DNA from: Bacteroidia bacterium
Lineage (GTDB): Bacteria > Bacteroidota > Bacteroidia > NS11-12g > UBA9320
Assembly: GCA_965216465.1 (NCBI GenBank)
Contig: CBDCFW010000006.1
Location: 96,001-160,000 of the forward strand
Length of the DNA: 64,000 nucleotides
Reading direction: 5' to 3'
Part shown: positions 1 to 64,000 of the stretch, one piece after another
How the letters are laid out: each line of letters begins with the position of its first letter
Numbering within the stretch: position 1 is the stretch's first letter
The notes under the pieces: generated by a model
Databases searched by the model: none
What the model was told of the DNA's origin: nothing
What the model saw: only the letters and a program-made list of their open reading frames with translations
Translations under genes and position numbers: made by a program

Positions 1-170
1 ACACCAGGCTCAGTAAATGCTGTTCCTGCACTTAGGAACATAGGATTATCTCCACTTAATTCAAATATGGGATAGTTGGTAACCTTTGAGAGACCACCAG
101 TGGTATCCTTATCACATCCTGCAAAGAAAATTAGAGCCAATCCTAATACTAATACATTAATTTTTTTCAT
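1..170 (-). CDS. BT2262-like Ig-fold surface lipoprotein (DUF5011-type), runs off the window edge
   Basis: Not in the ORF track. Hand translation from ATG 170: MKKINVLVLGLALIFFAGCDKDTTGGLSKVTNYPIFELSGDNPMFLSAGTAFTEPG. Lipobox FAGC; lies directly downstream of susD. Confidence 0.8.
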   Translation of the reverse strand, partial: MKKINVLVLGLALIFFAGCDKDTTGGLSKVTNYPIFELSGDNPMFLSAGTAFTEPG

Positions 171-186
171 TTTGTTATTCATTTAA

Positions 187-1641
187 TTATTTCTGATCCC
201 ACCATACTTTAGCTGCAAGTCCTGCGGCATTACTAGCTGGTGCATTACTATTTCTAACAGTTTCAATGTCTGGTACTAAAAGTCTTCTTGGAGTACTATT
301 TCCTGTCAATACAGAAGCATAAGACAAAGTCAATTCTCCGATTTCTCCAGCAGTTCCTTTTGCATTCGCAGATAAAGGTGGATACTGAGTTCTATTCATT
401 TCGAAGAACGCTTCTAAGTTTTGGAAGTTTGCCAAGGCAATCCACTTCTGCATCATAATTTGTCCGATGTCAGTTTCAATGTCACCAGTAGTCGTGTACT
501 CATAAGGTCCTCCTGAACCATAAAGAGCACTCGCTCCAGTTTGCGCATGCATTGCAAAAGAAGCTTCAATTCCAGCCTCATATTCAGCTTGTGCTCCAGC
601 TCCTCCATTGTATCTAACCATTGCTTCAGCTTTTAAGAAATGAAGCTCAGCCATTGTAAAGAAATAAACCGGTGTAGTTGCTGTAATGTTTGGAGTCGAT
701 AGGTCTCCGTTTGGAATATCTCGATTTGCAAAATCTCCTTGCTCTTTGGCTTTATGACCTGAAGCTCCAGGTACATAAATACCATCGATACGAGGATCTC
801 CGTTTTCATCAAGATACTTAATCATGGTGTTACTTGCTGATTGGTTTACCCCACCAAGTCTATCCACTTGAATTTCATAGTAAGGGTTACGTTTGCCTTG
901 CTCTGCAGCAAATTGGCTTATCGCAGCATCCATTGTAATAAAGTTATCATCGTTAATCAACGCCATAACTTCAGCTGATTTTGCACTCGCATAACTCTGT
1001 CTCATGTACATTTTAAGTTTAAGCGTGTTTGCAAAACCTACCCACTCTGACATAGAACCACCAAATACGAAATCTGAAGTTGACATATCCTTAGTTCCAG
1101 GATCATCATTGTATGCTGCTAGTGCTGCATCTATCTCTTCGATTAACGCTGCATAAATATCAGCACCATTGTCAAATGCTGGCTCCGTGTTGTTCACGCC
1201 TTGAAGCGCTTCAGAGAATGGAATGTCATTATACAAGTCTGCCAACATTTGGAAGGTATACGCCTCACAAAGTGTTGCTACTAGTGCATAATTGTTATCA
1301 CCAGCTTCTTGAGCTTTTTCTTTGATGATTCTTAAGTTCATTAATCCACCTGCGTAGATTTCTCTCCATTCTCTATCAAAGAAGTCAGTTTCAATTCTGT
1401 ATTCGTCGATACGCTCGTACTGACCAGCGTCAGGGCTTTGCGTATAGTACTGAGCCCAGAATCCTCCTAGGTTGTGATAAGATCCTCCAAAAGTGGCCAT
1501 CATAGAAGTTTGAGCTCCAGGGAGCATTAAACTAATATCAACATCACCCAACGCGTCGGGATCCGAATTAACGTCCACAAATTCTTTACACCCAATAGTT
1601 GATGTAAGAAATACTAATAATAATATTGTTATTTTTTTCAT
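187..1641 (-). CDS. SusD/RagB family outer-membrane lipoprotein (BT2263-like)
   Basis: Lipobox IGC; motifs DLYNDIPFSEA, ANTLKLKMYMR, QKWIAL, KVWWD; adjacent to SusC. Confidence 0.95.
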   Translation of the reverse strand: MKKITILLLVFLTSTIGCKEFVDVNSDPDALGDVDISLMLPGAQTSMMATFGGSYHNLGGFWAQYYTQSPDAGQYERIDEYRIETDFFDREWREIYAGGLMNLRIIKEKAQEAGDNNYALVATLCEAYTFQMLADLYNDIPFSEALQGVNNTEPAFDNGADIYAALIEEIDAALAAYNDDPGTKDMSTSDFVFGGSMSEWVGFANTLKLKMYMRQSYASAKSAEVMALINDDNFITMDAAISQFAAEQGKRNPYYEIQVDRLGGVNQSASNTMIKYLDENGDPRIDGIYVPGASGHKAKEQGDFANRDIPNGDLSTPNITATTPVYFFTMAELHFLKAEAMVRYNGGAGAQAEYEAGIEASFAMHAQTGASALYGSGGPYEYTTTGDIETDIGQIMMQKWIALANFQNLEAFFEMNRTQYPPLSANAKGTAGEIGELTLSYASVLTGNSTPRRLLVPDIETVRNSNAPASNAAGLAAKVWWDQK

Positions 1642-1654
1642 TTTTATCTAGCTA

Positions 1655-4600
1655 TTAAAGTGTAAATCGAACTGCAAATCCAACTGAACGTGTAGTTGGG
1701 TTAGCACTAAATTCTCCAAATTCTGCTTGAATACCGTTACCAAACGTTGTAGACTCAGGATCAACAAACTGATTGTCAGCAGGAGTCCATAAGAATAAGT
1801 TTCTACCGATAACGCTTAAAGAAGCACCCGTAAAAGGAAGTTTCTCTAACATCTCAGTTGGTAAAGTATACGTTAACGCAACTTCTCTTAGTTTAACAAA
1901 TGATTTATCGATTACTTGCATTCTGTCGAAAGCATCTGCTCTATGATAATCATCCATGTGAGCTGGGTCAACAGCTATTGTATTCTCAACATAATCGAAA
2001 GTACCATCTCCATTATCAATTTTTTGAACTGAGTTTGGAACAATAAATGGTTTTCTATCGTTAGTCGTAGTTTTAATAGAGTTACCTGTAAAGAAAGTAA
2101 TATCTGCTGTTCTTGAGAACATTAAACCACCTTGTCTTGAATCAAATAAGAAGCTCAATCCAAATGATTTATACTTAAGCCTAGAACCTAAACCTAACAT
2201 GTAGTTGATTTGAGAGCTACCATAAATTTCTTTTTCAGTAGCTGCAACAGGAACACCGTTTGCATCAACAACAACTTGGCCATCTGGAGACGTTTCTGCA
2301 ACGTTACCTTCAAATAAACCGATTGGTTGACCGTTACGTGCTAAGAATCCAGTAGTAGAAAGACCACCAATTGGGAAATCTTGCTCAAGACCAGATACTT
2401 CGTTTCTATTTCTAGTGTAGTTACCAAAAATCTCCCAGTTAAATCCGTCATCGTTTCTAAGTACTTTATAAGAAACAACTGCCTCAATACCTTTATTAGT
2501 AATATCAGCGAAGTTGAATATTTGAGAATTACCACCTGAAGAAGGAGCAACAGAACGATAAAGAATCATATCGTCAGTTAATCTGTTGTAGTATGTGAAG
2601 TCGATCTTACCTCTGTTTTCCATAAATTTAAGATCTAATCCTAACTCTAACTCCTTGTTGTACTCAGGTCTCAACTCTAAGTTAGCTAAGTTTTGCTCAA
2701 TACTAAACGAGTTTAAGCCACCAAATGGGTAAGTAATGTCTCTAAACGGCATGTCGTTGAAACTTTGAACGTAGTATCTTTCGATAGCATATGCTGGAGC
2801 ATCGTTCGCAGTTTGACCGTAACCAACTCTAAATTTACCAAAGTTGATAAAGTCAGGTAAATCTACAGCATCTGTAAATACGAAACTGAAGTTAGCAGAT
2901 GGGTAGAAGTATGCATTGTTCTCAACTGGCAAAGTAGAAGATTGGTCTCTTCTTACAGATAAGTTTAAGAAAGCCATTCGCTTATAAGCGAAGTTCGCTA
3001 ATAAGTATGCGTTAAACTGTCTTCTTTGAGACTGGCTTTCAGAAATAGTTGGAGTAGATGCACTATTTGATAAGTTGTAGTAACCTGGAATATCAAGGTC
3101 AACAACTGATGCAAATAAATTTGTTGTATTTCTAGAGTTAATATTAATACCTCCAGTAAGGTCCATATTTATTAATGGATTAATTTCCTTAGACCAGTTA
3201 ACAATAACATCGTTGTTAAATTCAGTTCTTCCTGAACTTTGCTCAGATACAAATCCAGGATCCTCAGTACTTGACCCAGCATTTGGACCGTACTCAGGCT
3301 CTAGAATCGCTCTGTGATTATGTATAACGTTATCGTTTAAGTCATAACCAAAACGATACATAACATCTAAGTTCTCAGCAATGTCGTATGTAGCTGTTAA
3401 GTTACCAAACATTTTAGTACCGTTGTAATTGTTACCATTCTCGTTTAATACGAAGTATGGATTGGTTACACCATAGTGTGTAAAGTAATCTTCAATGCTA
3501 TAAAATTGAGCTTCGTAATCTTGCATATCAACCACACTCATGTTACGTGGGATCTGCATAATATTATTATATACACTTTGAGAACCTTGTCCAGTTGTTA
3601 CAAACGAACCTTCTGAAAGTGCCATATTAACACCCCCTGAAACGGTAAGCTTATCGATTTTAGTTCTCGCTTTTAAGCTAACTGTGTTTCTATCATAAAC
3701 ATCAATCGCACCTGGGAAAACACCATCTTGACTTGCATTCGAATAAGAAGCATAGAAACTACTGTTTGCATTACCTCCAGTTATACCAATACTGTTATTC
3801 ATATTAGTACCCGTTTCGAAAAAGTCTCTTACGTTATTTTCTAATGCATTATATGGAGCAAGCAACTGAGCGTCGTCAACTACACGGCCAAATACACGAT
3901 CTCTACCGTCCAACTTAGGACCCCAAGAACCGTTTTCATCTAACCAGTGGTTACCGTCCCATCCTTGTCCGAAAGTGTTTTGGAAGTTTGGAGTACGTAA
4001 AACACTACTGAATGTAACGTTACCATTGTACTCAATACCTAGAGACTTTTTGCCTCCTTCAGTAGTACTTCCTTGCTTGGTAGTAATCATGATTACACCG
4101 TTTGCCCCTCTTGAACCATAAAGTGCAGAAGCGGCAGAACCTTTCAATACTTCCATACTCTCGATGTCATTTGGGTTAATAGTGTTCAAACCGTTACCAA
4201 AGTCAAAACCTCCATTCAAACTGTTCGAATTTTGAGAACTGTTCGAAATTGGAATACCATCAACTACGATTAGCGGTTGAGTTCCTTGACTTAACGAGTG
4301 AATACCACGAATAAAGATCCTTGTAGAAGCACCTGGGTCAGTAGAAGCAGTGGTAATTTGAACCCCGGCAATTTTACCTTGAAGTCCATTAATTACAGTT
4401 CTGTCCCCACCTTCAGTAATTTCAACCGCCTTAACAGAAGCAATTGAATAACCTAGCGACCGAGCACTTTTCTTAATATTCTGTGCGGTTACTACTACTT
4501 GATCAATAGATTCATCGGATGACTTCAATACAATCGAAACATTGTTGGCAGTTCCTACCTCATATTCTTGAGTCACCATACCGATAAAACTTACAACCAG

Positions 4601-4816
4601 AACTGGGTTCGTTGTGGTCGTATTCAATTTAAAAGTACCATCACCACCGGCTATCGCACCGTTGCTGGTCCCTTTTTCTTTAACCACAGCACCCACAACG
4701 GGTTGTGATTTTTCGTCCGTAACCTTACCGGTTATGGTCCGGGTTTGCGCAAAAGATTCTGCCGAAAACAACAGCATTACGCATACCCCTAAAATTAGAA
4801 ATAATTGTTTTTTCAT
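1655..4816 (-). CDS. SusC/RagA family TonB-dependent transporter (BT2264-like)
   Basis: Signal peptide, N-terminal CarboxypepD_reg-like domain, plug motif INPNDIESMEVLKGSAASALYGSRGANGVIMITTK, barrel C-terminus. Confidence 0.97.
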   Translation of the reverse strand: MKKQLFLILGVCVMLLFSAESFAQTRTITGKVTDEKSQPVVGAVVKEKGTSNGAIAGGDGTFKLNTTTTNPVLVVSFIGMVTQEYEVGTANNVSIVLKSSDESIDQVVVTAQNIKKSARSLGYSIASVKAVEITEGGDRTVINGLQGKIAGVQITTASTDPGASTRIFIRGIHSLSQGTQPLIVVDGIPISNSSQNSNSLNGGFDFGNGLNTINPNDIESMEVLKGSAASALYGSRGANGVIMITTKQGSTTEGGKKSLGIEYNGNVTFSSVLRTPNFQNTFGQGWDGNHWLDENGSWGPKLDGRDRVFGRVVDDAQLLAPYNALENNVRDFFETGTNMNNSIGITGGNANSSFYASYSNASQDGVFPGAIDVYDRNTVSLKARTKIDKLTVSGGVNMALSEGSFVTTGQGSQSVYNNIMQIPRNMSVVDMQDYEAQFYSIEDYFTHYGVTNPYFVLNENGNNYNGTKMFGNLTATYDIAENLDVMYRFGYDLNDNVIHNHRAILEPEYGPNAGSSTEDPGFVSEQSSGRTEFNNDVIVNWSKEINPLINMDLTGGININSRNTTNLFASVVDLDIPGYYNLSNSASTPTISESQSQRRQFNAYLLANFAYKRMAFLNLSVRRDQSSTLPVENNAYFYPSANFSFVFTDAVDLPDFINFGKFRVGYGQTANDAPAYAIERYYVQSFNDMPFRDITYPFGGLNSFSIEQNLANLELRPEYNKELELGLDLKFMENRGKIDFTYYNRLTDDMILYRSVAPSSGGNSQIFNFADITNKGIEAVVSYKVLRNDDGFNWEIFGNYTRNRNEVSGLEQDFPIGGLSTTGFLARNGQPIGLFEGNVAETSPDGQVVVDANGVPVAATEKEIYGSSQINYMLGLGSRLKYKSFGLSFLFDSRQGGLMFSRTADITFFTGNSIKTTTNDRKPFIVPNSVQKIDNGDGTFDYVENTIAVDPAHMDDYHRADAFDRMQVIDKSFVKLREVALTYTLPTEMLEKLPFTGASLSVIGRNLFLWTPADNQFVDPESTTFGNGIQAEFGEFSANPTTRSVGFAVRFTL

Positions 4817-5232
4817 AAACTTAGCTTTGTGTTTAATTCCGTCTAATTTATGTATTTCATCGATTAATGACCAAATTAATTCTTCAAAATCATGTAAGAA
4901 GTGGAAAACTCGTGTGAATATATTGCGTCTAAATCATTACCAAAATGTGACGAAAACGCCCAATTAATAAGGTTTTCATAACATTTTACGGAGTCAAAAA
5001 TGACAGAAGAATTTGTAGATAATAATTTTACGTATTCTTTTAACACTTTTAAGTATTTTACAATAAAAACATAACCAAATGAGGTTAAAACGAACTCCAA
5101 TTTGAAATATATAGTTTCAAAATTTTGAATAATAAATGAACCAAAATTTGAACGCTGTCCTAATTAGTTCAATGTTGGCAATTAATAAGTGGAAAACATA
5201 TCTATTTATACAACTAAACTTGCATACAGACA

Positions 5233-5240
5233 TATCTTTG
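5233..5240 (+). promoter_or_regulatory. Bacteroidota sigma-A -7 element TATCTTTG
   Basis: Matches TAnnTTTG; 8 nt before ATG 5249. Confidence 0.7.
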
Positions 5241-5248
5241 CTCCGCAA

Positions 5249-5878
5249 ATGAAATTAAACTACAACACGCAACAAGAACATATACATCTTACTGAATACG
5301 GAAGAGGCGTTCAAGAAATGGTTGAACACCTAAAAACAGTTGAAGATCGCGAAAAAAGAAACCGCATGGCTCGCACCATTTTTAAAGTTATGGTGAATCT
5401 CAACCCAAGCATTAAGGAGCAAGAAAATTACGAAAAAACGGTTTGGGATCACATGCATGAAATTGCACAATATGAACTTGATATCGATACAGAGTTCCCA
5501 AAACCTACTCCTGAAGAAAAATCTGAAGGACCAGAGCATCTAGGCTATAAAGGTGTTCTAAGCAAGTACCGCTTTTATGGACGAAATCTAATCGACATGA
5601 TTGACGGAGCCAAAGACATGGAAGACGGCGAAATCAAGTCGTTGTACATCAACTATATAGCTTCTTTTATGGTCAACTCCTCAAAAAACTGGAATGATGA
5701 AGATCTTACGCCAAATCAAGTTGTTCAACATCTTGCCGATTTATCGGAAGGCAAGCTGCAACTTGACCCAGATTCAATAAATATTCATATTGAATCACGT
5801 AGAAAGCGACCTTCAAACTTTAAATCAAACAATAGAAAAGGCAAAAAGAAATCAAACAACAAATACAGAAGAAGATAG
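5249..5878 (+). CDS. DUF4290 family protein
   Basis: YNTQ..L.EYGR.VQ.MV and WDH motifs, basic tail, conserved position before murA. Start moved to ATG 5249, downstream of the promoter. Confidence 0.9.
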   Translation: MKLNYNTQQEHIHLTEYGRGVQEMVEHLKTVEDREKRNRMARTIFKVMVNLNPSIKEQENYEKTVWDHMHEIAQYELDIDTEFPKPTPEEKSEGPEHLGYKGVLSKYRFYGRNLIDMIDGAKDMEDGEIKSLYINYIASFMVNSSKNWNDEDLTPNQVVQHLADLSEGKLQLDPDSINIHIESRRKRPSNFKSNNRKGKKKSNNKYRRR

Positions 5879-7183
5879 ATGGGAACGTTTAAAATTGAAG
5901 GTGGACACAAACTGAAGGGTACGCTAACCCCACAAGGAGCTAAAAATGAAGCACTGCAAATTCTCGCGGCGGTTCTACTAACCCCAGAAGTCGTCGAAAT
6001 AAAGAACATACCCGAAATTCGAGATATTCTTCGAATGATTGACCTACTCAAAGGCCTTAATGTTAAAGTTGAACGTTTAGGTGAAGGTCATTATACTTTT
6101 CAAGCTGATAATATCGACTTGGAATTCTTCCACACAGAAGAATTTAAGAAAAAGGGTGCCTCTATTCGTGGATCCATCATGATTATTGGTCCTCTTCTAG
6201 CTCGCTTTGGAATTGGCTACATCCCAAGTCCTGGAGGAGATAAAATTGGACGTCGACGACTTGATACGCATTTTATTGGATTTGAAAATCTTGGAGCTAA
6301 ATTCACCTACGACAAGGCTTCCAAGTTTTATAAGGTAGAAGGTGATAGCTTGCAAGGAACTAATATGCTTCTTGAAGAAGCTTCTGTAACTGGTACCGCA
6401 AACATTCTGATGGCCGCGGTTATGGCCAAAGGCAAAACAACCATTTATAACGCCGCTTGTGAACCCTATCTTCAACAATTGTGTAGAATGTTGAACGATA
6501 TGGGTGCTAAAATATCAGGAATCGGTTCAAACCTTTTAACCGTTGAAGGAGTAAATGAGATGGGCGGATGTAAGCACACCATACTGCCCGATATGATTGA
6601 GATAGGTAGCTTCATTAGTCTTGCAGCTCTAACTCAATCCGAGATAACAATCGAAAATTGTCGCGTTGATCAACTGGGACTTATACCAAAAGTATTCAAA
6701 AAACTTGGTGTTCAGTTCGTGATTAAAGACGACGATATCATTATACCCGAAAATCGCCATTATGAAATTGATAATTTCATTGACGGCAGTATGATGACAA
6801 TCGCAGATGCACCTTGGCCTGGACTTTCACCTGACTTGCTAAGTGTAATCTTGGTCATGTGTACTCAAGCAAAGGGCAATGTATTAATTCACCAAAAGAT
6901 GTTTGAAAGCAGACTATTCTTTGTCGATAATTTGATTGACATGGGAGCTCAAATTATACTTTGTGATCCACACCGAGCTACTGTAATGGGACTTGACCGA
7001 AGAGTACCTCTAAAAGGGATAACAATGACGTCACCAGATATTAGAGCAGGGGTTTCTCTACTTATCGCAGCGTTGTCGGCACAAGGAACGAGCACAATAC
7101 ACAACATAGAACAAATTGATAGGGGGTATCAAAATATAGAAACTAGACTTAATGCAATCGGAGCAAGAATAACTAGATTATGA
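5879..7183 (+). CDS. murA: UDP-N-acetylglucosamine 1-carboxyvinyltransferase
   Basis: GAKNEAL, PGGDKIGRR, SVTGTAN, PDMIE, DIRAG and IDRGY motifs. Confidence 0.98.
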   Translation: MGTFKIEGGHKLKGTLTPQGAKNEALQILAAVLLTPEVVEIKNIPEIRDILRMIDLLKGLNVKVERLGEGHYTFQADNIDLEFFHTEEFKKKGASIRGSIMIIGPLLARFGIGYIPSPGGDKIGRRRLDTHFIGFENLGAKFTYDKASKFYKVEGDSLQGTNMLLEEASVTGTANILMAAVMAKGKTTIYNAACEPYLQQLCRMLNDMGAKISGIGSNLLTVEGVNEMGGCKHTILPDMIEIGSFISLAALTQSEITIENCRVDQLGLIPKVFKKLGVQFVIKDDDIIIPENRHYEIDNFIDGSMMTIADAPWPGLSPDLLSVILVMCTQAKGNVLIHQKMFESRLFFVDNLIDMGAQIILCDPHRATVMGLDRRVPLKGITMTSPDIRAGVSLLIAALSAQGTSTIHNIEQIDRGYQNIETRLNAIGARITRL

Positions 7184-7184
7184 T

Positions 7185-7712
7185 ATGAAAGTTTACAAAG
7201 CAATTGCACTTATGTGCCTATCTGCAGTAGCTACCTTCGCCTTTACCTATGTAGCAACTGACAGCATTCCCGCTATTGGCGACGACGCACCCGAAATTGC
7301 CATGACAGGCTTAAAAGGTGACGAAATGAAATTATCTGACCTAAAAGGAAAGGTCGTGCTTATCGATTTTTGGGCGAGCTGGTGCAGAACCTGCCGCGTC
7401 GAAAACAAAAACATTACTGCAGCGTACAAAAAGTACAAAAACGAAAACTTTGATATCGGAAACGGTTTTGAGGTTTACGCCATTAGTCTAGATTCTGACC
7501 CTGCACTTTGGGAAACCGCAATTGCGAACGATAATCTTTCATGGAAATACCACGTTTCTGACCTTAAGAAATGGAAAAGTCCAGTTGTAGATGACTACAA
7601 TTTTAAATACTTGCCACACAACCTTTTAATTGACGAAAACGGTAAAATTTTAGCAAAGGGACTGTTCGGTAAAAAACTCGATGAATTCCTAGCCAGTCAT
7701 TTGGCAGATTAA
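7185..7712 (+). CDS. TlpA/ResA-family thiol-disulfide oxidoreductase (exported)
   Basis: Signal peptide; LSDLKGKVVLIDFWASWCRTC thioredoxin motif. Confidence 0.9.
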   Translation: MKVYKAIALMCLSAVATFAFTYVATDSIPAIGDDAPEIAMTGLKGDEMKLSDLKGKVVLIDFWASWCRTCRVENKNITAAYKKYKNENFDIGNGFEVYAISLDSDPALWETAIANDNLSWKYHVSDLKKWKSPVVDDYNFKYLPHNLLIDENGKILAKGLFGKKLDEFLASHLAD

Positions 7713-7716
7713 TCGG

Positions 7717-7729
7717 TGTCATTATGACA
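7717..7729. promoter_or_regulatory. Palindrome TGTCA-tta-TGACA upstream of the sigma-54 promoter
   Basis: Perfect 5-bp inverted repeat; a related GTCATTTGGCAG lies at 7697-7708. Confidence 0.5.
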
Positions 7730-7739
7730 TAATTTGATA

Positions 7740-7755
7740 TGGCAAAACTTTTGCT
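7740..7755 (+). promoter_or_regulatory. Sigma-54 (-24/-12) promoter of grpE-dnaJ
   Basis: TGGCAAAACTTTTGCT has exact GG-N10-GC spacing and lies 30 nt before the grpE ATG. Confidence 0.8.
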
Positions 7756-7785
7756 TCTATTCTGACGTATTTAGTAAAATAAATA

Positions 7786-8322
7786 ATGTCAGAAGAAACA
7801 AAAGACCAAGAAGAATTGGACGTCAACGCCAACGAGAAAAACTCAGAAAGCACTGAAAGTAAAGAAGATACAACAAAAGAAGTTAGTGCTGAAGACAAAA
7901 TCAACGAGCTAAACGACAAGTATCTCAGACTGTATTCTGAATTTGACAACTTCAGAAGAAGAACAGCAAAAGAAAAATTAGAGCTTTTTAAAACTGCTGG
8001 CGAGGATATTTTGACAGACCTCCTGCCTATTTTAGATGACTTTGAACGAGCACTTCAAAACATGGATAAAAAAGGCGATGTAAAGGTGATTAAAGAGGGT
8101 GTAGATCTCATTTATAACAAATTCAAGAACACTTTAACCAATAAAGGACTTGAGTCTTTTAAATCTATTGAAAAACCATTTGACCCTGATGTGCATGAAG
8201 CTGTAACTAAAATACCTGCACCTTCTAAAAAACTGAGAGGAAAAGTAGTCGACGAAATTGAAAAAGGTTACAAGTTAAACGACAAGATAATTCGATTTGC
8301 TAAAGTGGTTGTAGGAGAATAA
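7786..8322 (+). CDS. grpE: Nucleotide exchange factor GrpE
   Basis: [49 protein letters not shown]. Confidence 0.98.
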
Positions 8323-8324
8323 TT

Positions 8325-9446
8325 ATGGCAAAGAGAGATTATTATGAAGTACTGGGAGTAAGCAAGAGTGCTAGTCCTGAAGAAATAAAGAAAGCTTATC
8401 GAAAAAAGGCAATCCAATATCACCCTGATAAAAATCCAGGTGACAAGGAGGCGGAAGATAAATTTAAAGAAGCTGCAGAAGCTTATGAAGTATTAAGCAC
8501 GCCTGAGAAAAAACAACGCTATGACCAATTTGGACATGCAGGCGTTGATGGCGGAGCCGGAGGATTTGGCGGAGGCGGAATGAATATGGATGACATTTTC
8601 AGCCACTTCGGTGACATCTTTGGAGATATGGGTGGAAGCCCATTTGAATCATTTTTTGGGGGCGGCAGAGCTCGATCTCGTCAAAATGTTGGCTCAAACA
8701 TCAGAATTAAACTCAAACTGACTATTGATGAGGTCACTAACGGAGTTGAGAAAAAAATAAAATATAAGAAGAAAGTTGTTGCTGAGGGTGTAACCTTCGA
8801 TACTTGTCAAACCTGTAAAGGAAGAGGTCAAGTTACTCGAGTTCAAAGTACCTTCTTAGGCCAAATGCAAACTTCTAGCCCATGCCCTAGTTGTGGTGGA
8901 AGTGGAAAGCGCATCAAAAATGTACCTCCAGGTGCTGATGGAATGGGACTAGTAACAAAAGAAGTTACAACCTCTATCAATATCCCTGCTGGTGTTAGCG
9001 ATGGCTTACAGCTTTCAGTGCAAGGTAAAGGGAACGACACACCCGGTGGAATTTCTGGTGATTTAATTGTTCTTATTGAAGAAGTTCAACACAAAGAGCT
9101 CATTCGAGAAGGCAACAACATTGTATATAATCTTCATATCAGCTTTCCAGAAGCTGCAATGGGAACTGAAGTTGAAGTTCCTACAGTTTCAGGAAAAGTA
9201 CGTATTAAGGTTGAAGCTGGAACCCAAAGTGGCAAGGTTCTTAGGCTTCGAGGTAAAGGAATTCCTGACCTTAATGGCTATAAAAAGGGTGACCAACTCA
9301 TTTACGTGAACGTTTTCACACCTAAAAAACTTAATTCTGAAGAGAAGGGTCTGCTTAAGAAATTGATGGAATCTGAAAATTTCAAACCGGATCCAAATGC
9401 AGAAAAAGGATTCTTTGATAAAATGAAAGATTTCTTTCATGGATAA
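8325..9446 (+). CDS. dnaJ: Chaperone DnaJ
   Basis: J-domain with HPD, G/F-rich region, two CxxCxGxG repeats, C-terminal domains. Confidence 0.98.
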
Positions 9447-9463
9447 TTAACTTTGATCAGAAT

Positions 9464-9661
9464 ATGACAACAAATGCAATTATTAGTTTTGTAATAGGCT
9501 CGCTCGGTGCATTTGTGATAGTTTCCAGTATCCTAAATCTAGACTATCTGTTTAAAAGCAAACGTGCAGAATTCTATCAGAAAATTTTCGGAATAATAGG
9601 AACTCGGATTTTTTATGGTGCATTAGGTGCGTTCATGGTTTATATTGCAACGCAACTTTAG
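9464..9661 (+). CDS. Small two-TM membrane protein, Imm17-like
   Basis: Two hydrophobic helices with a G..GTRIFYG.LG motif; own TAACTTTG element at 9448-9455. Confidence 0.6.
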   Translation: MTTNAIISFVIGSLGAFVIVSSILNLDYLFKSKRAEFYQKIFGIIGTRIFYGALGAFMVYIATQL

Positions 9662-9672
9662 TCAACTATACT

Positions 9673-10488
9673 TTGAAAAATCTAATTGCTACACTCTTTC
9701 TTGGCCTTTCATTGGTGAGTTTAGGGCAATCTCCTGATCCTACTGTGAAGCAAAAAAAAGGAGATCTTTACTTTTATTGGGGATGGAACCGAGAGTGGTT
9801 TTCCAATTGCGATATTCACTTCACAGGAGAAACTTACGACTTCACACTTTACGACGTGAAGGCCAAAGACAAGCCCGCTGAATTTGACATGTCGACCTAT
9901 TTTAGCCCACAGTACGTTACCATACCTCAATACAATTTTCGTGTTGGCTATTTTATAAATGACAATTGGGACGTTTCTATCGCTATCGACCACATGAAGT
10001 ATGTGGTTAACCATCACCAAACTGTAAAAATAGACGGCTACATTGATGTACCCAACTCATCATTTAATGGAACCTACAATCAAGATGATGTAGTTCTATC
10101 TAAAGGGTTTTTGGAATTGGAGCATACAGATGGCTTAAATTGGGGAGGATTTGATATCAGAAGGTTCGACAATATTTGGCATCATGGTAATTTTAAGCTT
10201 GCCGTCACCGAAGGTGTGGGTGCAGCGGTTCTTTTCCCAAAAACTGATGCTAGCTTATTAAATTTTAGAAGGCATGACCGCTATCATGTATCCGGATATG
10301 GGTTTGATGGTGCAGTTGGAATTCAACTTGGCTATAAAAGCCTATTTATCCAATCAGAACTCAAAGGAGGATACATCAATATGCCCAACGTGCGAACTAC
10401 ACAATATTCAGCTGACAATGCCAGTCAAGATTTTTGGTTTTCACAATTCAACGTGGTGTTCGGAGGAATCATTAAAACTTCTAAGTAA
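9673..10488 (+). CDS. Conserved Bacteroidota outer-membrane beta-barrel protein
   Basis: TTG start, signal peptide, YFYWGWNR, TIPQYNFRVGYF, DHMKY and EHTDGLN motifs, amphipathic strands. Confidence 0.75.
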   Translation: MKNLIATLFLGLSLVSLGQSPDPTVKQKKGDLYFYWGWNREWFSNCDIHFTGETYDFTLYDVKAKDKPAEFDMSTYFSPQYVTIPQYNFRVGYFINDNWDVSIAIDHMKYVVNHHQTVKIDGYIDVPNSSFNGTYNQDDVVLSKGFLELEHTDGLNWGGFDIRRFDNIWHHGNFKLAVTEGVGAAVLFPKTDASLLNFRRHDRYHVSGYGFDGAVGIQLGYKSLFIQSELKGGYINMPNVRTTQYSADNASQDFWFSQFNVVFGGIIKTSK

Positions 10489-10489
10489 T

Positions 10490-10600
10490 AATAGAAGAAA
10501 AGGGAGCTTTCACTCCCTTTTCAAAACCAAAAACCAACAACATATGGTTGTATAAACGGTGATAATACACCTTTTATGTCCTTATTTATCGACTTCGAAG
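10490..10600 (-). ncRNA. Candidate sRNA 3 (GU-rich tract before terminator)
   Basis: ORF-less. Minus strand reads hairpin GGTG-tattat-CACC, then TGTTGTTGGTTTTTGGTTTT, then the terminator. Only a degenerate promoter is visible. Confidence 0.3.
10497..10522. terminator. Intrinsic terminator hairpin (bidirectional; longer U-tract on the minus strand)
   Basis: GAAAAGGGAG-ctttca-CTCCCTTTTC, a 10-bp perfect stem. Confidence 0.8.
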
Positions 10601-10754
10601 TTCGTACACAAAATGATAATAAAAGGTGATTTGAGTTACATTCAGTAATGAGTAAAATCATTGCAGTTGAAATATCAGCATTTCCTCATTTTTTGGCTTC
10701 CATTTATCGATGTTTTCAAATTCAATCTCTTTTCTGAATACCTTTGAACACAAC

Positions 10755-11657
10755 ATGAATATTCTTGAAATTCAGGAAGTTTCGAAGTTCTACAAGAACC
10801 ACGTAGCACTCAATCAAGTTTCGTTCGGAGTACCGAAAGGAAAGATCTTTGGCCTTCTCGGTCCAAATGGAGCAGGTAAAACATCATTGATTAGAATTAT
10901 AAATCAAATTACGGCTCCAGATGAAGGAGGCATCCTATTTAATGGTGAGCGTCTTAGTAAAGAGCATATTAAAAACATTGGGTACCTCCCTGAAGAAAGA
11001 GGGCTTTACAAGAAAATGCCTGTTTTTGATCAGTTGGTCTACTTTGCCAAGTTGAGAGGGCTAAATGTTAAACAAGCTAAAGAAACTATTAACCACTGGT
11101 TAGATAAGTTTGAAGCCTCAACCTGGAAAAAGAAAAAGATTGAAGAACTAAGCAAGGGTATGCAGCAAAAAATACAGTTCATTGTAACCGTTCTGCATCA
11201 TCCTGACTTTATAATTTTAGATGAACCCTTCACAGGATTTGACCCTAAGAACACCCAATTAATTAAAGATGAGATTCTTAATCTAAAGGAGCAAGGAGCA
11301 ACAATTATGCTTTCAACACATCGGATGGAGAATGTCGAAGAAATTTGCGATGAAGTAGTATTAATTAACAAAGCCCAAGTAGTTGCATCGGGCTCAGTTG
11401 ATGCTATCAGAAATAGCCTTAAAGACAATACATTTTACCTCCGCTTTATAGGGCAAATTCAAACGAATCTTGAAGGGGTTCAAATTAAATCTCAAAACAC
11501 GATTGGCGAAGAAACTGAACTCACATTTTCATACTTAAATGAAAACACAGGAATTAAACCATTTAATAATTCTAGAATTAACATCAGAGAATACAGAGAA
11601 GTAATTCCAAGCATGCAGGATGTATTTTTAACTTTAACGGAAGGGGAACATGAATAA
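10755..11657 (+). CDS. ABC transporter ATP-binding protein (NatA/YhaQ-like)
   Basis: Walker A GPNGAGKT, LSKGMQQK, Walker B ILDEP. Start set at ATG 10755, after TACCTTTG (10739-10746). Confidence 0.95.
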   Translation: MNILEIQEVSKFYKNHVALNQVSFGVPKGKIFGLLGPNGAGKTSLIRIINQITAPDEGGILFNGERLSKEHIKNIGYLPEERGLYKKMPVFDQLVYFAKLRGLNVKQAKETINHWLDKFEASTWKKKKIEELSKGMQQKIQFIVTVLHHPDFIILDEPFTGFDPKNTQLIKDEILNLKEQGATIMLSTHRMENVEEICDEVVLINKAQVVASGSVDAIRNSLKDNTFYLRFIGQIQTNLEGVQIKSQNTIGEETELTFSYLNENTGIKPFNNSRINIREYREVIPSMQDVFLTLTEGEHE

Positions 11658-12957
11658 TATACTGACCATAACTTCAAGAGAATATCTATCTCGCGTTAAA
11701 AAAAGAAGTTTCATTATAATGACCTTCTTGGCACCCTTGCTAATAGCTTCTTTTTACGGAGCCATTATATGGATGGGAGTAAACGACAACGTAGGAAGTG
11801 AAGAGAAAAACATTGTGGTTGTTGACCCAAATCACTTGTTTAGAGACATAGAAAATCATGCCAAAATCAAGTTTCACTTTGAAGACCACTTCGATATAGA
11901 ACAGTTGATAGAATCATCTTCTTATGATGGTATGCTTGAAGTCGGCGGTGATTTTACATACGACCAAGAATTAAGTCTAAAGTACCAAAGCTTAAAAAGC
12001 CTTAGTGTTACTGAAAATGAACGCATTAAAAACAGCTTTAGCACTAAAATTAAGGAGTACAAGCTCAAAAAATTAGGCATTACAGAAGAAACTATTCAAA
12101 GCCTTCAAACTAAGGTAAGCATCGATGAATTTAAAGTAGATGAAGAAGGTAACAGCAAGAGTGCTAACATTGGAATAAACACCGCTCTTGGAATGGTTCT
12201 AGCTATTATGATTTACTTCTTTATTTTTCTTTACGGAGTTCAGGTAATGCGGGGGGTTATAGAAGAAAAAACAAATCGTATTGTAGAATTAATAGTAAGC
12301 ACTGTAAAACCGTTTCAGCTCATGATGGGTAAAGTTATAGGAATAGCCGCTGTGGGTCTAACTCAAATTGCTATTTGGATTGTACTTACATCAATCTTAA
12401 TGAGTGTAATTAGTGTGGTGTTTGGATTAAACATGTCGGAAATGAGCGAGATCCAACAAATGGGACCAACTCCCAATATGGATAACCTCGACAGCAATGT
12501 TGCTCAAGCGTTAACCGCATTCTTTAACTTGCCATTGCTTAAAATATTTGGAAGCTTCTTATTCTACTTTATAGGAGGATATTTACTTTATGGAGCACTG
12601 TTTGCCGCCATTGGATCAGCAGTTGACAGTGAAACAGACACGCAACAGTTTATGATGCCAGTGACTTTACCTTTAGTTTTCTCATTTGTTGTATCATTCT
12701 CTGTAGTGATTAACGATCCAAATGGCTCCTTGGCTACCTGGCTCTCAATGATTCCTATTTCATCTCCTGTCGTTATGATGGTGAGAATGCCCTTTGGTCC
12801 ACCAACGTGGCAACTTGTCGCATCAATGGCTATTTTGGTTCTGACCATTATTGGGGTGATTTGGTTGGCCGGACGAATTTACCGAACCGGCATTCTGATG
12901 TACGGAAAGAAACCTAGCTACAAAGAGCTTGCAAAATGGCTTTTCTATAAAAATTAA
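11650..12957 (+). CDS. ABC-2 type permease (NatB/YhaP-like)
   Basis: REYLSRVKK, EEKTNRIVE, GYLLYGALFAAIGS, multiple TM helices; overlaps the ATPase gene. Confidence 0.93.
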   Translation: MNNILTITSREYLSRVKKRSFIIMTFLAPLLIASFYGAIIWMGVNDNVGSEEKNIVVVDPNHLFRDIENHAKIKFHFEDHFDIEQLIESSSYDGMLEVGGDFTYDQELSLKYQSLKSLSVTENERIKNSFSTKIKEYKLKKLGITEETIQSLQTKVSIDEFKVDEEGNSKSANIGINTALGMVLAIMIYFFIFLYGVQVMRGVIEEKTNRIVELIVSTVKPFQLMMGKVIGIAAVGLTQIAIWIVLTSILMSVISVVFGLNMSEMSEIQQMGPTPNMDNLDSNVAQALTAFFNLPLLKIFGSFLFYFIGGYLLYGALFAAIGSAVDSETDTQQFMMPVTLPLVFSFVVSFSVVINDPNGSLATWLSMIPISSPVVMMVRMPFGPPTWQLVASMAILVLTIIGVIWLAGRIYRTGILMYGKKPSYKELAKWLFYKN

Positions 12958-12974
12958 TGTACCTTAGCAAGGTA

Positions 12975-14159
12975 ATGAGAATATTCTTAGTTTGCCTTCT
13001 ATTTGCATCACTAAGCAGTGTTGCACAAATCAGTTTTCCCTTTGTAGTTCAGCATGACGATGATGTAAGCTGCCTATCTTTTAGTCCCGATAACTCCTTT
13101 ATAGTTTCTGGAGGATGGGATAGTAAACTGATAGTTTATTCTAACGACAGCACATACAACATCCACCAAGAATTAAAAGACTTTTCAGGAGCTGTTAATG
13201 ACATCACATTTAGCAGAGATGGGTACAAAATGATTGCTGGTGGCCAAGAAGGGAAATTGGCAATTTATGGCTTCAATGACCTTTCCTCTTGGGACATTAT
13301 AGGTTTAGATACATTCTTAGAGATTAACAATTCTCAAATTAACAAATTGATCTACGGCCCTGGAATGCGAACAATTTTTAGCGCCGGAGATAATGGAAAC
13401 TTTATGACCTACGATCTTACCAAAAGAAAGGTCTTGAAAATTGAAACCAAGAGACCAATCTCAGCAGCTGCGGTTTCGGTTGATAGAAGAAGCTACTTTA
13501 TTGCGAACGAAGGAAACCCAGTAATCACACGATACGATGTGTTTGGCAAAAGTATGCAGACATTTGAAGGGCATTTGAACGATGTTACAGATATTCTGGT
13601 AACCCCAAATCGCAAGTACATGATCTCATCGTCGAAAGACAGAACCATAAAAATTTGGAATATGGCAAATGGCAAACTGGAGAGAACTATTTTAGAACAT
13701 ACGTGGGCGGTTACCGATATCGATATGGACCCTTATGGCAAAGTATTGGTAAGCTGTGGCCTAGATGGAACTGTTGGCTTGTATGACATCGAAACGGGTG
13801 AGAAACTAATGCAAGAATCGTTACCCAGACACAAATGTGTTGCGATTGCCCTCTCCCCTAATCTTACCAAGATTGCTGTTGCAACTCGACACGACGATTC
13901 CGAGGTACATGCAGGTTTTTATATCATTACAACTCCTCTGAAAGAAAGAAAAGTACGACTACCCAAGCGATACTTTACAGATAAGGACGAAGAAGAGCTA
14001 TACAACTCTATTTACTTGGAAGATGTAGAAGATATTGAGGTGATTAAAAAGGATCCCAAAACGACAAAACCAAAAGAAGCTCCAAAGCCCGAAAAGAAGG
14101 TGAAGACTGAAAAGGTCATCAAAAAAACCGACCAAGTTGAAATCAAATTAGAAGATTAG
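12975..14159 (+). CDS. Exported WD40-repeat beta-propeller protein
   Basis: Signal peptide from MRIFLVC; repeats HDDDVSCLSFSPD..VSGGWD and GHLNDVTDI..SSSKDRTIKIWN; Lys/Glu-rich tail. Alternative start 12957. Confidence 0.88.
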   Translation: MRIFLVCLLFASLSSVAQISFPFVVQHDDDVSCLSFSPDNSFIVSGGWDSKLIVYSNDSTYNIHQELKDFSGAVNDITFSRDGYKMIAGGQEGKLAIYGFNDLSSWDIIGLDTFLEINNSQINKLIYGPGMRTIFSAGDNGNFMTYDLTKRKVLKIETKRPISAAAVSVDRRSYFIANEGNPVITRYDVFGKSMQTFEGHLNDVTDILVTPNRKYMISSSKDRTIKIWNMANGKLERTILEHTWAVTDIDMDPYGKVLVSCGLDGTVGLYDIETGEKLMQESLPRHKCVAIALSPNLTKIAVATRHDDSEVHAGFYIITTPLKERKVRLPKRYFTDKDEEELYNSIYLEDVEDIEVIKKDPKTTKPKEAPKPEKKVKTEKVIKKTDQVEIKLED

Positions 14160-14174
14160 ATTTGCACGATTCTT

Positions 14175-14591
14175 ATGACCAAAGAAATTTTAAACAGTAG
14201 CAAAGCTCCTGAACCAGTTGGAGCATACCCTCATGCAAGAAAAGTCGGCAACCTATTATTTCTGAGCGGCGTTGGTCCTAGAGCCAAAGGCACTAAAAAG
14301 ATTCCAGGTGTTGAACTTGATGACGATGGAAACATCGTTAGCTATGATATTGAAGCTCAATGTCATTCTGTTTTTAACAACATCAGATACATTCTTGAAG
14401 ATGCCGGAAGCAGCTGGGATAACATTGTCGATGTTACCGTTTTCTTAACGAATATGAAAGACGACTTTAAAACCTACAATCGTCTTTATGCTGAGTATTT
14501 CAAGGATAACCAGCCTTGTAGAACAACAATGGAAATTAATTGTCTTCCAACTCCAATTGCAATTGAGTTGAAAGTGATCGCAACCATTTAA
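14175..14591 (+). CDS. RidA/YjgF family protein (2-aminomuconate deaminase-like)
   Basis: APEPVGAYPHA, LFLSGVGPR, PCRTT, IELKVIA. Confidence 0.9.
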   Translation: MTKEILNSSKAPEPVGAYPHARKVGNLLFLSGVGPRAKGTKKIPGVELDDDGNIVSYDIEAQCHSVFNNIRYILEDAGSSWDNIVDVTVFLTNMKDDFKTYNRLYAEYFKDNQPCRTTMEINCLPTPIAIELKVIATI

Positions 14592-15457
14592 ATCATTGCA
14601 TCATCTATTGCCTTCATGGTTGCCTTATTAACAGGAACCACTGGAAGCCTAAAGTAGTTACTGCAAATCCCAAGCTTTTCTAGAGCGTATTTCACTCCAC
14701 CTGGATTTCCATCCATAAAGATTGCCTTCATCATAGGAAGCAGCTTGTAATGGAGATGTCTTGCACTTTTAAAATCACCATCTAGGGCGTAATTTACCAT
14801 TTGTGAAAATTCTTTTGGAAATGCATTTCCTATAACAGAAATCACGCCAGTCATTCCAGCTGCGATATATGGCAAGGTATAGTTATCGTCTCCACTCACA
14901 ACGGTAAAACCTTCTGGCTTATCTCTTAACACATCCATACAAACTTCAAAGCTTCCACTTGCTTCTTTGGTTGTTACAATATTTGGTAGCTCTGCAATTC
15001 TCAACGTTGTTTCAGCACTTACCAAAGAACCTGTTCTACCTGGAACGTTATACATAATTACCGGAAGAGGAGTGTTATCTGAAATTGCTTTATAATGCTG
15101 ATAGATTCCTTCTTGGCTAGGTTTATTGTAGTATGGACTTACACTTAAAATGCCATCTACACCAGAAAGATCTGTTGTCTTCAAACGATTAACTACTTCT
15201 TCAGTGTTGTTGCCTCCAATGCCAAATACTATAGGTCGTCTCTTGGCATTTACCGACTTAACACGCTCCAAAATCTGTGCTTGTTCTTCGGCATTAATAG
15301 TTGGGTTTTCACCTGTTGTACCCATTACAACCAAGTAATTTACCCCACCCTCAATTAAGTGGTTGGTTAATCGGTCTAAACCTTCAAAATCAATACTTCC
15401 GTTCTTGTTAAAAGGAGTTACCATAGCTACTCCTAATCCTCTAAACTTATCTATCAT
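14588..15457 (-). CDS. dapA: 4-hydroxy-tetrahydrodipicolinate synthase
   Basis: GTTGE, PYYNKPSQEG, YNVPGRTG, KEASG, SGDD. Confidence 0.97.
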   Translation of the reverse strand: MIDKFRGLGVAMVTPFNKNGSIDFEGLDRLTNHLIEGGVNYLVVMGTTGENPTINAEEQAQILERVKSVNAKRRPIVFGIGGNNTEEVVNRLKTTDLSGVDGILSVSPYYNKPSQEGIYQHYKAISDNTPLPVIMYNVPGRTGSLVSAETTLRIAELPNIVTTKEASGSFEVCMDVLRDKPEGFTVVSGDDNYTLPYIAAGMTGVISVIGNAFPKEFSQMVNYALDGDFKSARHLHYKLLPMMKAIFMDGNPGGVKYALEKLGICSNYFRLPVVPVNKATMKAIDDAMI

Positions 15458-15966
15458 TTAATGTGTTTTTTAATTTCTTCAAATAATACTTCTGCATTGT
15501 CTGCATCTGATTTGATCATAAAATCATGAGCAAATGCAAATTCTTGCATGTGTTTTCCTATGCGCACTTTGGCTACAGACTGAGCAGAAATAGCTTGCAA
15601 TTGAATTTTGCCTGCTGTATCCAAATTGATTAGGTAGTCAAAATCTGTCTTAATAAATCTTCCAATTTTTTCCTCTTTAGGAAGGCCCCAATAATTTAGA
15701 TCAGCAAGACAGAAATATTCTTCTTTGTAATTTGGAAGATACAATCTAATCTCTTTTTGATCTACATACCCAATTGATGTAACCTGCTTGCCTAACGACT
15801 CAAAATAATGAACAATCTTGGTCATGTACTTGGAACTTACATCATCTGTATCGTAAACTACACCAATGGTTCTTACATCAGAAAAAGATTTAAATTCTTT
15901 GTTAGCCGCCGCAGGTTTGTGACGGGTGGTCATAAATCTAGCTATCTTTTCTTTTAGGTTAGACAA
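15454..15966 (-). CDS. Conserved Bacteroidota hypothetical protein (DUF6913-like)
   Basis: LNYWGLP and FDYLINLD motifs; between ligA and dapA; TACCTTTG 7 nt upstream. Confidence 0.7.
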   Translation of the reverse strand: MSNLKEKIARFMTTRHKPAAANKEFKSFSDVRTIGVVYDTDDVSSKYMTKIVHYFESLGKQVTSIGYVDQKEIRLYLPNYKEEYFCLADLNYWGLPKEEKIGRFIKTDFDYLINLDTAGKIQLQAISAQSVAKVRIGKHMQEFAFAHDFMIKSDADNAEVLFEEIKKHIK

Positions 15967-15993
15967 AGGATTGCAAAGGTAAGCTTTTACGCC

Positions 15994-18051
<2,058 letters not shown>

Positions 18052-18137
18052 TTATGCCGCAAACAAGAAAATTATTCGCACATGACTAAATTAATCGGTT
18101 GATAAACTAATCAATTCCCATTGTACTTTTGTTCGAG

Positions 18138-19793
18138 ATGAAGTCATTTTTTGTAGTCTTTTTTACGGCTTTAAGCATTCAACTGGTAGCACAAAGCCCA
18201 TTAACTTCAAACGGATTCAACTATCACCTCACAGACAGATATGAAATTCAAAGTGGAGTTCTAGCTACAGTTGTTTACACAGGAATAAAGCCTTTTAGAA
18301 GAGACAGCTTGCCTTACTTTCATTATAATATGATTGCAAACTCAGTTTCTGATTCTTTTAATTTTGACTATCTCGATTTCGATAATTTTCTTTTTAACGA
18401 GAAGAAAGAATCAAACTTAAAATTACCATTAATCAAATCATTTTATAAATACAGAACGGCACTTTACTCACACCGATCAAATGATTTCGGGTTAATAGTA
18501 AATCCCGTGCTGGGTTTCAGTGGAGGAACAGGCTCTGATAGCCTTTCTACCTACCGAAACAGTCGAGGGTTTGAAGTTCGCGGACACATCGGAAAAAAAG
18601 TAGGCTTTTACACTTATGCACTTGAAAATCAGATACGTTATCCAGAATACTTAATAAACCAACAAGCTCAAACTGAAATTGTTACAGGAGCTACACTTGC
18701 AAAACCTTTTGGAACTCAATCGCGCGACTTTTTTAATGTTCGTGGCTACGTAACCTTCTCTCCGATTGAGCAAATCATGGTTCAATTTGGCCAAGATAAA
18801 AACTTCATTGGCAACGGATATCGATCGCTAATTTTAAGTGACATTGCTGCACCTCATCCTTTCTTAAAGATCAACACCAAGGTTTGGAAAATAAACTACA
18901 TGAATCTCTATTCTCAACATACTGACTTTAGAGGTTACCAAGAAAAAGCTCCAACACTAAGAAAGTATGGTGCACTGCATCATCTAAGTGTTAACCTTGG
19001 AAAAAACTTCACACTCGGCTTATTTGAGAATGTAATTTTTGACCGGCAAGACAGCCTAGAGTCGGGCAACTATGAATTTCACTACCTCAACCCATTGATA
19101 TTTTACCGAGCAGTTGAACACGGATTGAATAGTAGCGACAATGTTGTACTTGGTGCAGATTGGAAATGGAATTTTATGCGGCGATTTTCTTTTTACGGTC
19201 AAATCGTATTTGATGAATTCATAAAAGATGAGTTTATATCCGCATCGAGCTCTTGGGTGAACAAGTGGGGATACCAAGCCGGACTCAAATACATTAATGT
19301 GGCAGGTATAAACAATCTCGATGCTCAGGTTGAAATAAACCAGCTTCGCCCACATGTATATCAGCATGAATTTAAATCACAAAATTGGATTCACTACAAC
19401 CAAAGTTTAGGGCATCCATTAGGAGCTAACTTCAGAGAATTTGTAGGTATAGTTCGCTATCAACCCATTCCACGTCTCAACTTAACAGCCATCTACACCT
19501 TCTCAAAACAAGGAATTGATTCGAGTATAACAACTACAAATTTTGGAGGCAACGTGACTCGAGGAACGGTTGACTTACAAAACAAACGAGACGTTCATCT
19601 TTTCCAAGGAATTGAAAACTCTGTTGGAATGTTCTCTTTCGATGCTTCCTATATGCTCGGTCACAATCTATTCTTAGATGCAGGAATCTTTCTACGTAAT
19701 CAAAACAACAGCATGGTTGGAGACCTAAGCACCACAATTTATCGTGTAGGCTTACGTCTTAATGCTGCAGCCTTAGATTTAAGACAACCTTAA
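18138..19793 (+). CDS. Outer-membrane beta-barrel, Wzi/RemB-like
   Basis: Signal peptide; FGQDKNFIGNGYRSLILSD, YLNPLIFYRAVE, HPLGANFRE. Start ATG 18138 after TACTTTTG. Confidence 0.75.
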   Translation: MKSFFVVFFTALSIQLVAQSPLTSNGFNYHLTDRYEIQSGVLATVVYTGIKPFRRDSLPYFHYNMIANSVSDSFNFDYLDFDNFLFNEKKESNLKLPLIKSFYKYRTALYSHRSNDFGLIVNPVLGFSGGTGSDSLSTYRNSRGFEVRGHIGKKVGFYTYALENQIRYPEYLINQQAQTEIVTGATLAKPFGTQSRDFFNVRGYVTFSPIEQIMVQFGQDKNFIGNGYRSLILSDIAAPHPFLKINTKVWKINYMNLYSQHTDFRGYQEKAPTLRKYGALHHLSVNLGKNFTLGLFENVIFDRQDSLESGNYEFHYLNPLIFYRAVEHGLNSSDNVVLGADWKWNFMRRFSFYGQIVFDEFIKDEFISASSSWVNKWGYQAGLKYINVAGINNLDAQVEINQLRPHVYQHEFKSQNWIHYNQSLGHPLGANFREFVGIVRYQPIPRLNLTAIYTFSKQGIDSSITTTNFGGNVTRGTVDLQNKRDVHLFQGIENSVGMFSFDASYMLGHNLFLDAGIFLRNQNNSMVGDLSTTIYRVGLRLNAAALDLRQP

Positions 19794-21049
19794 GTCTTTT
19801 GCTTTTTCTTCTTAACTGAAGGAAACAGAATATTGTTCAAAATCAGTCTATACCCAGGAGAGTTAGGATGTAGGTTAAGATCGGTTGGTGGCTCCCCTAC
19901 CATATGTCGGTAATCTTCAGGATCATGTCCACCGTAAAAAGTAAATTGGCCTTTGCCCATGGTTCCATGAATGTAACGAGCTTCGTTTAGGCTTTTATTC
20001 TCACCCATGATTATAACCGAACTCTTAACATGCTCTTTCTTAAAAGCTGTTGTCTGACCCATAAATGCCTTGATTACGCGAACATGATTTTGGGTTAATA
20101 TAGTTGGAATTATGTCCCATTTTGCCGAAAACTCATTTAATGCAAAAAGGTCATTCTCTTCACGAATTCTCCTTGCTCGAGGGTCAACATCAATACTTGA
20201 CACCTCGTAAGCCATTGGGTTCATTTCAATACTAAAATCCTCAAAAGCAAACGTGTTGTCATAGTTTAACTTTGATTGTGCCCCTGACTCAATTGGATCT
20301 CCATCGAACATGTGCTCACAGATATCAACTCCATCAGCGGCTAATGCAATATCGTAGCTATCCGTAGCAGAACACATAGCAAACAAGAAACCTCCTCCGA
20401 GAGTAAAATCTCTAATTTTCTTCGTTACCGCAAGCTTTAATTCAGAAACAGTTTCGTACCCATGACGCTCAGCCATTTCTTCCGCTTCACGAACCTGTTC
20501 TTTATACCAACTTGAATGGCGATAACCAGCCCAAAATTTACCGTATTGACCTGTAAAATCTTCATGGTGCAAATGCAACCAATCGTAGGTCGGAAGCTTG
20601 CCCGTTAAAACCTCGTCGTCAAAGATTACGTCATAAGGAATTTGTGCATAGGTTAAGACCATTGTAACCGCATCGTCCCAAGGTTGTGCTGTTTTAGGCG
20701 AATACACAGCAATTTTTGGAGCCTTTAACAGTTTAACAACTTCTGCATTAACAGCAGGACTAGCAATCTCATTTTTGATTGATTCTGCCTTCGCTTCTGA
20801 AATACTAACAAAACTGATTCCTCTTAGCAGACATTCCTTTTCAATGGCCTCATAATGATCCATTAAAAAGCTCCCGCCTTCATAATTAAGTAGCCATTCC
20901 ACCTCTTGATCCTGCTCTAACACCCAAAATGCTAAACCGTAGGCTTTTAGATGGTTTTTTTGAGACTCATTCATCGTAATCAAAAGTTTATCTGCAAAAC
21001 CTGATAGCGATAATAGCGTAAAGCCAAGTATGTAAATTATTCTTTTCAC
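19790..21049 (-). CDS. Conserved exported Bacteroidota protein (often mislabelled asparagine synthetase B), GATase-like fold
   Basis: Signal peptide; QKNHLKAYG, DWLHLHHEDFTGQYGKF, FAMCSATD, GGHDPEDY. Confidence 0.8.
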   Translation of the reverse strand: MKRIIYILGFTLLSLSGFADKLLITMNESQKNHLKAYGLAFWVLEQDQEVEWLLNYEGGSFLMDHYEAIEKECLLRGISFVSISEAKAESIKNEIASPAVNAEVVKLLKAPKIAVYSPKTAQPWDDAVTMVLTYAQIPYDVIFDDEVLTGKLPTYDWLHLHHEDFTGQYGKFWAGYRHSSWYKEQVREAEEMAERHGYETVSELKLAVTKKIRDFTLGGGFLFAMCSATDSYDIALAADGVDICEHMFDGDPIESGAQSKLNYDNTFAFEDFSIEMNPMAYEVSSIDVDPRARRIREENDLFALNEFSAKWDIIPTILTQNHVRVIKAFMGQTTAFKKEHVKSSVIIMGENKSLNEARYIHGTMGKGQFTFYGGHDPEDYRHMVGEPPTDLNLHPNSPGYRLILNNILFPSVKKKKQKT

Positions 21050-21408
21050 TTAATGAGTGTATGTGTAATTTTATGTCCTAGTATAACGAATAACAATCCT
21101 AAAACATTGCTTGCAAGAATGTAACTCAAAAGCATCTTATAGTCAGAAGCTTTAAGCAATTTAAACATATCGAGTCCAAAGCTTGAGAAGGTCGTAAATC
21201 CACCTAAAAATCCAACTGTTAGTAACAAGTGCCACTTTGATGCTTGCTCAAACAAAAACACGCTTAGTATTCCGATGAGTAAACACCCAATCATATTAAC
21301 CGTAAATGTACCAAACGGAAAAGAAGATGACGACTGCAAATAGCTGGCGATTAACCAACGAAGTCCAGCACCTATCCCACCTCCAACGATTACATAGATT
21401 AAATTCAT
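21046..21408 (-). CDS. crcB: Fluoride channel Fluc/CrcB
   Basis: GGGIGAGLR, PFGTFTVN, GFLGGFTTFSSF. Confidence 0.96.
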   Translation of the reverse strand: MNLIYVIVGGGIGAGLRWLIASYLQSSSSFPFGTFTVNMIGCLLIGILSVFLFEQASKWHLLLTVGFLGGFTTFSSFGLDMFKLLKASDYKMLLSYILASNVLGLLFVILGHKITHTLIK

Positions 21409-22223
21409 TCGGCGTAAATATATTCAAAGATATATTCTGCTTCAAGCTCTCCTTTCGGATTGTAGTGCATTTCGTTGTTTAGCAAGCCATTATCGAGATA
21501 AAAATACTCTTGCTTTTGATTGGTTGTATTATAAGAATGAGCCACTCGTTCATTCTGATTGTAGGCATAAAAAATCTGAGTAAATCGGGGTTTATCTCCA
21601 TAAGTAGTATATGCCGTGCTCAATATCAAACCATTATCTGCCATTTCATAGGATGCCATTTCAATTGGCGTTCTATCTTCAGCAATTGTATACAATTGCA
21701 CTGGCTCGTTTCTCTCATTGTACACAGCAATTGACTTAGTGATTTTTGTCGTTCCGTCTTGTTGAATTAGAGTCGAGTGGGTTGAATCTACCAAGTCATC
21801 GTCTCCATAGGAGTATACATTTGTAAGAACTGTACTATCGTTCGTTTGGTAGAAGAATGTTTTTACCCAAATTGGAGCCTTTCCAATTGTATCGTATTTA
21901 TACGTTGCTCGACTAAAAGGCTTGCCATCCCTTTTCACTTCTAACTGCGAAATGCCTCTTTCTCCGTATTCAATGAACACCTCTTCAGTACTAGGCCAGC
22001 CCATGCAGATCATGTTTGATTTTTCATAAACCATCATACCCTCTTCATTAAACTTTTGATGGTTAAATAAGCAGGTATCGTTATTCTCAATAAACGCATG
22101 AACATAGAGATTCTTTTTTATCTCAAGTACTTGGTTCTTTCTTATCAAACTCGAATCGTTTGCTTGACCGAAAGTAAAAATCGGTAATGAAACGAGAACT
22201 ATCAGCTTTACTATACTTTTCAT
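21405..22223 (-). CDS. Exported hypothetical protein with YD-like beta-hairpin repeats
   Basis: Signal peptide from MKSIVKL (ATGA overlap with the tsaD stop); repeated YxY-(D/N)xxG units. Confidence 0.6.
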   Translation of the reverse strand: MKSIVKLIVLVSLPIFTFGQANDSSLIRKNQVLEIKKNLYVHAFIENNDTCLFNHQKFNEEGMMVYEKSNMICMGWPSTEEVFIEYGERGISQLEVKRDGKPFSRATYKYDTIGKAPIWVKTFFYQTNDSTVLTNVYSYGDDDLVDSTHSTLIQQDGTTKITKSIAVYNERNEPVQLYTIAEDRTPIEMASYEMADNGLILSTAYTTYGDKPRFTQIFYAYNQNERVAHSYNTTNQKQEYFYLDNGLLNNEMHYNPKGELEAEYIFEYIYAE

Positions 22224-23239
22224 TTTCTTGTATAACACACATCATTTAGTGTGCCAAAATTGTTTTGATTCATTTTTATTCTACCGGCATAAGCAATCAT
22301 TGCAGCATTGTCAGTGCAGTATTCAAACTTCGGTATGTAAGCTTTTACCCCGTTGCTTTGCTCCAAATTCATAACCGCATTTCTCAATGCCGAGTTTGCC
22401 GCAACTCCACCAGCAATACCAACATGCTTTATGCCTGTTTGTTTGATTGCTAAATCAAGCTTGCTCATTAAATAAGACACAATAGTGTGCTGAATAGATG
22501 CACACAAATCATTTAAATTTTCAGCTATAAAATTTTCGTTCAATCTTTTCTGTTTTTGAAGGTAGTAAAGAATTGAAGTTTTTAAACCTGAAAAACTAAA
22601 ATCCAAATTACCAACATTGGATGTAGCAAATTGGTATGCCAATGGATTACCTTCATTCGCTAATTTATCAATAATTGGTCCTGCGGGATAAGTAAGATTT
22701 AGCATCTTTCCTGCCTTATCAAATGCCTCTCCTGCAGCATCGTCAAGTGTCTTTCCTAACGTGTCAATCGAATAATCTGCATTTACGCGAACAATTTGAG
22801 TATGCCCTCCCGACACCAATAAACACAGGAAAGGAAGTTCAATTTCATTGTCATCAATGAAATGAGCAAGTGTATGAGCATCGATATGATCGACATTAAC
22901 AAAAGGAATATTATTCGACATTGCCAGCCCTTTTGTGAACGTATAACCAACAAGAAGTGAACCCATGAGACCAGGTCCTTGAGTGCAAGCAATAGCCGTA
23001 AGATTTTTAACTGAAACACCTGCCTTTTTGAGGGCAGCTTGAACAGTAGGAACAACATTTAATTGATGTTTTCTACTAGCCCACTCAGGTACGACCCCAC
23101 CGTATTCTTCGTGAATTTTCTGTGAAGCAACAACATTGGAACATATTTTGCCATCAATTAGCACAGCTGCAGCGGTGTCATCACAGGACGATTCTATCCC
23201 GAGAATTATCTCTTGTGAATTGTTGTATGCTTGTTCCAA
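22220..23239 (-). CDS. tsaD: tRNA N6-adenosine threonylcarbamoyltransferase
   Basis: ILGIESSCDDT, GGVVPE, HIDAH, LLVSGGHT, DDAAGEAFDK, CTDNAAMIA. Confidence 0.98.
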   Translation of the reverse strand: MEQAYNNSQEIILGIESSCDDTAAAVLIDGKICSNVVASQKIHEEYGGVVPEWASRKHQLNVVPTVQAALKKAGVSVKNLTAIACTQGPGLMGSLLVGYTFTKGLAMSNNIPFVNVDHIDAHTLAHFIDDNEIELPFLCLLVSGGHTQIVRVNADYSIDTLGKTLDDAAGEAFDKAGKMLNLTYPAGPIIDKLANEGNPLAYQFATSNVGNLDFSFSGLKTSILYYLQKQKRLNENFIAENLNDLCASIQHTIVSYLMSKLDLAIKQTGIKHVGIAGGVAANSALRNAVMNLEQSNGVKAYIPKFEYCTDNAAMIAYAGRIKMNQNNFGTLNDVCYTRK

Positions 23240-23270
23240 TTTATGTTTGTATTAGTATAAGTTTAAAACG

Positions 23271-26200
23271 TTGCCAAAAATAGTTAAAATACCGCTCATT
23301 GTGCTTGCCATTCTGTTGGGCTTAGGCCTTATTGCACTCGGAATTTTGCAAACCAATTGGTTCAAAAACTATGCAACAAATCGCGTAATTAATCACTTGA
23401 GCTCAGAGCTTAAAGTAAAAGTTCAAATTGATGAAGTTTCAATCGACTATTTCGATAGGCTGTCAGCTAAAAATTTGATTATCGAAGACCGAAATCAGGA
23501 TACCCTAATTTACATTGCTGAGTTGACTGCCGATTACGACCTCTTTACATTCTCAAAAGAAATTTTAAACCTCGACAAAGTAGTAATTAATAATGCCGAT
23601 GTAAACATTGGAGTCTACGACACAACGAACCAACTTAACATTCAATTTTTAGTTGACTACTTCAATCCAAAAGATAGTAAAACACAAAACGAACCACCTA
23701 AGCTATCGTTTGACAAAATAGAATTAAACTCCTCTCGTTTTCATTATTTCAATAAAGTATTGGACCCTCCCTCTACCCGAAGGTTTGATGAAACTGACAT
23801 GGAATACTCTAGCATTGATGCTGTTCTTCACGATTTCACCATTATTGGAGACTCACTCAATTTTGATATTAAATCGTTAAGTACCAAAGAGAAATGTGGG
23901 CTTTATGTAGAAGACTTTTCGAGTAAAACCATCATAAGCAGACAACTGATGTCTTTCACCGACTTGAAGTTTAAAACTAATCGAAGTGAAGTTGAATTGG
24001 ACCTCGAGTTTACTTATTCTCACTACAAAGATTTTGGGGACTTCATTCATAAGGTTCACATAGCTAGTGATGTTGCATCAAGTTCAATTCACAGTCAAGA
24101 TTTGGCCTATTTCCACAACAACCTGAACTCTATTAATGAAGTTATTCAGATTCACGGAACGGCCAGCGGTAAGGTCGACAATTTGACTTGCACAGATTTA
24201 AACCTCAAGCTAGGCGACCAAACAAAATACACCGGCAAGGCTTCTTTGGAAGGAATTCCCGATATCGAAAACATGAGATTCATATTGGACGCGGATAATT
24301 TCGAAAGCTCAACTCAAGAAATTGTTCGGCTGATTGAGATCAATGGCCTTCCTTCTGAATTTACAGAACTTGGTCATGTCGTTTTTGATGGGGAATTTTC
24401 AGGGAAGCTTGACGCTTTTTTAGTGAATGGCAACATCTTGACACGATTAGGAAAAGTAACTACAAACCTAAATTACTCCTCTTCTGGAAACTCGACTTAT
24501 AAAGGGTCAATCGCTGCTCAAGAATTTAACCTAGGGGAGTTACTCAACCTCCCAGAATTTGGTTCGACTTCGTTAAATTTAGACATAGATGGTTCAGGTT
24601 TAACTCTCCATGATTTAAAAAGTAAAGTATACGGAAACATCGACTATTTCGACTACGAAAATTACCGGTACAAAAACATTAGTTTAGACGGCGAGGTAGC
24701 CGAAAATATTTACATTGGAACATTTAATATTGTCGACCCAAATTTCAACTTTGGGTTCAGCGGTAAGTTAGACGCAACCTCAGAAGACGCTATCATTAAG
24801 GTAAACACCAACGTAAACGCCATCAACTTAAAAACGTTGGGACTCGATTCTACTAATGCCTTTGTAAAATTTCATGGCCCAATACACATTACAGCAAGTT
24901 CAATAAATGACATAACTGGAGTCAGCAACTTGAAAAACTTCACCTACTCAAGAGCAGGAAACAATTACAAATTAAAAAAGGTTAAAGTTCGCACAAGTAA
25001 AGATTCATTGTCGGTTCACTCTGACCTTGGCATAATTGCACTATCAGGCAGTTACTTAAACAATGAACTGGGTGGAATTACAGATCATTTAATTTCTATC
25101 TTCAACCCTAACGAGCTAGACTCATTAAGCCCCTTAGAATCTGACTCTATTCGTTTGTTTGCTCAACTCGTAGAACACCATCCTATCTACAAAGAATTTT
25201 TGCCTGGATTCTACTTCGACAGTGCATCATTACTGCTTTCGTACGACTATAATTCAAACAAAATATCGTCTTCAAACTTCATTTATAGCCCTGACTATTT
25301 GAACACAAACAGTAAATGGGCCAGCGTAAAGTTTAAAAACTCAGGCACGAATACCCCAATCAATTTTTCGGTAAACACGGATGGTTTAAATAACGGAGAC
25401 AGCGTGCTTTTTGACGTTCTAAATGCTCACGGTTTTGCAAATGAAGGAATTGTGCATTTTGAAACGACTTCAAGTAAAGACACGTTGTTGGATATCATTT
25501 TATCGGGTCGTTACATGTACCAAAATGATTCTTCTATAGTTTATTTAGACGATTCAAAAGTTGAGATTTATGGAACACCATGGACTCTCAAAAACACCGA
25601 ATTCCCAAATATTATTAATCACAACGGCATTACAGAATTTTTCTACTTTGATTTTAGATATAACGACGAGATCTTGTTTCTCGACGCATCGCTTGGTAGG
25701 CATGCAGATAAACTCAATCTGTCCTTAGCTAATTTCAGATTAAAAAACTTGATGCCATTCTTTACCGCATACGATTTTATGCTTGATGGATCCGCCAATG
25801 GTTATATCGATATTTCAGACCGCGACGGCTATCCATTTATTGAATCCAAATTTAGAGTAGAAAACTTGCAACTAAACGATGACACACTTGGCAATCTTGA
25901 TTTTCAAAGTTCAGCAACAGACGAGTTATTGGTCATTGATGTAGATGGAAAATTAGATAGTGGTATTCTCAATGATCTAAGCATTGAAGGCAACTTAGAC
26001 TTTAATAATTCCAATTCTCCATTAAACCTTGAACTAACGACCGATAGTAGCGGCATTAAACCATTTGAAAAATATTTAGACGGTCTTGCTTCAAATATTG
26101 AAGGGTACTCTACCACCAAAATAAACATCACAGGACCTCTTGAGGCACCAAAACTGACAGGTACAATGCGGATTGATGGCCTTGACTTTGTGGTTGATTA

Positions 26201-27641
26201 TTTGCAAACAAGATACTCCGGCGATGCCCTTCTTGACATCTCTCACAATGCATTTACCATTAACAAGGCCACTGTTTTTGACCAGTATAGAAGTGCTGCT
26301 TCTGTATCCGGCAAAGTATCACATAAAAACTTTATTGACTACCTATTCGACATTCATATCGACAAGCTCGAAAATTTCGAAATCATGAAAACCGAGCGAA
26401 AAGACAATGAGCTTTTCTATGGCAATGCCTTTGTTGATGGAGACATGCACATATCTGGACCATTGGACGACATTCTTTTAGAAATCAACGCTAAAAGTAG
26501 AAAAGGTACAGAGATAGAAATCCCGCTAGATAATTTCGAAACGAGTGGGAAGCTTAGTTATGTTGATTTTGTCAACCTAAAAGAAGATAACAATGCACTA
26601 AATGAAGCCGTAACCAACATTGCGGGAATACAAATGAACTTCAACTTTGAAGTAACCAAAGATGCTAAAGTAACCATGGTCTTTGATGAGCTTTTGGGCG
26701 ACAAGATTGAAGCTGCAGGTCACGGAAATATTCGTATGGAAATTAACACTTACGGCGATTTTAACATGTACGGCGGTCTGACAATTGACGAAGGGAACTA
26801 TCTATTTACTGCTTTTGATTTAATTAACAAATACTTTGTTGTAAAACCTGGCGGAACCCTATTTTGGGATGGAAATCCTTACAACGCGACAATCAACCTT
26901 TCGGCCACCAAGCGCGAATACCCTGTTCCTCAAATTCTTCTTTCCGGCTTGCTTAGCGAAGATGAGCTCGACCAGTATAATCAAGCAATCCCGGTCGACT
27001 GCCATTTAATTCTAAAGGGATTGTTATTTAACCCCGATGTTGCATTTGATCTCTCCTTCCCATCTCAAATTGGCATAAGCACCACCAACAATACTGCACT
27101 GACAACGGTAATTGATAGAATTAAGCTAGATCAAGACGAATTAAGCAGACAAGTATTTGCCCTTCTTGTTCTCGGTGCATTTATACCTCCAAGTTTCGCT
27201 AATGTGTCAGCAGAAGATTACAATGCTGGTACTGGTGTTGCTCATACAGGCTGGAACAGTCTTTCTGACCTAGCGTCAAGTCAGTTGAACAATTGGTTAT
27301 CTCAGTTGGATACTCGTGTTCAAATCGGCCTAGATTACCAAGTCACCGATGCTGAACGAGACGAGATTATTCTTTCACTCCGAAGAAAGTTTTTTAATGA
27401 CCGACTCGAATTGGGATATTCGATTGATGCAGGCGCGGCGGCTGGAACCCGTCCATATGATGTTAATGTTCAATATAACCTCAGCCAAGATGGTAATTTT
27501 AAGATTAGAGGTTTCCAAAAAAATGCAAATGACCCAACATTGGGCAGCATCAATAACATTACGACCACAGGAGTTGGTCTATTCTACAGATATCAGTTCG
27601 ACAAATTCCGCATCCGAAGAAAGAAAAAGAATAAGCAATAA
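23271..27641 (+). CDS. tamB: Translocation/assembly module TamB domain protein
   Basis: N-terminal TM anchor, long beta-taco repeats, C-terminal DUF490-like region (W.GNPYNA.INL.A, QVFALLVLG.F, GVGLFY). Confidence 0.9.
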   Translation: MPKIVKIPLIVLAILLGLGLIALGILQTNWFKNYATNRVINHLSSELKVKVQIDEVSIDYFDRLSAKNLIIEDRNQDTLIYIAELTADYDLFTFSKEILNLDKVVINNADVNIGVYDTTNQLNIQFLVDYFNPKDSKTQNEPPKLSFDKIELNSSRFHYFNKVLDPPSTRRFDETDMEYSSIDAVLHDFTIIGDSLNFDIKSLSTKEKCGLYVEDFSSKTIISRQLMSFTDLKFKTNRSEVELDLEFTYSHYKDFGDFIHKVHIASDVASSSIHSQDLAYFHNNLNSINEVIQIHGTASGKVDNLTCTDLNLKLGDQTKYTGKASLEGIPDIENMRFILDADNFESSTQEIVRLIEINGLPSEFTELGHVVFDGEFSGKLDAFLVNGNILTRLGKVTTNLNYSSSGNSTYKGSIAAQEFNLGELLNLPEFGSTSLNLDIDGSGLTLHDLKSKVYGNIDYFDYENYRYKNISLDGEVAENIYIGTFNIVDPNFNFGFSGKLDATSEDAIIKVNTNVNAINLKTLGLDSTNAFVKFHGPIHITASSINDITGVSNLKNFTYSRAGNNYKLKKVKVRTSKDSLSVHSDLGIIALSGSYLNNELGGITDHLISIFNPNELDSLSPLESDSIRLFAQLVEHHPIYKEFLPGFYFDSASLLLSYDYNSNKISSSNFIYSPDYLNTNSKWASVKFKNSGTNTPINFSVNTDGLNNGDSVLFDVLNAHGFANEGIVHFETTSSKDTLLDIILSGRYMYQNDSSIVYLDDSKVEIYGTPWTLKNTEFPNIINHNGITEFFYFDFRYNDEILFLDASLGRHADKLNLSLANFRLKNLMPFFTAYDFMLDGSANGYIDISDRDGYPFIESKFRVENLQLNDDTLGNLDFQSSATDELLVIDVDGKLDSGILNDLSIEGNLDFNNSNSPLNLELTTDSSGIKPFEKYLDGLASNIEGYSTTKINITGPLEAPKLTGTMRIDGLDFVVDYLQTRYSGDALLDISHNAFTINKATVFDQYRSAASVSGKVSHKNFIDYLFDIHIDKLENFEIMKTERKDNELFYGNAFVDGDMHISGPLDDILLEINAKSRKGTEIEIPLDNFETSGKLSYVDFVNLKEDNNALNEAVTNIAGIQMNFNFEVTKDAKVTMVFDELLGDKIEAAGHGNIRMEINTYGDFNMYGGLTIDEGNYLFTAFDLINKYFVVKPGGTLFWDGNPYNATINLSATKREYPVPQILLSGLLSEDELDQYNQAIPVDCHLILKGLLFNPDVAFDLSFPSQIGISTTNNTALTTVIDRIKLDQDELSRQVFALLVLGAFIPPSFANVSAEDYNAGTGVAHTGWNSLSDLASSQLNNWLSQLDTRVQIGLDYQVTDAERDEIILSLRRKFFNDRLELGYSIDAGAAAGTRPYDVNVQYNLSQDGNFKIRGFQKNANDPTLGSINNITTTGVGLFYRYQFDKFRIRRKKKNKQ

Positions 27642-27679
27642 ATCTTAGCCCTAGCTTAAGGGCCTTATCGGTTCCCGAT

Positions 27680-27687
27680 TATATTTG
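27680..27687 (+). promoter_or_regulatory. -7 promoter element TATATTTG of the Moco operon
   Basis: TAnnTTTG, 8 nt before the moeA ATG. Confidence 0.65.
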
Positions 27688-27695
27688 CTTTCAAT

Positions 27696-28886
27696 ATGTT
27701 GTCGGTTGAACAAGCTAAGGATATTTTATTGAATGGAGTGCCCGTTTTACCTTCTCAAGAAGTGGAACTTGATAAAGGATTGAACCACATTCTTTCGCAG
27801 TCATTTCGCGCAAATATGAGCCTTCCTCCTTTCAGACAATCGGCGATGGATGGCTACGCGGTTAACTATACCAATGTGAAGAAAGACAATTTCAATCTTA
27901 TTGGAGAAGTAGCTGCAGGAGACAAACACACAACATCATTAAATGAAGGTGATGCTGTCCGAATTTTTACAGGAGCAGCTGTGCCAGACGGAGCTAATGC
28001 CGTTATTATGCAAGAGTGGATTACCACTGAAAATAATATGGTCAAGCTTAATAATGATGCCGGCGAGCTTAAGCCCCAATTAAATATTCGTCCTGTTGGA
28101 GAACAGATTCAAGAGGGAGACATCGCTCTCGAGCAAGGAGCTCTATTAAATGGGCCAGCTCTGGGTTTGATTCAATCGTTTGGTGCAAGAACTGTTGAAG
28201 TTTTTCAAAAACCTAAAGTTGCATTAGTGGTAACTGGCAACGAGATTGTTAAACCAGGAGAAGATCTACCCTTTGGCTCCATTTACGAAAGCAATTCAAT
28301 CACGCTCACGTCCGCAATAAAACATGCTGGTTTTGATCTGCAGACTGTAATGTTTGAGAAAGATGAGCTAAGTGCAATTCAAAATGACATTGACCACTGC
28401 AGCAAAACTTCAGATGTTGTATTGGTTTCTGGAGGGATATCTGTAGGCGATTACGATTTTGTTAAAACTGCATTTGAGAATCTGAATGTTGAAGAAGTCT
28501 TCTATAAAATTGCTCAAAAACCTGGCAAGCCAATCTTCTATGGTCAGAAAGAGAATACCTGCTTTTTTGGTTTACCTGGCAATCCAGCATCCGCTTTGGT
28601 ATGTTTAATCGAATATGTGATTCCTGTCCTTAAGAAGATGGCTGGATATAAAAATTGCTTTCCGACAAAATTGAATCTCCCTATAACCAACAATTATGTA
28701 AAAAAGGGGAATCGTGCACAATATTTAAAGGCCAGATTAGGTGCAGAAGGAGTTGAAATCATGAACGGACAGGCCTCATCTATGTTGCACACCTTTGCCT
28801 TGTCAGACTGTCTGGTGTATATCCCAAACAACAAAACTGAAATAAACAAAGGTGAATCTGTAGAAGTACATCTAATCAATTCATGA
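27696..28886 (+). CDS. moeA: Molybdopterin molybdotransferase MoeA
   Basis: PPFRQSAMDGYA, RIFTGA, TGNE, SGGISVGDYD, KPGKP, GLPGNP. Confidence 0.97.
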   Translation: MLSVEQAKDILLNGVPVLPSQEVELDKGLNHILSQSFRANMSLPPFRQSAMDGYAVNYTNVKKDNFNLIGEVAAGDKHTTSLNEGDAVRIFTGAAVPDGANAVIMQEWITTENNMVKLNNDAGELKPQLNIRPVGEQIQEGDIALEQGALLNGPALGLIQSFGARTVEVFQKPKVALVVTGNEIVKPGEDLPFGSIYESNSITLTSAIKHAGFDLQTVMFEKDELSAIQNDIDHCSKTSDVVLVSGGISVGDYDFVKTAFENLNVEEVFYKIAQKPGKPIFYGQKENTCFFGLPGNPASALVCLIEYVIPVLKKMAGYKNCFPTKLNLPITNNYVKKGNRAQYLKARLGAEGVEIMNGQASSMLHTFALSDCLVYIPNNKTEINKGESVEVHLINS

Positions 28887-29647
28887 TTCTTTCAGCTACA
28901 TTTAGTTTATTAGAGGTCGATTACATTTATCTCTTTCTTATTCTTCTACCCATTGTCTCGTTATTGTACTCAGCGGTAGGCCATGGTGGAGCAAGTGGCT
29001 ATTTAGCCATGATGGCACTTTTCTCTTTTCCGAGCACATTTATGAAACCAGCAGCTCTGAGCTTAAACATTTTGGTTTCCGGATTGGCTTTTTACTATTT
29101 CTGGAGAAACGGACACTTTAAATGGAAATTATTCTACCCTTTTGCGATTACATCTATCCCGGCTTCATTTATTGGCGGCTACCTTAGCGTTGATGCCACT
29201 ACATATAAACTAATTCTAGGCGTGCTATTACTCGCGACCGTAGCTCGAATGTTGTTTATTGACACATCGTCAAAGACAAAATCTTCTAGTCAGCACTTAT
29301 GGCTGTCTCTAATCATTGGAGCATCAATAGGATTCTTTTCGGGAATGATTGGAATTGGAGGCGGTATTATTTTAAGTCCAGTAATTCTTCTATTAGGATG
29401 GGCAAACTTGAAAGAAACTGCAGCCGTATCAGCCTTGTTTATTTGGGTCAATTCGATTTCTGGAATGACTGGATTAATGGCTTCAGGTACTGAAATTTCG
29501 AAGGAAGTATTAATTATTGCCGCCTTTGCAGTTGTAGGAGGATTAATCGGCGGATATCTAGGCAGTAAAAAATTAAATAACTCAGCATTAAAATATCTAC
29601 TTTCAGTAGTATTATTGCTTGCTGCTATCAAACTATTATTGGTATAA
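28883..29647 (+). CDS. TSUP (TauE/SafE) family transporter
   Basis: YSAVGHGGASGY and SGMIGIGGGIILSP repeats, about 8 TM helices. Confidence 0.92.
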   Translation: MILSATFSLLEVDYIYLFLILLPIVSLLYSAVGHGGASGYLAMMALFSFPSTFMKPAALSLNILVSGLAFYYFWRNGHFKWKLFYPFAITSIPASFIGGYLSVDATTYKLILGVLLLATVARMLFIDTSSKTKSSSQHLWLSLIIGASIGFFSGMIGIGGGIILSPVILLLGWANLKETAAVSALFIWVNSISGMTGLMASGTEISKEVLIIAAFAVVGGLIGGYLGSKKLNNSALKYLLSVVLLLAAIKLLLV

Positions 29648-29665
29648 AACAGTTATCCTTTAACC

Positions 29666-29908
29666 ATGAGTAAATCTTCAACTATATTGTATTTCGGACA
29701 AATCACTGATCACACCCTCGTGAATGAGGAATCAATGGACCTAGGTGAACTGACAGTGGCTAATTTTACAAAACAAATAGAAGAACAATACCCTGGTTTG
29801 GCCCATACTTTTTATAGAGTTGCTGTTGATCAAGAAATCAGAGAACACGACTTTACTATAAAAGCAGGATCTGAAATCGCCATATTACCTCAATTTGCAG
29901 GCGGATAA
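29666..29908 (+). CDS. moaD: Molybdopterin synthase sulfur carrier MoaD
   Basis: 80 aa, YFG near the N-terminus, C-terminal PQFAGG. Confidence 0.93.
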   Translation: MSKSSTILYFGQITDHTLVNEESMDLGELTVANFTKQIEEQYPGLAHTFYRVAVDQEIREHDFTIKAGSEIAILPQFAGG

Positions 29909-29915
29909 ATACATC

Positions 29916-30629
29916 ATGCTTAATCAAAATGAAATACAACGCTATGCAAAGCATCTCTCTTTGACCGAGATTGGAAAGCCAGGTCAGGAAAAACTGAAAC
30001 AATCTAGCGTTTTGATTATTGGGGCTGGAGGATTGGGCTGTCCCTTGGCTCAACTGTTAGCCGCAACAGGCATTGGCAAAATGACTATTGTTGATGGCGA
30101 TTCGGTAGACATTTCGAATCTTCAACGGCAGATACTATTTCATGATGGCGATATTGGGAGAAAAAAATGCGAAGTGATAGCAGAAAAACTTCACATCCTC
30201 AATCCCAATTGTACAATTGCTGCATACCCTCATTTTTTAGATTCAAGTAATGCCGAACCATTGATTAATAATCATGATGTTGTTGTTGATTGTACAGACA
30301 GTGTTCCAACAAAACAATTATTGGGTGAACTGGCAGAGGTATTGAACAAAACGTTAATTTACGGTGCCATTCATAAGTTTGAAGGACAGGTTACAACCTT
30401 TAACCATCTTAACAAGTATCCCTATAAATCTCTATTCCCTGCGGAAAGTGAAGCGGCTTTAGCCTTTACATGTTCAGACATTGGTGTTTATGCCATCTTG
30501 CCAAGTATTATTGCAGGATACCAAGCCAATGAAGTGCTAAAAGTCCTTTTAGGATTAAATGGCATTTTATCAGGCAAAGTACTGTATTTTAACGCCTTAA
30601 CGAATAAACAAACCATTATAAACTTTTAA
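29916..30629 (+). CDS. moeB: MoeB/ThiF family adenylyltransferase
   Basis: RYAKH, IIGAGGLG, DISNLQRQ, DCTD. Start set at MLNQNE, after the moaD stop. Confidence 0.92.
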   Translation: MLNQNEIQRYAKHLSLTEIGKPGQEKLKQSSVLIIGAGGLGCPLAQLLAATGIGKMTIVDGDSVDISNLQRQILFHDGDIGRKKCEVIAEKLHILNPNCTIAAYPHFLDSSNAEPLINNHDVVVDCTDSVPTKQLLGELAEVLNKTLIYGAIHKFEGQVTTFNHLNKYPYKSLFPAESEAALAFTCSDIGVYAILPSIIAGYQANEVLKVLLGLNGILSGKVLYFNALTNKQTIINF

Positions 30630-30636
30630 AACAACC

Positions 30637-31068
30637 ATGAAATCGGTATTTATAGAAGGACCAATTAGCTCAAATTTCATTAGCGATAAGATTGCTGCTC
30701 ATCAACATAAACATGAAATAGGAGCCCACAGTATATTTCTAGGTCAAGTGAGAAAAGACACGATAAACGATCAGTCTGTTGTCGCAATAGAATATTCTGC
30801 CTATGAGGAAATGGCAAATCAAACCTTTCATGATATAAAAGAAGATGTCTTCGCTAAATACGATATCACCTGCATGCATATCTATCATAGTAAAGGAATC
30901 GTAAAAACGGGAGAAATTTGTTTCTTTGTCTTTGTATCTGCTCCAAGACGAAAAGTGGTGTTTGAAGCAATTGAATTTGCGGTTAATACAATAAAAGAAA
31001 AAACACCTGTATTCGGTAAAGAGATTTTGGAAAATGACACATATGCTTGGAAAGTAAACACTCCATGA
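30637..31068 (+). CDS. moaE: Molybdopterin synthase catalytic subunit MoaE
   Basis: GAHSIFLGQVR, IEYSAY, HSKG, IKEKTPVFGKE. Confidence 0.95.
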   Translation: MKSVFIEGPISSNFISDKIAAHQHKHEIGAHSIFLGQVRKDTINDQSVVAIEYSAYEEMANQTFHDIKEDVFAKYDITCMHIYHSKGIVKTGEICFFVFVSAPRRKVVFEAIEFAVNTIKEKTPVFGKEILENDTYAWKVNTP

Positions 31069-31985
31069 TAGACATAACACATAAAAATACAACACTTCGA
31101 ATTGCTACTGCAACTGCAACAGTAAAAGTGAGCAAGACGGAGACCATAGATGCCATAAAAAATAGAACTGTTCCAAAAGGAGATGTTCTTGAAATGGCAA
31201 AAACGGCAGGTCTATTTGCGGTAAAAAACACATCCAACTCGATTCCTGACTGTCACCCGCTTCCTGTAGAATACACAGGTGTAGAGTATAAGATTAACGA
31301 CCAAGAGTTAGAAATTGTGATTCTAATCACGGTTAAAACGATTTACAGAACGGGAGTTGAAGTGGAAGCAATGCATGGAGCATCTATAATAGCTCTTACC
31401 ATGTATGATATGCTTAAGCCTATTGACAAGGGTATTGAGATTTCTTCAATTAAACTTCTTCGAAAAAAAGGCGGAAAATCTGACTACCGCAAATACACTG
31501 ATGGTAAAGTTAATGCAGCCGTAATTGTGTGTTCAGATTCCATATCAAAAGGAGAAAAACAAGACAAAGCAGGATTGGCAATTCAAGATAAACTTCATGA
31601 ATTGAATGTTGATGTAGTAGATTATAAAATCATTCCTGACGAATTTGATCAAATACAAGAAATTGCCAAAAGCCATGTTAAGCAAGATGTTGATTTGATA
31701 ATTTTTACTGGGGGAACTGGCCTTTCAGATCGCGACACAACTCCTGAAGCAATTCGACCATTGATTGAACGTGAAATTCCAGGCGCAGCTGAAGCGATTC
31801 GTAAATACGGAATGGATCGAATCCCTTTTGCCATGCTATCTCGATCAGTTGTAGGAATTATCGGAAGCTCATTGGTTTTGACGTTACCTGGTTCAACAAA
31901 CGGAGCAAAAGAAAGTATGGATGCAGTGTTTCCTTCAATTTTACACATCTTTGATGTAATCAAAAACAAGCCACATACCAACTAA
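31065..31985 (+). CDS. moaC: Bifunctional MoaC / MoaB-MogA protein
   Basis: MIDITHK..LRIATA, IPDCHP and TGVEVEA (MoaC), then SD, TGGTGLSDRDTTPEA and LPGS (MogA/MoaB); ATGA overlap with moaE. Confidence 0.95.
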   Translation: MIDITHKNTTLRIATATATVKVSKTETIDAIKNRTVPKGDVLEMAKTAGLFAVKNTSNSIPDCHPLPVEYTGVEYKINDQELEIVILITVKTIYRTGVEVEAMHGASIIALTMYDMLKPIDKGIEISSIKLLRKKGGKSDYRKYTDGKVNAAVIVCSDSISKGEKQDKAGLAIQDKLHELNVDVVDYKIIPDEFDQIQEIAKSHVKQDVDLIIFTGGTGLSDRDTTPEAIRPLIEREIPGAAEAIRKYGMDRIPFAMLSRSVVGIIGSSLVLTLPGSTNGAKESMDAVFPSILHIFDVIKNKPHTN

Positions 31986-31986
31986 T

Positions 31987-32988
31987 TTGGAGAACAAGCT
32001 TTCATACTTAACAGATCAATTCGGAAGAGTTCACGACTACTTAAGAATTTCGCTAACCGAACATTGCAACTTGCGATGCTTTTATTGTATGCCAGAAGAA
32101 GGATTAGCAATTCGCAACAAGGAGACTTATCTAACGGCCGATGAAATAATCAAAACTGCTAAGGCTCTAACTCAAATTGGTGTAAACAAAATTCGTTTGA
32201 CTGGCGGCGAACCTTTAATCCGTAAAGAGTTCAAAGAAATTACCCAAGAACTTGCTAAACTTCCAATTGAATTGGCCCTAACTACAAACGGAATTTTAGT
32301 ACACAAGTATATTGATTTCTTTAAGTCAATCGGACTCACCAACATTAATGTTAGCCTCGATTCACTTGATCCCGATAAAAACCTGCTTATAACCAAGAGG
32401 GATTATTTTAAGCAAATAAGAGAAAATATCGCATTGCTAGTCGAGAATGGCATCGTTCCAAAACTTAATGTGGTAGTGATGAGAAATATCAACGACGATG
32501 AAATTGTTGATTTTATTGAATTAAGTAAAATGTCTTCAATTGACGTTCGATTTATCGAATTTATGCCGTTCAATGGCAATAAATGGACATTAGATAAGTG
32601 CTTCTCTTATCAAGAAATCTTGGATGTAGTTCTAAATCATTATGGTCAAAATAGCTTTGAAGAAATTATTGCTGGACCACATAGCACGTCTCGAAATTTT
32701 AAAATCAAGAACTACCAAGGAAGTTTTGGAATTATCAGTTCTATAACCAAGCCTTTTTGTGAGGGATGCAATCGAATACGGCTAACGGCAGACGGAAAAC
32801 TTAAAAATTGCTTGTTCGCCAGTTCCGAGTTTGATGTGCTTACTCCTCTTCGCAATGGAGAATCAATTTTGCCTGTGCTTAAAGATTGCCTTAAAGACAA
32901 AAAAGCAGTTCGAGCAGGAATCGCTGCCGAAGACAAAAACATAGCCATGCTTGAAGAAAACAGAAGCATGATATCAATTGGCGGTTAG
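31987..32988 (+). CDS. moaA: GTP 3',8-cyclase MoaA
   Basis: CNLRCFYC radical-SAM motif, CEGCNR..C second cluster, C-terminal IGG; TTG start. Confidence 0.98.
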   Translation: MENKLSYLTDQFGRVHDYLRISLTEHCNLRCFYCMPEEGLAIRNKETYLTADEIIKTAKALTQIGVNKIRLTGGEPLIRKEFKEITQELAKLPIELALTTNGILVHKYIDFFKSIGLTNINVSLDSLDPDKNLLITKRDYFKQIRENIALLVENGIVPKLNVVVMRNINDDEIVDFIELSKMSSIDVRFIEFMPFNGNKWTLDKCFSYQEILDVVLNHYGQNSFEEIIAGPHSTSRNFKIKNYQGSFGIISSITKPFCEGCNRIRLTADGKLKNCLFASSEFDVLTPLRNGESILPVLKDCLKDKKAVRAGIAAEDKNIAMLEENRSMISIGG

Positions 32989-33069
32989 CACTTTAACATT
33001 CTTAAGGTGAATAACTATTAACTTCATTATGGCCTTTTTTAGGTCTGATTGATGTACTTTAGCTTTTAT

Positions 33070-35490
33070 ATGAAGCATTTTCTGTCTCTTTCATTAAGCA
33101 TTTTATTATCAATTTCTCTAGCCTTCGGTCAAGATGGACAAAACATTAAAGGACGAATTCTTGATGCAGATTCCAAGGCTCCTCTGATTGGTGCAACGGT
33201 TAAGGTAATGAGCGGTGGTGGTGCAATTACAGATGAAGAAGGCTTCTTCAAAGTTGCTAATCTTCAGGTAGGCCGATATACGCTAGAAATCACCTATTCA
33301 GGGTACGAGAGCTTAACTTTACCCAATATTGAGGTTACAAGCGGGAAAGAAACATTTCTCCCAATTGAACTAACTGAGCAGGCAACTGGATTAAAGACAA
33401 TTGTGGTTAGCAGCACCAAACGGATTGGCAGTTATAATGACATGGCAACCCTAAGTAGCCGGACTTTTAATGCGAAAGAAGCAGAACGTTATCCTGGGAG
33501 TAGACAAGATCCTGCAAGAATGGCGAGTAATTATGCAGGAGTTCAAGGCACGGATGACAGCCGGAATGATATCGTAGTTAGGGGCAACTCTCCGCTTGGT
33601 TTGCTTTGGAGATTTGAAGGAGTTGATATTCCAAACCCAAGTCACTTTTCTATCGCAGGATCAACAGGTGGACCATTGTCGATTTTAAACAATAAGGTAA
33701 TAGGACATTCTGATTTCATGACTGGGGCATTCCCAGGAGAATATGGTAATGCGTTAAGTGGAGTTTTTGATATTCGAATGCGGTCCGGAAATAGAGAAAA
33801 AAGAGAACATACGGCTCAAATAGGGGTCTTGGGTGTCGAACTTATGAGTGAAGGCCCTATTAATAAAGAAAAAGGAAGTAGCTACATTGCAACTTACAGG
33901 TATTCAACCTTTGCCGTATTTGAAGCAATAAACTTTCGCCTAGGTACAGATGCTGTGCCCAAATACCAAGATGCTTCGTTTAAATTGAACTTCCCTATGA
34001 AAAATAATAGCAACTTTTCTGTTTGGGGAATCGGAGGGTTGTCTGACATTGATATTGTTTTTAACGATGATACCGTACCAACAAATGACCTTTATGGCGA
34101 AAATGACAGAGACCAGTACTTTACTACCAATATGTTTACGGTTGGAGCCACTTACAATCGCTATTTCAAAAATGATTGGTCGAGTAAGTTGATAATCGCT
34201 CAATCGGGTCAAGAAATTACAGCAGACCACGACTTCATTATTTGGGATTCGGCATCAGCAGTTCAAGGAATTTTAAAATTAGACAGTTTGTATCCTGTAC
34301 TTCGGTCTAGAATGTATGAAGGAAAAACCGCTTTGCATTGGGCTTTAAATAAAAAATTCAGTGCAAGAAGTCGTTTAAAAATGGGCGTAATGGCAGACCT
34401 TTTTCAGGTAAATTATATCGACAGTTCAACAAACGAATATGTAGAAGATTGGAAAACAAAACTCGATGCTAAAGACCAAAGCCTTATGCTACGTTTGTAT
34501 GCATCCCACAAATATCGGCTCATGTCTAATTTAACCATGAATAGCGGTTTGCACATTCTTCATTACGACCAATCAGACCAAATTAGTATTGAACCGCGAT
34601 TGGGCTTCAAACTAACACTGAATGACAAGTCAAGTGCATCAATCGGCTATGGATTACATAGCAGAATGCAGCCGATGTATGTGTACTATTATCGTTTTCA
34701 AGACACATCACGCAACGGAGCAAATTCAACCTTCGATGCACACAATAACAATATTGGCTTAACCAAAAGTCATCACATCATTGGTGCATTTGACCACTCG
34801 ATCAACAAAACACTACGCTTAAAAATCGAAGCGTATTACCAATACCTTTATGAAATTCCTGTTGAGCAAAGAGGAGGATCATTTAGTTTGATTAATCAAG
34901 GTAGTGGCTTTACCCGTTTCTTCCCAGATGTTCTTGAAAATACTGGAACGGGTCAAAACTATGGAACCGAAATAACGGTAGAGAAATTCTTCAGCCAAAA
35001 ATTCTTCTTCCTTGCCAGTGGGTCTTTATTTAACTCTGTATACAAAGGCAAAGATGGAATTAGCCGTAATACAGACTTCAACGGGAATTACATCGTAAAC
35101 ATTCTTGGCGGATACGAAAAACCAATCGGAAAATCTCAGAAAAACGCCATTACAATAGGATCTAAAGTAACTTATGGTGGAGGTCGCAGATATTCTCCGG
35201 TAGATAGTGCTGCTACCGCCAACGATGGCATTTATGTCCATTTTGTCGACTCAGAAAGAAACTCACTTCAATTTCCCAATTATTTTAGATGGGACATAAA
35301 ACTCGGTTTAAAAATTAACGGTGATAAAGCTACCCATGAACTGGCAATTGATCTTCTAAATGTGACCAATCATGAGAATTTACTAACCGTCGTGTTCGCA
35401 AATGATCCAGACAATCCGGGAAGCAAAAGATTAATCGAACAACCTCAACTGGCTTTCTTGCCACTGCTATATTACAAGGTTGATTTCTAA
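33070..35490 (+). CDS. TonB-dependent receptor with CarboxypepD_reg-like N-domain
   Basis: Signal peptide, DPARMASNYAGV..RNDIVVRGNSP plug, C-terminal YKVDF. Start ATG 33070 after TACTTTAG. Confidence 0.9.
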   Translation: MKHFLSLSLSILLSISLAFGQDGQNIKGRILDADSKAPLIGATVKVMSGGGAITDEEGFFKVANLQVGRYTLEITYSGYESLTLPNIEVTSGKETFLPIELTEQATGLKTIVVSSTKRIGSYNDMATLSSRTFNAKEAERYPGSRQDPARMASNYAGVQGTDDSRNDIVVRGNSPLGLLWRFEGVDIPNPSHFSIAGSTGGPLSILNNKVIGHSDFMTGAFPGEYGNALSGVFDIRMRSGNREKREHTAQIGVLGVELMSEGPINKEKGSSYIATYRYSTFAVFEAINFRLGTDAVPKYQDASFKLNFPMKNNSNFSVWGIGGLSDIDIVFNDDTVPTNDLYGENDRDQYFTTNMFTVGATYNRYFKNDWSSKLIIAQSGQEITADHDFIIWDSASAVQGILKLDSLYPVLRSRMYEGKTALHWALNKKFSARSRLKMGVMADLFQVNYIDSSTNEYVEDWKTKLDAKDQSLMLRLYASHKYRLMSNLTMNSGLHILHYDQSDQISIEPRLGFKLTLNDKSSASIGYGLHSRMQPMYVYYYRFQDTSRNGANSTFDAHNNNIGLTKSHHIIGAFDHSINKTLRLKIEAYYQYLYEIPVEQRGGSFSLINQGSGFTRFFPDVLENTGTGQNYGTEITVEKFFSQKFFFLASGSLFNSVYKGKDGISRNTDFNGNYIVNILGGYEKPIGKSQKNAITIGSKVTYGGGRRYSPVDSAATANDGIYVHFVDSERNSLQFPNYFRWDIKLGLKINGDKATHELAIDLLNVTNHENLLTVVFANDPDNPGSKRLIEQPQLAFLPLLYYKVDF

Positions 35491-36214
35491 TAAATTTCTG
35501 GTCATTGTGGCACTGAGCTTATGCTTTTTAGGCTGCCAACAAAATACTAATACTTGGTCTAAACAACTGTTTAAAAATGACAAGTTGGTTATTGATATTG
35601 CTTACGAATCGAAGGCCGCTCCCTACAAAAACTATGGTGACACACTCGCCAGTGTATTTACAATCACCAGTTTAAATGAGCTGCTTAAAAATCATGAAAT
35701 AAAAGTACAATATCCGTCGGATTCGGCGATGATAAACCTAGATTGGATTACGGAACGGAACTACACCAAATCAGACATTAAAAATTTGGCCAACCGAATT
35801 GTTAATCGACCTCCCCAAGTGTCTCAGATTAAATTGTTGTTTCTTAATGGGTATTACACCCAAGAAAACAGGGTGCAAAAAGATGTTTTGGGAATTAATA
35901 TTGACAACACTTCGATCGTAGCAATATTTAAACCTGTAGTACAAACATCGTCTCAAAACAGACAAATTAGAACTTTGATAGAGCAATGTACCATAACCCA
36001 CGAAATTGGCCATGCAATAGGCTTGGTAAACACTAAGATTAAAGAACAGAGCAAACATTCTATAATTAAAAATGGTGCCCATTGCACAAATTCTAACTGT
36101 GTTATGTACTGGCAAAACAATGAGGCTGCTGTGCTAAACTTCATTCGTCAAGATAATAGGTCACCTTTTAATCTCTTTGGTGAACAATGTATGATAGATG
36201 TTAAAGAAAAATAA
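35480..36214 (+). CDS. Zinc metalloprotease lipoprotein (archaemetzincin-like)
   Basis: Lipobox FLGC; HEIGHAIGL, then HCTNSNCVMYW and a C-terminal Cys. Confidence 0.8.
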   Translation: MISNKFLVIVALSLCFLGCQQNTNTWSKQLFKNDKLVIDIAYESKAAPYKNYGDTLASVFTITSLNELLKNHEIKVQYPSDSAMINLDWITERNYTKSDIKNLANRIVNRPPQVSQIKLLFLNGYYTQENRVQKDVLGINIDNTSIVAIFKPVVQTSSQNRQIRTLIEQCTITHEIGHAIGLVNTKIKEQSKHSIIKNGAHCTNSNCVMYWQNNEAAVLNFIRQDNRSPFNLFGEQCMIDVKEK

Positions 36215-36239
36215 GGATATATTTGACTCTATAATTACT

Positions 36240-38384
36240 ATGAATAAAACATTACTTCCCCTTTTACTCTTCGTCACCACAACAACCCTAGGTCAGACGA
36301 TTGAAAACTTTGACAGATTGGTATCAAAAGGTCCAATTCCTGCATTATTTACAGATTATCTTGAATCGAAGATTGAGGATGACAACAAGAAAATGGAAGG
36401 TGACAAGACCATTTCACGTGAGAACGCCAAAGATTTTGCGGCAATCACTAATTACAAATTACAACAGTTGATTCAAGGTGGAAGAGTCTTGTATGGCGAT
36501 CCGCTAACCGAATACGCAAATCGAGTTTTTGACAAGTTAGCCGAAGCGAGTGATGAAGACCTTAGTGATATAGAAATTTACACCTTAAAATCGAATGAAG
36601 TTAATGCCTTTGCAACACACCAAGGGGTGATTTTTATTACCGTCGGTTTATTTGGTCAAATTGAGAATGAGGCTCAGCTTGCTTACATTTTAGCTCATGA
36701 AGCTAGTCATGTTAGTGAAAAACATAATCAGCTTACCTACCAGCATACTAGTGACTTGGTTCGCAAGGGAAGATATGGAGATGGAAGTATTTCAGAATAC
36801 TATCGTTATTCTAAAGACAACGAAGAGGAAGCAGATTCAAAGGGATTTAGGCTAGCTCTAAAAGCTGGTTACGATGCGAATGAAATTTTCAATTCGTTCA
36901 ATGTTCTTTTGTATTCTTACCTACCAATCGATGAAAAAGAAGTAGATTTTTCATGGCTTGAAACAGACTATTTTAAAATAGTTGAAAAGTACTACTTAGA
37001 AGAAGTAAAAGATATTGTACCAGAAGAGGATGTCGATGACCAGTTTCACACTCATCCAAACATTAGTACAAGAAAAGATAACGTAAGTGCATTGCATCGA
37101 GCAAACAAAGACAAAGAGGGGGAAATTTATATAGCAGGAACCGAAGAAGAGTTCAAAACAACTCGAACCTTAGCTCGCTTTGAAATGATGAATATCTTTA
37201 TTCGTCAAGGGGAATTTATCGACGGGTTATACCACAATCTAATTTTGAGCGAATCTCACCCCAATAATGAATACTTAGCAAAAACCCGTGCTATGACATG
37301 GTATGGGAACATTGCTCACAATAACAGTTCGAACGGCACAGTTTTCAGCACAAATTACCGAAAGAAAGAAGGAGAAATACAACGCTTGTATTACTTCTTC
37401 AATAAGCTAAAAGATAAAGACCTTTCGGTGCTTGCGGTAAAACAAATTTGGGAGGAAAGCTTGAATCGACCAGATGACGAATTCCTTAAGCGTATTCGAC
37501 AAGAAGCACTTGAAGAGTTCTTACTTTTTGATGACCATGAACTAAAGTTCTTTGCAAGCGAGCCTCCAAAGAAAGCAGCGATCGATACATCTGAAAAGAA
37601 AGAGCTTAGCAAGTATGACAAAATCGCTAAAAAAAGGAAGTCTAAAACTACCACAGGTCTTACTTACTATGCATTAATGGACCTCCTCGCTAACAATGAG
37701 TTTTTGGAAGCATATGATTTAGCTAAAGAAACAGTTAACGATGAAGAAGAAGAGAAGGAAGAAATTGAAGCTTATTACAAGCCTCAAGAGATTAATTTAG
37801 ACATTACTAACCTAATTATGGTCGCTCCAAATTTCTATAAGTCGGACGACCGAAAATCGGTAAATAAACTAGTTAGCAAGAATGATCTAAATGAAACGAA
37901 ACTAATTGAACTGGTTGAAGAAAATGCAGATCAACTTGGCATCAAACTTAACTATATAGACAACTTTAAAGATCCAAATTTTGACACCGAAGCATACAAT
38001 GAATTTAGTTTGTTGTTTGACTACTTAGGTGAACGAGCTAAATATTCGGATTTTGATTATTATCCGTACTATGCCCAATATATTCCAGAAATCACTTCAA
38101 AATATGGTTCAAAACATATTGGCGTGCTTGGCATATTTACTGAAATAGAAAAAAGAGAATTTAATGGCCAAGCTATGGTTCTTTCAATGTTTACACTATA
38201 CTTATTCCCGGTTTATCTTAAATGGCAACTTACACCAGATAAGTACACAGATTACGGTTTTTATATTTACAATTTAGAAACTCATAATCCTTCTTTTATA
38301 AGCAATAAGTCGTTCAATGCTAATATGAACATCCATTTACAAAACGCTCATATTTACAACTCATTAAATCAAATCACGAAATAA
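36240..38384 (+). CDS. M48 family metallopeptidase with long C-terminal extension
   Basis: Signal peptide from MNKTLL; VNAFA, EAQLAYILAHEASH, EEEAD, THP; TATATTTG at 36218-36225. Confidence 0.9.
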   Translation: MNKTLLPLLLFVTTTTLGQTIENFDRLVSKGPIPALFTDYLESKIEDDNKKMEGDKTISRENAKDFAAITNYKLQQLIQGGRVLYGDPLTEYANRVFDKLAEASDEDLSDIEIYTLKSNEVNAFATHQGVIFITVGLFGQIENEAQLAYILAHEASHVSEKHNQLTYQHTSDLVRKGRYGDGSISEYYRYSKDNEEEADSKGFRLALKAGYDANEIFNSFNVLLYSYLPIDEKEVDFSWLETDYFKIVEKYYLEEVKDIVPEEDVDDQFHTHPNISTRKDNVSALHRANKDKEGEIYIAGTEEEFKTTRTLARFEMMNIFIRQGEFIDGLYHNLILSESHPNNEYLAKTRAMTWYGNIAHNNSSNGTVFSTNYRKKEGEIQRLYYFFNKLKDKDLSVLAVKQIWEESLNRPDDEFLKRIRQEALEEFLLFDDHELKFFASEPPKKAAIDTSEKKELSKYDKIAKKRKSKTTTGLTYYALMDLLANNEFLEAYDLAKETVNDEEEEKEEIEAYYKPQEINLDITNLIMVAPNFYKSDDRKSVNKLVSKNDLNETKLIELVEENADQLGIKLNYIDNFKDPNFDTEAYNEFSLLFDYLGERAKYSDFDYYPYYAQYIPEITSKYGSKHIGVLGIFTEIEKREFNGQAMVLSMFTLYLFPVYLKWQLTPDKYTDYGFYIYNLETHNPSFISNKSFNANMNIHLQNAHIYNSLNQITK

Positions 38385-38385
38385 T

Positions 38386-39183
38386 ATGAGAACTTTAACC
38401 ATTGCACTTTTAATGATCTTAAGTTTGAGTTCTTTTGGTCAATTAGTAGATTTTAAAGAAAAAAACTCATTTTATCTCGGATATAGGGGAGCACTATCTT
38501 TTGGTCTCGTTAATCAGGTTGGTAGCATCCCAATGTTTAGCCCATCCGAACGTGACGGTTTGAACATACATTATAACGTTCACCCACGACTCGATTACAT
38601 ATTCGCATTAACAAACTCTCTAAGTCTCAAAGCTCATGCCAGTGTTGGAATGACTTCAAGATACAAAGATCACTCTGGACGTGCGGAAAGCTTCGAAAAC
38701 AATTTTTCTTATCAATATGAAACTGGCAAACCGAGATATGTTCATAGTAAAGTCGGTTTGCAAATAAATTGGTTTCTTTATGGAAAAGGTTCTATTGCTC
38801 CTGTTGGCTCATATATAGGTCTGGGCTTTGCTCGAAGATTTACTACAGGGTTTCATAAAGACATGACCCTAGCAACAAACAGTTATTTAAGCAACCCCGT
38901 ACCTGATGATGTAGTAGACATTTCTAACTATCAGTTTGCTGCCGTGACCAATCGCATAAACCTCCAATTCGGGTCTCGTGAAATGATTACTAGAAAAGTG
39001 TTTTATGACTTGTGTTTAGACATTGGGTTTAATTATCAACCCGTTTCGGAATACCTCGATTATGAGTCAAACGCAACAACTCAAGAAAACATATTGGATT
39101 TACTGGAAGAAAGGTGGTACGAATCACACCGATTTAAGGATGTGGCAACAATAAATGTTGGAATTGGTTGCTTTATTCATTAA
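38386..39183 (+). CDS. Exported beta-barrel-like hypothetical protein, paralog A
   Basis: Signal peptide, amphipathic strands, motif-level similarity to the next gene. Confidence 0.7.
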   Translation: MRTLTIALLMILSLSSFGQLVDFKEKNSFYLGYRGALSFGLVNQVGSIPMFSPSERDGLNIHYNVHPRLDYIFALTNSLSLKAHASVGMTSRYKDHSGRAESFENNFSYQYETGKPRYVHSKVGLQINWFLYGKGSIAPVGSYIGLGFARRFTTGFHKDMTLATNSYLSNPVPDDVVDISNYQFAAVTNRINLQFGSREMITRKVFYDLCLDIGFNYQPVSEYLDYESNATTQENILDLLEERWYESHRFKDVATINVGIGCFIH

Positions 39184-39217
39184 GCCCGAATGCATCACCT
39201 ATGCAAACAAAAATGCT

Positions 39218-40075
39218 ATGAATCTTAAAGAGAATTTAAAATACTTCTGTCCAATTCTTTCTAAGAATATAAAGGCGATAACGCTAGCAACTATCCTCTT
39301 GTTAAATCTTCCCTTATTTGGACAAATGGTTGGGGTTAAAGAAAAAAACTCGTTCTACCTGGGCTACAGAGGTGCAATTTCAGTAGGTCTAGTAAATCAG
39401 CTTAGTGGGCAACCTAGGTCTAGTACCACACAAGAGAAAGACAGCAAATTGCATTTCAACTCTTACCCAAGATTAGACTACAATTTTGCCTTAACCAATA
39501 GGTTTAGTGTGCAAGCTCATTTCAGTGCAGCTAAGGTCTCCAGATACAACTCGACCAACTATTATGCATGGTATGATGGAGTCGAACTTCCCTGGTACCA
39601 ATATGAAATAGGACGACCTAAATATTCGGATCTTAAATACGGCGTACAGTTTAATTATTTCTTCAAAAGGTTAGCATCAATTGCTCCCGTTGGTACATAT
39701 GTCGGTGTGGGCTTTTCACAAAGGACAACAAAAGGAAGTCATCAAGCTATGCAATTAATGACCAATCATCACTATAATGGTAGATCTGTTGACCCTATAT
39801 TAGACCTTTCGGGATATGATATTAAAATGAACAATATCAGGATGAATTTTCAAGTTGGTACACGTGAATTGATTGGGGAAAGACTTTATTACGACTATAC
39901 GATTGATTTAGGTTTCACAGTGCATAATTCACTGTATACAAATACAAGTATTTATGAGATTCCAGAAACTCTTGAAGAAGGAATAAAAGACATGCTTGAA
40001 GACAGAATGGATGATTCTTATAAGTTTAGAGACGTTTTCACCTTCAACTTGGGCCTTGGTTATATCTTACACTAA
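39218..40075 (+). CDS. Exported beta-barrel-like hypothetical protein, paralog B
   Basis: Shares KEKNSFYLGYRGA, PRLDY.FALTN and SIAPVG.Y.G.GF with the upstream gene; ends FNLGLGYILH. Start uncertain. Confidence 0.7.
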   Translation: MNLKENLKYFCPILSKNIKAITLATILLLNLPLFGQMVGVKEKNSFYLGYRGAISVGLVNQLSGQPRSSTTQEKDSKLHFNSYPRLDYNFALTNRFSVQAHFSAAKVSRYNSTNYYAWYDGVELPWYQYEIGRPKYSDLKYGVQFNYFFKRLASIAPVGTYVGVGFSQRTTKGSHQAMQLMTNHHYNGRSVDPILDLSGYDIKMNNIRMNFQVGTRELIGERLYYDYTIDLGFTVHNSLYTNTSIYEIPETLEEGIKDMLEDRMDDSYKFRDVFTFNLGLGYILH

Positions 40076-40828
40076 CTACCACTCCTTCTCTTCATACTCT
40101 CGTTTACAACGAATAATCTCGTAATAAAGCGTCAAGGCATCAACTTGATTGATATAACTCTGATGAAAACTACAAAAATCTAAGAAGCGTTCTAACTCAT
40201 CTTCTTCATACTCCGTTAGGGTTTTCACGACCACATCGTCAAACTTTCTCCCTGCAATGGAGTCTCTTCGGTTTTGTGCAAGCAGCTCCCGGTATTTCTG
40301 CCGTTCTTTTCCCGCCTTACTGTATCGTTCGTATAAATATGTAACCGGGCTTCCAAGAACAGCACCTCCTTGAGCACTACGATCAAGACCTATCAATTCC
40401 ATCTTCATTTCAATAATCTTCAATTTCTCTTTAACCTTTTCTTCATCAGATTTTCCCAAATCATTGGTTACAAACTTATTATCGAAGAAAACACGTGGCC
40501 CTAAAACCGAAAACTTAAACTCTTGAATTGTGTAAATACGAGGCGACAAATAGAATTTTACAGTGTCTTGATCAACATAGTCACCCGGACGAATAATAAG
40601 CGTATCGTAGGTCAAGTGGCTTACTGTTATTCGGTCACCTACATCATACCTAATCTCTACATAACCTTCAATATTGGTTAGTCTAGACTCATCATTTCCA
40701 TTAGTCACCTTAGCGTAGATAATCTTCTCACCATTCGTTACTGAACGGAACTGTGCCTTAAACATTCTGGTTTGTCCAAGACTAACTTGAAACAACCCTA
40801 GCACTATGAATATGAAGAGACCTCTCAC
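40076..40828 (-). CDS. Exported protein with CarboxypepD_reg-like N-domain
   Basis: Signal peptide, TNIEGY..VGDRITVSHLTY, GSPVTYLYERYSKAGKE. Confidence 0.7.
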   Translation of the reverse strand: MRGLFIFIVLGLFQVSLGQTRMFKAQFRSVTNGEKIIYAKVTNGNDESRLTNIEGYVEIRYDVGDRITVSHLTYDTLIIRPGDYVDQDTVKFYLSPRIYTIQEFKFSVLGPRVFFDNKFVTNDLGKSDEEKVKEKLKIIEMKMELIGLDRSAQGGAVLGSPVTYLYERYSKAGKERQKYRELLAQNRRDSIAGRKFDDVVVKTLTEYEEDELERFLDFCSFHQSYINQVDALTLYYEIIRCKREYEEKEW

Positions 40829-40883
40829 TTTTGGTTATAAACGTACAAATCAAGCAAATAGTTACTTTAATTTGTAACTAATT

Positions 40884-41279
40884 ATGCAAAGATTACTTTT
40901 AATTTTAAGTATCGCTGTTCTTGCAGCAAATGGTTATTCTCAAAATATTAGACCATCAAAAATTGAACCAGATTCCAGCACCTTCGAAAATATTTATGTA
41001 AAGAAGTACGCTGAAGATAAAAACCAAAGCACGTTTATAATCTGGATTAAAAACGAAGTGAAGCCTCATTACCATAAATCTCACACAGAGTATGTTCAAA
41101 TTATATCGGGTAAAGGAGTCATGAAACTTAACGATCAGACGTTTAAGGTTAAAAAAGGAGACGCACTGTACATCAAACCAGGCAGCATTCATTCAGTACT
41201 TACGACATCAAGAAAACCACTTAAAGTTGTATCGGTTCAGGCACCAAAATTTGATGGAGATCGCATTATGGTGAAGTGA
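40884..41279 (+). CDS. Exported cupin-domain protein
   Basis: Signal peptide; PHYHKSHTE..I.SGKG and GD..YIKPGSIH cupin motifs. Confidence 0.88.
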   Translation: MQRLLLILSIAVLAANGYSQNIRPSKIEPDSSTFENIYVKKYAEDKNQSTFIIWIKNEVKPHYHKSHTEYVQIISGKGVMKLNDQTFKVKKGDALYIKPGSIHSVLTTSRKPLKVVSVQAPKFDGDRIMVK

Positions 41280-41292
41280 TTATCTTTGAAAT

Positions 41293-41682
41293 ATGACCTC
41301 TAACTCAAAATTACTTGTAGGCATCTTGTCCTTTATTCCATTTACAGGGTTAATTGTGTACCTTGTTTATTTCTTCTCATTTTTCTTTGGGGCTATTCTT
41401 CATGAGGAACCTCCTGCAGGTGACCCTGGTGAATTTGTTTTACAGTTTATTCCTCTTTTTATTATTCTAGGAATAACCAGTGTGGTCGGTCTTGGGATGT
41501 TTATCTACTTATTAATTTGTGCCATAAAAGATGTTTCCGCAACAGAAAACGACAAGATTCTTTGGATACTGCTCATCGTCTTTCTATCGTACCTAATCTT
41601 TCCGTTTTACTGGTACTTCAGAATTTGGAAAAATCCGGACTTCTCATTGAATAACTCCGTTAAAACCGATTACACCAATTAA
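41293..41682 (+). CDS. Small membrane protein (PLDc_N-like C-terminal hairpin)
   Basis: Three hydrophobic segments, KILWILLIVF..FPFYWYF; TATCTTTG 4 nt before the ATG. Confidence 0.65.
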   Translation: MTSNSKLLVGILSFIPFTGLIVYLVYFFSFFFGAILHEEPPAGDPGEFVLQFIPLFIILGITSVVGLGMFIYLLICAIKDVSATENDKILWILLIVFLSYLIFPFYWYFRIWKNPDFSLNNSVKTDYTN

Positions 41683-42016
41683 CATAATAGACTACATATA
41701 CAATCAAAAAGGAAGTCAGCACGAGCTTTTCTTATTGTTACACAGCTTTATTGCCGAATACGAAGAATTAAAGCCTACAATCAAATATTCAATTCCATTC
41801 TATGTTCAAAACAAGCCAATTTGTTATATCAATCCACAAAAACCAATAGGTGTTGAGGTTGTTTTTTGGAAAGCAAAGGAAATGTCAATTGGTTCGGTAC
41901 TTGATTACAAAAAGAGGAAATGGTTTGGTGGAGTGACTTATAGAACTGTAAACGACATTGATTTCGAACTTCTAGACAAGCTAATTCGTGAAGGAATTGT
42001 ACTAGACAAAAAATAA
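41678..42016 (+). CDS. DUF1801 (YdhG-like) protein; start uncertain
   Basis: IKYSIPFY..KPICYIN motif. The frame stays open upstream of TTG 41735 and reads INIIDYIYNQ, which fits the family N-terminus. Confidence 0.7.
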   Translation: MNIIDYIYNQKGSQHELFLLLHSFIAEYEELKPTIKYSIPFYVQNKPICYINPQKPIGVEVVFWKAKEMSIGSVLDYKKRKWFGGVTYRTVNDIDFELLDKLIREGIVLDKK

Positions 42017-42037
42017 AACCTAATGTAAATTTGCCTT

Positions 42038-43834
42038 TTGGCTCAATCATCACAAATACCGCCTGTTAAAAAGAAACTAAAAATCCTTCCTGATGCCCCC
42101 GGAGTCTACAAATACTTCGATCAAGACGGGAAAATTCTTTATATAGGAAAGGCCAAGAATCTCAAAAAAAGGGTGAGTTCTTATTTCACTAAGAACCATT
42201 ATGAGAATCGAAAGACCCAACTGCTGGTAAAAAAGATCTGGGATGTAAATGTTACCGTAGTGCCAACTGAAATTGATGCACTGCTACTCGAAAACAGCTT
42301 AATTAAAGAGTTTCAACCGAAATACAACATCAATCTTAAAGATGACAAAAGTTTTCCGTTAATTAAGATCACAAATGAGCGATTCCCGAAGATCTACCCA
42401 ATGCGAAACCCTATTAAGGATGGCAGTGAGTATTTTGGACCCTATGCCAATGTGAGGATAATGAAAATTGTTCTTGACTTATGTAAGAAACTCTATCCTA
42501 CTAGAAATTGCACGTACAATCTATCCGAGAAAAACATAAACGCTAAAAAATTTAAGGTTTGTCTCGAATACCAAATTGGAAATTGCCGAGGTCCGTGCGA
42601 AGGTCTAGAATCAGAAGAGGAGTACTTGGAATCTATTAAGCACATTAAACACATTCTGAGAGGAAACCTGAAACAAGTTAAGGACCATCTTAAAAGCAAG
42701 ATGGAACTTGCATCAAACAATTGGAATTTTGAAGAAGCCAACTTATTTAAAAAAAGGTTAGAAGCACTTGATAAATACCAAAGCAGGAGCACAGTTGTTA
42801 ATCCAAGGATAAGTGATGTTGATGTGATCAATATAGCTGAAAACAAACGGTACGCTTACATTAACTACCTCCGCATCTCTGGAGGTATTATCGTTCAGTC
42901 TAAAAACCTTGAGCTTAAAAAGAAGATGGATGAGACCACTGAAAGATTGCTCGAAATTGCCTATGCAGAGATTGCAGGCATGAACACCAACACAAAAGAA
43001 ATAATAGTACCTCAACTGTTTAACATAAAAGGAGATTTTACAGTTCCGTCTTCTGGAGATAAGAAAAAACTATTGCAACTAAGTTACAAGAATGCATTGC
43101 TTTATATGCAGGAAAAAACCAATCAATACGAAAAACTAGATCCAGATCTAAAGGTAGATCGAATTTTAACGACAATTCAGTCGGACCTGCGACTAAAAGA
43201 CTTACCCGTTCATATGGAGTGTTTTGATAATTCAAACATTCAAGGAGCATTTCCTGTATCTGCGTGCGTTGTTTTTAAAAACGGCAAACCTTCTAAGAAA
43301 GACTATCGTCATTTTAACATAAAGACCGTTGAAGGTCCAGATGATTTTGCCAGCATGTACGAGGTGATAACCAGAAGGTATAGAAGATTGTTACTTGAAG
43401 AAGCTGATCTGCCACAACTTATTATTATTGATGGTGGTAAAGGTCAACTTTCTAGCTCGGTTAAGGCACTTAAAGATCTTGGGATTTACGGAAAAGTGGC
43501 AATTGTAGGAATTGCTAAACGCCTTGAAGAAATATATTACCCTGAAGACAGTTTGCCACTTTACATTGATAAGAAATCAGAGTCTCTTAGAATCATCCAA
43601 CATATGCGTGATGAAGCTCACCGATTCGGAATTACCCACCATCGAAATCGAAGAAGTAAAGGAACAATAGTAAGCTCACTTACTCAAATTAAAGGTATAG
43701 GTGAAGAAACTGCTTCAGAGCTCCTTCGTGTTTTTAAATCTGTAAATAAAATCAAGAAATGTAGCTTTGATGAACTGGCTTCAGTTATTGGACCCGCTAA
43801 AGCTAAACTAATAATTGCCCATTTTGAAAAGTGA
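42038..43834 (+). CDS. uvrC: Excinuclease ABC subunit C
   Basis: GIY-YIG (PGVYKY..ILYIGKAKNL), ECFDNS, IIIDGGKGQ, RDEAHRFGIT, HhH; TAAATTTG 4 nt before the TTG start. Confidence 0.98.
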   Translation: MAQSSQIPPVKKKLKILPDAPGVYKYFDQDGKILYIGKAKNLKKRVSSYFTKNHYENRKTQLLVKKIWDVNVTVVPTEIDALLLENSLIKEFQPKYNINLKDDKSFPLIKITNERFPKIYPMRNPIKDGSEYFGPYANVRIMKIVLDLCKKLYPTRNCTYNLSEKNINAKKFKVCLEYQIGNCRGPCEGLESEEEYLESIKHIKHILRGNLKQVKDHLKSKMELASNNWNFEEANLFKKRLEALDKYQSRSTVVNPRISDVDVINIAENKRYAYINYLRISGGIIVQSKNLELKKKMDETTERLLEIAYAEIAGMNTNTKEIIVPQLFNIKGDFTVPSSGDKKKLLQLSYKNALLYMQEKTNQYEKLDPDLKVDRILTTIQSDLRLKDLPVHMECFDNSNIQGAFPVSACVVFKNGKPSKKDYRHFNIKTVEGPDDFASMYEVITRRYRRLLLEEADLPQLIIIDGGKGQLSSSVKALKDLGIYGKVAIVGIAKRLEEIYYPEDSLPLYIDKKSESLRIIQHMRDEAHRFGITHHRNRRSKGTIVSSLTQIKGIGEETASELLRVFKSVNKIKKCSFDELASVIGPAKAKLIIAHFEK

Positions 43835-45083
43835 GATAACAGAATACATCACCCTGCATGGAGTAGATGCTTTTAAACGTGTATGCTATATGCACACGAA
43901 CAAGTTTGAATACGCTTGTATTCTTGATAGCTGTTCATTAAATACAGGGGTATCAAGTGGCAACTATGAGTTTTTAGCCGCTTTTGGAGCTAAGGAAGTA
44001 GTATCGTCATATAACCAATTTTTAAAGCTTGCAACGGCAAGCCATTGGCTATTTGGAGTTCTTGGCTATGACCTAAAAAATAGTTTTGAATCGCTTTCTA
44101 GTGAAAACCACTCCTTAATTAATCAGCAAGAGGTTTGCTTCTTTATTCCTGAAGCAGTTTTATCCATTGACAAGAAAGGTCAAGTAGAAATTATATTCGG
44201 AAAAGAGATTTTATCTGAGCTATTAAATAACGATTCAGCTACGACAACGAATAGCATGAGTTTTGACCAAGGCTTAGACGAAGCATCTTACCTCAAGAAA
44301 ATTAATGAAATTCATGAGTTAATTCGGGAGGGAGAAGTATACGAGTTAAACTACTGCCAAGCGTTTGAGCATTGCGTTACAGCATTTAATCCGGTTCAGT
44401 TTCATTTGGATTTAATCAAAAAGTCACCTGTTCCTATGGCTAGCTTCCTAAAATTCGAGAACATGTATATGTGCGGGGCAAGCATGGAACGATTTTTGGC
44501 AAAAAATGGCAATCAATTGGTAAGCCAACCCATAAAAGGAACTATTAAAAAGGGCGCTGATTTTACTGAAGATTCTAGGCTCATAGCTCAATTAGAGAAT
44601 TCCGAGAAGGATAGAGCTGAAAACGTAATGATTGTTGATTTAGTGCGAAACGATCTTGCCAAAGTATGTACTTCAGGCAGCATCAAGGTTGATGAGCTGT
44701 TTGGAATTTACAGCTATCTGCAAGTACACCAAATGATTTCTACAGTATCTGGGCAATTGAAGGATGGTCAATCCATTGACGATATCCTTCGAGCAACGTT
44801 TCCAATGGGCAGTATGACGGGAGCACCTAAAATATCAGCTATGCAACATATTGATAGGCTGGAAGATTTTAAGAGAGGATGGTACTCTGGTGCAGCTGGA
44901 TATATCAGCCCGAAATTCAACTTCGACTTCAATGTAGTAATACGCAGTCTGTTCTTCGATTCTGACACCAATAAGATTGTTTATTGTGCTGGAGGTGCAA
45001 TTACTATTGATTCTGACCCGCATAACGAATGGGACGAGTTGCAATTAAAAACCAAGGCTATAACCGATGTTTTAAGAGCTTAA
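43815..45083 (+). CDS. pabB: Aminodeoxychorismate/anthranilate synthase component I family
   Basis: [38 protein letters not shown]; PIKGT favours PabB. Confidence 0.85.
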
Positions 45084-47708
45084 GACTGGGTTCAATTTCT
45101 GACTATACTCTTTGAGGATTTCCTGTAAGGCCTCAGCTTTGAACGGTTTACTTAAAAAGCCATCCATACCGTAATTGAGGTACTCTTGTTTATTCCCTTC
45201 ATTGGCATCCGCCGTTAATGCAATTATTACAGGACGTTTCTCACCATACTTCTCAATAATGCGTTGTGTAGCTGCTATACCGTCCATTTCTGGCATTTGA
45301 ATATCCATCAAAATTAAGTCAACATCATTATGCTCTAAACGTTTTAGAACTTCGATTCCATTTTCTGCATGTAAGGCATCTTTATATCCAAATTTCTCAA
45401 AGAGCTTATCAATAAATAGTTTGTTGAATGGATTGTCTTCGGCCACCAATATCTTAAGTGGATATTTCTCGCTAAACTTACCATCGGCTATTGCTTGTTT
45501 CTTCTCAGCTTCAATATTTACCGGAACCTTTCGTGCCAAACCTTTTGGAATTTCGACATTTAAAGTAAAGTAGAAAGTGGTACCTACATTCTTCTCTGAG
45601 GTTAACCCAATTTCTCCACCCATGAGCTCAACCAATTTTTTAGAAATGCTCAGGCCTAATCCAATACCACCATACTTTCGAGATGTCGAGGTATCTTCTT
45701 GCTCAAAAGATTCGAATATTTTCTTTTGCTTTTCGTCCGAAATCCCAATTCCATCATCCTTAACTGAAAATCTAAGCTTTGCTATTCGAGCGTCTTCAGT
45801 TTGGGCTCGAAGTAATTCATCGAGCTCAACAATAATTTTTACATATCCATTTTCAGTAAACTTCACAGCATTACTGATAAGGTTTATCAACACCTGACGG
45901 ATTCTAAGTACATCACCCCTGAACTGAGTAATCATAGCATTGCCGATGAACTTACTGAGTTCGATGTTTTTATCTTTTGCTTGCTTAGAGAAGATAATCA
46001 TGACTTCATCGAGCAATCTTTCGAGGTCAATTAAAGATGACTCAATGTTCATTTTTCCAGCCTCGATTTTAGAGAAATCTAAGATATCGTTAAGAATAGT
46101 CAGGAGGTTCTCACTGCTAGTTTGAATCGTTTCAACATATTTTTTCTGTTCTTCATCAAGCGGTGATTCTAGCAGCAAACTGGCCATACCCATAATTCCA
46201 TTCATAGGCGTACGAATTTCATGGCTAGTAACCGCCAAGAAATTTGATTTGGCAATTGATCCAGCTTCTGCTTGTTGACGGGCATCTTCAAGAACCGTAT
46301 TCATTTTACGCAGCTCTTGGTTCTGCATATTGATTAAACGGTTTCGTTGTTCAAGTTTGGCATTACTTGATTGCTTAATTCTTACCTGGCGATAAAGAAC
46401 AATTAAAATCACCGATAAGAATATCAATGCAGAAATAATGGAATATTTTATTACATCTGAAGTACGCTGTTCTTGGTACAAAATCTCGTTCTGAGCATCT
46501 TCTTGTATGGTTTTAGTCTCATTAGCTACTTGATTTGATTTTGCTTTTAATTGCTCGAATTGCTCAAAAGCTCCAACCATACCATGCCTAGCCTTGAATG
46601 CATCATAATCTTCATTAACTTCAAAAGCCTTTTTAAAGTCGTTTAAATTGTAATATGCCTTTATTTGAAGGTCGTATGCATTTGCAATATGCTCCTTACT
46701 TAAATAGGGTAAATTTCCAGCTAATATCAAACTTGTTTGCTCAATAGTTTTATCTGCATTGTTTTGCGACAAATCCAACTTGGTTTTGCGATAAGCAAGT
46801 TCATTAGTAAGGGTATTTATTTGTTTGTCGTTAAGTATAGACTCAGCTTTTGACAAATGACTTAGTGCTTGTTGTGCATCAAATAAATTTGTACTGATAT
46901 CACTCATCATCAAATATGCTTGAGCCATGCCAAAATCACTCTTGGTTTCGTTGGCTTTGTTATAAGCCTTATTTGCATAGATGTTCGCGTAGTTGGTATT
47001 GTCTTGACTTAAATAATTTCGAGAAAGCAATGCGTAAATGCGCGCACTTTTAAATAAATTTTCTTCTTTCTTATTGAGAAGAAGTGCATTCTGAAGATAG
47101 GATTTCGCACTAGTATTCTTACCTATACGCGTTAAGGCCTCTGCGATCTCGATATTAACATCAATCAACCCATCATTATCATTTTCAGATTCCTTTAACT
47201 CTTTGCACCGGAACAAACTTGAGAATGCCTTGGTGTACTTTCCCTCGTGCAGTTGAGACTTAGCTTGAAGCAATACAATTTCAGATTCAAGGCCCTTGTC
47301 ACCAAGTTCTCTTGCACAAAAAAGAAGCTCTTTGAAGCTCGACACAGTAGATACCTCCCCTTTCAAGGTACTGCAATAACTCAGATAAGCTTTACTTAGG
47401 GTATGCACTTTTGAGCAACGGCTATCGCCTCCATATTCAAGGGAAGTTCCGAAGTACGATAAGGCTTCTTCAATTCTACCTTCTTGAATCAGTATGTATC
47501 CAATATTGAAATTAGCTATTGCTTTATCCTCAGACGAAGAAGCATTTAGCAACTCGTTCTTTTGCTGTACCATCAGACCATCAACATCTCCTGACAGCTG
47601 CATTGAAGAAATTAACTCAACAGCAGAAACATTGAGAATGGATATAAAACTTAGGAATAGAATACCTAACTTTTTTCCAACTATGTGCGAAAGTTTAGGT
47701 GTATGCAT
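45072..47708 (-). CDS. TPR-sensor hybrid histidine kinase/response regulator
   Basis: N-terminal hydrophobic segment, TPR-like region, [24 protein letters not shown]1/F/G2 boxes, REC domain ([12 protein letters not shown]); TAACTTTG at 47748-47755 on the minus strand. Confidence 0.95.
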
Positions 47709-48083
47709 AGTGTAGTAGTATGTATACTTTTCAATGGTTAATATTAACAAAGTTACTGAATTTTATGCAAAAAAGCGTTTGTACAAGGGTACAGATACCA
47801 ACGATGACAGAAACCTGTTATAAATTTTAAACACTTCCAAAAAACTCTGACCCCAAATTTTAGATATGAAAAGAACGCAAATAAGATTTCATTTTGGGAA
47901 AATGTGTGATACTTGAGTATAAAATTTAACAAAAAGGTGATATTTTTTATAAATTTTTTCTACGATGTCAACTTATTGATTATGAGCGTCTTAAGTCTTA
48001 GTGTCAGATTTACACATCCCCACTGTGGGGTACAAAAAACGGCCTTCACTTGTGTAATATTTCCATATTTGAGAATTATTACT

Positions 48084-48091
48084 TAACTTTG
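48084..48091 (+). promoter_or_regulatory. -7 promoter element TAACTTTG with no downstream sense gene
   Basis: Perfect TAnnTTTG pointing at the terminator at 48200-48230. Confidence 0.6.
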
Positions 48092-48095
48092 TGAT

Positions 48096-48230
48096 ATCAT
48101 TACGTTCTATTTATAAATTAATAAGGTTAGTTAAATACTAAACATTGCTATACTACTTAATTGATGATACACGATATTATCACCTATAGCGGTGTTACGA
48201 AAGGCCAACGTTTACACGTTGGCCTTTTTT
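48096..48230 (+). ncRNA. Candidate sRNA 1 (~135 nt)
   Basis: Bounded by a promoter and a strong terminator, no credible ORF, contains GGTTAGTTAA. Confidence 0.55.
48200..48230 (+). terminator. Intrinsic terminator
   Basis: AAAGGCCAACGT-ttac-ACGTTGGCCTTT-TTT: 12-bp perfect stem with T6 on the plus strand; overlaps the last codons of cobB. Confidence 0.85.
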
Positions 48231-48916
48231 CTTATTCTATTTTTTACTTCAACCATTCCTTCACCCGCTTTTTCTCGAATAAAATCCACCTTCCTATCGA
48301 TACGAATCTTGTGCTTTAAGTCTTGAGGGTCTACAACCAAAATTTCACATTTTGATGGGGCAAAGTTCACTAAGCCTGCAGCAGGATAAACTTCTAGCGA
48401 TGTTCCTATTACCAATAACAAATCTGCTTGTTCAACGGTGGCAATCGCTTCTTCCATTTTCGGAACATCCTCCCCAAACCAAACAATAAATGGTCGAAGT
48501 TGAGAACCGTCTTTACTTTTATGTCCTAGTTCAATATCATTAAATCCAATGTCAATCACCTCCCCCTTTGTGGCAGAGCTGCAAGCTTTTGTTATTTCAC
48601 CGTGAAGATGAATTATTGAAGTACTCCCTGCTTGTTCATGAAGATTATCAATGTTCTGTGTAACTATTTTAACATCACACCACTTTTCAAGTTCAGCTAT
48701 GATTAGATGAGCTTGATTGGGTTTGGAGTCACTTACATTTCTTCGACGCTGGTTGTAAAAGTCTAGCACCAAAGCTTGGTTTTTGTACCAAGCTTGAGGT
48801 GTGGCGACGTCTTCGATGTTATATCCTTCCCACAATCCACCTGAATCTCTGAAGGTTGCCAACCCGCTTTCAGCACTAATTCCAGCACCAGACAACACTA
48901 CTAAGTTTAATTTCAT
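48212..48916 (-). CDS. cobB: NAD-dependent protein deacylase (Sir2/CobB)
   Basis: GAGISAESG.TFRD, TQNID.LHE.AG, HLHGE, LRP.IVWFGE, GTSL.VYPAA. Confidence 0.95.
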   Translation of the reverse strand: MKLNLVVLSGAGISAESGLATFRDSGGLWEGYNIEDVATPQAWYKNQALVLDFYNQRRRNVSDSKPNQAHLIIAELEKWCDVKIVTQNIDNLHEQAGSTSIIHLHGEITKACSSATKGEVIDIGFNDIELGHKSKDGSQLRPFIVWFGEDVPKMEEAIATVEQADLLLVIGTSLEVYPAAGLVNFAPSKCEILVVDPQDLKHKIRIDRKVDFIREKAGEGMVEVKNRIRKKANV

Positions 48917-48939
48917 AATACCGTTTTATTTAAATTCCT

Positions 48940-50304
48940 TTGCAGCCATTTTTTCAGACCATTACTTCTTCAATCAAAGATATCTTAAAAATTAGTTGGC
49001 CGATAATCATTGGCCAATTGGGCATGGTATTGACCGGGTTTTTTGACAATTTGATGGTTGCCAAAGTCGGACACGAAGAGCTTGCAGCAGCTGGGATTAG
49101 CAACAGTATCTACTTCTTGATTACGATATTTCCAATGGGGGTTACGATATCATTTGCTACCATTGTTGGACTAATACAGGGAAAAAAGCGAATAAATTCA
49201 GCTCACCTCATGGTTCGCGACAGCTTCAAAATGACCCTTTTGCTGAGTATAATTACTTCTATTGTGTTGTATGCAGCTGTACTGTACTTTGAACTCTTCA
49301 ATCAGGTTGACGAAGTAGAAAAACTTGCAAAACCTTACTTAACCCTATTGATGTGGTCTTTGGGGCCAATGCTGCTGTTTTTCTTCGCTAAGAATATTTG
49401 CGATGGTTTTTCATACACCGGCGGTGGGATGATAATAACACTAACTGCACTTGCCTTAAATGTTCTGCTCAACTGGATTTTTATTTACGGCCATTGGGGA
49501 TCAGAAGCTTACGGCTTAAATGGAGCAGGATATGCAACGGTTATCTCCAGAATCTATATGGCCATTGCAATGATTCTCGTATTGCTTCAATCAAAAAGAA
49601 CTCCTATTGACATAAAGCTAGTTCTTCAATCCTTTTCTAAGTACAAATACTTCACTTTTTATAAGCAGATTAGAAAACTCGGGTTCCCTACAGGATTACA
49701 GTATTTCTTTGAAATTGCTGCCTTTGCATTCGCTGCTATTATGGCCGGATGGCTAGGATCGCGTGAACTTGCTGCTCATCAGCTGGCCATCAGTTTAGCT
49801 GCTTTAACATATATGTTTGCAAGTGGTATTGCTGCTGGATGTAATATTTCTGTTGCTAAAGCGATGGGGGAAGAAGCAGTCAATAAGGCCCGTGAATTAG
49901 GAAAAGCTGGTCATCTAATTGGATTGATATCTATGGCTCTTTTTGCGGTAATGTTTTCGCTGTTTAACTACGAGTTATCAGCCATGTTTTCTGATGATAA
50001 AATTGTTGTAGAACTCGGTGCTCAATTGTTAATTTTAGCCGCAATTTTTCAGCTTGGTGACGGACTACAAGCTGTTTCTGTTGGACTGTTACGAGGAATT
50101 GAAGATGTAAACAAACCTAGCATTCTCACCTTTGTGGTGTATTGGATATTTGCCATTCCAATTGGTTACTACTTATCGCAAGTCTATGATCCAACATCAA
50201 TAATATCTGGGGTAAATGGCATTTGGATAGGCCTTGCTAGCGGACTAACCTTATCAGCAATTGTACTGACATATCGTTTTTATGCGTTAATTCGCATGAA
50301 ATGA
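48940..50304 (+). CDS. MATE family efflux transporter
   Basis: DNLMVAKVG..ELAAA, LNGAGYAT, LAAHQLA, FQLGDGLQ, GIWIG; about 12 TM helices. Confidence 0.95.
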   Translation: MQPFFQTITSSIKDILKISWPIIIGQLGMVLTGFFDNLMVAKVGHEELAAAGISNSIYFLITIFPMGVTISFATIVGLIQGKKRINSAHLMVRDSFKMTLLLSIITSIVLYAAVLYFELFNQVDEVEKLAKPYLTLLMWSLGPMLLFFFAKNICDGFSYTGGGMIITLTALALNVLLNWIFIYGHWGSEAYGLNGAGYATVISRIYMAIAMILVLLQSKRTPIDIKLVLQSFSKYKYFTFYKQIRKLGFPTGLQYFFEIAAFAFAAIMAGWLGSRELAAHQLAISLAALTYMFASGIAAGCNISVAKAMGEEAVNKARELGKAGHLIGLISMALFAVMFSLFNYELSAMFSDDKIVVELGAQLLILAAIFQLGDGLQAVSVGLLRGIEDVNKPSILTFVVYWIFAIPIGYYLSQVYDPTSIISGVNGIWIGLASGLTLSAIVLTYRFYALIRMK

Positions 50305-51032
50305 AAATTTACTACACACTATTTCTGCTATTTGTTGTCAACCTAAGCTTTGGTCAAACCTCTATTGGGATTCTCGCTGAACCCCAATTTCAAATTACTC
50401 AAATTTCAGATGATAACAGCAGTGCTTTTGACTCCCTGCAAAGTATGAAGGAGATTGACAGAGTGCTAGGATTGCAGCTTGAGTTCCGGAACCAAATAGA
50501 TAGATATCAAGCAATTTCATTCATTCCTGGTTTCCAGCAAGCAAATTATCATCATGTGATTGATGACATTCAATTTCTAGACATCATTCATGACCAAATG
50601 CCAGAAATACGAGACTTGAGTCAAGCCTCAACAAAAACAGCTTACATGCACTATCGATTTAAATACATTTCGGCAAGAGTTATGTACTACAATAAATTGA
50701 AAGGAATGTACATTAACAATGGATTTAACTTTGAGCTAGGAGCAGGACTAAGCTATGCTTACCTCTTTGATCACGACTTAAAAATTCGAACAGAAGGTTT
50801 TGCAATTAAAGACCAATTTGTGCACTACATCACCGACAGTACTGGTTTTGAAGGACGAACTCATCAAGCTAATCTTGTCTTTAATTTCAACATGAATTAC
50901 GAGTTTGTTCCAACGGCTTATTTGGTAGCCGGAGTAATGCTTAATGTTCCTGTGTTGACTACAACCACAAATGATCCGCGATTAAAAATCTATGGATCTG
51001 GTCTTCAATTTGGAATTCGAAAAGAGTTATAA
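50301..51032 (+). CDS. Outer-membrane beta-barrel hypothetical protein
   Basis: Signal peptide, amphipathic strands, C-terminal GLQFGIRKEL; ATGA overlap with MATE. Confidence 0.6.
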   Translation: MKIYYTLFLLFVVNLSFGQTSIGILAEPQFQITQISDDNSSAFDSLQSMKEIDRVLGLQLEFRNQIDRYQAISFIPGFQQANYHHVIDDIQFLDIIHDQMPEIRDLSQASTKTAYMHYRFKYISARVMYYNKLKGMYINNGFNFELGAGLSYAYLFDHDLKIRTEGFAIKDQFVHYITDSTGFEGRTHQANLVFNFNMNYEFVPTAYLVAGVMLNVPVLTTTTNDPRLKIYGSGLQFGIRKEL

Positions 51033-53183
51033 CTAGCGCAGTAGATAGAGTTCACCCTTTGCTAACTTAGGAACTTCCGTTCCATTTTCTGGGAAGTAAT
51101 ACCAGATTAAATAGAAGTAGTGCCCTTGAGGTGCTGGCTCACCTTGATAGTTTCCATCCCATCCCAGGTTCGTTCCTTCTTCATCGTACATCATTTCACC
51201 CCAGCGATTATAAATCTGCATCTTTCTTAAAACTACAGTTCCGTTTGGTCTAAATATTGGATTAAAAGGATCAGAGTTAGGCGAGAAAGCATTTGGGATA
51301 AAAATATCGCATGCATACGGTAAAAACACGAGGTCTACTTCATCCGACGCAGTTCCACATTTGTTGGTAACAGTAGCCTGATAATAACCTGTTTTTGTAA
51401 TAGTTCGGGTGCTGCCTACATAGCCATCGGACCAAGTGTACGTTGCTTCATCTGTTGTCAGATCAATTACACGAGATCCATCCCCACAAAGTGTAGAATC
51501 ATTTCCCAGCGAAATCGAAGGAGGTCTTATTGTACCAACATTGAACGAATCTCTATATACACAGCCATTTAAGTTTTTCTCGGCCCAGACAATTCCACCA
51601 CTTGAAACGGTAGCAAAAGAGTCGTTTGAACCTGTGCTCCATCGTACAGTAGCATTTCCTTTATCCACTCTTAGATCATATTGCGAACCAACACATATGG
51701 TAGTATCATTTTGTAAGCTAAACACAGGAAGCGGGTTAACATTTGTGGTCTGAGTGAATGTATCTTTACAATCTCCAACCTGAACAATATAGCTAACAGA
51801 ATTTAGCCCTAACTGAATTGGATTAAACTCATTCGTAGCGTTGTCTACATTATCTCCTTCAAAATTCCCTCCAGGAAGATTAGGGAATAAGGTAACTTTT
51901 GCATCTCCTTCGCAATACTCGGGGTCTAAACCTCCAAAAAAGTTGTTGGGTTGTGCAATTACTTCAACAGAATCGATGTATTCATCATAGCATCCTGCAG
52001 TATCTAATACGGTAAGCTTAACTTCGTACTGTCCAGGATTAGCGTAGCTATGATTTACATATCTTCCGACATCACCGTTTCCATCTCCAAAAGTCCATGT
52101 ATTTGTTGCCGAGGCATCAGGATGATAGTGGTTAAAGAAAAATCGGTTTCCGTTTTGACACATCGAAGTATCGCTAAACACGATTTGTGAAGAATCAATT
52201 GGAGAAGGCTTCACTGTTACAATCATTTCCATAGAATCTACACAGAACTCAACTCCTGCATTTTTAGTTGAAAAGGCATGAAGAACAACCCGGTACACGC
52301 CCGGTTCGGTATATACAATCCGTGCATTCCCATTATTGTTGGTTCGACCATCGCCTTGATCCCACAACAATGTGGTAAATCCAGATATTCCTGGAACGGT
52401 GGTTAGATTCTTAAATGCAAAGCGGTTAGTTGAACCGTCTGCGTTATTAAAACACTGAACTTGACTATTATTGGGAGAGTCTACATGCAGCACAAAATTT
52501 ACATTAGGCAAAGGTGCAACTGTATCTTCTGCTGAAAATGTAGCTTCACACCCAGTTGTAGAGACGGTTAACTCAACCGTATATAAGCCATATGTGCTAT
52601 AAGTAACCGATGGGCTTTGAGCTGATGAAGTTTGTCCATCTCCAAAATCCCAGCTGTAGTTGATTGTCTCTGTACCTGACTGAGAAGCACTAGGAGTAAA
52701 TGTAAATTGGTTTACATTTTCACACTGATACTCATCATTTATTGTAAAAGTAGTACTGATCCAACCCGTTGTTACTGAAGCTTCAGGGTATGCAGAAGTT
52801 AAATAATGCAAATTAGCCCCCATGTTGCTTCGATTGTATTCAAAAACAGCAAAGTGATAAGTTGTATTGTGCTTTAAATTAGTAACAGTAACCGAGTTTC
52901 CAATGCCATTATATACGACATATTCTGAAGTAGAAAACGAATATCCATTCGAGAATGTATCATTAGCAAGATAGTAAACATTATCAGATGGAGAATTCGA
53001 AACAGAAGACCCCTCAGATGCAATAACGATACGTTCAGCCCCATCACCAGCAGTCCACGACAAAGTCACCTCACTGCAATAAGTATTGGTGAAGCTCATA
53101 TTGGTGCTAGCAGTAGTCGGAGTTTGCCCGAATGAATAAATCATTCCGAACACCAAAAGCAGTCCATAGATGTATCGTGTCAT
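51033..53183 (-). CDS. PKD-domain surface protein with T9SS type-B (gliding motility-associated) C-terminal domain
   Basis: Signal peptide from MTRYIYG, Fn3-like N-domain, WDFGDG/WTFGDG PKD repeats, FIPNAFSPN..IYNRWGE..WDG CTD; TACCTTTG at 53193-53200 on the minus strand. Confidence 0.92.
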   Translation of the reverse strand: MTRYIYGLLLVFGMIYSFGQTPTTASTNMSFTNTYCSEVTLSWTAGDGAERIVIASEGSSVSNSPSDNVYYLANDTFSNGYSFSTSEYVVYNGIGNSVTVTNLKHNTTYHFAVFEYNRSNMGANLHYLTSAYPEASVTTGWISTTFTINDEYQCENVNQFTFTPSASQSGTETINYSWDFGDGQTSSAQSPSVTYSTYGLYTVELTVSTTGCEATFSAEDTVAPLPNVNFVLHVDSPNNSQVQCFNNADGSTNRFAFKNLTTVPGISGFTTLLWDQGDGRTNNNGNARIVYTEPGVYRVVLHAFSTKNAGVEFCVDSMEMIVTVKPSPIDSSQIVFSDTSMCQNGNRFFFNHYHPDASATNTWTFGDGNGDVGRYVNHSYANPGQYEVKLTVLDTAGCYDEYIDSVEVIAQPNNFFGGLDPEYCEGDAKVTLFPNLPGGNFEGDNVDNATNEFNPIQLGLNSVSYIVQVGDCKDTFTQTTNVNPLPVFSLQNDTTICVGSQYDLRVDKGNATVRWSTGSNDSFATVSSGGIVWAEKNLNGCVYRDSFNVGTIRPPSISLGNDSTLCGDGSRVIDLTTDEATYTWSDGYVGSTRTITKTGYYQATVTNKCGTASDEVDLVFLPYACDIFIPNAFSPNSDPFNPIFRPNGTVVLRKMQIYNRWGEMMYDEEGTNLGWDGNYQGEPAPQGHYFYLIWYYFPENGTEVPKLAKGELYLLR

Positions 53184-53258
53184 CAAGTCGTGCAAAGGTA
53201 CTATCAATATGCGTTAACGCCATATTTGTAATGTCAGATTTAAAAAAAATAACCCGTA

Positions 53259-53290
53259 TTGGGTAGAATAATCAGAAAAGTATATATTTG
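53259..53290 (+). promoter_or_regulatory. Sigma-A promoter (-33 TTG, 21-nt spacer, -7 TATATTTG)
   Basis: TTG at 53259-53261 and TATATTTG at 53283-53290. Confidence 0.7.
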
Positions 53291-53294
53291 TGAC

Positions 53295-53420
53295 TGTATT
53301 AATTAAACTACTGCTAATCAATACATTTTTATTGCCTTAAAAGTTTGCTGCAGAAAGTAGCATGGTTAATAGTTAGTTTAGTTAGGTTTAACTTGGGGGC
53401 AGTAACATGCCCCCAATTTT
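53295..53420 (+). ncRNA. Candidate sRNA 2 (~125 nt) with UUAG-repeat tract
   Basis: Promoter, two hairpins, GGTTAATAGTTAGTTTAGTTAGGTTTAA, then a terminator. Confidence 0.65.
53393..53420 (+). terminator. Intrinsic terminator
   Basis: TTGGGGGCA-gtaaca-TGCCCCCAA-TTTT. Confidence 0.8.
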
Positions 53421-53488
53421 ACCAAATACACTTCACTACAACATCAAAATCTTCACTTCATTATTTCTTAATTTCATTACTTTGTACT

Positions 53489-54478
53489 ACGAAGAATAGC
53501 AAAGAACATATTACCATTATAGATAGCTTAAGAGGTCTTGCCGTACTCGGCGTTTGCTTATTTCACTTTATTTCGGAGAACAGCAAGCTCGACAATCTTC
53601 AGTTCCTTCAAGATTCCTTTAGCTTTGGATCAAAAGGAGTTCAACTCTTCTTTGTAATATCAAGTATTGTCGTTCCGTTGGTGCTCATTAACGCTAATTA
53701 CTCAATTCGTTCGTTCTTCCGCTATTTACTACGTCGACTTACCCGACTTGAGCCCGTTTACCTAGCCTCAATCATATTTAGCATCGTATTAACCGTTTCA
53801 ATTGCATTGGCAAATAGTACAGAACCTGAGCTTAATCTAAGCTTAAACAATCTGTTATTGCACTTTGCATATTTAATCCCTTTTACAGCCGAAGGAGAAT
53901 GGATAAATCCTGTTTATTGGTCTTTAGCTATTGAATTTCAGTACTACATCGTTTTGGGACTTTGTTTCCCACTAGCCTTGTCAAAAAAAGTGGCCTTGAG
54001 GGCAATATTTTATATGCTATTCTTGGTTGGACCTTTGTTATTGCCAAGTCCAGAGCACTTTCCCTTTTGGGCACCTTACTTCCTTCTTGGGGTTATCTAC
54101 GTTCTTCGAATTAAAAATGAAACAACTTTTCAAGAAACCGTAGTTGTACTGGCATTGGCCGGTGTGTTAGTCTTAAAACATCAAGACCTAATTGATTTTT
54201 TGATCGCCGGTGGAGCCATCGGTATGATTCACTTCTTCAGAAATAAAAAACTTGGATTATTGCACAATCTTGGCTTAATCTCTTATTCAGTCTATCTATT
54301 TCACACTCTATTTGGAACCAAAATACAATCTATGTTTTTGGCCCGCTTCAATGGATACGGGGCTCAATTTTTAAGCATTTTTGTGGCACTATTTGCCACG
54401 GTCCTATTAGCATACGTCATGTACAGGCTAGTTGAAAAGCCTTCAAAAAACTTATCCAAGAAGGTAAAATATAATTAG
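53489..54478 (+). CDS. Acyltransferase family 3 (OafA-like); non-canonical or lost start
   Basis: IDSLRGLA..V..FH, GVQLFFVIS, RRLTRL, WSLAIEFQYY, LGLISYSVYLFH, YRLVEKP. Homology begins at an ACG codon. Confidence 0.85.
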   Translation, partial: TKNSKEHITIIDSLRGLAVLGVCLFHFISENSKLDNLQFLQDSFSFGSKGVQLFFVISSIVVPLVLINANYSIRSFFRYLLRRLTRLEPVYLASIIFSIVLTVSIALANSTEPELNLSLNNLLLHFAYLIPFTAEGEWINPVYWSLAIEFQYYIVLGLCFPLALSKKVALRAIFYMLFLVGPLLLPSPEHFPFWAPYFLLGVIYVLRIKNETTFQETVVVLALAGVLVLKHQDLIDFLIAGGAIGMIHFFRNKKLGLLHNLGLISYSVYLFHTLFGTKIQSMFLARFNGYGAQFLSIFVALFATVLLAYVMYRLVEKPSKNLSKKVKYN

Positions 54479-55335
54479 ATTCGAGCTACTATGCCAAGGG
54501 GTAAAACCTGCTTGGTTCTTGAACGTAAACACAACTCCATAATCTCCACTTTTCTATTTTTAAAATAGTCGAACATTAAGTTTTGAATAATGTAGGGCGA
54601 TAAACCAAGAGAGTACACATTTAGCACCAAAAATCCATTGTCGTCAAGAAGCTGCGAAACCTCGCTTAGCAATGTACCAAGCTTCTCCTCGAGTTTCCAA
54701 CGCTCTCCTTTTGCACCAATGCCATAAGCAGGAGGGTCAAGAATAATACCCTGATACTTTCGTCCTCGTTTTACCTCACGACTCACAAATTTTAAGGCAT
54801 CTTCTACAACCCATCGAATATTGTTCATCTTGCTGATTTGCTGATTCTCGTTGGCCCAGCTTACTACTTGTTTTATAGAATCTACATGCACTACATCAAC
54901 TCCAGCAAGTCGGGCTGCTAAAGAAGCACCACCGGTATATGCAAATAGATTAAGTACTGAAGCTTGTTTGCCTAAAGCTTTTGATCGCGAGTAGATATAG
55001 TCCCAGTTGGCAGCTTGTTCAGGAAATATGCCTATATGTTTAAAAGCTGTGAAATTTAATTTGAATTCAAATGATTTCTTATCAATTTGATAGGCTAAGC
55101 GCCAAGGTTGAGGTTTTCGCTTCAAGTTCCAATCCCCTCGATGACTTCCTTTTTGCTGAAATTCTCCATAAGCCATACTCTCCCACTCTCCTTGACTCAT
55201 TCTTGGGCTCCATATAGCCTGCGGCTCTGGTCGAATAAGAATATGTTCTCCAAACTTTTCTAACTTCTTGCCATTCCCACTATCAATGAGCTCATAATTC
55301 TTCCAATTTGTTGGAAATATTGCTTCTACTTTCAT
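54475..55335 (-). CDS. Class I SAM-dependent methyltransferase (RlmI/RlmK-like)
   Basis: YELIDSGNGKKLE, KHIGIFPEQ, VLNLFAYTGG, ILDPPAYG. Confidence 0.9.
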   Translation of the reverse strand: MKVEAIFPTNWKNYELIDSGNGKKLEKFGEHILIRPEPQAIWSPRMSQGEWESMAYGEFQQKGSHRGDWNLKRKPQPWRLAYQIDKKSFEFKLNFTAFKHIGIFPEQAANWDYIYSRSKALGKQASVLNLFAYTGGASLAARLAGVDVVHVDSIKQVVSWANENQQISKMNNIRWVVEDALKFVSREVKRGRKYQGIILDPPAYGIGAKGERWKLEEKLGTLLSEVSQLLDDNGFLVLNVYSLGLSPYIIQNLMFDYFKNRKVEIMELCLRSRTKQVLPLGIVARI

Positions 55336-56040
55336 ACCGCAGTTACTTGTTCTTCTCTTAGGGCTGGCAAATTATTCATTCTAAGATAAATACTGGCCAA
55401 GGTTGACACATCTTTTTGACAATAATCGCTTATTCGCTCCAAGTCTTGATCTTCATAATACACTTGTGCAATCATGCTTCCGTCAATTTCATCCTTAGGA
55501 CTCGGAAGATCAAACACTTGAGCCAATAAATCGAGTGAAGTGTAAGCCTTGTAATCTCCGAACTTCCACAACTGAAGCGTATCAATATGTCGAACGTCCC
55601 AAGGTTTCTTACCAGCGAGATCAAGAATACTTGGTAGCTTAATTTGATGTACCAAGATTCTGCGACACAGATAAGGGTAGTCAAATTCTTTGCCATTGTG
55701 AGCACATAGGTAATGCCGGTCGCTGTTAAAGTTTAACTTCAGCAATTGCGTAAATTGTTCGAGAATAACCTTCTCATCGTGACCGAAAAAAACTCTTTAC
55801 CCGCAAGTTCAAGTTTCCACCTTTCTTAACGATATAACCCACCGAAATGCAAATAATCTTGCCAAATTCAGCATAGATTCCTGCACGTTCATATAACTCT
55901 TCAGGAGTTTCTTGTGCTCTGCTTAAAAATTTCGCTTTTTGGTCCCAAAGCTTTCTCCATTTATCAGAAAGATTGTTATAAGATTCCTGTTGGGGGACTG
56001 TCTCAATGTCGAGAAATAAGATGTTTTCTAATTTGATCAT
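55332..56040 (-). pseudogene. PolB-type 3'-5' exonuclease split by a +1 frameshift
   Basis: ExoI FLDIET and AEFGKIICIS in one frame; AHNGKEFD, HIDT and YCQKDV in another. Removing one base from the A7 run at 55786-55792 joins them. Could be a sequencing error. Confidence 0.8.
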
Positions 56041-56064
56041 GTCCGATTGCAAAGGTAGTAAGAA

Positions 56065-56811
56065 TTACCAGCTACCTCCTGCACCTCCACCACCAAAACT
56101 TCCTCCACCGAAACCGCCGCCAAAGCCACCGCCTCCTCCGAAGCTTCCGCCCCCTCCACCAAAGCCGCCACCACCGATCCAAATCGGTCCTCGCGATGAT
56201 GTGGGTCTGTTTCTGTAGGTTTTGCCATCATTTCCTCCACTACTGAAGAAAAATAGAAGGATTAAAATGATAAGGATGATTACCCAAATAGGTATCCCTT
56301 CACTTTCTCTTTTCTTTTTATCAAATACATGCTCCCCGGCTGCTAGACGAATGATAACATCTGTTGCTTCATCAAATCCTTGGCCATAACGATTCTGCTT
56401 GAAATTTGGCAAAAGATTTTGATTAATGATGCGCTTTGCATAAGCATCCGGAACTACTCCTTCCATGCCATCTCCTACCTGAATGTAAACTTTACGATCA
56501 CGAATTGCAGCATAAATTAATATCCCATTGTCTTTGCCTTCTTGGCCAATTCCCCATGATTCAGCTAACCGATGTGTATAATCGAATATGTCGTCACCTT
56601 CTAGAGAGCTTTCTGTTACAATGGCAATTTCTGTAGAAGTTGAATCGTAATAAGCCTTCAATTTTCTTAACAGGTGAACTTCTTGGTCAGACTCCAATAC
56701 ATGACCATAATCCTGCACCCAGCGATAGTCTTTTGGAGGTGGAGGAACTTGTTTCGCCGATGCTCCTAGTGCACACAATATGACAAGAAACGACAATATT
56801 CTACTTCCCAT
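56065..56811 (-). CDS. TPM-domain protein (YgcG-like) with Gly-rich tail
   Basis: Signal peptide, WGIGQEGKDNGILI, G.GMEG..PD, TM helix, GGGSFGGGGAGGSW. Confidence 0.93.
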   Translation of the reverse strand: MGSRILSFLVILCALGASAKQVPPPPKDYRWVQDYGHVLESDQEVHLLRKLKAYYDSTSTEIAIVTESSLEGDDIFDYTHRLAESWGIGQEGKDNGILIYAAIRDRKVYIQVGDGMEGVVPDAYAKRIINQNLLPNFKQNRYGQGFDEATDVIIRLAAGEHVFDKKKRESEGIPIWVIILIILILLFFFSSGGNDGKTYRNRPTSSRGPIWIGGGGFGGGGGSFGGGGGFGGGFGGGSFGGGGAGGSW

Positions 56812-57244
56812 AGCTAATCTCATTAGGCAATTCGTTTTCGTCATCTTCTTGATAGGGAAAGTGATTTTTCAACTGAATTCCTGCTTCTTGAATTCCAGCA
56901 ACTACTCCTCCAGCCAAATTGCCAGAAGCAAATTGTGCTCTCATTTTTTCTTTCGTAGACTCCCAAAAATCACCAGGCACCACGGCATCGATCCCTTGGT
57001 CACCTACGATTGCAAACTTGTGCTCCTTTACTGCAACATAAATGAGCACTCCATTTCTAAGCTTTGTGTTTTGTAGCTCTAAGTGGTCAAAAATATTCTG
57101 AGCCTTGAATAACGGGTCAGATTTACACCATTTGTCAAGGTGTATTCTAATTTCTCCAGAAGTCTGTTTTTCAGCTTCAACGATGGCATCTACCACCTGT
57201 TTTTCCTCGTATTCTGAGAGGGGTTTCCAGTTTAATCCGAACAT
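56801..57244 (-). CDS. TPM-domain protein
   Basis: AEKQTSGEIRIH, RNGVLIY, GDQGI, NELPNEI. Confidence 0.92.
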   Translation of the reverse strand: MFGLNWKPLSEYEEKQVVDAIVEAEKQTSGEIRIHLDKWCKSDPLFKAQNIFDHLELQNTKLRNGVLIYVAVKEHKFAIVGDQGIDAVVPGDFWESTKEKMRAQFASGNLAGGVVAGIQEAGIQLKNHFPYQEDDENELPNEISYGK

Positions 57245-57246
57245 GT

Positions 57247-57828
57247 TTAGAATTCAACAACCGGAGCTTCATCTGCTCCTTCAGCTGACTCGAAGTATGG
57301 TTTTCGTTCAAATCCAAATATGCTGGCTACCAGTGTTCCAGGGAATCTTCGTGTTTTTGCGTTGTAAGCTTTCGCTTGCTCATTGAATCGATCTCTCGCA
57401 ACGGTTATTCTGTTTTCGGTACCTTCCAGTTGAGCTTGGAGTTCTAAAAAATTCTGATTCGCTTTTAAGTCTGGATAGCGTTCTACGGTTACCAATAAAC
57501 GAGAAAGTGCACTAGAAACTTCACCTTGGCTTGCTTGAAATTGTTGCAATTGTTCCTGCGTCATGTTTGAAGGGTCAATTGTCGTTTGAGAAGCTTTTGC
57601 TCTCGCTTCAATAACTTGCGTCAAGGTTTCTTGTTCAAAATCTGCATACCCTTTCACTGTATTCACCAAATTTGGAATTAAATCCATTCTTCGTTGATAC
57701 TGATTCTCTACATTACCCCAAGTCCCGTCAATGTCCTCTTCCATATTCACAAACGAGTTGTATGATTTGATGCCCCACAATACTCCAATAGCAAGCAGGC
57801 CTAAAATTATTAATGTTCCTCTTTTCAT
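57247..57828 (-). CDS. lemA: LemA family protein
   Basis: YQRRMDLIPNLVNTVKGY, ERYPDLKANQNF, LEGTENRI. Confidence 0.97.
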   Translation of the reverse strand: MKRGTLIILGLLAIGVLWGIKSYNSFVNMEEDIDGTWGNVENQYQRRMDLIPNLVNTVKGYADFEQETLTQVIEARAKASQTTIDPSNMTQEQLQQFQASQGEVSSALSRLLVTVERYPDLKANQNFLELQAQLEGTENRITVARDRFNEQAKAYNAKTRRFPGTLVASIFGFERKPYFESAEGADEAPVVEF

Positions 57829-57960
57829 TCTAAATTTTGATTTAACTCCAACAAAGTAAGCTATTTATATTGATAGTTTTTCACATTCGCACCGCCTAAA
57901 CGATAAACTTCACCACATATTAGTCAAGATTCAAAATGTTTGAATTACTTTGCTAAGCTC

Positions 57961-58995
57961 ATGGATACTAGAAAACTGGATTACCTGAATATCGGACTGA
58001 TGGTTGTCTCATTTATTGTTGCCGTCAAATTTCCATTTCACCTTTTTCTAATGGCCTACGCAATCTTAGGACCACTCCATTACCTTACTGAAATTGGCTG
58101 GCTCGATAAAAGAAGCTACTTCGCCACCAATAAAAGAGATGTTTGGTTACTCGTTCTGCTATGTGCGATGATGACCTTCGGGTTTGCTTACAACCAGTTT
58201 GAGCACTTTGAATGGACTAAAACTTGGAAGACCGCAATCGACAACTCGGCTTTTAAACCTGTTTCAGACTTTATGGTGAAATACGACAAGAGCTTTGTGT
58301 TCTTGGCATTCTATACCGCAATCATGATGACTTTTATAAAGAAGAAGTGGTGGCGTTACGGACTCATGTTGCCAGGCTTAGTCATTGCTTACTTCCTGCA
58401 TTCCGTTAATGCTTATATCATGATAATCGGTGTAATGTTACCAACGGTAATTCACGTTTATGTCTTTACTGGAGCATTCATTTTATACGGTGCCTTAAAA
58501 TCAAGAAGTGTCAGTGGATATGCCTCGTTGATGGTATTCTTGCTCATCTTATTCTTTATTATCTTCCAACATCCAGACAAAGACAAGTATGCTCTAGAGG
58601 GATATTGGTTAGAAGCCATGAAAGCTAGCAATTTTCATGCAATCACCTATGCAATTGCAGACTTCTTTAATTGGACACGCGGTCAATATTATGTGATTTC
58701 AACGCTTGGTTTGAAACTGCAAATATTTATAGCCTTCGCGTATACCTATCACTACCTTAACTGGTTCAGCAAAACCAAGGTGATAAACTGGCACAAAGTG
58801 TCTAGAGCTAGACTAATCTCTGCCTTTGCGGTTTGGGCTGCATCTGTAGCTTTATACTTCTACGATTACAAAATCGGATTGGCAGCACTCTTTTTCTTGA
58901 GCGTGTTGCATGTATTTCTTGAATTCCCACTAAATCATTTAACCTTCGTTGGCATTTTTAAAGAAATTAAGAATCGAATCATACCAAATAAATGA
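57961..58995 (+). CDS. Polytopic membrane protein with His-containing motifs, function unknown
   Basis: About 9-10 TM helices; GPLHYLTEI, IHVYVFTG, YTYHYLNWFSKT, LHVFLEFPLNH. Start ATG 57961 after TTACTTTG. Confidence 0.75.
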   Translation: MDTRKLDYLNIGLMVVSFIVAVKFPFHLFLMAYAILGPLHYLTEIGWLDKRSYFATNKRDVWLLVLLCAMMTFGFAYNQFEHFEWTKTWKTAIDNSAFKPVSDFMVKYDKSFVFLAFYTAIMMTFIKKKWWRYGLMLPGLVIAYFLHSVNAYIMIIGVMLPTVIHVYVFTGAFILYGALKSRSVSGYASLMVFLLILFFIIFQHPDKDKYALEGYWLEAMKASNFHAITYAIADFFNWTRGQYYVISTLGLKLQIFIAFAYTYHYLNWFSKTKVINWHKVSRARLISAFAVWAASVALYFYDYKIGLAALFFLSVLHVFLEFPLNHLTFVGIFKEIKNRIIPNK

Positions 58996-60752
58996 AAGTA
59001 ATTAATGTTTTAAGAAACATTAATCCCTACATCGTCTTACTAATCTCAACTACGCTATCTTGCCTTGGCTCTTCGGCACAAGTCAATGAAAACTTCAGTA
59101 ATGGTGAGCTGCTCAACAACCCACAATGGCAGTTTTCCAATGAAGATTTTGTTGTAAATGACAGCATGTTGCAATCCAACAACTCTACACCCAATTCAAA
59201 GTTTTGGATGACTACACAAGTTGATCAGCTAGAAGAAATGGAGTGGAAATTTTGGATTGACCTCAAGATTGCCACCTCATCTGCCAACTTTGTCGAGTTT
59301 CATTTGCTATCAGACACTAGTGCATTAGACCTAAGCTCTGGATATATTTTACGTATTGGAGGCACTAAGGATGATATAAGGCTAATCAAGAAGATAAATG
59401 GAAGCGAGGTTATTCTGATTGACGGTCCTGATAAAATGACGGAATATGGCACTTTCAGGTTTCGAATCTTGTACGAAAATGATACTTGGAAGCTTTATTT
59501 GGATCCAGAAGGAGGAGAGTCTTATGCATTCTTGGGGGTGCAAATTGATAGTGCAGTTCTTGCCTATTCACGATTTGGAATTTTAATACGACAAAGTTCA
59601 TCGAGCTTTCACCAAAAACACTTCTTTGATGATTTATATATAGGTCCAATAATTAAAGATACCACTGGACCCAAGCTGCTATCGGCCGATAATCATTCCA
59701 AAAACATCCAATTAACATTTGACGAGAAGGTCTTAGTTGATGATGCTAACATCTATCTTACCCCAGATGCTCACTTTGAGGTCACATCAGAGCACCATCA
59801 AATAATCCTGACTTTTGACACTTTAATCAATGGCACCTATCAACTTTGGTTGCATGGAGTCAAGGATAGTTTAGAAAACGTGTCTGATACCATGTTTGAA
59901 TTTGACTATGTGAATCTACACTATCCAAAAAGAGGCGATATACTTATTAACGAGGTCTTATTCAATCCTTTCACGGATGGAGTTGATTTTGTTGAATTGT
60001 ATAATAATACATCAAAGCACATGATACTGAATGGAAATATGGCAAGGGTAAAAGACAGTAGCATAAGCGATCACAAGGAACTTGATTCAACAATTTTGGC
60101 TCCCTTGGCTTATATGGCATTTAGTTCCGACACAACCAAACTAAAAACCTACCACCCCAATGCCATGAATCTTAAACAAGTATACGCCCTCCCTCCCATG
60201 AACAATCAAGAAGAAGTGGTGGTATTACTCGATTCTGGATTAATGATTATTGATAGTATTTATTATCATGAAGATTTTCATTTTCAGTTGTTAGACGACT
60301 TTGAAGGCGTGAGTTTGGAACGCATCTATTTCAATAAACTCGGTACAGATTCAGACAATTGGCATTCAGCCTCGAGTGATGTGGGATATGCTACACCTGG
60401 ATTTCAAAATTCCCAGTTTCAAAAGGGTAAAACGGCAGAAACGAAATTTTCGCTTCGGTCCGATGTGATCTCTCCAGATGGAGATGGAGTTGATGATTTG
60501 CTGCATCTTCTTTATTCAGTGCCCAAAGGCTGGGTATTGAATGGCTATGTTTTTACGGCTTCAGGGCACTTTGTACACCATGTATTTTCCAACAAAACAC
60601 TTTCAACTTCGGGCTATTTAAATTGGGACGGGATATTGAATGATGGTTCTAAGCTTCCAATCGAGCGGTACATCCTCTATATTGAAGCATTCGACCTCAA
60701 TGGTGAATTAAGTCGTGTAAAAATACCTTTTAGTGTGGTGGCTCGTTTCTAG
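58992..60752 (+). CDS. Lamin-tail-domain secreted protein with T9SS-like C-terminal domain
   Basis: Signal peptide, ILINEVLFNP..DFVELYN, GVSLERI, ATPGFQNS, ISPDGDGVDD..WDG. Confidence 0.85.
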   Translation: MKVINVLRNINPYIVLLISTTLSCLGSSAQVNENFSNGELLNNPQWQFSNEDFVVNDSMLQSNNSTPNSKFWMTTQVDQLEEMEWKFWIDLKIATSSANFVEFHLLSDTSALDLSSGYILRIGGTKDDIRLIKKINGSEVILIDGPDKMTEYGTFRFRILYENDTWKLYLDPEGGESYAFLGVQIDSAVLAYSRFGILIRQSSSSFHQKHFFDDLYIGPIIKDTTGPKLLSADNHSKNIQLTFDEKVLVDDANIYLTPDAHFEVTSEHHQIILTFDTLINGTYQLWLHGVKDSLENVSDTMFEFDYVNLHYPKRGDILINEVLFNPFTDGVDFVELYNNTSKHMILNGNMARVKDSSISDHKELDSTILAPLAYMAFSSDTTKLKTYHPNAMNLKQVYALPPMNNQEEVVVLLDSGLMIIDSIYYHEDFHFQLLDDFEGVSLERIYFNKLGTDSDNWHSASSDVGYATPGFQNSQFQKGKTAETKFSLRSDVISPDGDGVDDLLHLLYSVPKGWVLNGYVFTASGHFVHHVFSNKTLSTSGYLNWDGILNDGSKLPIERYILYIEAFDLNGELSRVKIPFSVVARF

Positions 60753-60772
60753 CTAATAGTTAGATTTGCCTC

Positions 60773-62011
60773 ATGCGATTAGGAATACTTCTATTATTAA
60801 TAACCACAATTCATTTTGGGTTTGCTCAAAAGACAAAGAAGGTAAAAAACATTACTGAAGATTACTTTGAATACTATCACGTTTTAAAAGATAGTAAAGA
60901 AGTAAGGCATGGCGATTATTTTAAGAGATCCAGGTCGGGCATTCTGCTAGAGGCGGGTGAATACAGCAATGGAATAAAAAATGGTGAGTGGACCAAAAGA
61001 CATGGAGCGATTTATAACAAATACTATTACAAGCAAGGCAAACTAGATAGTTTTGATGGTATCATAGAGTCTGAAAGGGTAAAGATAAAATATGACGCCA
61101 ATGAACAACCTATTCATAGAATAAAAGTCACGGAAAGTTATATCGAACATCAGAACTTTGATATCTCTGGAGGATTATACGCTGTAGTTGCTAATAATGA
61201 CACCATTGTTTTAGGAACGTATGTTAATTGGCTAAAGCATGGGACCTGGTATTACAAAAATCAAAACAACACATTTTGTCAATTCAATTATTCGAACGGA
61301 AAATTGGTAGGAAAACAGCAATCCTATTACCCAGATGGAAATGTATTTAGAACAGAATATCGTAATAATGAAGGTGATCTATCTGGACCATGTGTTATTC
61401 TATACTCAAACAGTGACACGCTCTGCGAACTTAATTATAAAGATGGAAAATTACATGGTCCGGTAAAGGCATGGTATCCAACCGCTGGCAAGTTTTGTGA
61501 AGGTTGGTATGAAGAAGGCAAACTAATGGAGTTTACGGAATTTGATAAAAGCGGTTTTGTTCGAAAGAATAAAGTTTCAAATGGTAAAGGAATTGTTGCA
61601 ATATATAATCAAACAGGACAAGTAAAAAAAGAGTTAAAGGTAATCAACGGTTTACCAAAAGGGGACACCTCTATGCTAGAGCTGAGTTTTGAGCATCTTT
61701 CTGAAATAAAGTCAGATGGAATGCATGATGCTATCTCTAATGATATTCATTACACCATTGCCAATGAAATTACCTACCCATCGCTTGCGTTAGAAAACGA
61801 CATCACTGGAGTGGTTAGATTCAAAATAAAAATTAATCGGTCAATTGCGGAGACGGAGTACGAGGTTATAAGCCGAAAGCTAGGTTTTGGGTTAGAAGAG
61901 GAAGCTTTAAGAGTCTTAAAGTATGCATCTAAAGATTGGCAAGTTCCTGTTATCTTTGGATTTCCACAAGTAGGCATATATTCATACCCCATAAAATTCC
62001 AAATATTCTAA
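60773..62011 (+). CDS. MORN/YwqK-repeat protein with C-terminal TonB domain
   Basis: Signal peptide, G.W..YY..G repeats, ITYPSLALENDITGVV..LGFGLEEEALRV; TAGATTTG 4 nt before the ATG. Confidence 0.82.
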   Translation: MRLGILLLLITTIHFGFAQKTKKVKNITEDYFEYYHVLKDSKEVRHGDYFKRSRSGILLEAGEYSNGIKNGEWTKRHGAIYNKYYYKQGKLDSFDGIIESERVKIKYDANEQPIHRIKVTESYIEHQNFDISGGLYAVVANNDTIVLGTYVNWLKHGTWYYKNQNNTFCQFNYSNGKLVGKQQSYYPDGNVFRTEYRNNEGDLSGPCVILYSNSDTLCELNYKDGKLHGPVKAWYPTAGKFCEGWYEEGKLMEFTEFDKSGFVRKNKVSNGKGIVAIYNQTGQVKKELKVINGLPKGDTSMLELSFEHLSEIKSDGMHDAISNDIHYTIANEITYPSLALENDITGVVRFKIKINRSIAETEYEVISRKLGFGLEEEALRVLKYASKDWQVPVIFGFPQVGIYSYPIKFQIF

Positions 62012-62012
62012 G

Positions 62013-62816
62013 ATGCTCACCACTGAAACATCATCCAACCACGACAACCTCGATAAAATGTCTACCCTCGAATTGATTCAAGGAATGAATCAAGAAGATA
62101 AGACTGTACCGCTAGCCATTGAAAAGGAACTTCCATCTATTCAAAACATGATAGACGGAGCATTTGAGAAAATGAAAGAGGGTGGTCGATTGTTTTACAT
62201 TGGAAGTGGAACAAGTGGAAGACTAGGAATTGTAGATGCCAGTGAATGTCCTCCTACATACGGTGTACCTCACGGATTGGTTGTTGGCATTATAGCCGGA
62301 GGTGACTCGGCTATCCGAAAAGCAGTTGAATTTGCAGAAGATGACCCACTTCAAGGATGGTACGATCTTCAAGAACATGATATCTCTGACCTAGACTTTG
62401 TAATTGGAATTAGTGCTAGTGGAACTGCTCCATATGTTCAAGGAGCTCTTGAAAAATGTGGAGAGAACAACGTAAAATGTGGAGCTATTGCATGCAATTT
62501 AAACAGTCAGATTGGAATGGCAGCTGATTATACCGTGGAAGTAGTTGTTGGTCCTGAATTTGTTACCGGTAGTACTAGAATGAAAAGTGGAACTGCTCAG
62601 AAACTCATTCTCAATATGATTTCAACGAGCTTGATGATAAAACTGGGCCACGTTAAAGGAAACAAAATGGTGGATATGCAACTAAGCAATAAAAAACTTG
62701 TAAAAAGAGGAGTACGGATGATCGTAGAAGCTACAGGCATTGGTGAGGATGAAGCGAAAGACCAGCTACTCAAGCACGGCAGTGTTCGAAAGGCCATTGA
62801 TGTTATAAAGGGATAA
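62013..62816 (+). CDS. murQ: N-acetylmuramic acid 6-phosphate etherase
   Basis: GSGTSGRLG.VDASECPPTYG, GPEFVTGSTRMKSGTAQK, NKMVD. Confidence 0.97.
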   Translation: MLTTETSSNHDNLDKMSTLELIQGMNQEDKTVPLAIEKELPSIQNMIDGAFEKMKEGGRLFYIGSGTSGRLGIVDASECPPTYGVPHGLVVGIIAGGDSAIRKAVEFAEDDPLQGWYDLQEHDISDLDFVIGISASGTAPYVQGALEKCGENNVKCGAIACNLNSQIGMAADYTVEVVVGPEFVTGSTRMKSGTAQKLILNMISTSLMIKLGHVKGNKMVDMQLSNKKLVKRGVRMIVEATGIGEDEAKDQLLKHGSVRKAIDVIKG

Positions 62817-62862
62817 ACGATACTTATTATCATAATATGTTTGCAAAACATACTTTTGCGCC

Positions 62863-63195
62863 GTGAAAGATTTCATCTCGATAGAGGTACACGACCTAGA
62901 TGGTAAAACCCACAGCATAGAAGCACCAACCGACATGGGCTTTAATGTTATGGAAGCTTTAAGAGCCAATGAGATTCCAATCAAGGCCACGTGTGGGGGA
63001 ATGGCCATGTGTGCAACGTGCAACTGTATAGTGAAAAGTGACCACGAACTGCCCGACATGAGCGAAGCTGAAGAAGAAATGCTCGACGAAGCCTTTGTGC
63101 TTGATGTAGAAGGCAGCCGCTTAATGTGCCAAATCCCAGTGTCTGAAACAATTGATGGTCTCGTAATAGAGATGGGAGAACTCACCGCCGAATAA
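62863..63195 (+). CDS. 2Fe-2S ferredoxin (adrenodoxin type)
   Basis: CGGMAMCATC and SRLMCQ; GTG start 4 nt after TACTTTTG. Confidence 0.93.
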   Translation: MKDFISIEVHDLDGKTHSIEAPTDMGFNVMEALRANEIPIKATCGGMAMCATCNCIVKSDHELPDMSEAEEEMLDEAFVLDVEGSRLMCQIPVSETIDGLVIEMGELTAE

Positions 63196-63196
63196 A

Positions 63197-63682
63197 ATGA
63201 ATATAAGATCTGCAATATCGTCCGACATTAAAGCCATTGCAGATATTTACAATTATTACATCCTAAACACCGTCACCACTTTTGAGCTTGAAGCTATTGA
63301 TTATAGTGAAATGCAAAAAAGGGTCGAATCGATCCAAGAAAACTACCCCTTTTTAGTTGTTGAAATAGACGACGTAATTGTCGGATATGCCTATGCCACA
63401 AGATGGAAAGGACGAGCGGCATACGACTGGGCAGTTGAATCATCAATTTACTTGCTACATGGACAAGGCGGACAAGGTATAGGCAAGAAATTATATGCTG
63501 CGCTTTTGGACTTATTACAGGCTATAGGAATCAAAACGGTAATAGGCGGAATATCACTACCAAATGATGTCAGCATACGGCTCCATGAAAAATTAGGATT
63601 TCAGAAGGTTGGCGTGTTTAACCGTGTGGGATTCAAGCACGAAAAGTGGATTGATGTCGGCTATTGGCAACTGCATTTTTAA
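63197..63682 (+). CDS. GNAT N-acetyltransferase (phosphinothricin acetyltransferase/YncA-like)
   Basis: IYNYYI..TFE, VESSIYL, GQGIGKKLY, N.VS.RLHEKLGF, VGFK..W.DV. Confidence 0.9.
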   Translation: MNIRSAISSDIKAIADIYNYYILNTVTTFELEAIDYSEMQKRVESIQENYPFLVVEIDDVIVGYAYATRWKGRAAYDWAVESSIYLLHGQGGQGIGKKLYAALLDLLQAIGIKTVIGGISLPNDVSIRLHEKLGFQKVGVFNRVGFKHEKWIDVGYWQLHF

Positions 63683-63766
63683 GCTAAAAAAAGTGTGCTT
63701 AAAAGCAGTTTAAAAAAGGGTCAAAATGTGTGATTCTGAAGACACATTATATTTTCGGTGTAAATG

Positions 63767-63797
63767 TTTGAATTTCCAAAGCAAAAAATTACATTTG
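63767..63797 (+). promoter_or_regulatory. Consensus Bacteroidota promoter of rplM
   Basis: TTTG (63767-63770), 19-nt spacer, TACATTTG (63790-63797). Confidence 0.85.
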
Positions 63798-63830
63798 CAG
63801 CCCGATTTTTAAGAGTATAAAAATTTTATT

Positions 63831-64000
63831 GTGGACACATTATCATACAAAACCATTTCGGCTAACAGCAAAACCGTTGACAAACGTTGGGTTGTAGCAG
63901 ATGCCGAAGGTAAGACTTTAGGCCGTTTTTGTTCAGAAGTTGCGAAGGTTCTTCGTGGCAAAAACAAGGCAAACTTCACTCCTCATGTAGATTGTGGGGA
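63831..64000 (+). CDS. rplM: 50S ribosomal protein L13 (partial, runs off the window)
   Basis: Not in the ORF track. GTG start; [56 protein letters not shown]. Confidence 0.97.

What the first reader, a model, noticed from the sequence alone, without database searches (positions are those of the whole stretch)
53259..53420. Structured sRNA with tandem UUAG repeats hidden under a mis-extended ORF
Seen: a complete promoter; a 5' hairpin (TGTATTAATTA / TAATCAATACA, one mismatch); a second hairpin (TGCTGC-agaaa-GTAGCA); an apparently unpaired GGUUAAUAGUUAGUUUAGUUAGGUUUAA tract (53364-53391, three UUAG); then a GC-rich terminator. Known: Bacteroidota lack Hfq and CsrA but encode RRM proteins, and UAG/UUAG is the hnRNP A1/Musashi RRM ligand. 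Inference: a multivalent protein-sponge sRNA or a seed-repeat regulator.
Basis: partly seen in the sequence, partly recalled or inferred. Interest (0 to 1): 0.78.

Follow-up and report, generated by a model that had tools for sequence, protein, structure and literature searches.

The report
Self-masked UAG-repeat small RNA gene
This is a real, previously undescribed small RNA gene of an uncultured Bacteroidia lineage whose conserved UAG-repeat stretch is folded back onto its own 5' end, and similar UAG-repeat-plus-terminator RNAs turn up in several other Bacteroidia families.

Summary
The sequence features are all there, and comparison shows a real, independent ~125-nt sRNA gene at 53296-53420 (+). 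It has a TAnnTTTG-type promoter box, two hairpins and a terminator that covary, and conserved synteny. It is found in 12 of 25 genus genomes and in 4 genomes of two sister genera.

It matches no Rfam 15 family. The 377-aa ORF over it is mis-extended.

In all 12 full-length homologues it is predicted to be the 3' strand of a long G·U-rich closing helix (P(unpaired) 0.06-0.36). Covariation for that helix is weak because the tract never varies.

The tract is the conserved core. Tract plus terminator recurs, mostly unmasked, in other Bacteroidia RNAs.

A more widespread sibling sRNA elsewhere in the genome shares the core. It is complementary to this RNA's 5' strand.

Function is inferred only. 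There are no expression data and no stand-out target. RRM proteins are present but do not discriminate carriers from non-carriers. The favoured reading is a self-masked regulatory sRNA whose UAG-repeat core binds an RRM-type protein and/or A/C/U-rich RNA.

The parts
53258..53261 (+). -33-like element ATTG (3 of 4 of the recalled TTTG consensus), 21 nt upstream of the -7 box
   Evidence: Read. The consensus is recalled, not tested.
53283..53290 (+). -7 promoter box TATATTTG (TAnnTTTG type)
   Evidence: By my reading, an exact TAnnTTTG box sits at the same relative place in 11 of 15 homologues with upstream sequence.
53296..53420 (+). Inferred sRNA transcript ('sRNA-1', ~125 nt). The 5' end is inferred from the box, the 3' end from the terminator.
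   Evidence: Fold z = -4.98. Covariance-model matches in 12 genomes, E from 9e-28 to 3e-6. Single copy in its own genome.
53299..53320 (+). P1 5' strand ('anti-core'), A/C/U-rich, containing AAACUACUGC
   Evidence: Pairs with 53363-53385 in the MFE fold. 89.3% of cells are paired across 12 sequences, against 17-48% when slid. It is also complementary to the sRNA-2 core.
53325..53344 (+). P2 hairpin. AU-rich stem; loop UUGCCU here, ACUGYCU in most homologues.
   Evidence: Helix 4: 6 pairs, 4 with changes on both sides, 80.6% paired.
53346..53362 (+).
   Evidence: Helix 5: 6 pairs, 5 with changes on both sides, 97.2% paired.
53363..53385 (+). UAG-repeat core, also the P1 3' strand: UGGUUAAUAGUUAGUUUAGUUAG. 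It has no C and is invariant or nearly so across homologues.
   Evidence: Invariant columns. P(unpaired) 0.13. The same tract occurs in other RNA contexts.
53393..53420 (+). Intrinsic terminator: 9-bp stem UUGGGGGCA/UGCCCCCAA, 6-nt loop, UUUU tail
   Evidence: Helix 6: all 9 pairs change on both sides, 98.1% paired. Found by my terminator scan.
53471..54478 (+). Acyltransferase-3 gene. Probable true start is near ATT 53471. The called ORF from TTG 53345 is an over-extension across the sRNA.
   Evidence: The gene is at this locus only in G000 among the 25 genus loci examined.
51033..53207 (-). Divergent PKD / CHU_C (type IX secretion signal) gene, the one neighbour kept in all three genera. Probable ATG at 53183, preceded by its own TACCTTTG box.
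54475..55335 (-). SAM-dependent methyltransferase gene. In most genus relatives and in g20 it lies convergent to the sRNA terminator.

Best explanation
Strongly supported: 53296-53420 (+) is an independently transcribed, non-coding, structured sRNA gene of a family not described in Rfam. Its parts are a Bacteroidota-type promoter, a long imperfect G·U-rich closing helix P1 (5' 'anti-core' against the 3' UAG-repeat 'core'), two hairpins P2 and P3 inside it, and an intrinsic terminator.

Inferred mechanism: the working part is the invariant, C-free UAG-repeat core (UGGUUAAUAGUUAGUUUAGUUAG).
- In relatives and in other Bacteroidia families the same core sits single-stranded between a hairpin and a terminator.
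- In this lineage it is kept masked by the 5' anti-core.
- When unmasked, the core acts as a multivalent single-strand site. Unmasking could come from co-transcriptional folding, from a protein, or from the sibling sRNA-2, whose invariant AGUAGUAGUUUAGU pairs with the anti-core.
- The most likely ligand is an RRM-1 type RNA-binding protein, possibly helping it pair with A/C/U-rich mRNA sites.

My odds: real independent sRNA gene, about 0.9. P1 forms in vivo, about 0.65. The protein-docking core mechanism as stated, about 0.35.
For: Gene and structure:
- Fold z = -4.98.
- P2, P3 and the terminator covary. Overall, 0 of 500 shuffles reach the observed values.
- The promoter box is conserved in 11 of 15 homologues by my reading.
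- The RNA lies in the same intergenic slot in 12 of 25 genus genomes.
- It is also in g11 (3 of 3) and g20 (1 of 1), next to the same PKD/CHU_C gene even where the other neighbour differs.
- An exact-pattern scan of 185,579 species genomes returned 12 loci. Ten are this family and two are unrelated.
- There is no Rfam match.

Masking:
- The tract has P(unpaired) 0.06-0.36, and freeing it costs 4.4-14.9 kcal/mol in 12 of 12 full-length homologues.
- P1 cells are 89.3% paired, against 17-48% when slid.

Core as the business end:
- It is the most conserved block.
- The four 'group B' orthologues keep hairpin, tract and terminator but largely lose the mask (P(unpaired) 0.33-0.61).
- Tract plus terminator recurs elsewhere. 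Of 77 metagenome pattern hits, 13 have a terminator call downstream, against 1 of 77 on the control side and 43 of 3000 random windows.
- Short promoter-hairpin-tract-terminator RNAs occur in another family, f66 (L223, L224). One RNA, L225, has a much longer repeat tract.
- Variable repeat number with 4-5 nt periodicity fits a multivalent protein site.

Protein candidate:
- G000 has 2 RRM_1 genes.
- It has no match to Hfq, CsrA, TRAP, HutP or TROVE.
- Bacteroides RbpB binds single-stranded RNA. In vitro it bound a 3x GUAGGAUA probe of G/U/A residues with Kd 5.1 uM (passages of bioRxiv 10.1101/2021.04.27.441718). It binds single-stranded, AU-rich regions in CLIP (passages of PMC11697453).

sRNA-2 link:
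- All 12 mask-bearing sRNA-1 carriers have an sRNA-2 hit, and 0 of 4 group B carriers do.
- The predicted duplex is -16 to -19.9 kcal/mol in 10 of 12.
- The heterodimer is favoured by 3.5-11.7 kcal/mol in 7 of 7 and frees the tract.
Against: - There are no expression data of any kind: no RNA run is listed and only DNA-like contigs could be laid. The transcript ends are therefore inferred.
- P1 has little true covariation. Only 4 of 21 pairs change on both sides, and paired cells are 89.3% against 87.2% in shuffles (8 of 500 reach it). Both strands are conserved in sequence, and the alignment was fitted to the model.
- RRM genes are in 27 of 28 genus genomes, with or without the RNA, so nothing links them specifically.
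- RRM binding to UAG repeats is an analogy plus one in-vitro motif from another genus.
- The exact 14-mer of the tract is not enriched class-wide. There were 16 hits in 251 genomes, and by eye the tool's reversed-pattern control hit more often.
- UAGUUAG is not enriched upstream of G000 terminators in general (AGTTAG 3 observed, 2.7 expected).
- The sRNA-1 anti-core is only the 135th best of 14,891 genomic sites for the sRNA-2 motif.
- The sRNA-1/sRNA-2 co-occurrence may simply be shared ancestry.
- About half of the genus lacks the RNA, so it is dispensable.
Confidence: 0.38

Rival explanations
1. A purely antisense regulator. The UAG-repeat core, and/or the P2 loop ACUGYCU, is a seed that pairs with A/C/U-rich, G-poor mRNA sites such as translation initiation regions. 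The 5' anti-core is an internal target mimic that tunes its activity. No dedicated protein site is involved.
For: - A conserved complementary strand exists inside the molecule, so the core is pairing-competent.
- The sibling sRNA-2 has a ~55-nt nearly invariant single-stranded stretch, typical of seed regions.
- The P2 loop is fairly conserved and predicted to be exposed.
- A G/U/A-only strand can pair with many A/C/U-rich sites through G·U.
Against: - Genome-wide duplex scans with the tract give nothing better than the reversed tract. The best non-self hit is -28.8 kcal/mol against -29.5, and 33 against 39 sites reach -24 or lower.
- The same holds for the sRNA-2 motif: -23.2 against -25.6.
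- The repeat number varies between lineages, which is odd for a fixed antisense seed.
- A 22-nt tract is identical in RNAs of different Bacteroidia families with different neighbours.
Confidence: 0.3
2. An sRNA sponge. The main job of sRNA-1 is to capture the family-wide sibling sRNA-2 with its 5' anti-core. Its own tract serves only as an intramolecular competitor.
For: - There is a 14-bp contiguous complementarity between the two RNAs.
- All 12 anti-core-bearing carriers have an sRNA-2 hit at E <= 0.01, and 0 of 4 group B carriers do.
- The heterodimer is favoured in 7 of 7.
Against: - The energy gain is small in G000 (-3.5 kcal/mol).
- The site ranks only 135th of 14,891.
- In G013 and G001 the duplex is no better than shuffles (27 and 60 of 200).
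- Related genomes are not independent samples.
- For 5 of the 12 genomes the G000 sRNA-2 core was used as a stand-in.
- It does not explain why the tract itself is invariant.
Confidence: 0.12
3. A cis-acting leader or attenuator of the downstream acyltransferase gene. The terminator is a regulated attenuator, and the RNA is only a read-through 5' UTR.
For: - In G000 the acyltransferase has no canonical start codon at the homologous N-terminus.
- Reading, I saw no TAnnTTTG box between the terminator (53420) and the probable start (53471). Read-through from the sRNA promoter may therefore feed it.
Against: - The acyltransferase is at this locus only in G000 among 25 genus loci. Everywhere else the RNA ends convergent to a methyltransferase or an exonuclease gene.
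- The RNA is conserved without any co-oriented downstream gene.
Confidence: 0.05
4. It is coding (translated from TTG 53345 or TTG 53393 as the N-terminus of the acyltransferase), or it is a non-functional conserved spacer.
For: An open frame runs from TTG 53345 into the acyltransferase, and a gene caller took it (P0001, 377 aa).
Against: - The Pfam match starts at residue 58.
- All 119 listed homologues are 316-359 aa and leave the N-terminal ~45-55 residues unmatched.
- The frame is not kept in relatives, whereas hairpins covary as RNA.
Confidence: 0.03

Closest known systems
GibS / FopS sRNAs of Bacteroides thetaiotaomicron (RbpB-associated)
   Same: - Both are promoter-to-terminator sRNAs of Bacteroidota, a phylum without Hfq, ProQ or CsrA.
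- Both have a conserved stretch placed just upstream of a Rho-independent terminator.
- FopS/GibS are associated with an RRM-1 protein (passages of PMC11697453).
   Different: - There is no sequence or covariance-model similarity. The Rfam 15 scan at E <= 10 gave only noise. I did not check that FopS is in the copy searched; the paper says it was deposited.
- FopS is multicopy (14 per genome), while this RNA is single-copy.
- In FopS the conserved stretch is a single-stranded 5' seed. Here it is a UAG-repeat tract masked in a long helix.
Protein-sponge sRNAs with repeated short motifs (CsrB/RsmZ type; recalled)
   Same: A short motif is repeated several times in one small RNA, which suggests multivalent protein binding.
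   Different: - The CsrB motif is GGA, displayed in hairpin loops. CsrA is absent here.
- The motif here is (U)UAG at 4-5 nt spacing in a linear tract. In this lineage the tract is base-paired.
UAG/GAG-triplet RNA targets of TRAP and HutP (Bacillus; recalled)
   Same: Tandem UAG triplets are read by an oligomeric protein.
   Different: - The recalled spacing rules are 2-3 nt for TRAP and 4 nt for HutP. They do not fit the 1-2 nt spacers here.
- Neither protein family is found in G000.
sRNA sponges / anti-sRNAs carrying a target mimic (e.g. SroC, 3'ETS-leuZ; recalled)
   Same: One RNA carries a sequence complementary to the conserved region of another sRNA.
   Different: - Here the mimic sits in the same molecule as a copy of the sequence it mimics a target for, giving an intramolecular mask.
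- The interaction is only predicted.
6S-Flavo RNA (RF01685) and bacterial Y RNAs
   Same: Similar size (~100 nt core). The 5' and 3' ends pair into a long irregular closing helix.
   Different: - There is no model match.
- The RNA is missing from about half of the genus, which is unlike 6S.
- There is no Ro/TROVE protein.

Membership tests
Any Rfam 15 family (4227 models) | Covariance-model score at or near the family's gathering threshold | tested here: not met
   the best hits over 52900-53800 score 12-15 bits against thresholds of 60-100 (E 3-8); no gathering-level match anywhere in the 64-kb window.
6S-Flavo (RF01685) / 6S (RF00013) | Model match; near-universal presence in the clade | tested here: not met
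   no match in G000. In the RF01685 search nothing matched in the 14 control genomes either, so that negative is weak; 0 of 151 order genomes score over the cut-off. This RNA is at its locus in only 12 of 25 genus genomes.
Bacterial Y RNA | Presence of a Ro60/Rsr (TROVE) protein, usually nearby | tested here: not met
   no TROVE match in G000. The control matched in D. radiodurans and B. thetaiotaomicron.
CsrB/RsmZ-type sponge | Multiple GGA motifs in loops; CsrA/RsmA in the genome | tested here: not met
   no CsrA. The sequence has no GGA-in-loop array.
Hfq-dependent sRNA | Hfq in the genome | tested here: not met
   no Hfq match in G000 (100% complete genome).
TRAP- or HutP-bound RNA | The protein is present, with (G/U)AG triplets at the required spacing (recalled: 2-3 nt for TRAP, 4 nt for HutP) | tested here: not met
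   neither family is in G000. The spacers here are 1-2 nt.
RRM-1 (RbpB-like) protein ligand | RRM-1 protein encoded in the genome | tested here: met
   2 RRM_1 matches in G000 (C3:219962-220171 and C6:93003-93212). 27 of 28 genus genomes have at least one.
RRM-1 (RbpB-like) protein ligand | Direct binding of the protein to the RNA (CLIP or EMSA) | not testable with these tools
   There is no RNA-protein prediction tool and no CLIP data for this organism.
Independent trans-encoded sRNA gene | Own promoter and own terminator, conserved apart from flanking genes | tested here: met
   The promoter box is in 11 of 15 homologues by my reading. The terminator covaries in 9 of 9 pairs. The downstream neighbour differs between G000, other g1 genomes and g11.
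Independent trans-encoded sRNA gene | A discrete transcript is observed | not testable with these tools
   No RNA run holds the stretch. Only contigs could be laid.

The most novel reading that the evidence does not exclude
Two linked claims.

(1) 'Hairpin, UAG-repeat single strand, terminator' is a Bacteroidia-wide 3' module. It would be the docking platform for the phylum's RRM-1 chaperones, a functional counterpart of the Hfq-binding module of proteobacterial sRNAs.

(2) sRNA-1 is a self-masked copy of that module. Its 5' anti-core is a strand-exchange switch. Pairing with the family-wide sibling sRNA-2 would both sequester sRNA-2 and release the UAG-repeat core of sRNA-1, giving a two-RNA toggle.
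Probability: 0.15. Interest if true: 0.85.

Novelty: new variant of a known kind. Interest (0 to 1): 0.62.

Why it matters
Post-transcriptional control in Bacteroidota is poorly mapped. The phylum lacks Hfq, ProQ and CsrA, and RRM-1 proteins have only recently been proposed as its global RNA binders. That work rests on Bacteroides gut isolates.

A conserved sRNA family from an uncultured environmental Bacteroidia lineage would add to this picture in three ways. It carries an invariant C-free UAG-repeat core. The core recurs next to terminators in RNAs of several other Bacteroidia families. It also has a sibling sRNA.

Together these give a concrete sequence motif to test as an RRM-protein recognition element. 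They also give a candidate example of intramolecular masking and sRNA-sRNA cross-talk.

On the practical side, the finding shows an annotation error: a 377-aa ORF was called across an sRNA gene. It also provides two covariance-model-ready RNA families that are missing from Rfam.

Tried and rejected
- **Expression.** No RNA holder was listed for 53100-53700. The four best runs are contigs of low depth and show no ends or strand. Their only content of note is two loose ends where a relative's variant joins at the conserved tract.
- **Generic promoter/terminator scan**. It is not informative for Bacteroidota promoters and missed this terminator.
- **RNAalifold on plain MAFFT alignments**. It recovered only 5 terminator pairs. 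Structure-aware alignment through covariance models was needed.
- **Metagenome scan** with a degenerate tract pattern. Of the 80 loci fetched, only one clearly matched the model (L111; L153 matched weakly). The rest were by-catch.
- **Target search** with the tract and with the sRNA-2 motif. Results were no better than reversed-sequence controls.
- **General terminator-upstream element.** UAGUUAG is not enriched upstream of G000's 337 terminator-like sites.
- **'Stops in all three frames' insulator.** Rejected by reading: the TAA and TAG triplets of the G000 tract fall in only two frames.
- **Cis-antisense to the divergent PKD/CHU_C gene.** Rejected, because that gene has its own TAnnTTTG box about 10 nt before its ATG and so does not overlap the sRNA.
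- **Co-occurrence with RRM genes.** Not discriminating.
- **6S or Y RNA identity.** Rejected.
- **A model for the minimal module.** MAFFT and R2 re-alignment did not give a clean alignment, so I built no third model. The class-wide prevalence of the module is therefore not measured.
- **Earlier findings of this scan.** Nothing on this place, sequence or words.
- **Literature.**
  - String searches for the tract found only unrelated primer sequences.
  - Word searches found no UAG-repeat sRNA in Bacteroidota.
  - Supplements of the RbpB papers, which hold the CLIP motifs, were not read and may bear on the RRM claim.
Full report
**1. What is in the sequence**

The window is G000:C6:96001-160000. 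Its genome is 38.4% G+C, 3.23 Mb, and rated 100% complete.

The features between 53208 and ~53470 lie between two genes. One is a minus-strand PKD / CHU_C (type IX secretion signal) gene at 51033-53207. The other is a plus-strand acyltransferase.

- TATATTTG lies at 53283-53290, with ATTG 21 nt upstream.
- The inverted repeat 53295-53305 / 53315-53325 has one mismatch.
- The hairpin lies at 53346-53362.
- The tract at 53364-53391 contains three UUAG.
- The GC hairpin at 53393-53416 is followed by TTTT.

That TAnnTTTG and TTTG are the Bacteroidota -7 and -33 consensus is recalled, not tested. The generic sigma-70 scan is not built for such promoters. It flagged neither the box nor this terminator. 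My own terminator scan of the genome did find the terminator.

**2. Structure**

The stretch 53296-53422 folds at -41 kcal/mol, z = -4.98, with 0 of 200 shuffles as good.

The 5' segment 53299-53320 pairs with the 'unpaired' tract 53363-53385 and forms a long, G·U-rich, bulged closing helix (P1). P1 encloses two hairpins:

The terminator follows P1.

**3. Relatives**

BLAST against relatives found the region in the same genus, with the tract as the best-kept block.

I used the downstream methyltransferase as an anchor. It was found in 25 of 28 genus genomes. I then read the spacer next to it in all 25:
- 12 carry the RNA.
- Eight of those are 'group A', with the 5' strand AACUACUAC and the P2 loop ACUGYCU.
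- Four are 'group B', where only hairpin, tract and terminator are clearly alike.
- 13 have a short spacer without the RNA.

I built a covariance model in two rounds and searched 151 genomes of the order. It found the RNA in:
- three of three genomes of a sister genus, g11;
- the one genome of another, g20.

The second family of the order gave only weak hits. The four I looked at were terminators or coding sequence.

An exact scan for GTTAANAGTTAGTNTAGTTAG over one genome for each of 185,579 species returned 12 loci:
- Ten are this family. All ten are MAGs whose titles give no taxon below class; most say only 'Bacteroidetes' or 'Bacteroidia bacterium'.
- One is a simple repeat.
- One is an unexplained 24-nt identity in a GC-rich Planctomycetota contig.

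The RNA is single-copy in its own genome.

**4. Support for each helix**

These counts are on the 12 full-length sequences aligned to the model.

| Measure | Result |
|---|---|
| Cells paired, whole structure | 90.8% (78.9% in shuffles) |
| Pairs changed on both sides | 23 |
| Shuffles reaching the observed values | 0 of 500 |
| Cells paired when partners are slid | 35-50% |
| Terminator pairs with double changes | 9 of 9 |
| P3 pairs with double changes | 5 of 6 |
| P2 pairs with double changes | 4 of 6 |

P1 is weaker evidence. Counted alone:
- It is 89.3% paired against 87.2% in shuffles (8 of 500 reach this).
- Only 4 of 21 pairs have double changes.
- The reason is that the 3' strand never varies. 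Most variation is one-sided (U-G to C-G, A-U to G-U).
- Sliding drops pairing to 17-48%.

The alignment was fitted to the model, which favours it.

Thermodynamically, the tract is mostly paired in all 12. Mean P(unpaired) is 0.06-0.36, and forcing it open costs 4.4-14.9 kcal/mol.

In the four group B orthologues the tract is much less sequestered. P(unpaired) is 0.33-0.61, and freeing it costs 0.6-3.0 kcal/mol.

**5. An independent gene, not a leader or a coding region**

In relatives the terminator lies a few bases from the stop codon of a convergent gene. That gene is the methyltransferase in g1 and g20, and a PolB-exonuclease-like gene in g11.

The acyltransferase is present only in G000 among the 25 genus loci.

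The one constant neighbour is the divergent PKD/CHU_C gene. It has its own TAnnTTTG box about 10 nt before its ATG, so it does not overlap the sRNA.

The 377-aa ORF called from TTG 53345 is over-extended:
- Acyl_transf_3 starts at residue 58.
- The 119 listed homologues are 316-359 aa and cover 83-89% of the query.
- The closest homologue (53% identity) starts opposite residue ~43, which is ATT 53471 in G000.

There is no canonical start codon there. Reading, I saw no promoter box between 53420 and 53471. In G000 the acyltransferase may therefore depend on read-through of the sRNA terminator. This is a side effect of an insertion, not the reason the RNA exists.

**6. Not a described family**

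An Rfam 15 scan at E <= 10 gave four noise hits of 12-15 bits. The whole window has no gathering-level match.

Other checks were also negative:
- 6S-Flavo and 6S are not detected in G000. 6S-Flavo is not detected over its cut-off in 151 genomes of the order.
- There is no TROVE protein.

Literature searches in the held library found no UAG-repeat sRNA of Bacteroidota and no occurrence of the tract string in a relevant paper.

**7. The tract as a recurring module**

The degenerate metagenome scan mostly returned by-catch: only L111 clearly matched the model, and L153 matched weakly. The by-catch was informative.

Eight soil or rhizosphere contigs hold a larger conserved RNA-like region, which I call 'family 2'. 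It ends in [hairpins]-AUGGUUAAUAGUUAGUUUAGUUUAG-UGGAUAAUCAG-[terminator]. A second AAUAGUUAGGG sits in a hairpin loop upstream. It has no Rfam hit at E <= 0.1.

One of 401 sampled class genomes has family 2 (G504, family f46). There it lies downstream of a beta-helix protein gene.

An exact 14-mer of the tract hit 16 of 251 class genomes. It is not enriched overall: the tool's reversed-pattern control hit more often by eye, and I did not total it.

Of the 13 hits outside this family:
- Three have a strict terminator call downstream.
- By eye, three more do.
- Two are ~85-nt promoter-hairpin-tract-terminator RNAs in family f66. About 35 nt of each are nearly identical to the g11 form.
- One RNA carries a tract about twice as long.

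The neighbours of these RNAs differ. None has an Rfam hit.

Across the 77 distinct metagenome hits, 13 have a strict terminator call within 40 nt downstream on the tract strand. That compares with 1 of 77 on the control side and 43 of 3000 random G000 windows. Seven of the 13 are family 2, so the independent lineages number about six.

Within G000 itself, UAGUUAG is not a general terminator-upstream element.

**8. A sibling sRNA**

The terminator scan turned up a second locus in G000, at C4:~69110-69235 and outside the window. Its layout is:
- a TAACTTTG box;
- a covarying hairpin;
- a ~55-nt almost invariant stretch, (A/G)CAUGGUUAAUAAUUUUCAUCAUAAGUAGUAGUUUAGUAUUUUAUCUUUGAAAUU;
- a covarying terminator.

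Its fold has z = -4.67, and it has no Rfam hit.

It shares the hairpin-CAUGGUUAAUA start and a UAG-rich block with sRNA-1.

It is far more widespread than sRNA-1:
- 13 of 28 genus genomes.
- 36 of 151 order genomes at E <= 1e-6.
- 35 of 65 genomes in this family, in 12 of its 13 genera.
- 0 of 85 in the other family of the order.

Its invariant AGUAGUAGUUUAGU is complementary to the sRNA-1 anti-core:
- The predicted duplex is -16 to -19.9 kcal/mol in 10 of 12 genomes.
- At most 4 of 200 shuffles do as well in 9 of 12 genomes.
- In 5 genomes the G000 sRNA-2 core stood in for the genome's own.
- Cofolding favours the heterodimer by 3.5-11.7 kcal/mol in 7 of 7 and leaves the sRNA-1 tract unpaired.

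All 12 carriers of the anti-core-bearing sRNA-1 have an sRNA-2 hit at E <= 0.01 (10 of 12 at 1e-6). None of the 4 group B carriers does.

Against reading much into this:
- Related genomes are not independent samples.
- The anti-core is only the 135th best of 14,891 genomic sites for that motif.

**9. How it most likely works**

Shown:
- a conserved, structured, independent sRNA gene;
- an invariant C-free UAG-repeat core;
- a conserved complementary 5' strand in this lineage.

Inferred: the core is the functional element. In this lineage it is masked, and it acts once exposed.

I favour a single-strand-binding protein site, with RRM-1 proteins as the best candidate, for these reasons:
- The motif is periodic, and its repeat number varies between lineages.
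- It sits next to the terminator, as chaperone modules do.
- G000 has two RRM_1 genes but no Hfq, CsrA, TRAP or HutP.
- Bacteroides RbpB binds single-stranded RNA. It bound a 3x GUAGGAUA probe at 5.1 uM (passages read). It binds single-stranded, AU-rich regions in vivo (passages read).

None of this shows binding. RRM genes are present in 27 of 28 genus genomes regardless of the RNA.

A purely antisense role is nearly as likely. Its weakness is that no target stands out over reversed-sequence controls.

**10. Verdict**

The key structural reading, an unpaired tract, is not supported for this RNA. The interpretation as a protein-sponge or seed-repeat sRNA remains open, but it now has a sharper form.

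The element is a new sRNA family. It has an unusual self-masked repeat core, a sibling sRNA, and look-alike modules across Bacteroidia.

There are no expression data, and no experiment stands behind the mechanism.

Noticed in passing
L235:212-338 (+) = G000:C4:~69110-69235, outside the window: A second conserved sRNA ('sRNA-2').
- Layout: TAACTTTG box, covarying hairpin, ~55-nt nearly invariant stretch starting CAUGGUUAAUA and containing AGUAGUAGUUUAGUA, then a covarying terminator.
- Fold z = -4.67. No Rfam hit.
- Found in 36 of 151 order genomes (family f1 35 of 65, f2 0 of 85).
- It is complementary to the sRNA-1 5' strand.

   Followed up: partly
L103, L104, L110, L114, L117, L121, L129, L143 (around position 400 of each); L218:~1480-2120 (-): 'Family 2', a longer conserved RNA-like region in soil and rhizosphere contigs and in one class genome (G504).
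- It ends in AUGGUUAAUAGUUAGUUUAGUUUAGUGGAUAAUCAG plus a terminator whose loop is the conserved GCGAGG.
- A second AAUAGUUAGGG sits in a hairpin loop upstream.
- No Rfam hit.
- L117 and L104 carry an extra small ORF inside it.

   Followed up: partly
L223:~1470-1560 (+), L224:~1470-1560 (-), L225:~1470-1580 (+): Short RNAs in other Bacteroidia families with the layout promoter, hairpin, UAG-repeat tract, terminator.
- In f66 (L223, L224), about 35 nt are nearly identical to the g11 form of sRNA-1.
- In f68 (L225), the tract is about twice as long.
- The tracts are predicted to be mostly unpaired.
- The neighbouring genes are unrelated to those of sRNA-1.

   Followed up: partly
L236:~260-340 (+) = G000:C6:~544160-544235, outside the window: The 3' UTR of an ORF ending ...AKAKSIEIK holds AUUAGUUAGUUGGUUUAAG directly before a terminator. 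By recall this resembles a small heat-shock protein; I did not test that. It is a second tract-plus-terminator instance in the same genome.
   Followed up: no
window 53421-54478: The acyltransferase-3 gene is inserted between the sRNA and the methyltransferase only in G000.
- It has no ATG, GTG or TTG at the N-terminus defined by homologues. ATT 53471 is the codon opposite the closest homologue's start.
- I saw no promoter box after the sRNA terminator.

   Followed up: partly
L092:2501-2521 (-): A GC-rich Planctomycetota MAG contig contains TGGTTAATAGTTAGTTTAGTTAGG. This is 24 nt identical to the tract, in an otherwise unrelated context. It is unexplained.
   Followed up: no
L093, L098, L113, L120, L135, L139, L140, L151, L152, L160, L166, L167, L168: Thirteen freshwater metagenome contigs carry the complement of a tract variant, UUUAAACUAACUAACUACUAAC (or a near variant), in a short spacer. 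In most of them an ATG follows directly, preceded by GAAAGGGAAAACA or a variant, on the opposite strand. This may be a conserved intergenic spacer of a phage or another lineage.
   Followed up: no
L253 / L255 (G091:C13:4138-4237 and 4467-4571): The g20 genome has two tandem copies of sRNA-2 about 330 nt apart, 97% and 94% identical to the G000 copy.
   Followed up: no
L070:1501-1560 (+) (G041): A short terminator-ended stretch, AGAUUAGACAACUAUUGCUGUCUAAAUU..., resembles the sRNA-1 5' strand and P2 loop but lacks P3 and the tract. It may be a truncated or different relative.
   Followed up: no
L018:~1400-1560 (+) (G004:C55) and L066:1501-1592 (-) (G005): Further hairpin, UAG-rich stretch, terminator arrangements away from the syntenic locus. 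G004 has GUUCAUAGUUAAUAUAGUUAG. G005, which lacks sRNA-1 at the locus, has CAUAGUUAGUUU after a probable gene end.
   Followed up: no
window 53358 and 53390: In low-depth contigs of two runs, the assembly switches at the conserved tract to a relative's version of the RNA, with different flanks on either side. Closely related carriers therefore co-occur in those samples.
   Followed up: no
whole genome G000 and 151 genomes of its order: No 6S RNA was detected. RF00013 and RF01685 found nothing in G000. RF01685 scored over its cut-off in 0 of 151 order genomes. The RF01685 search also matched nothing in the control genomes, so that negative is weak.
   Followed up: partly
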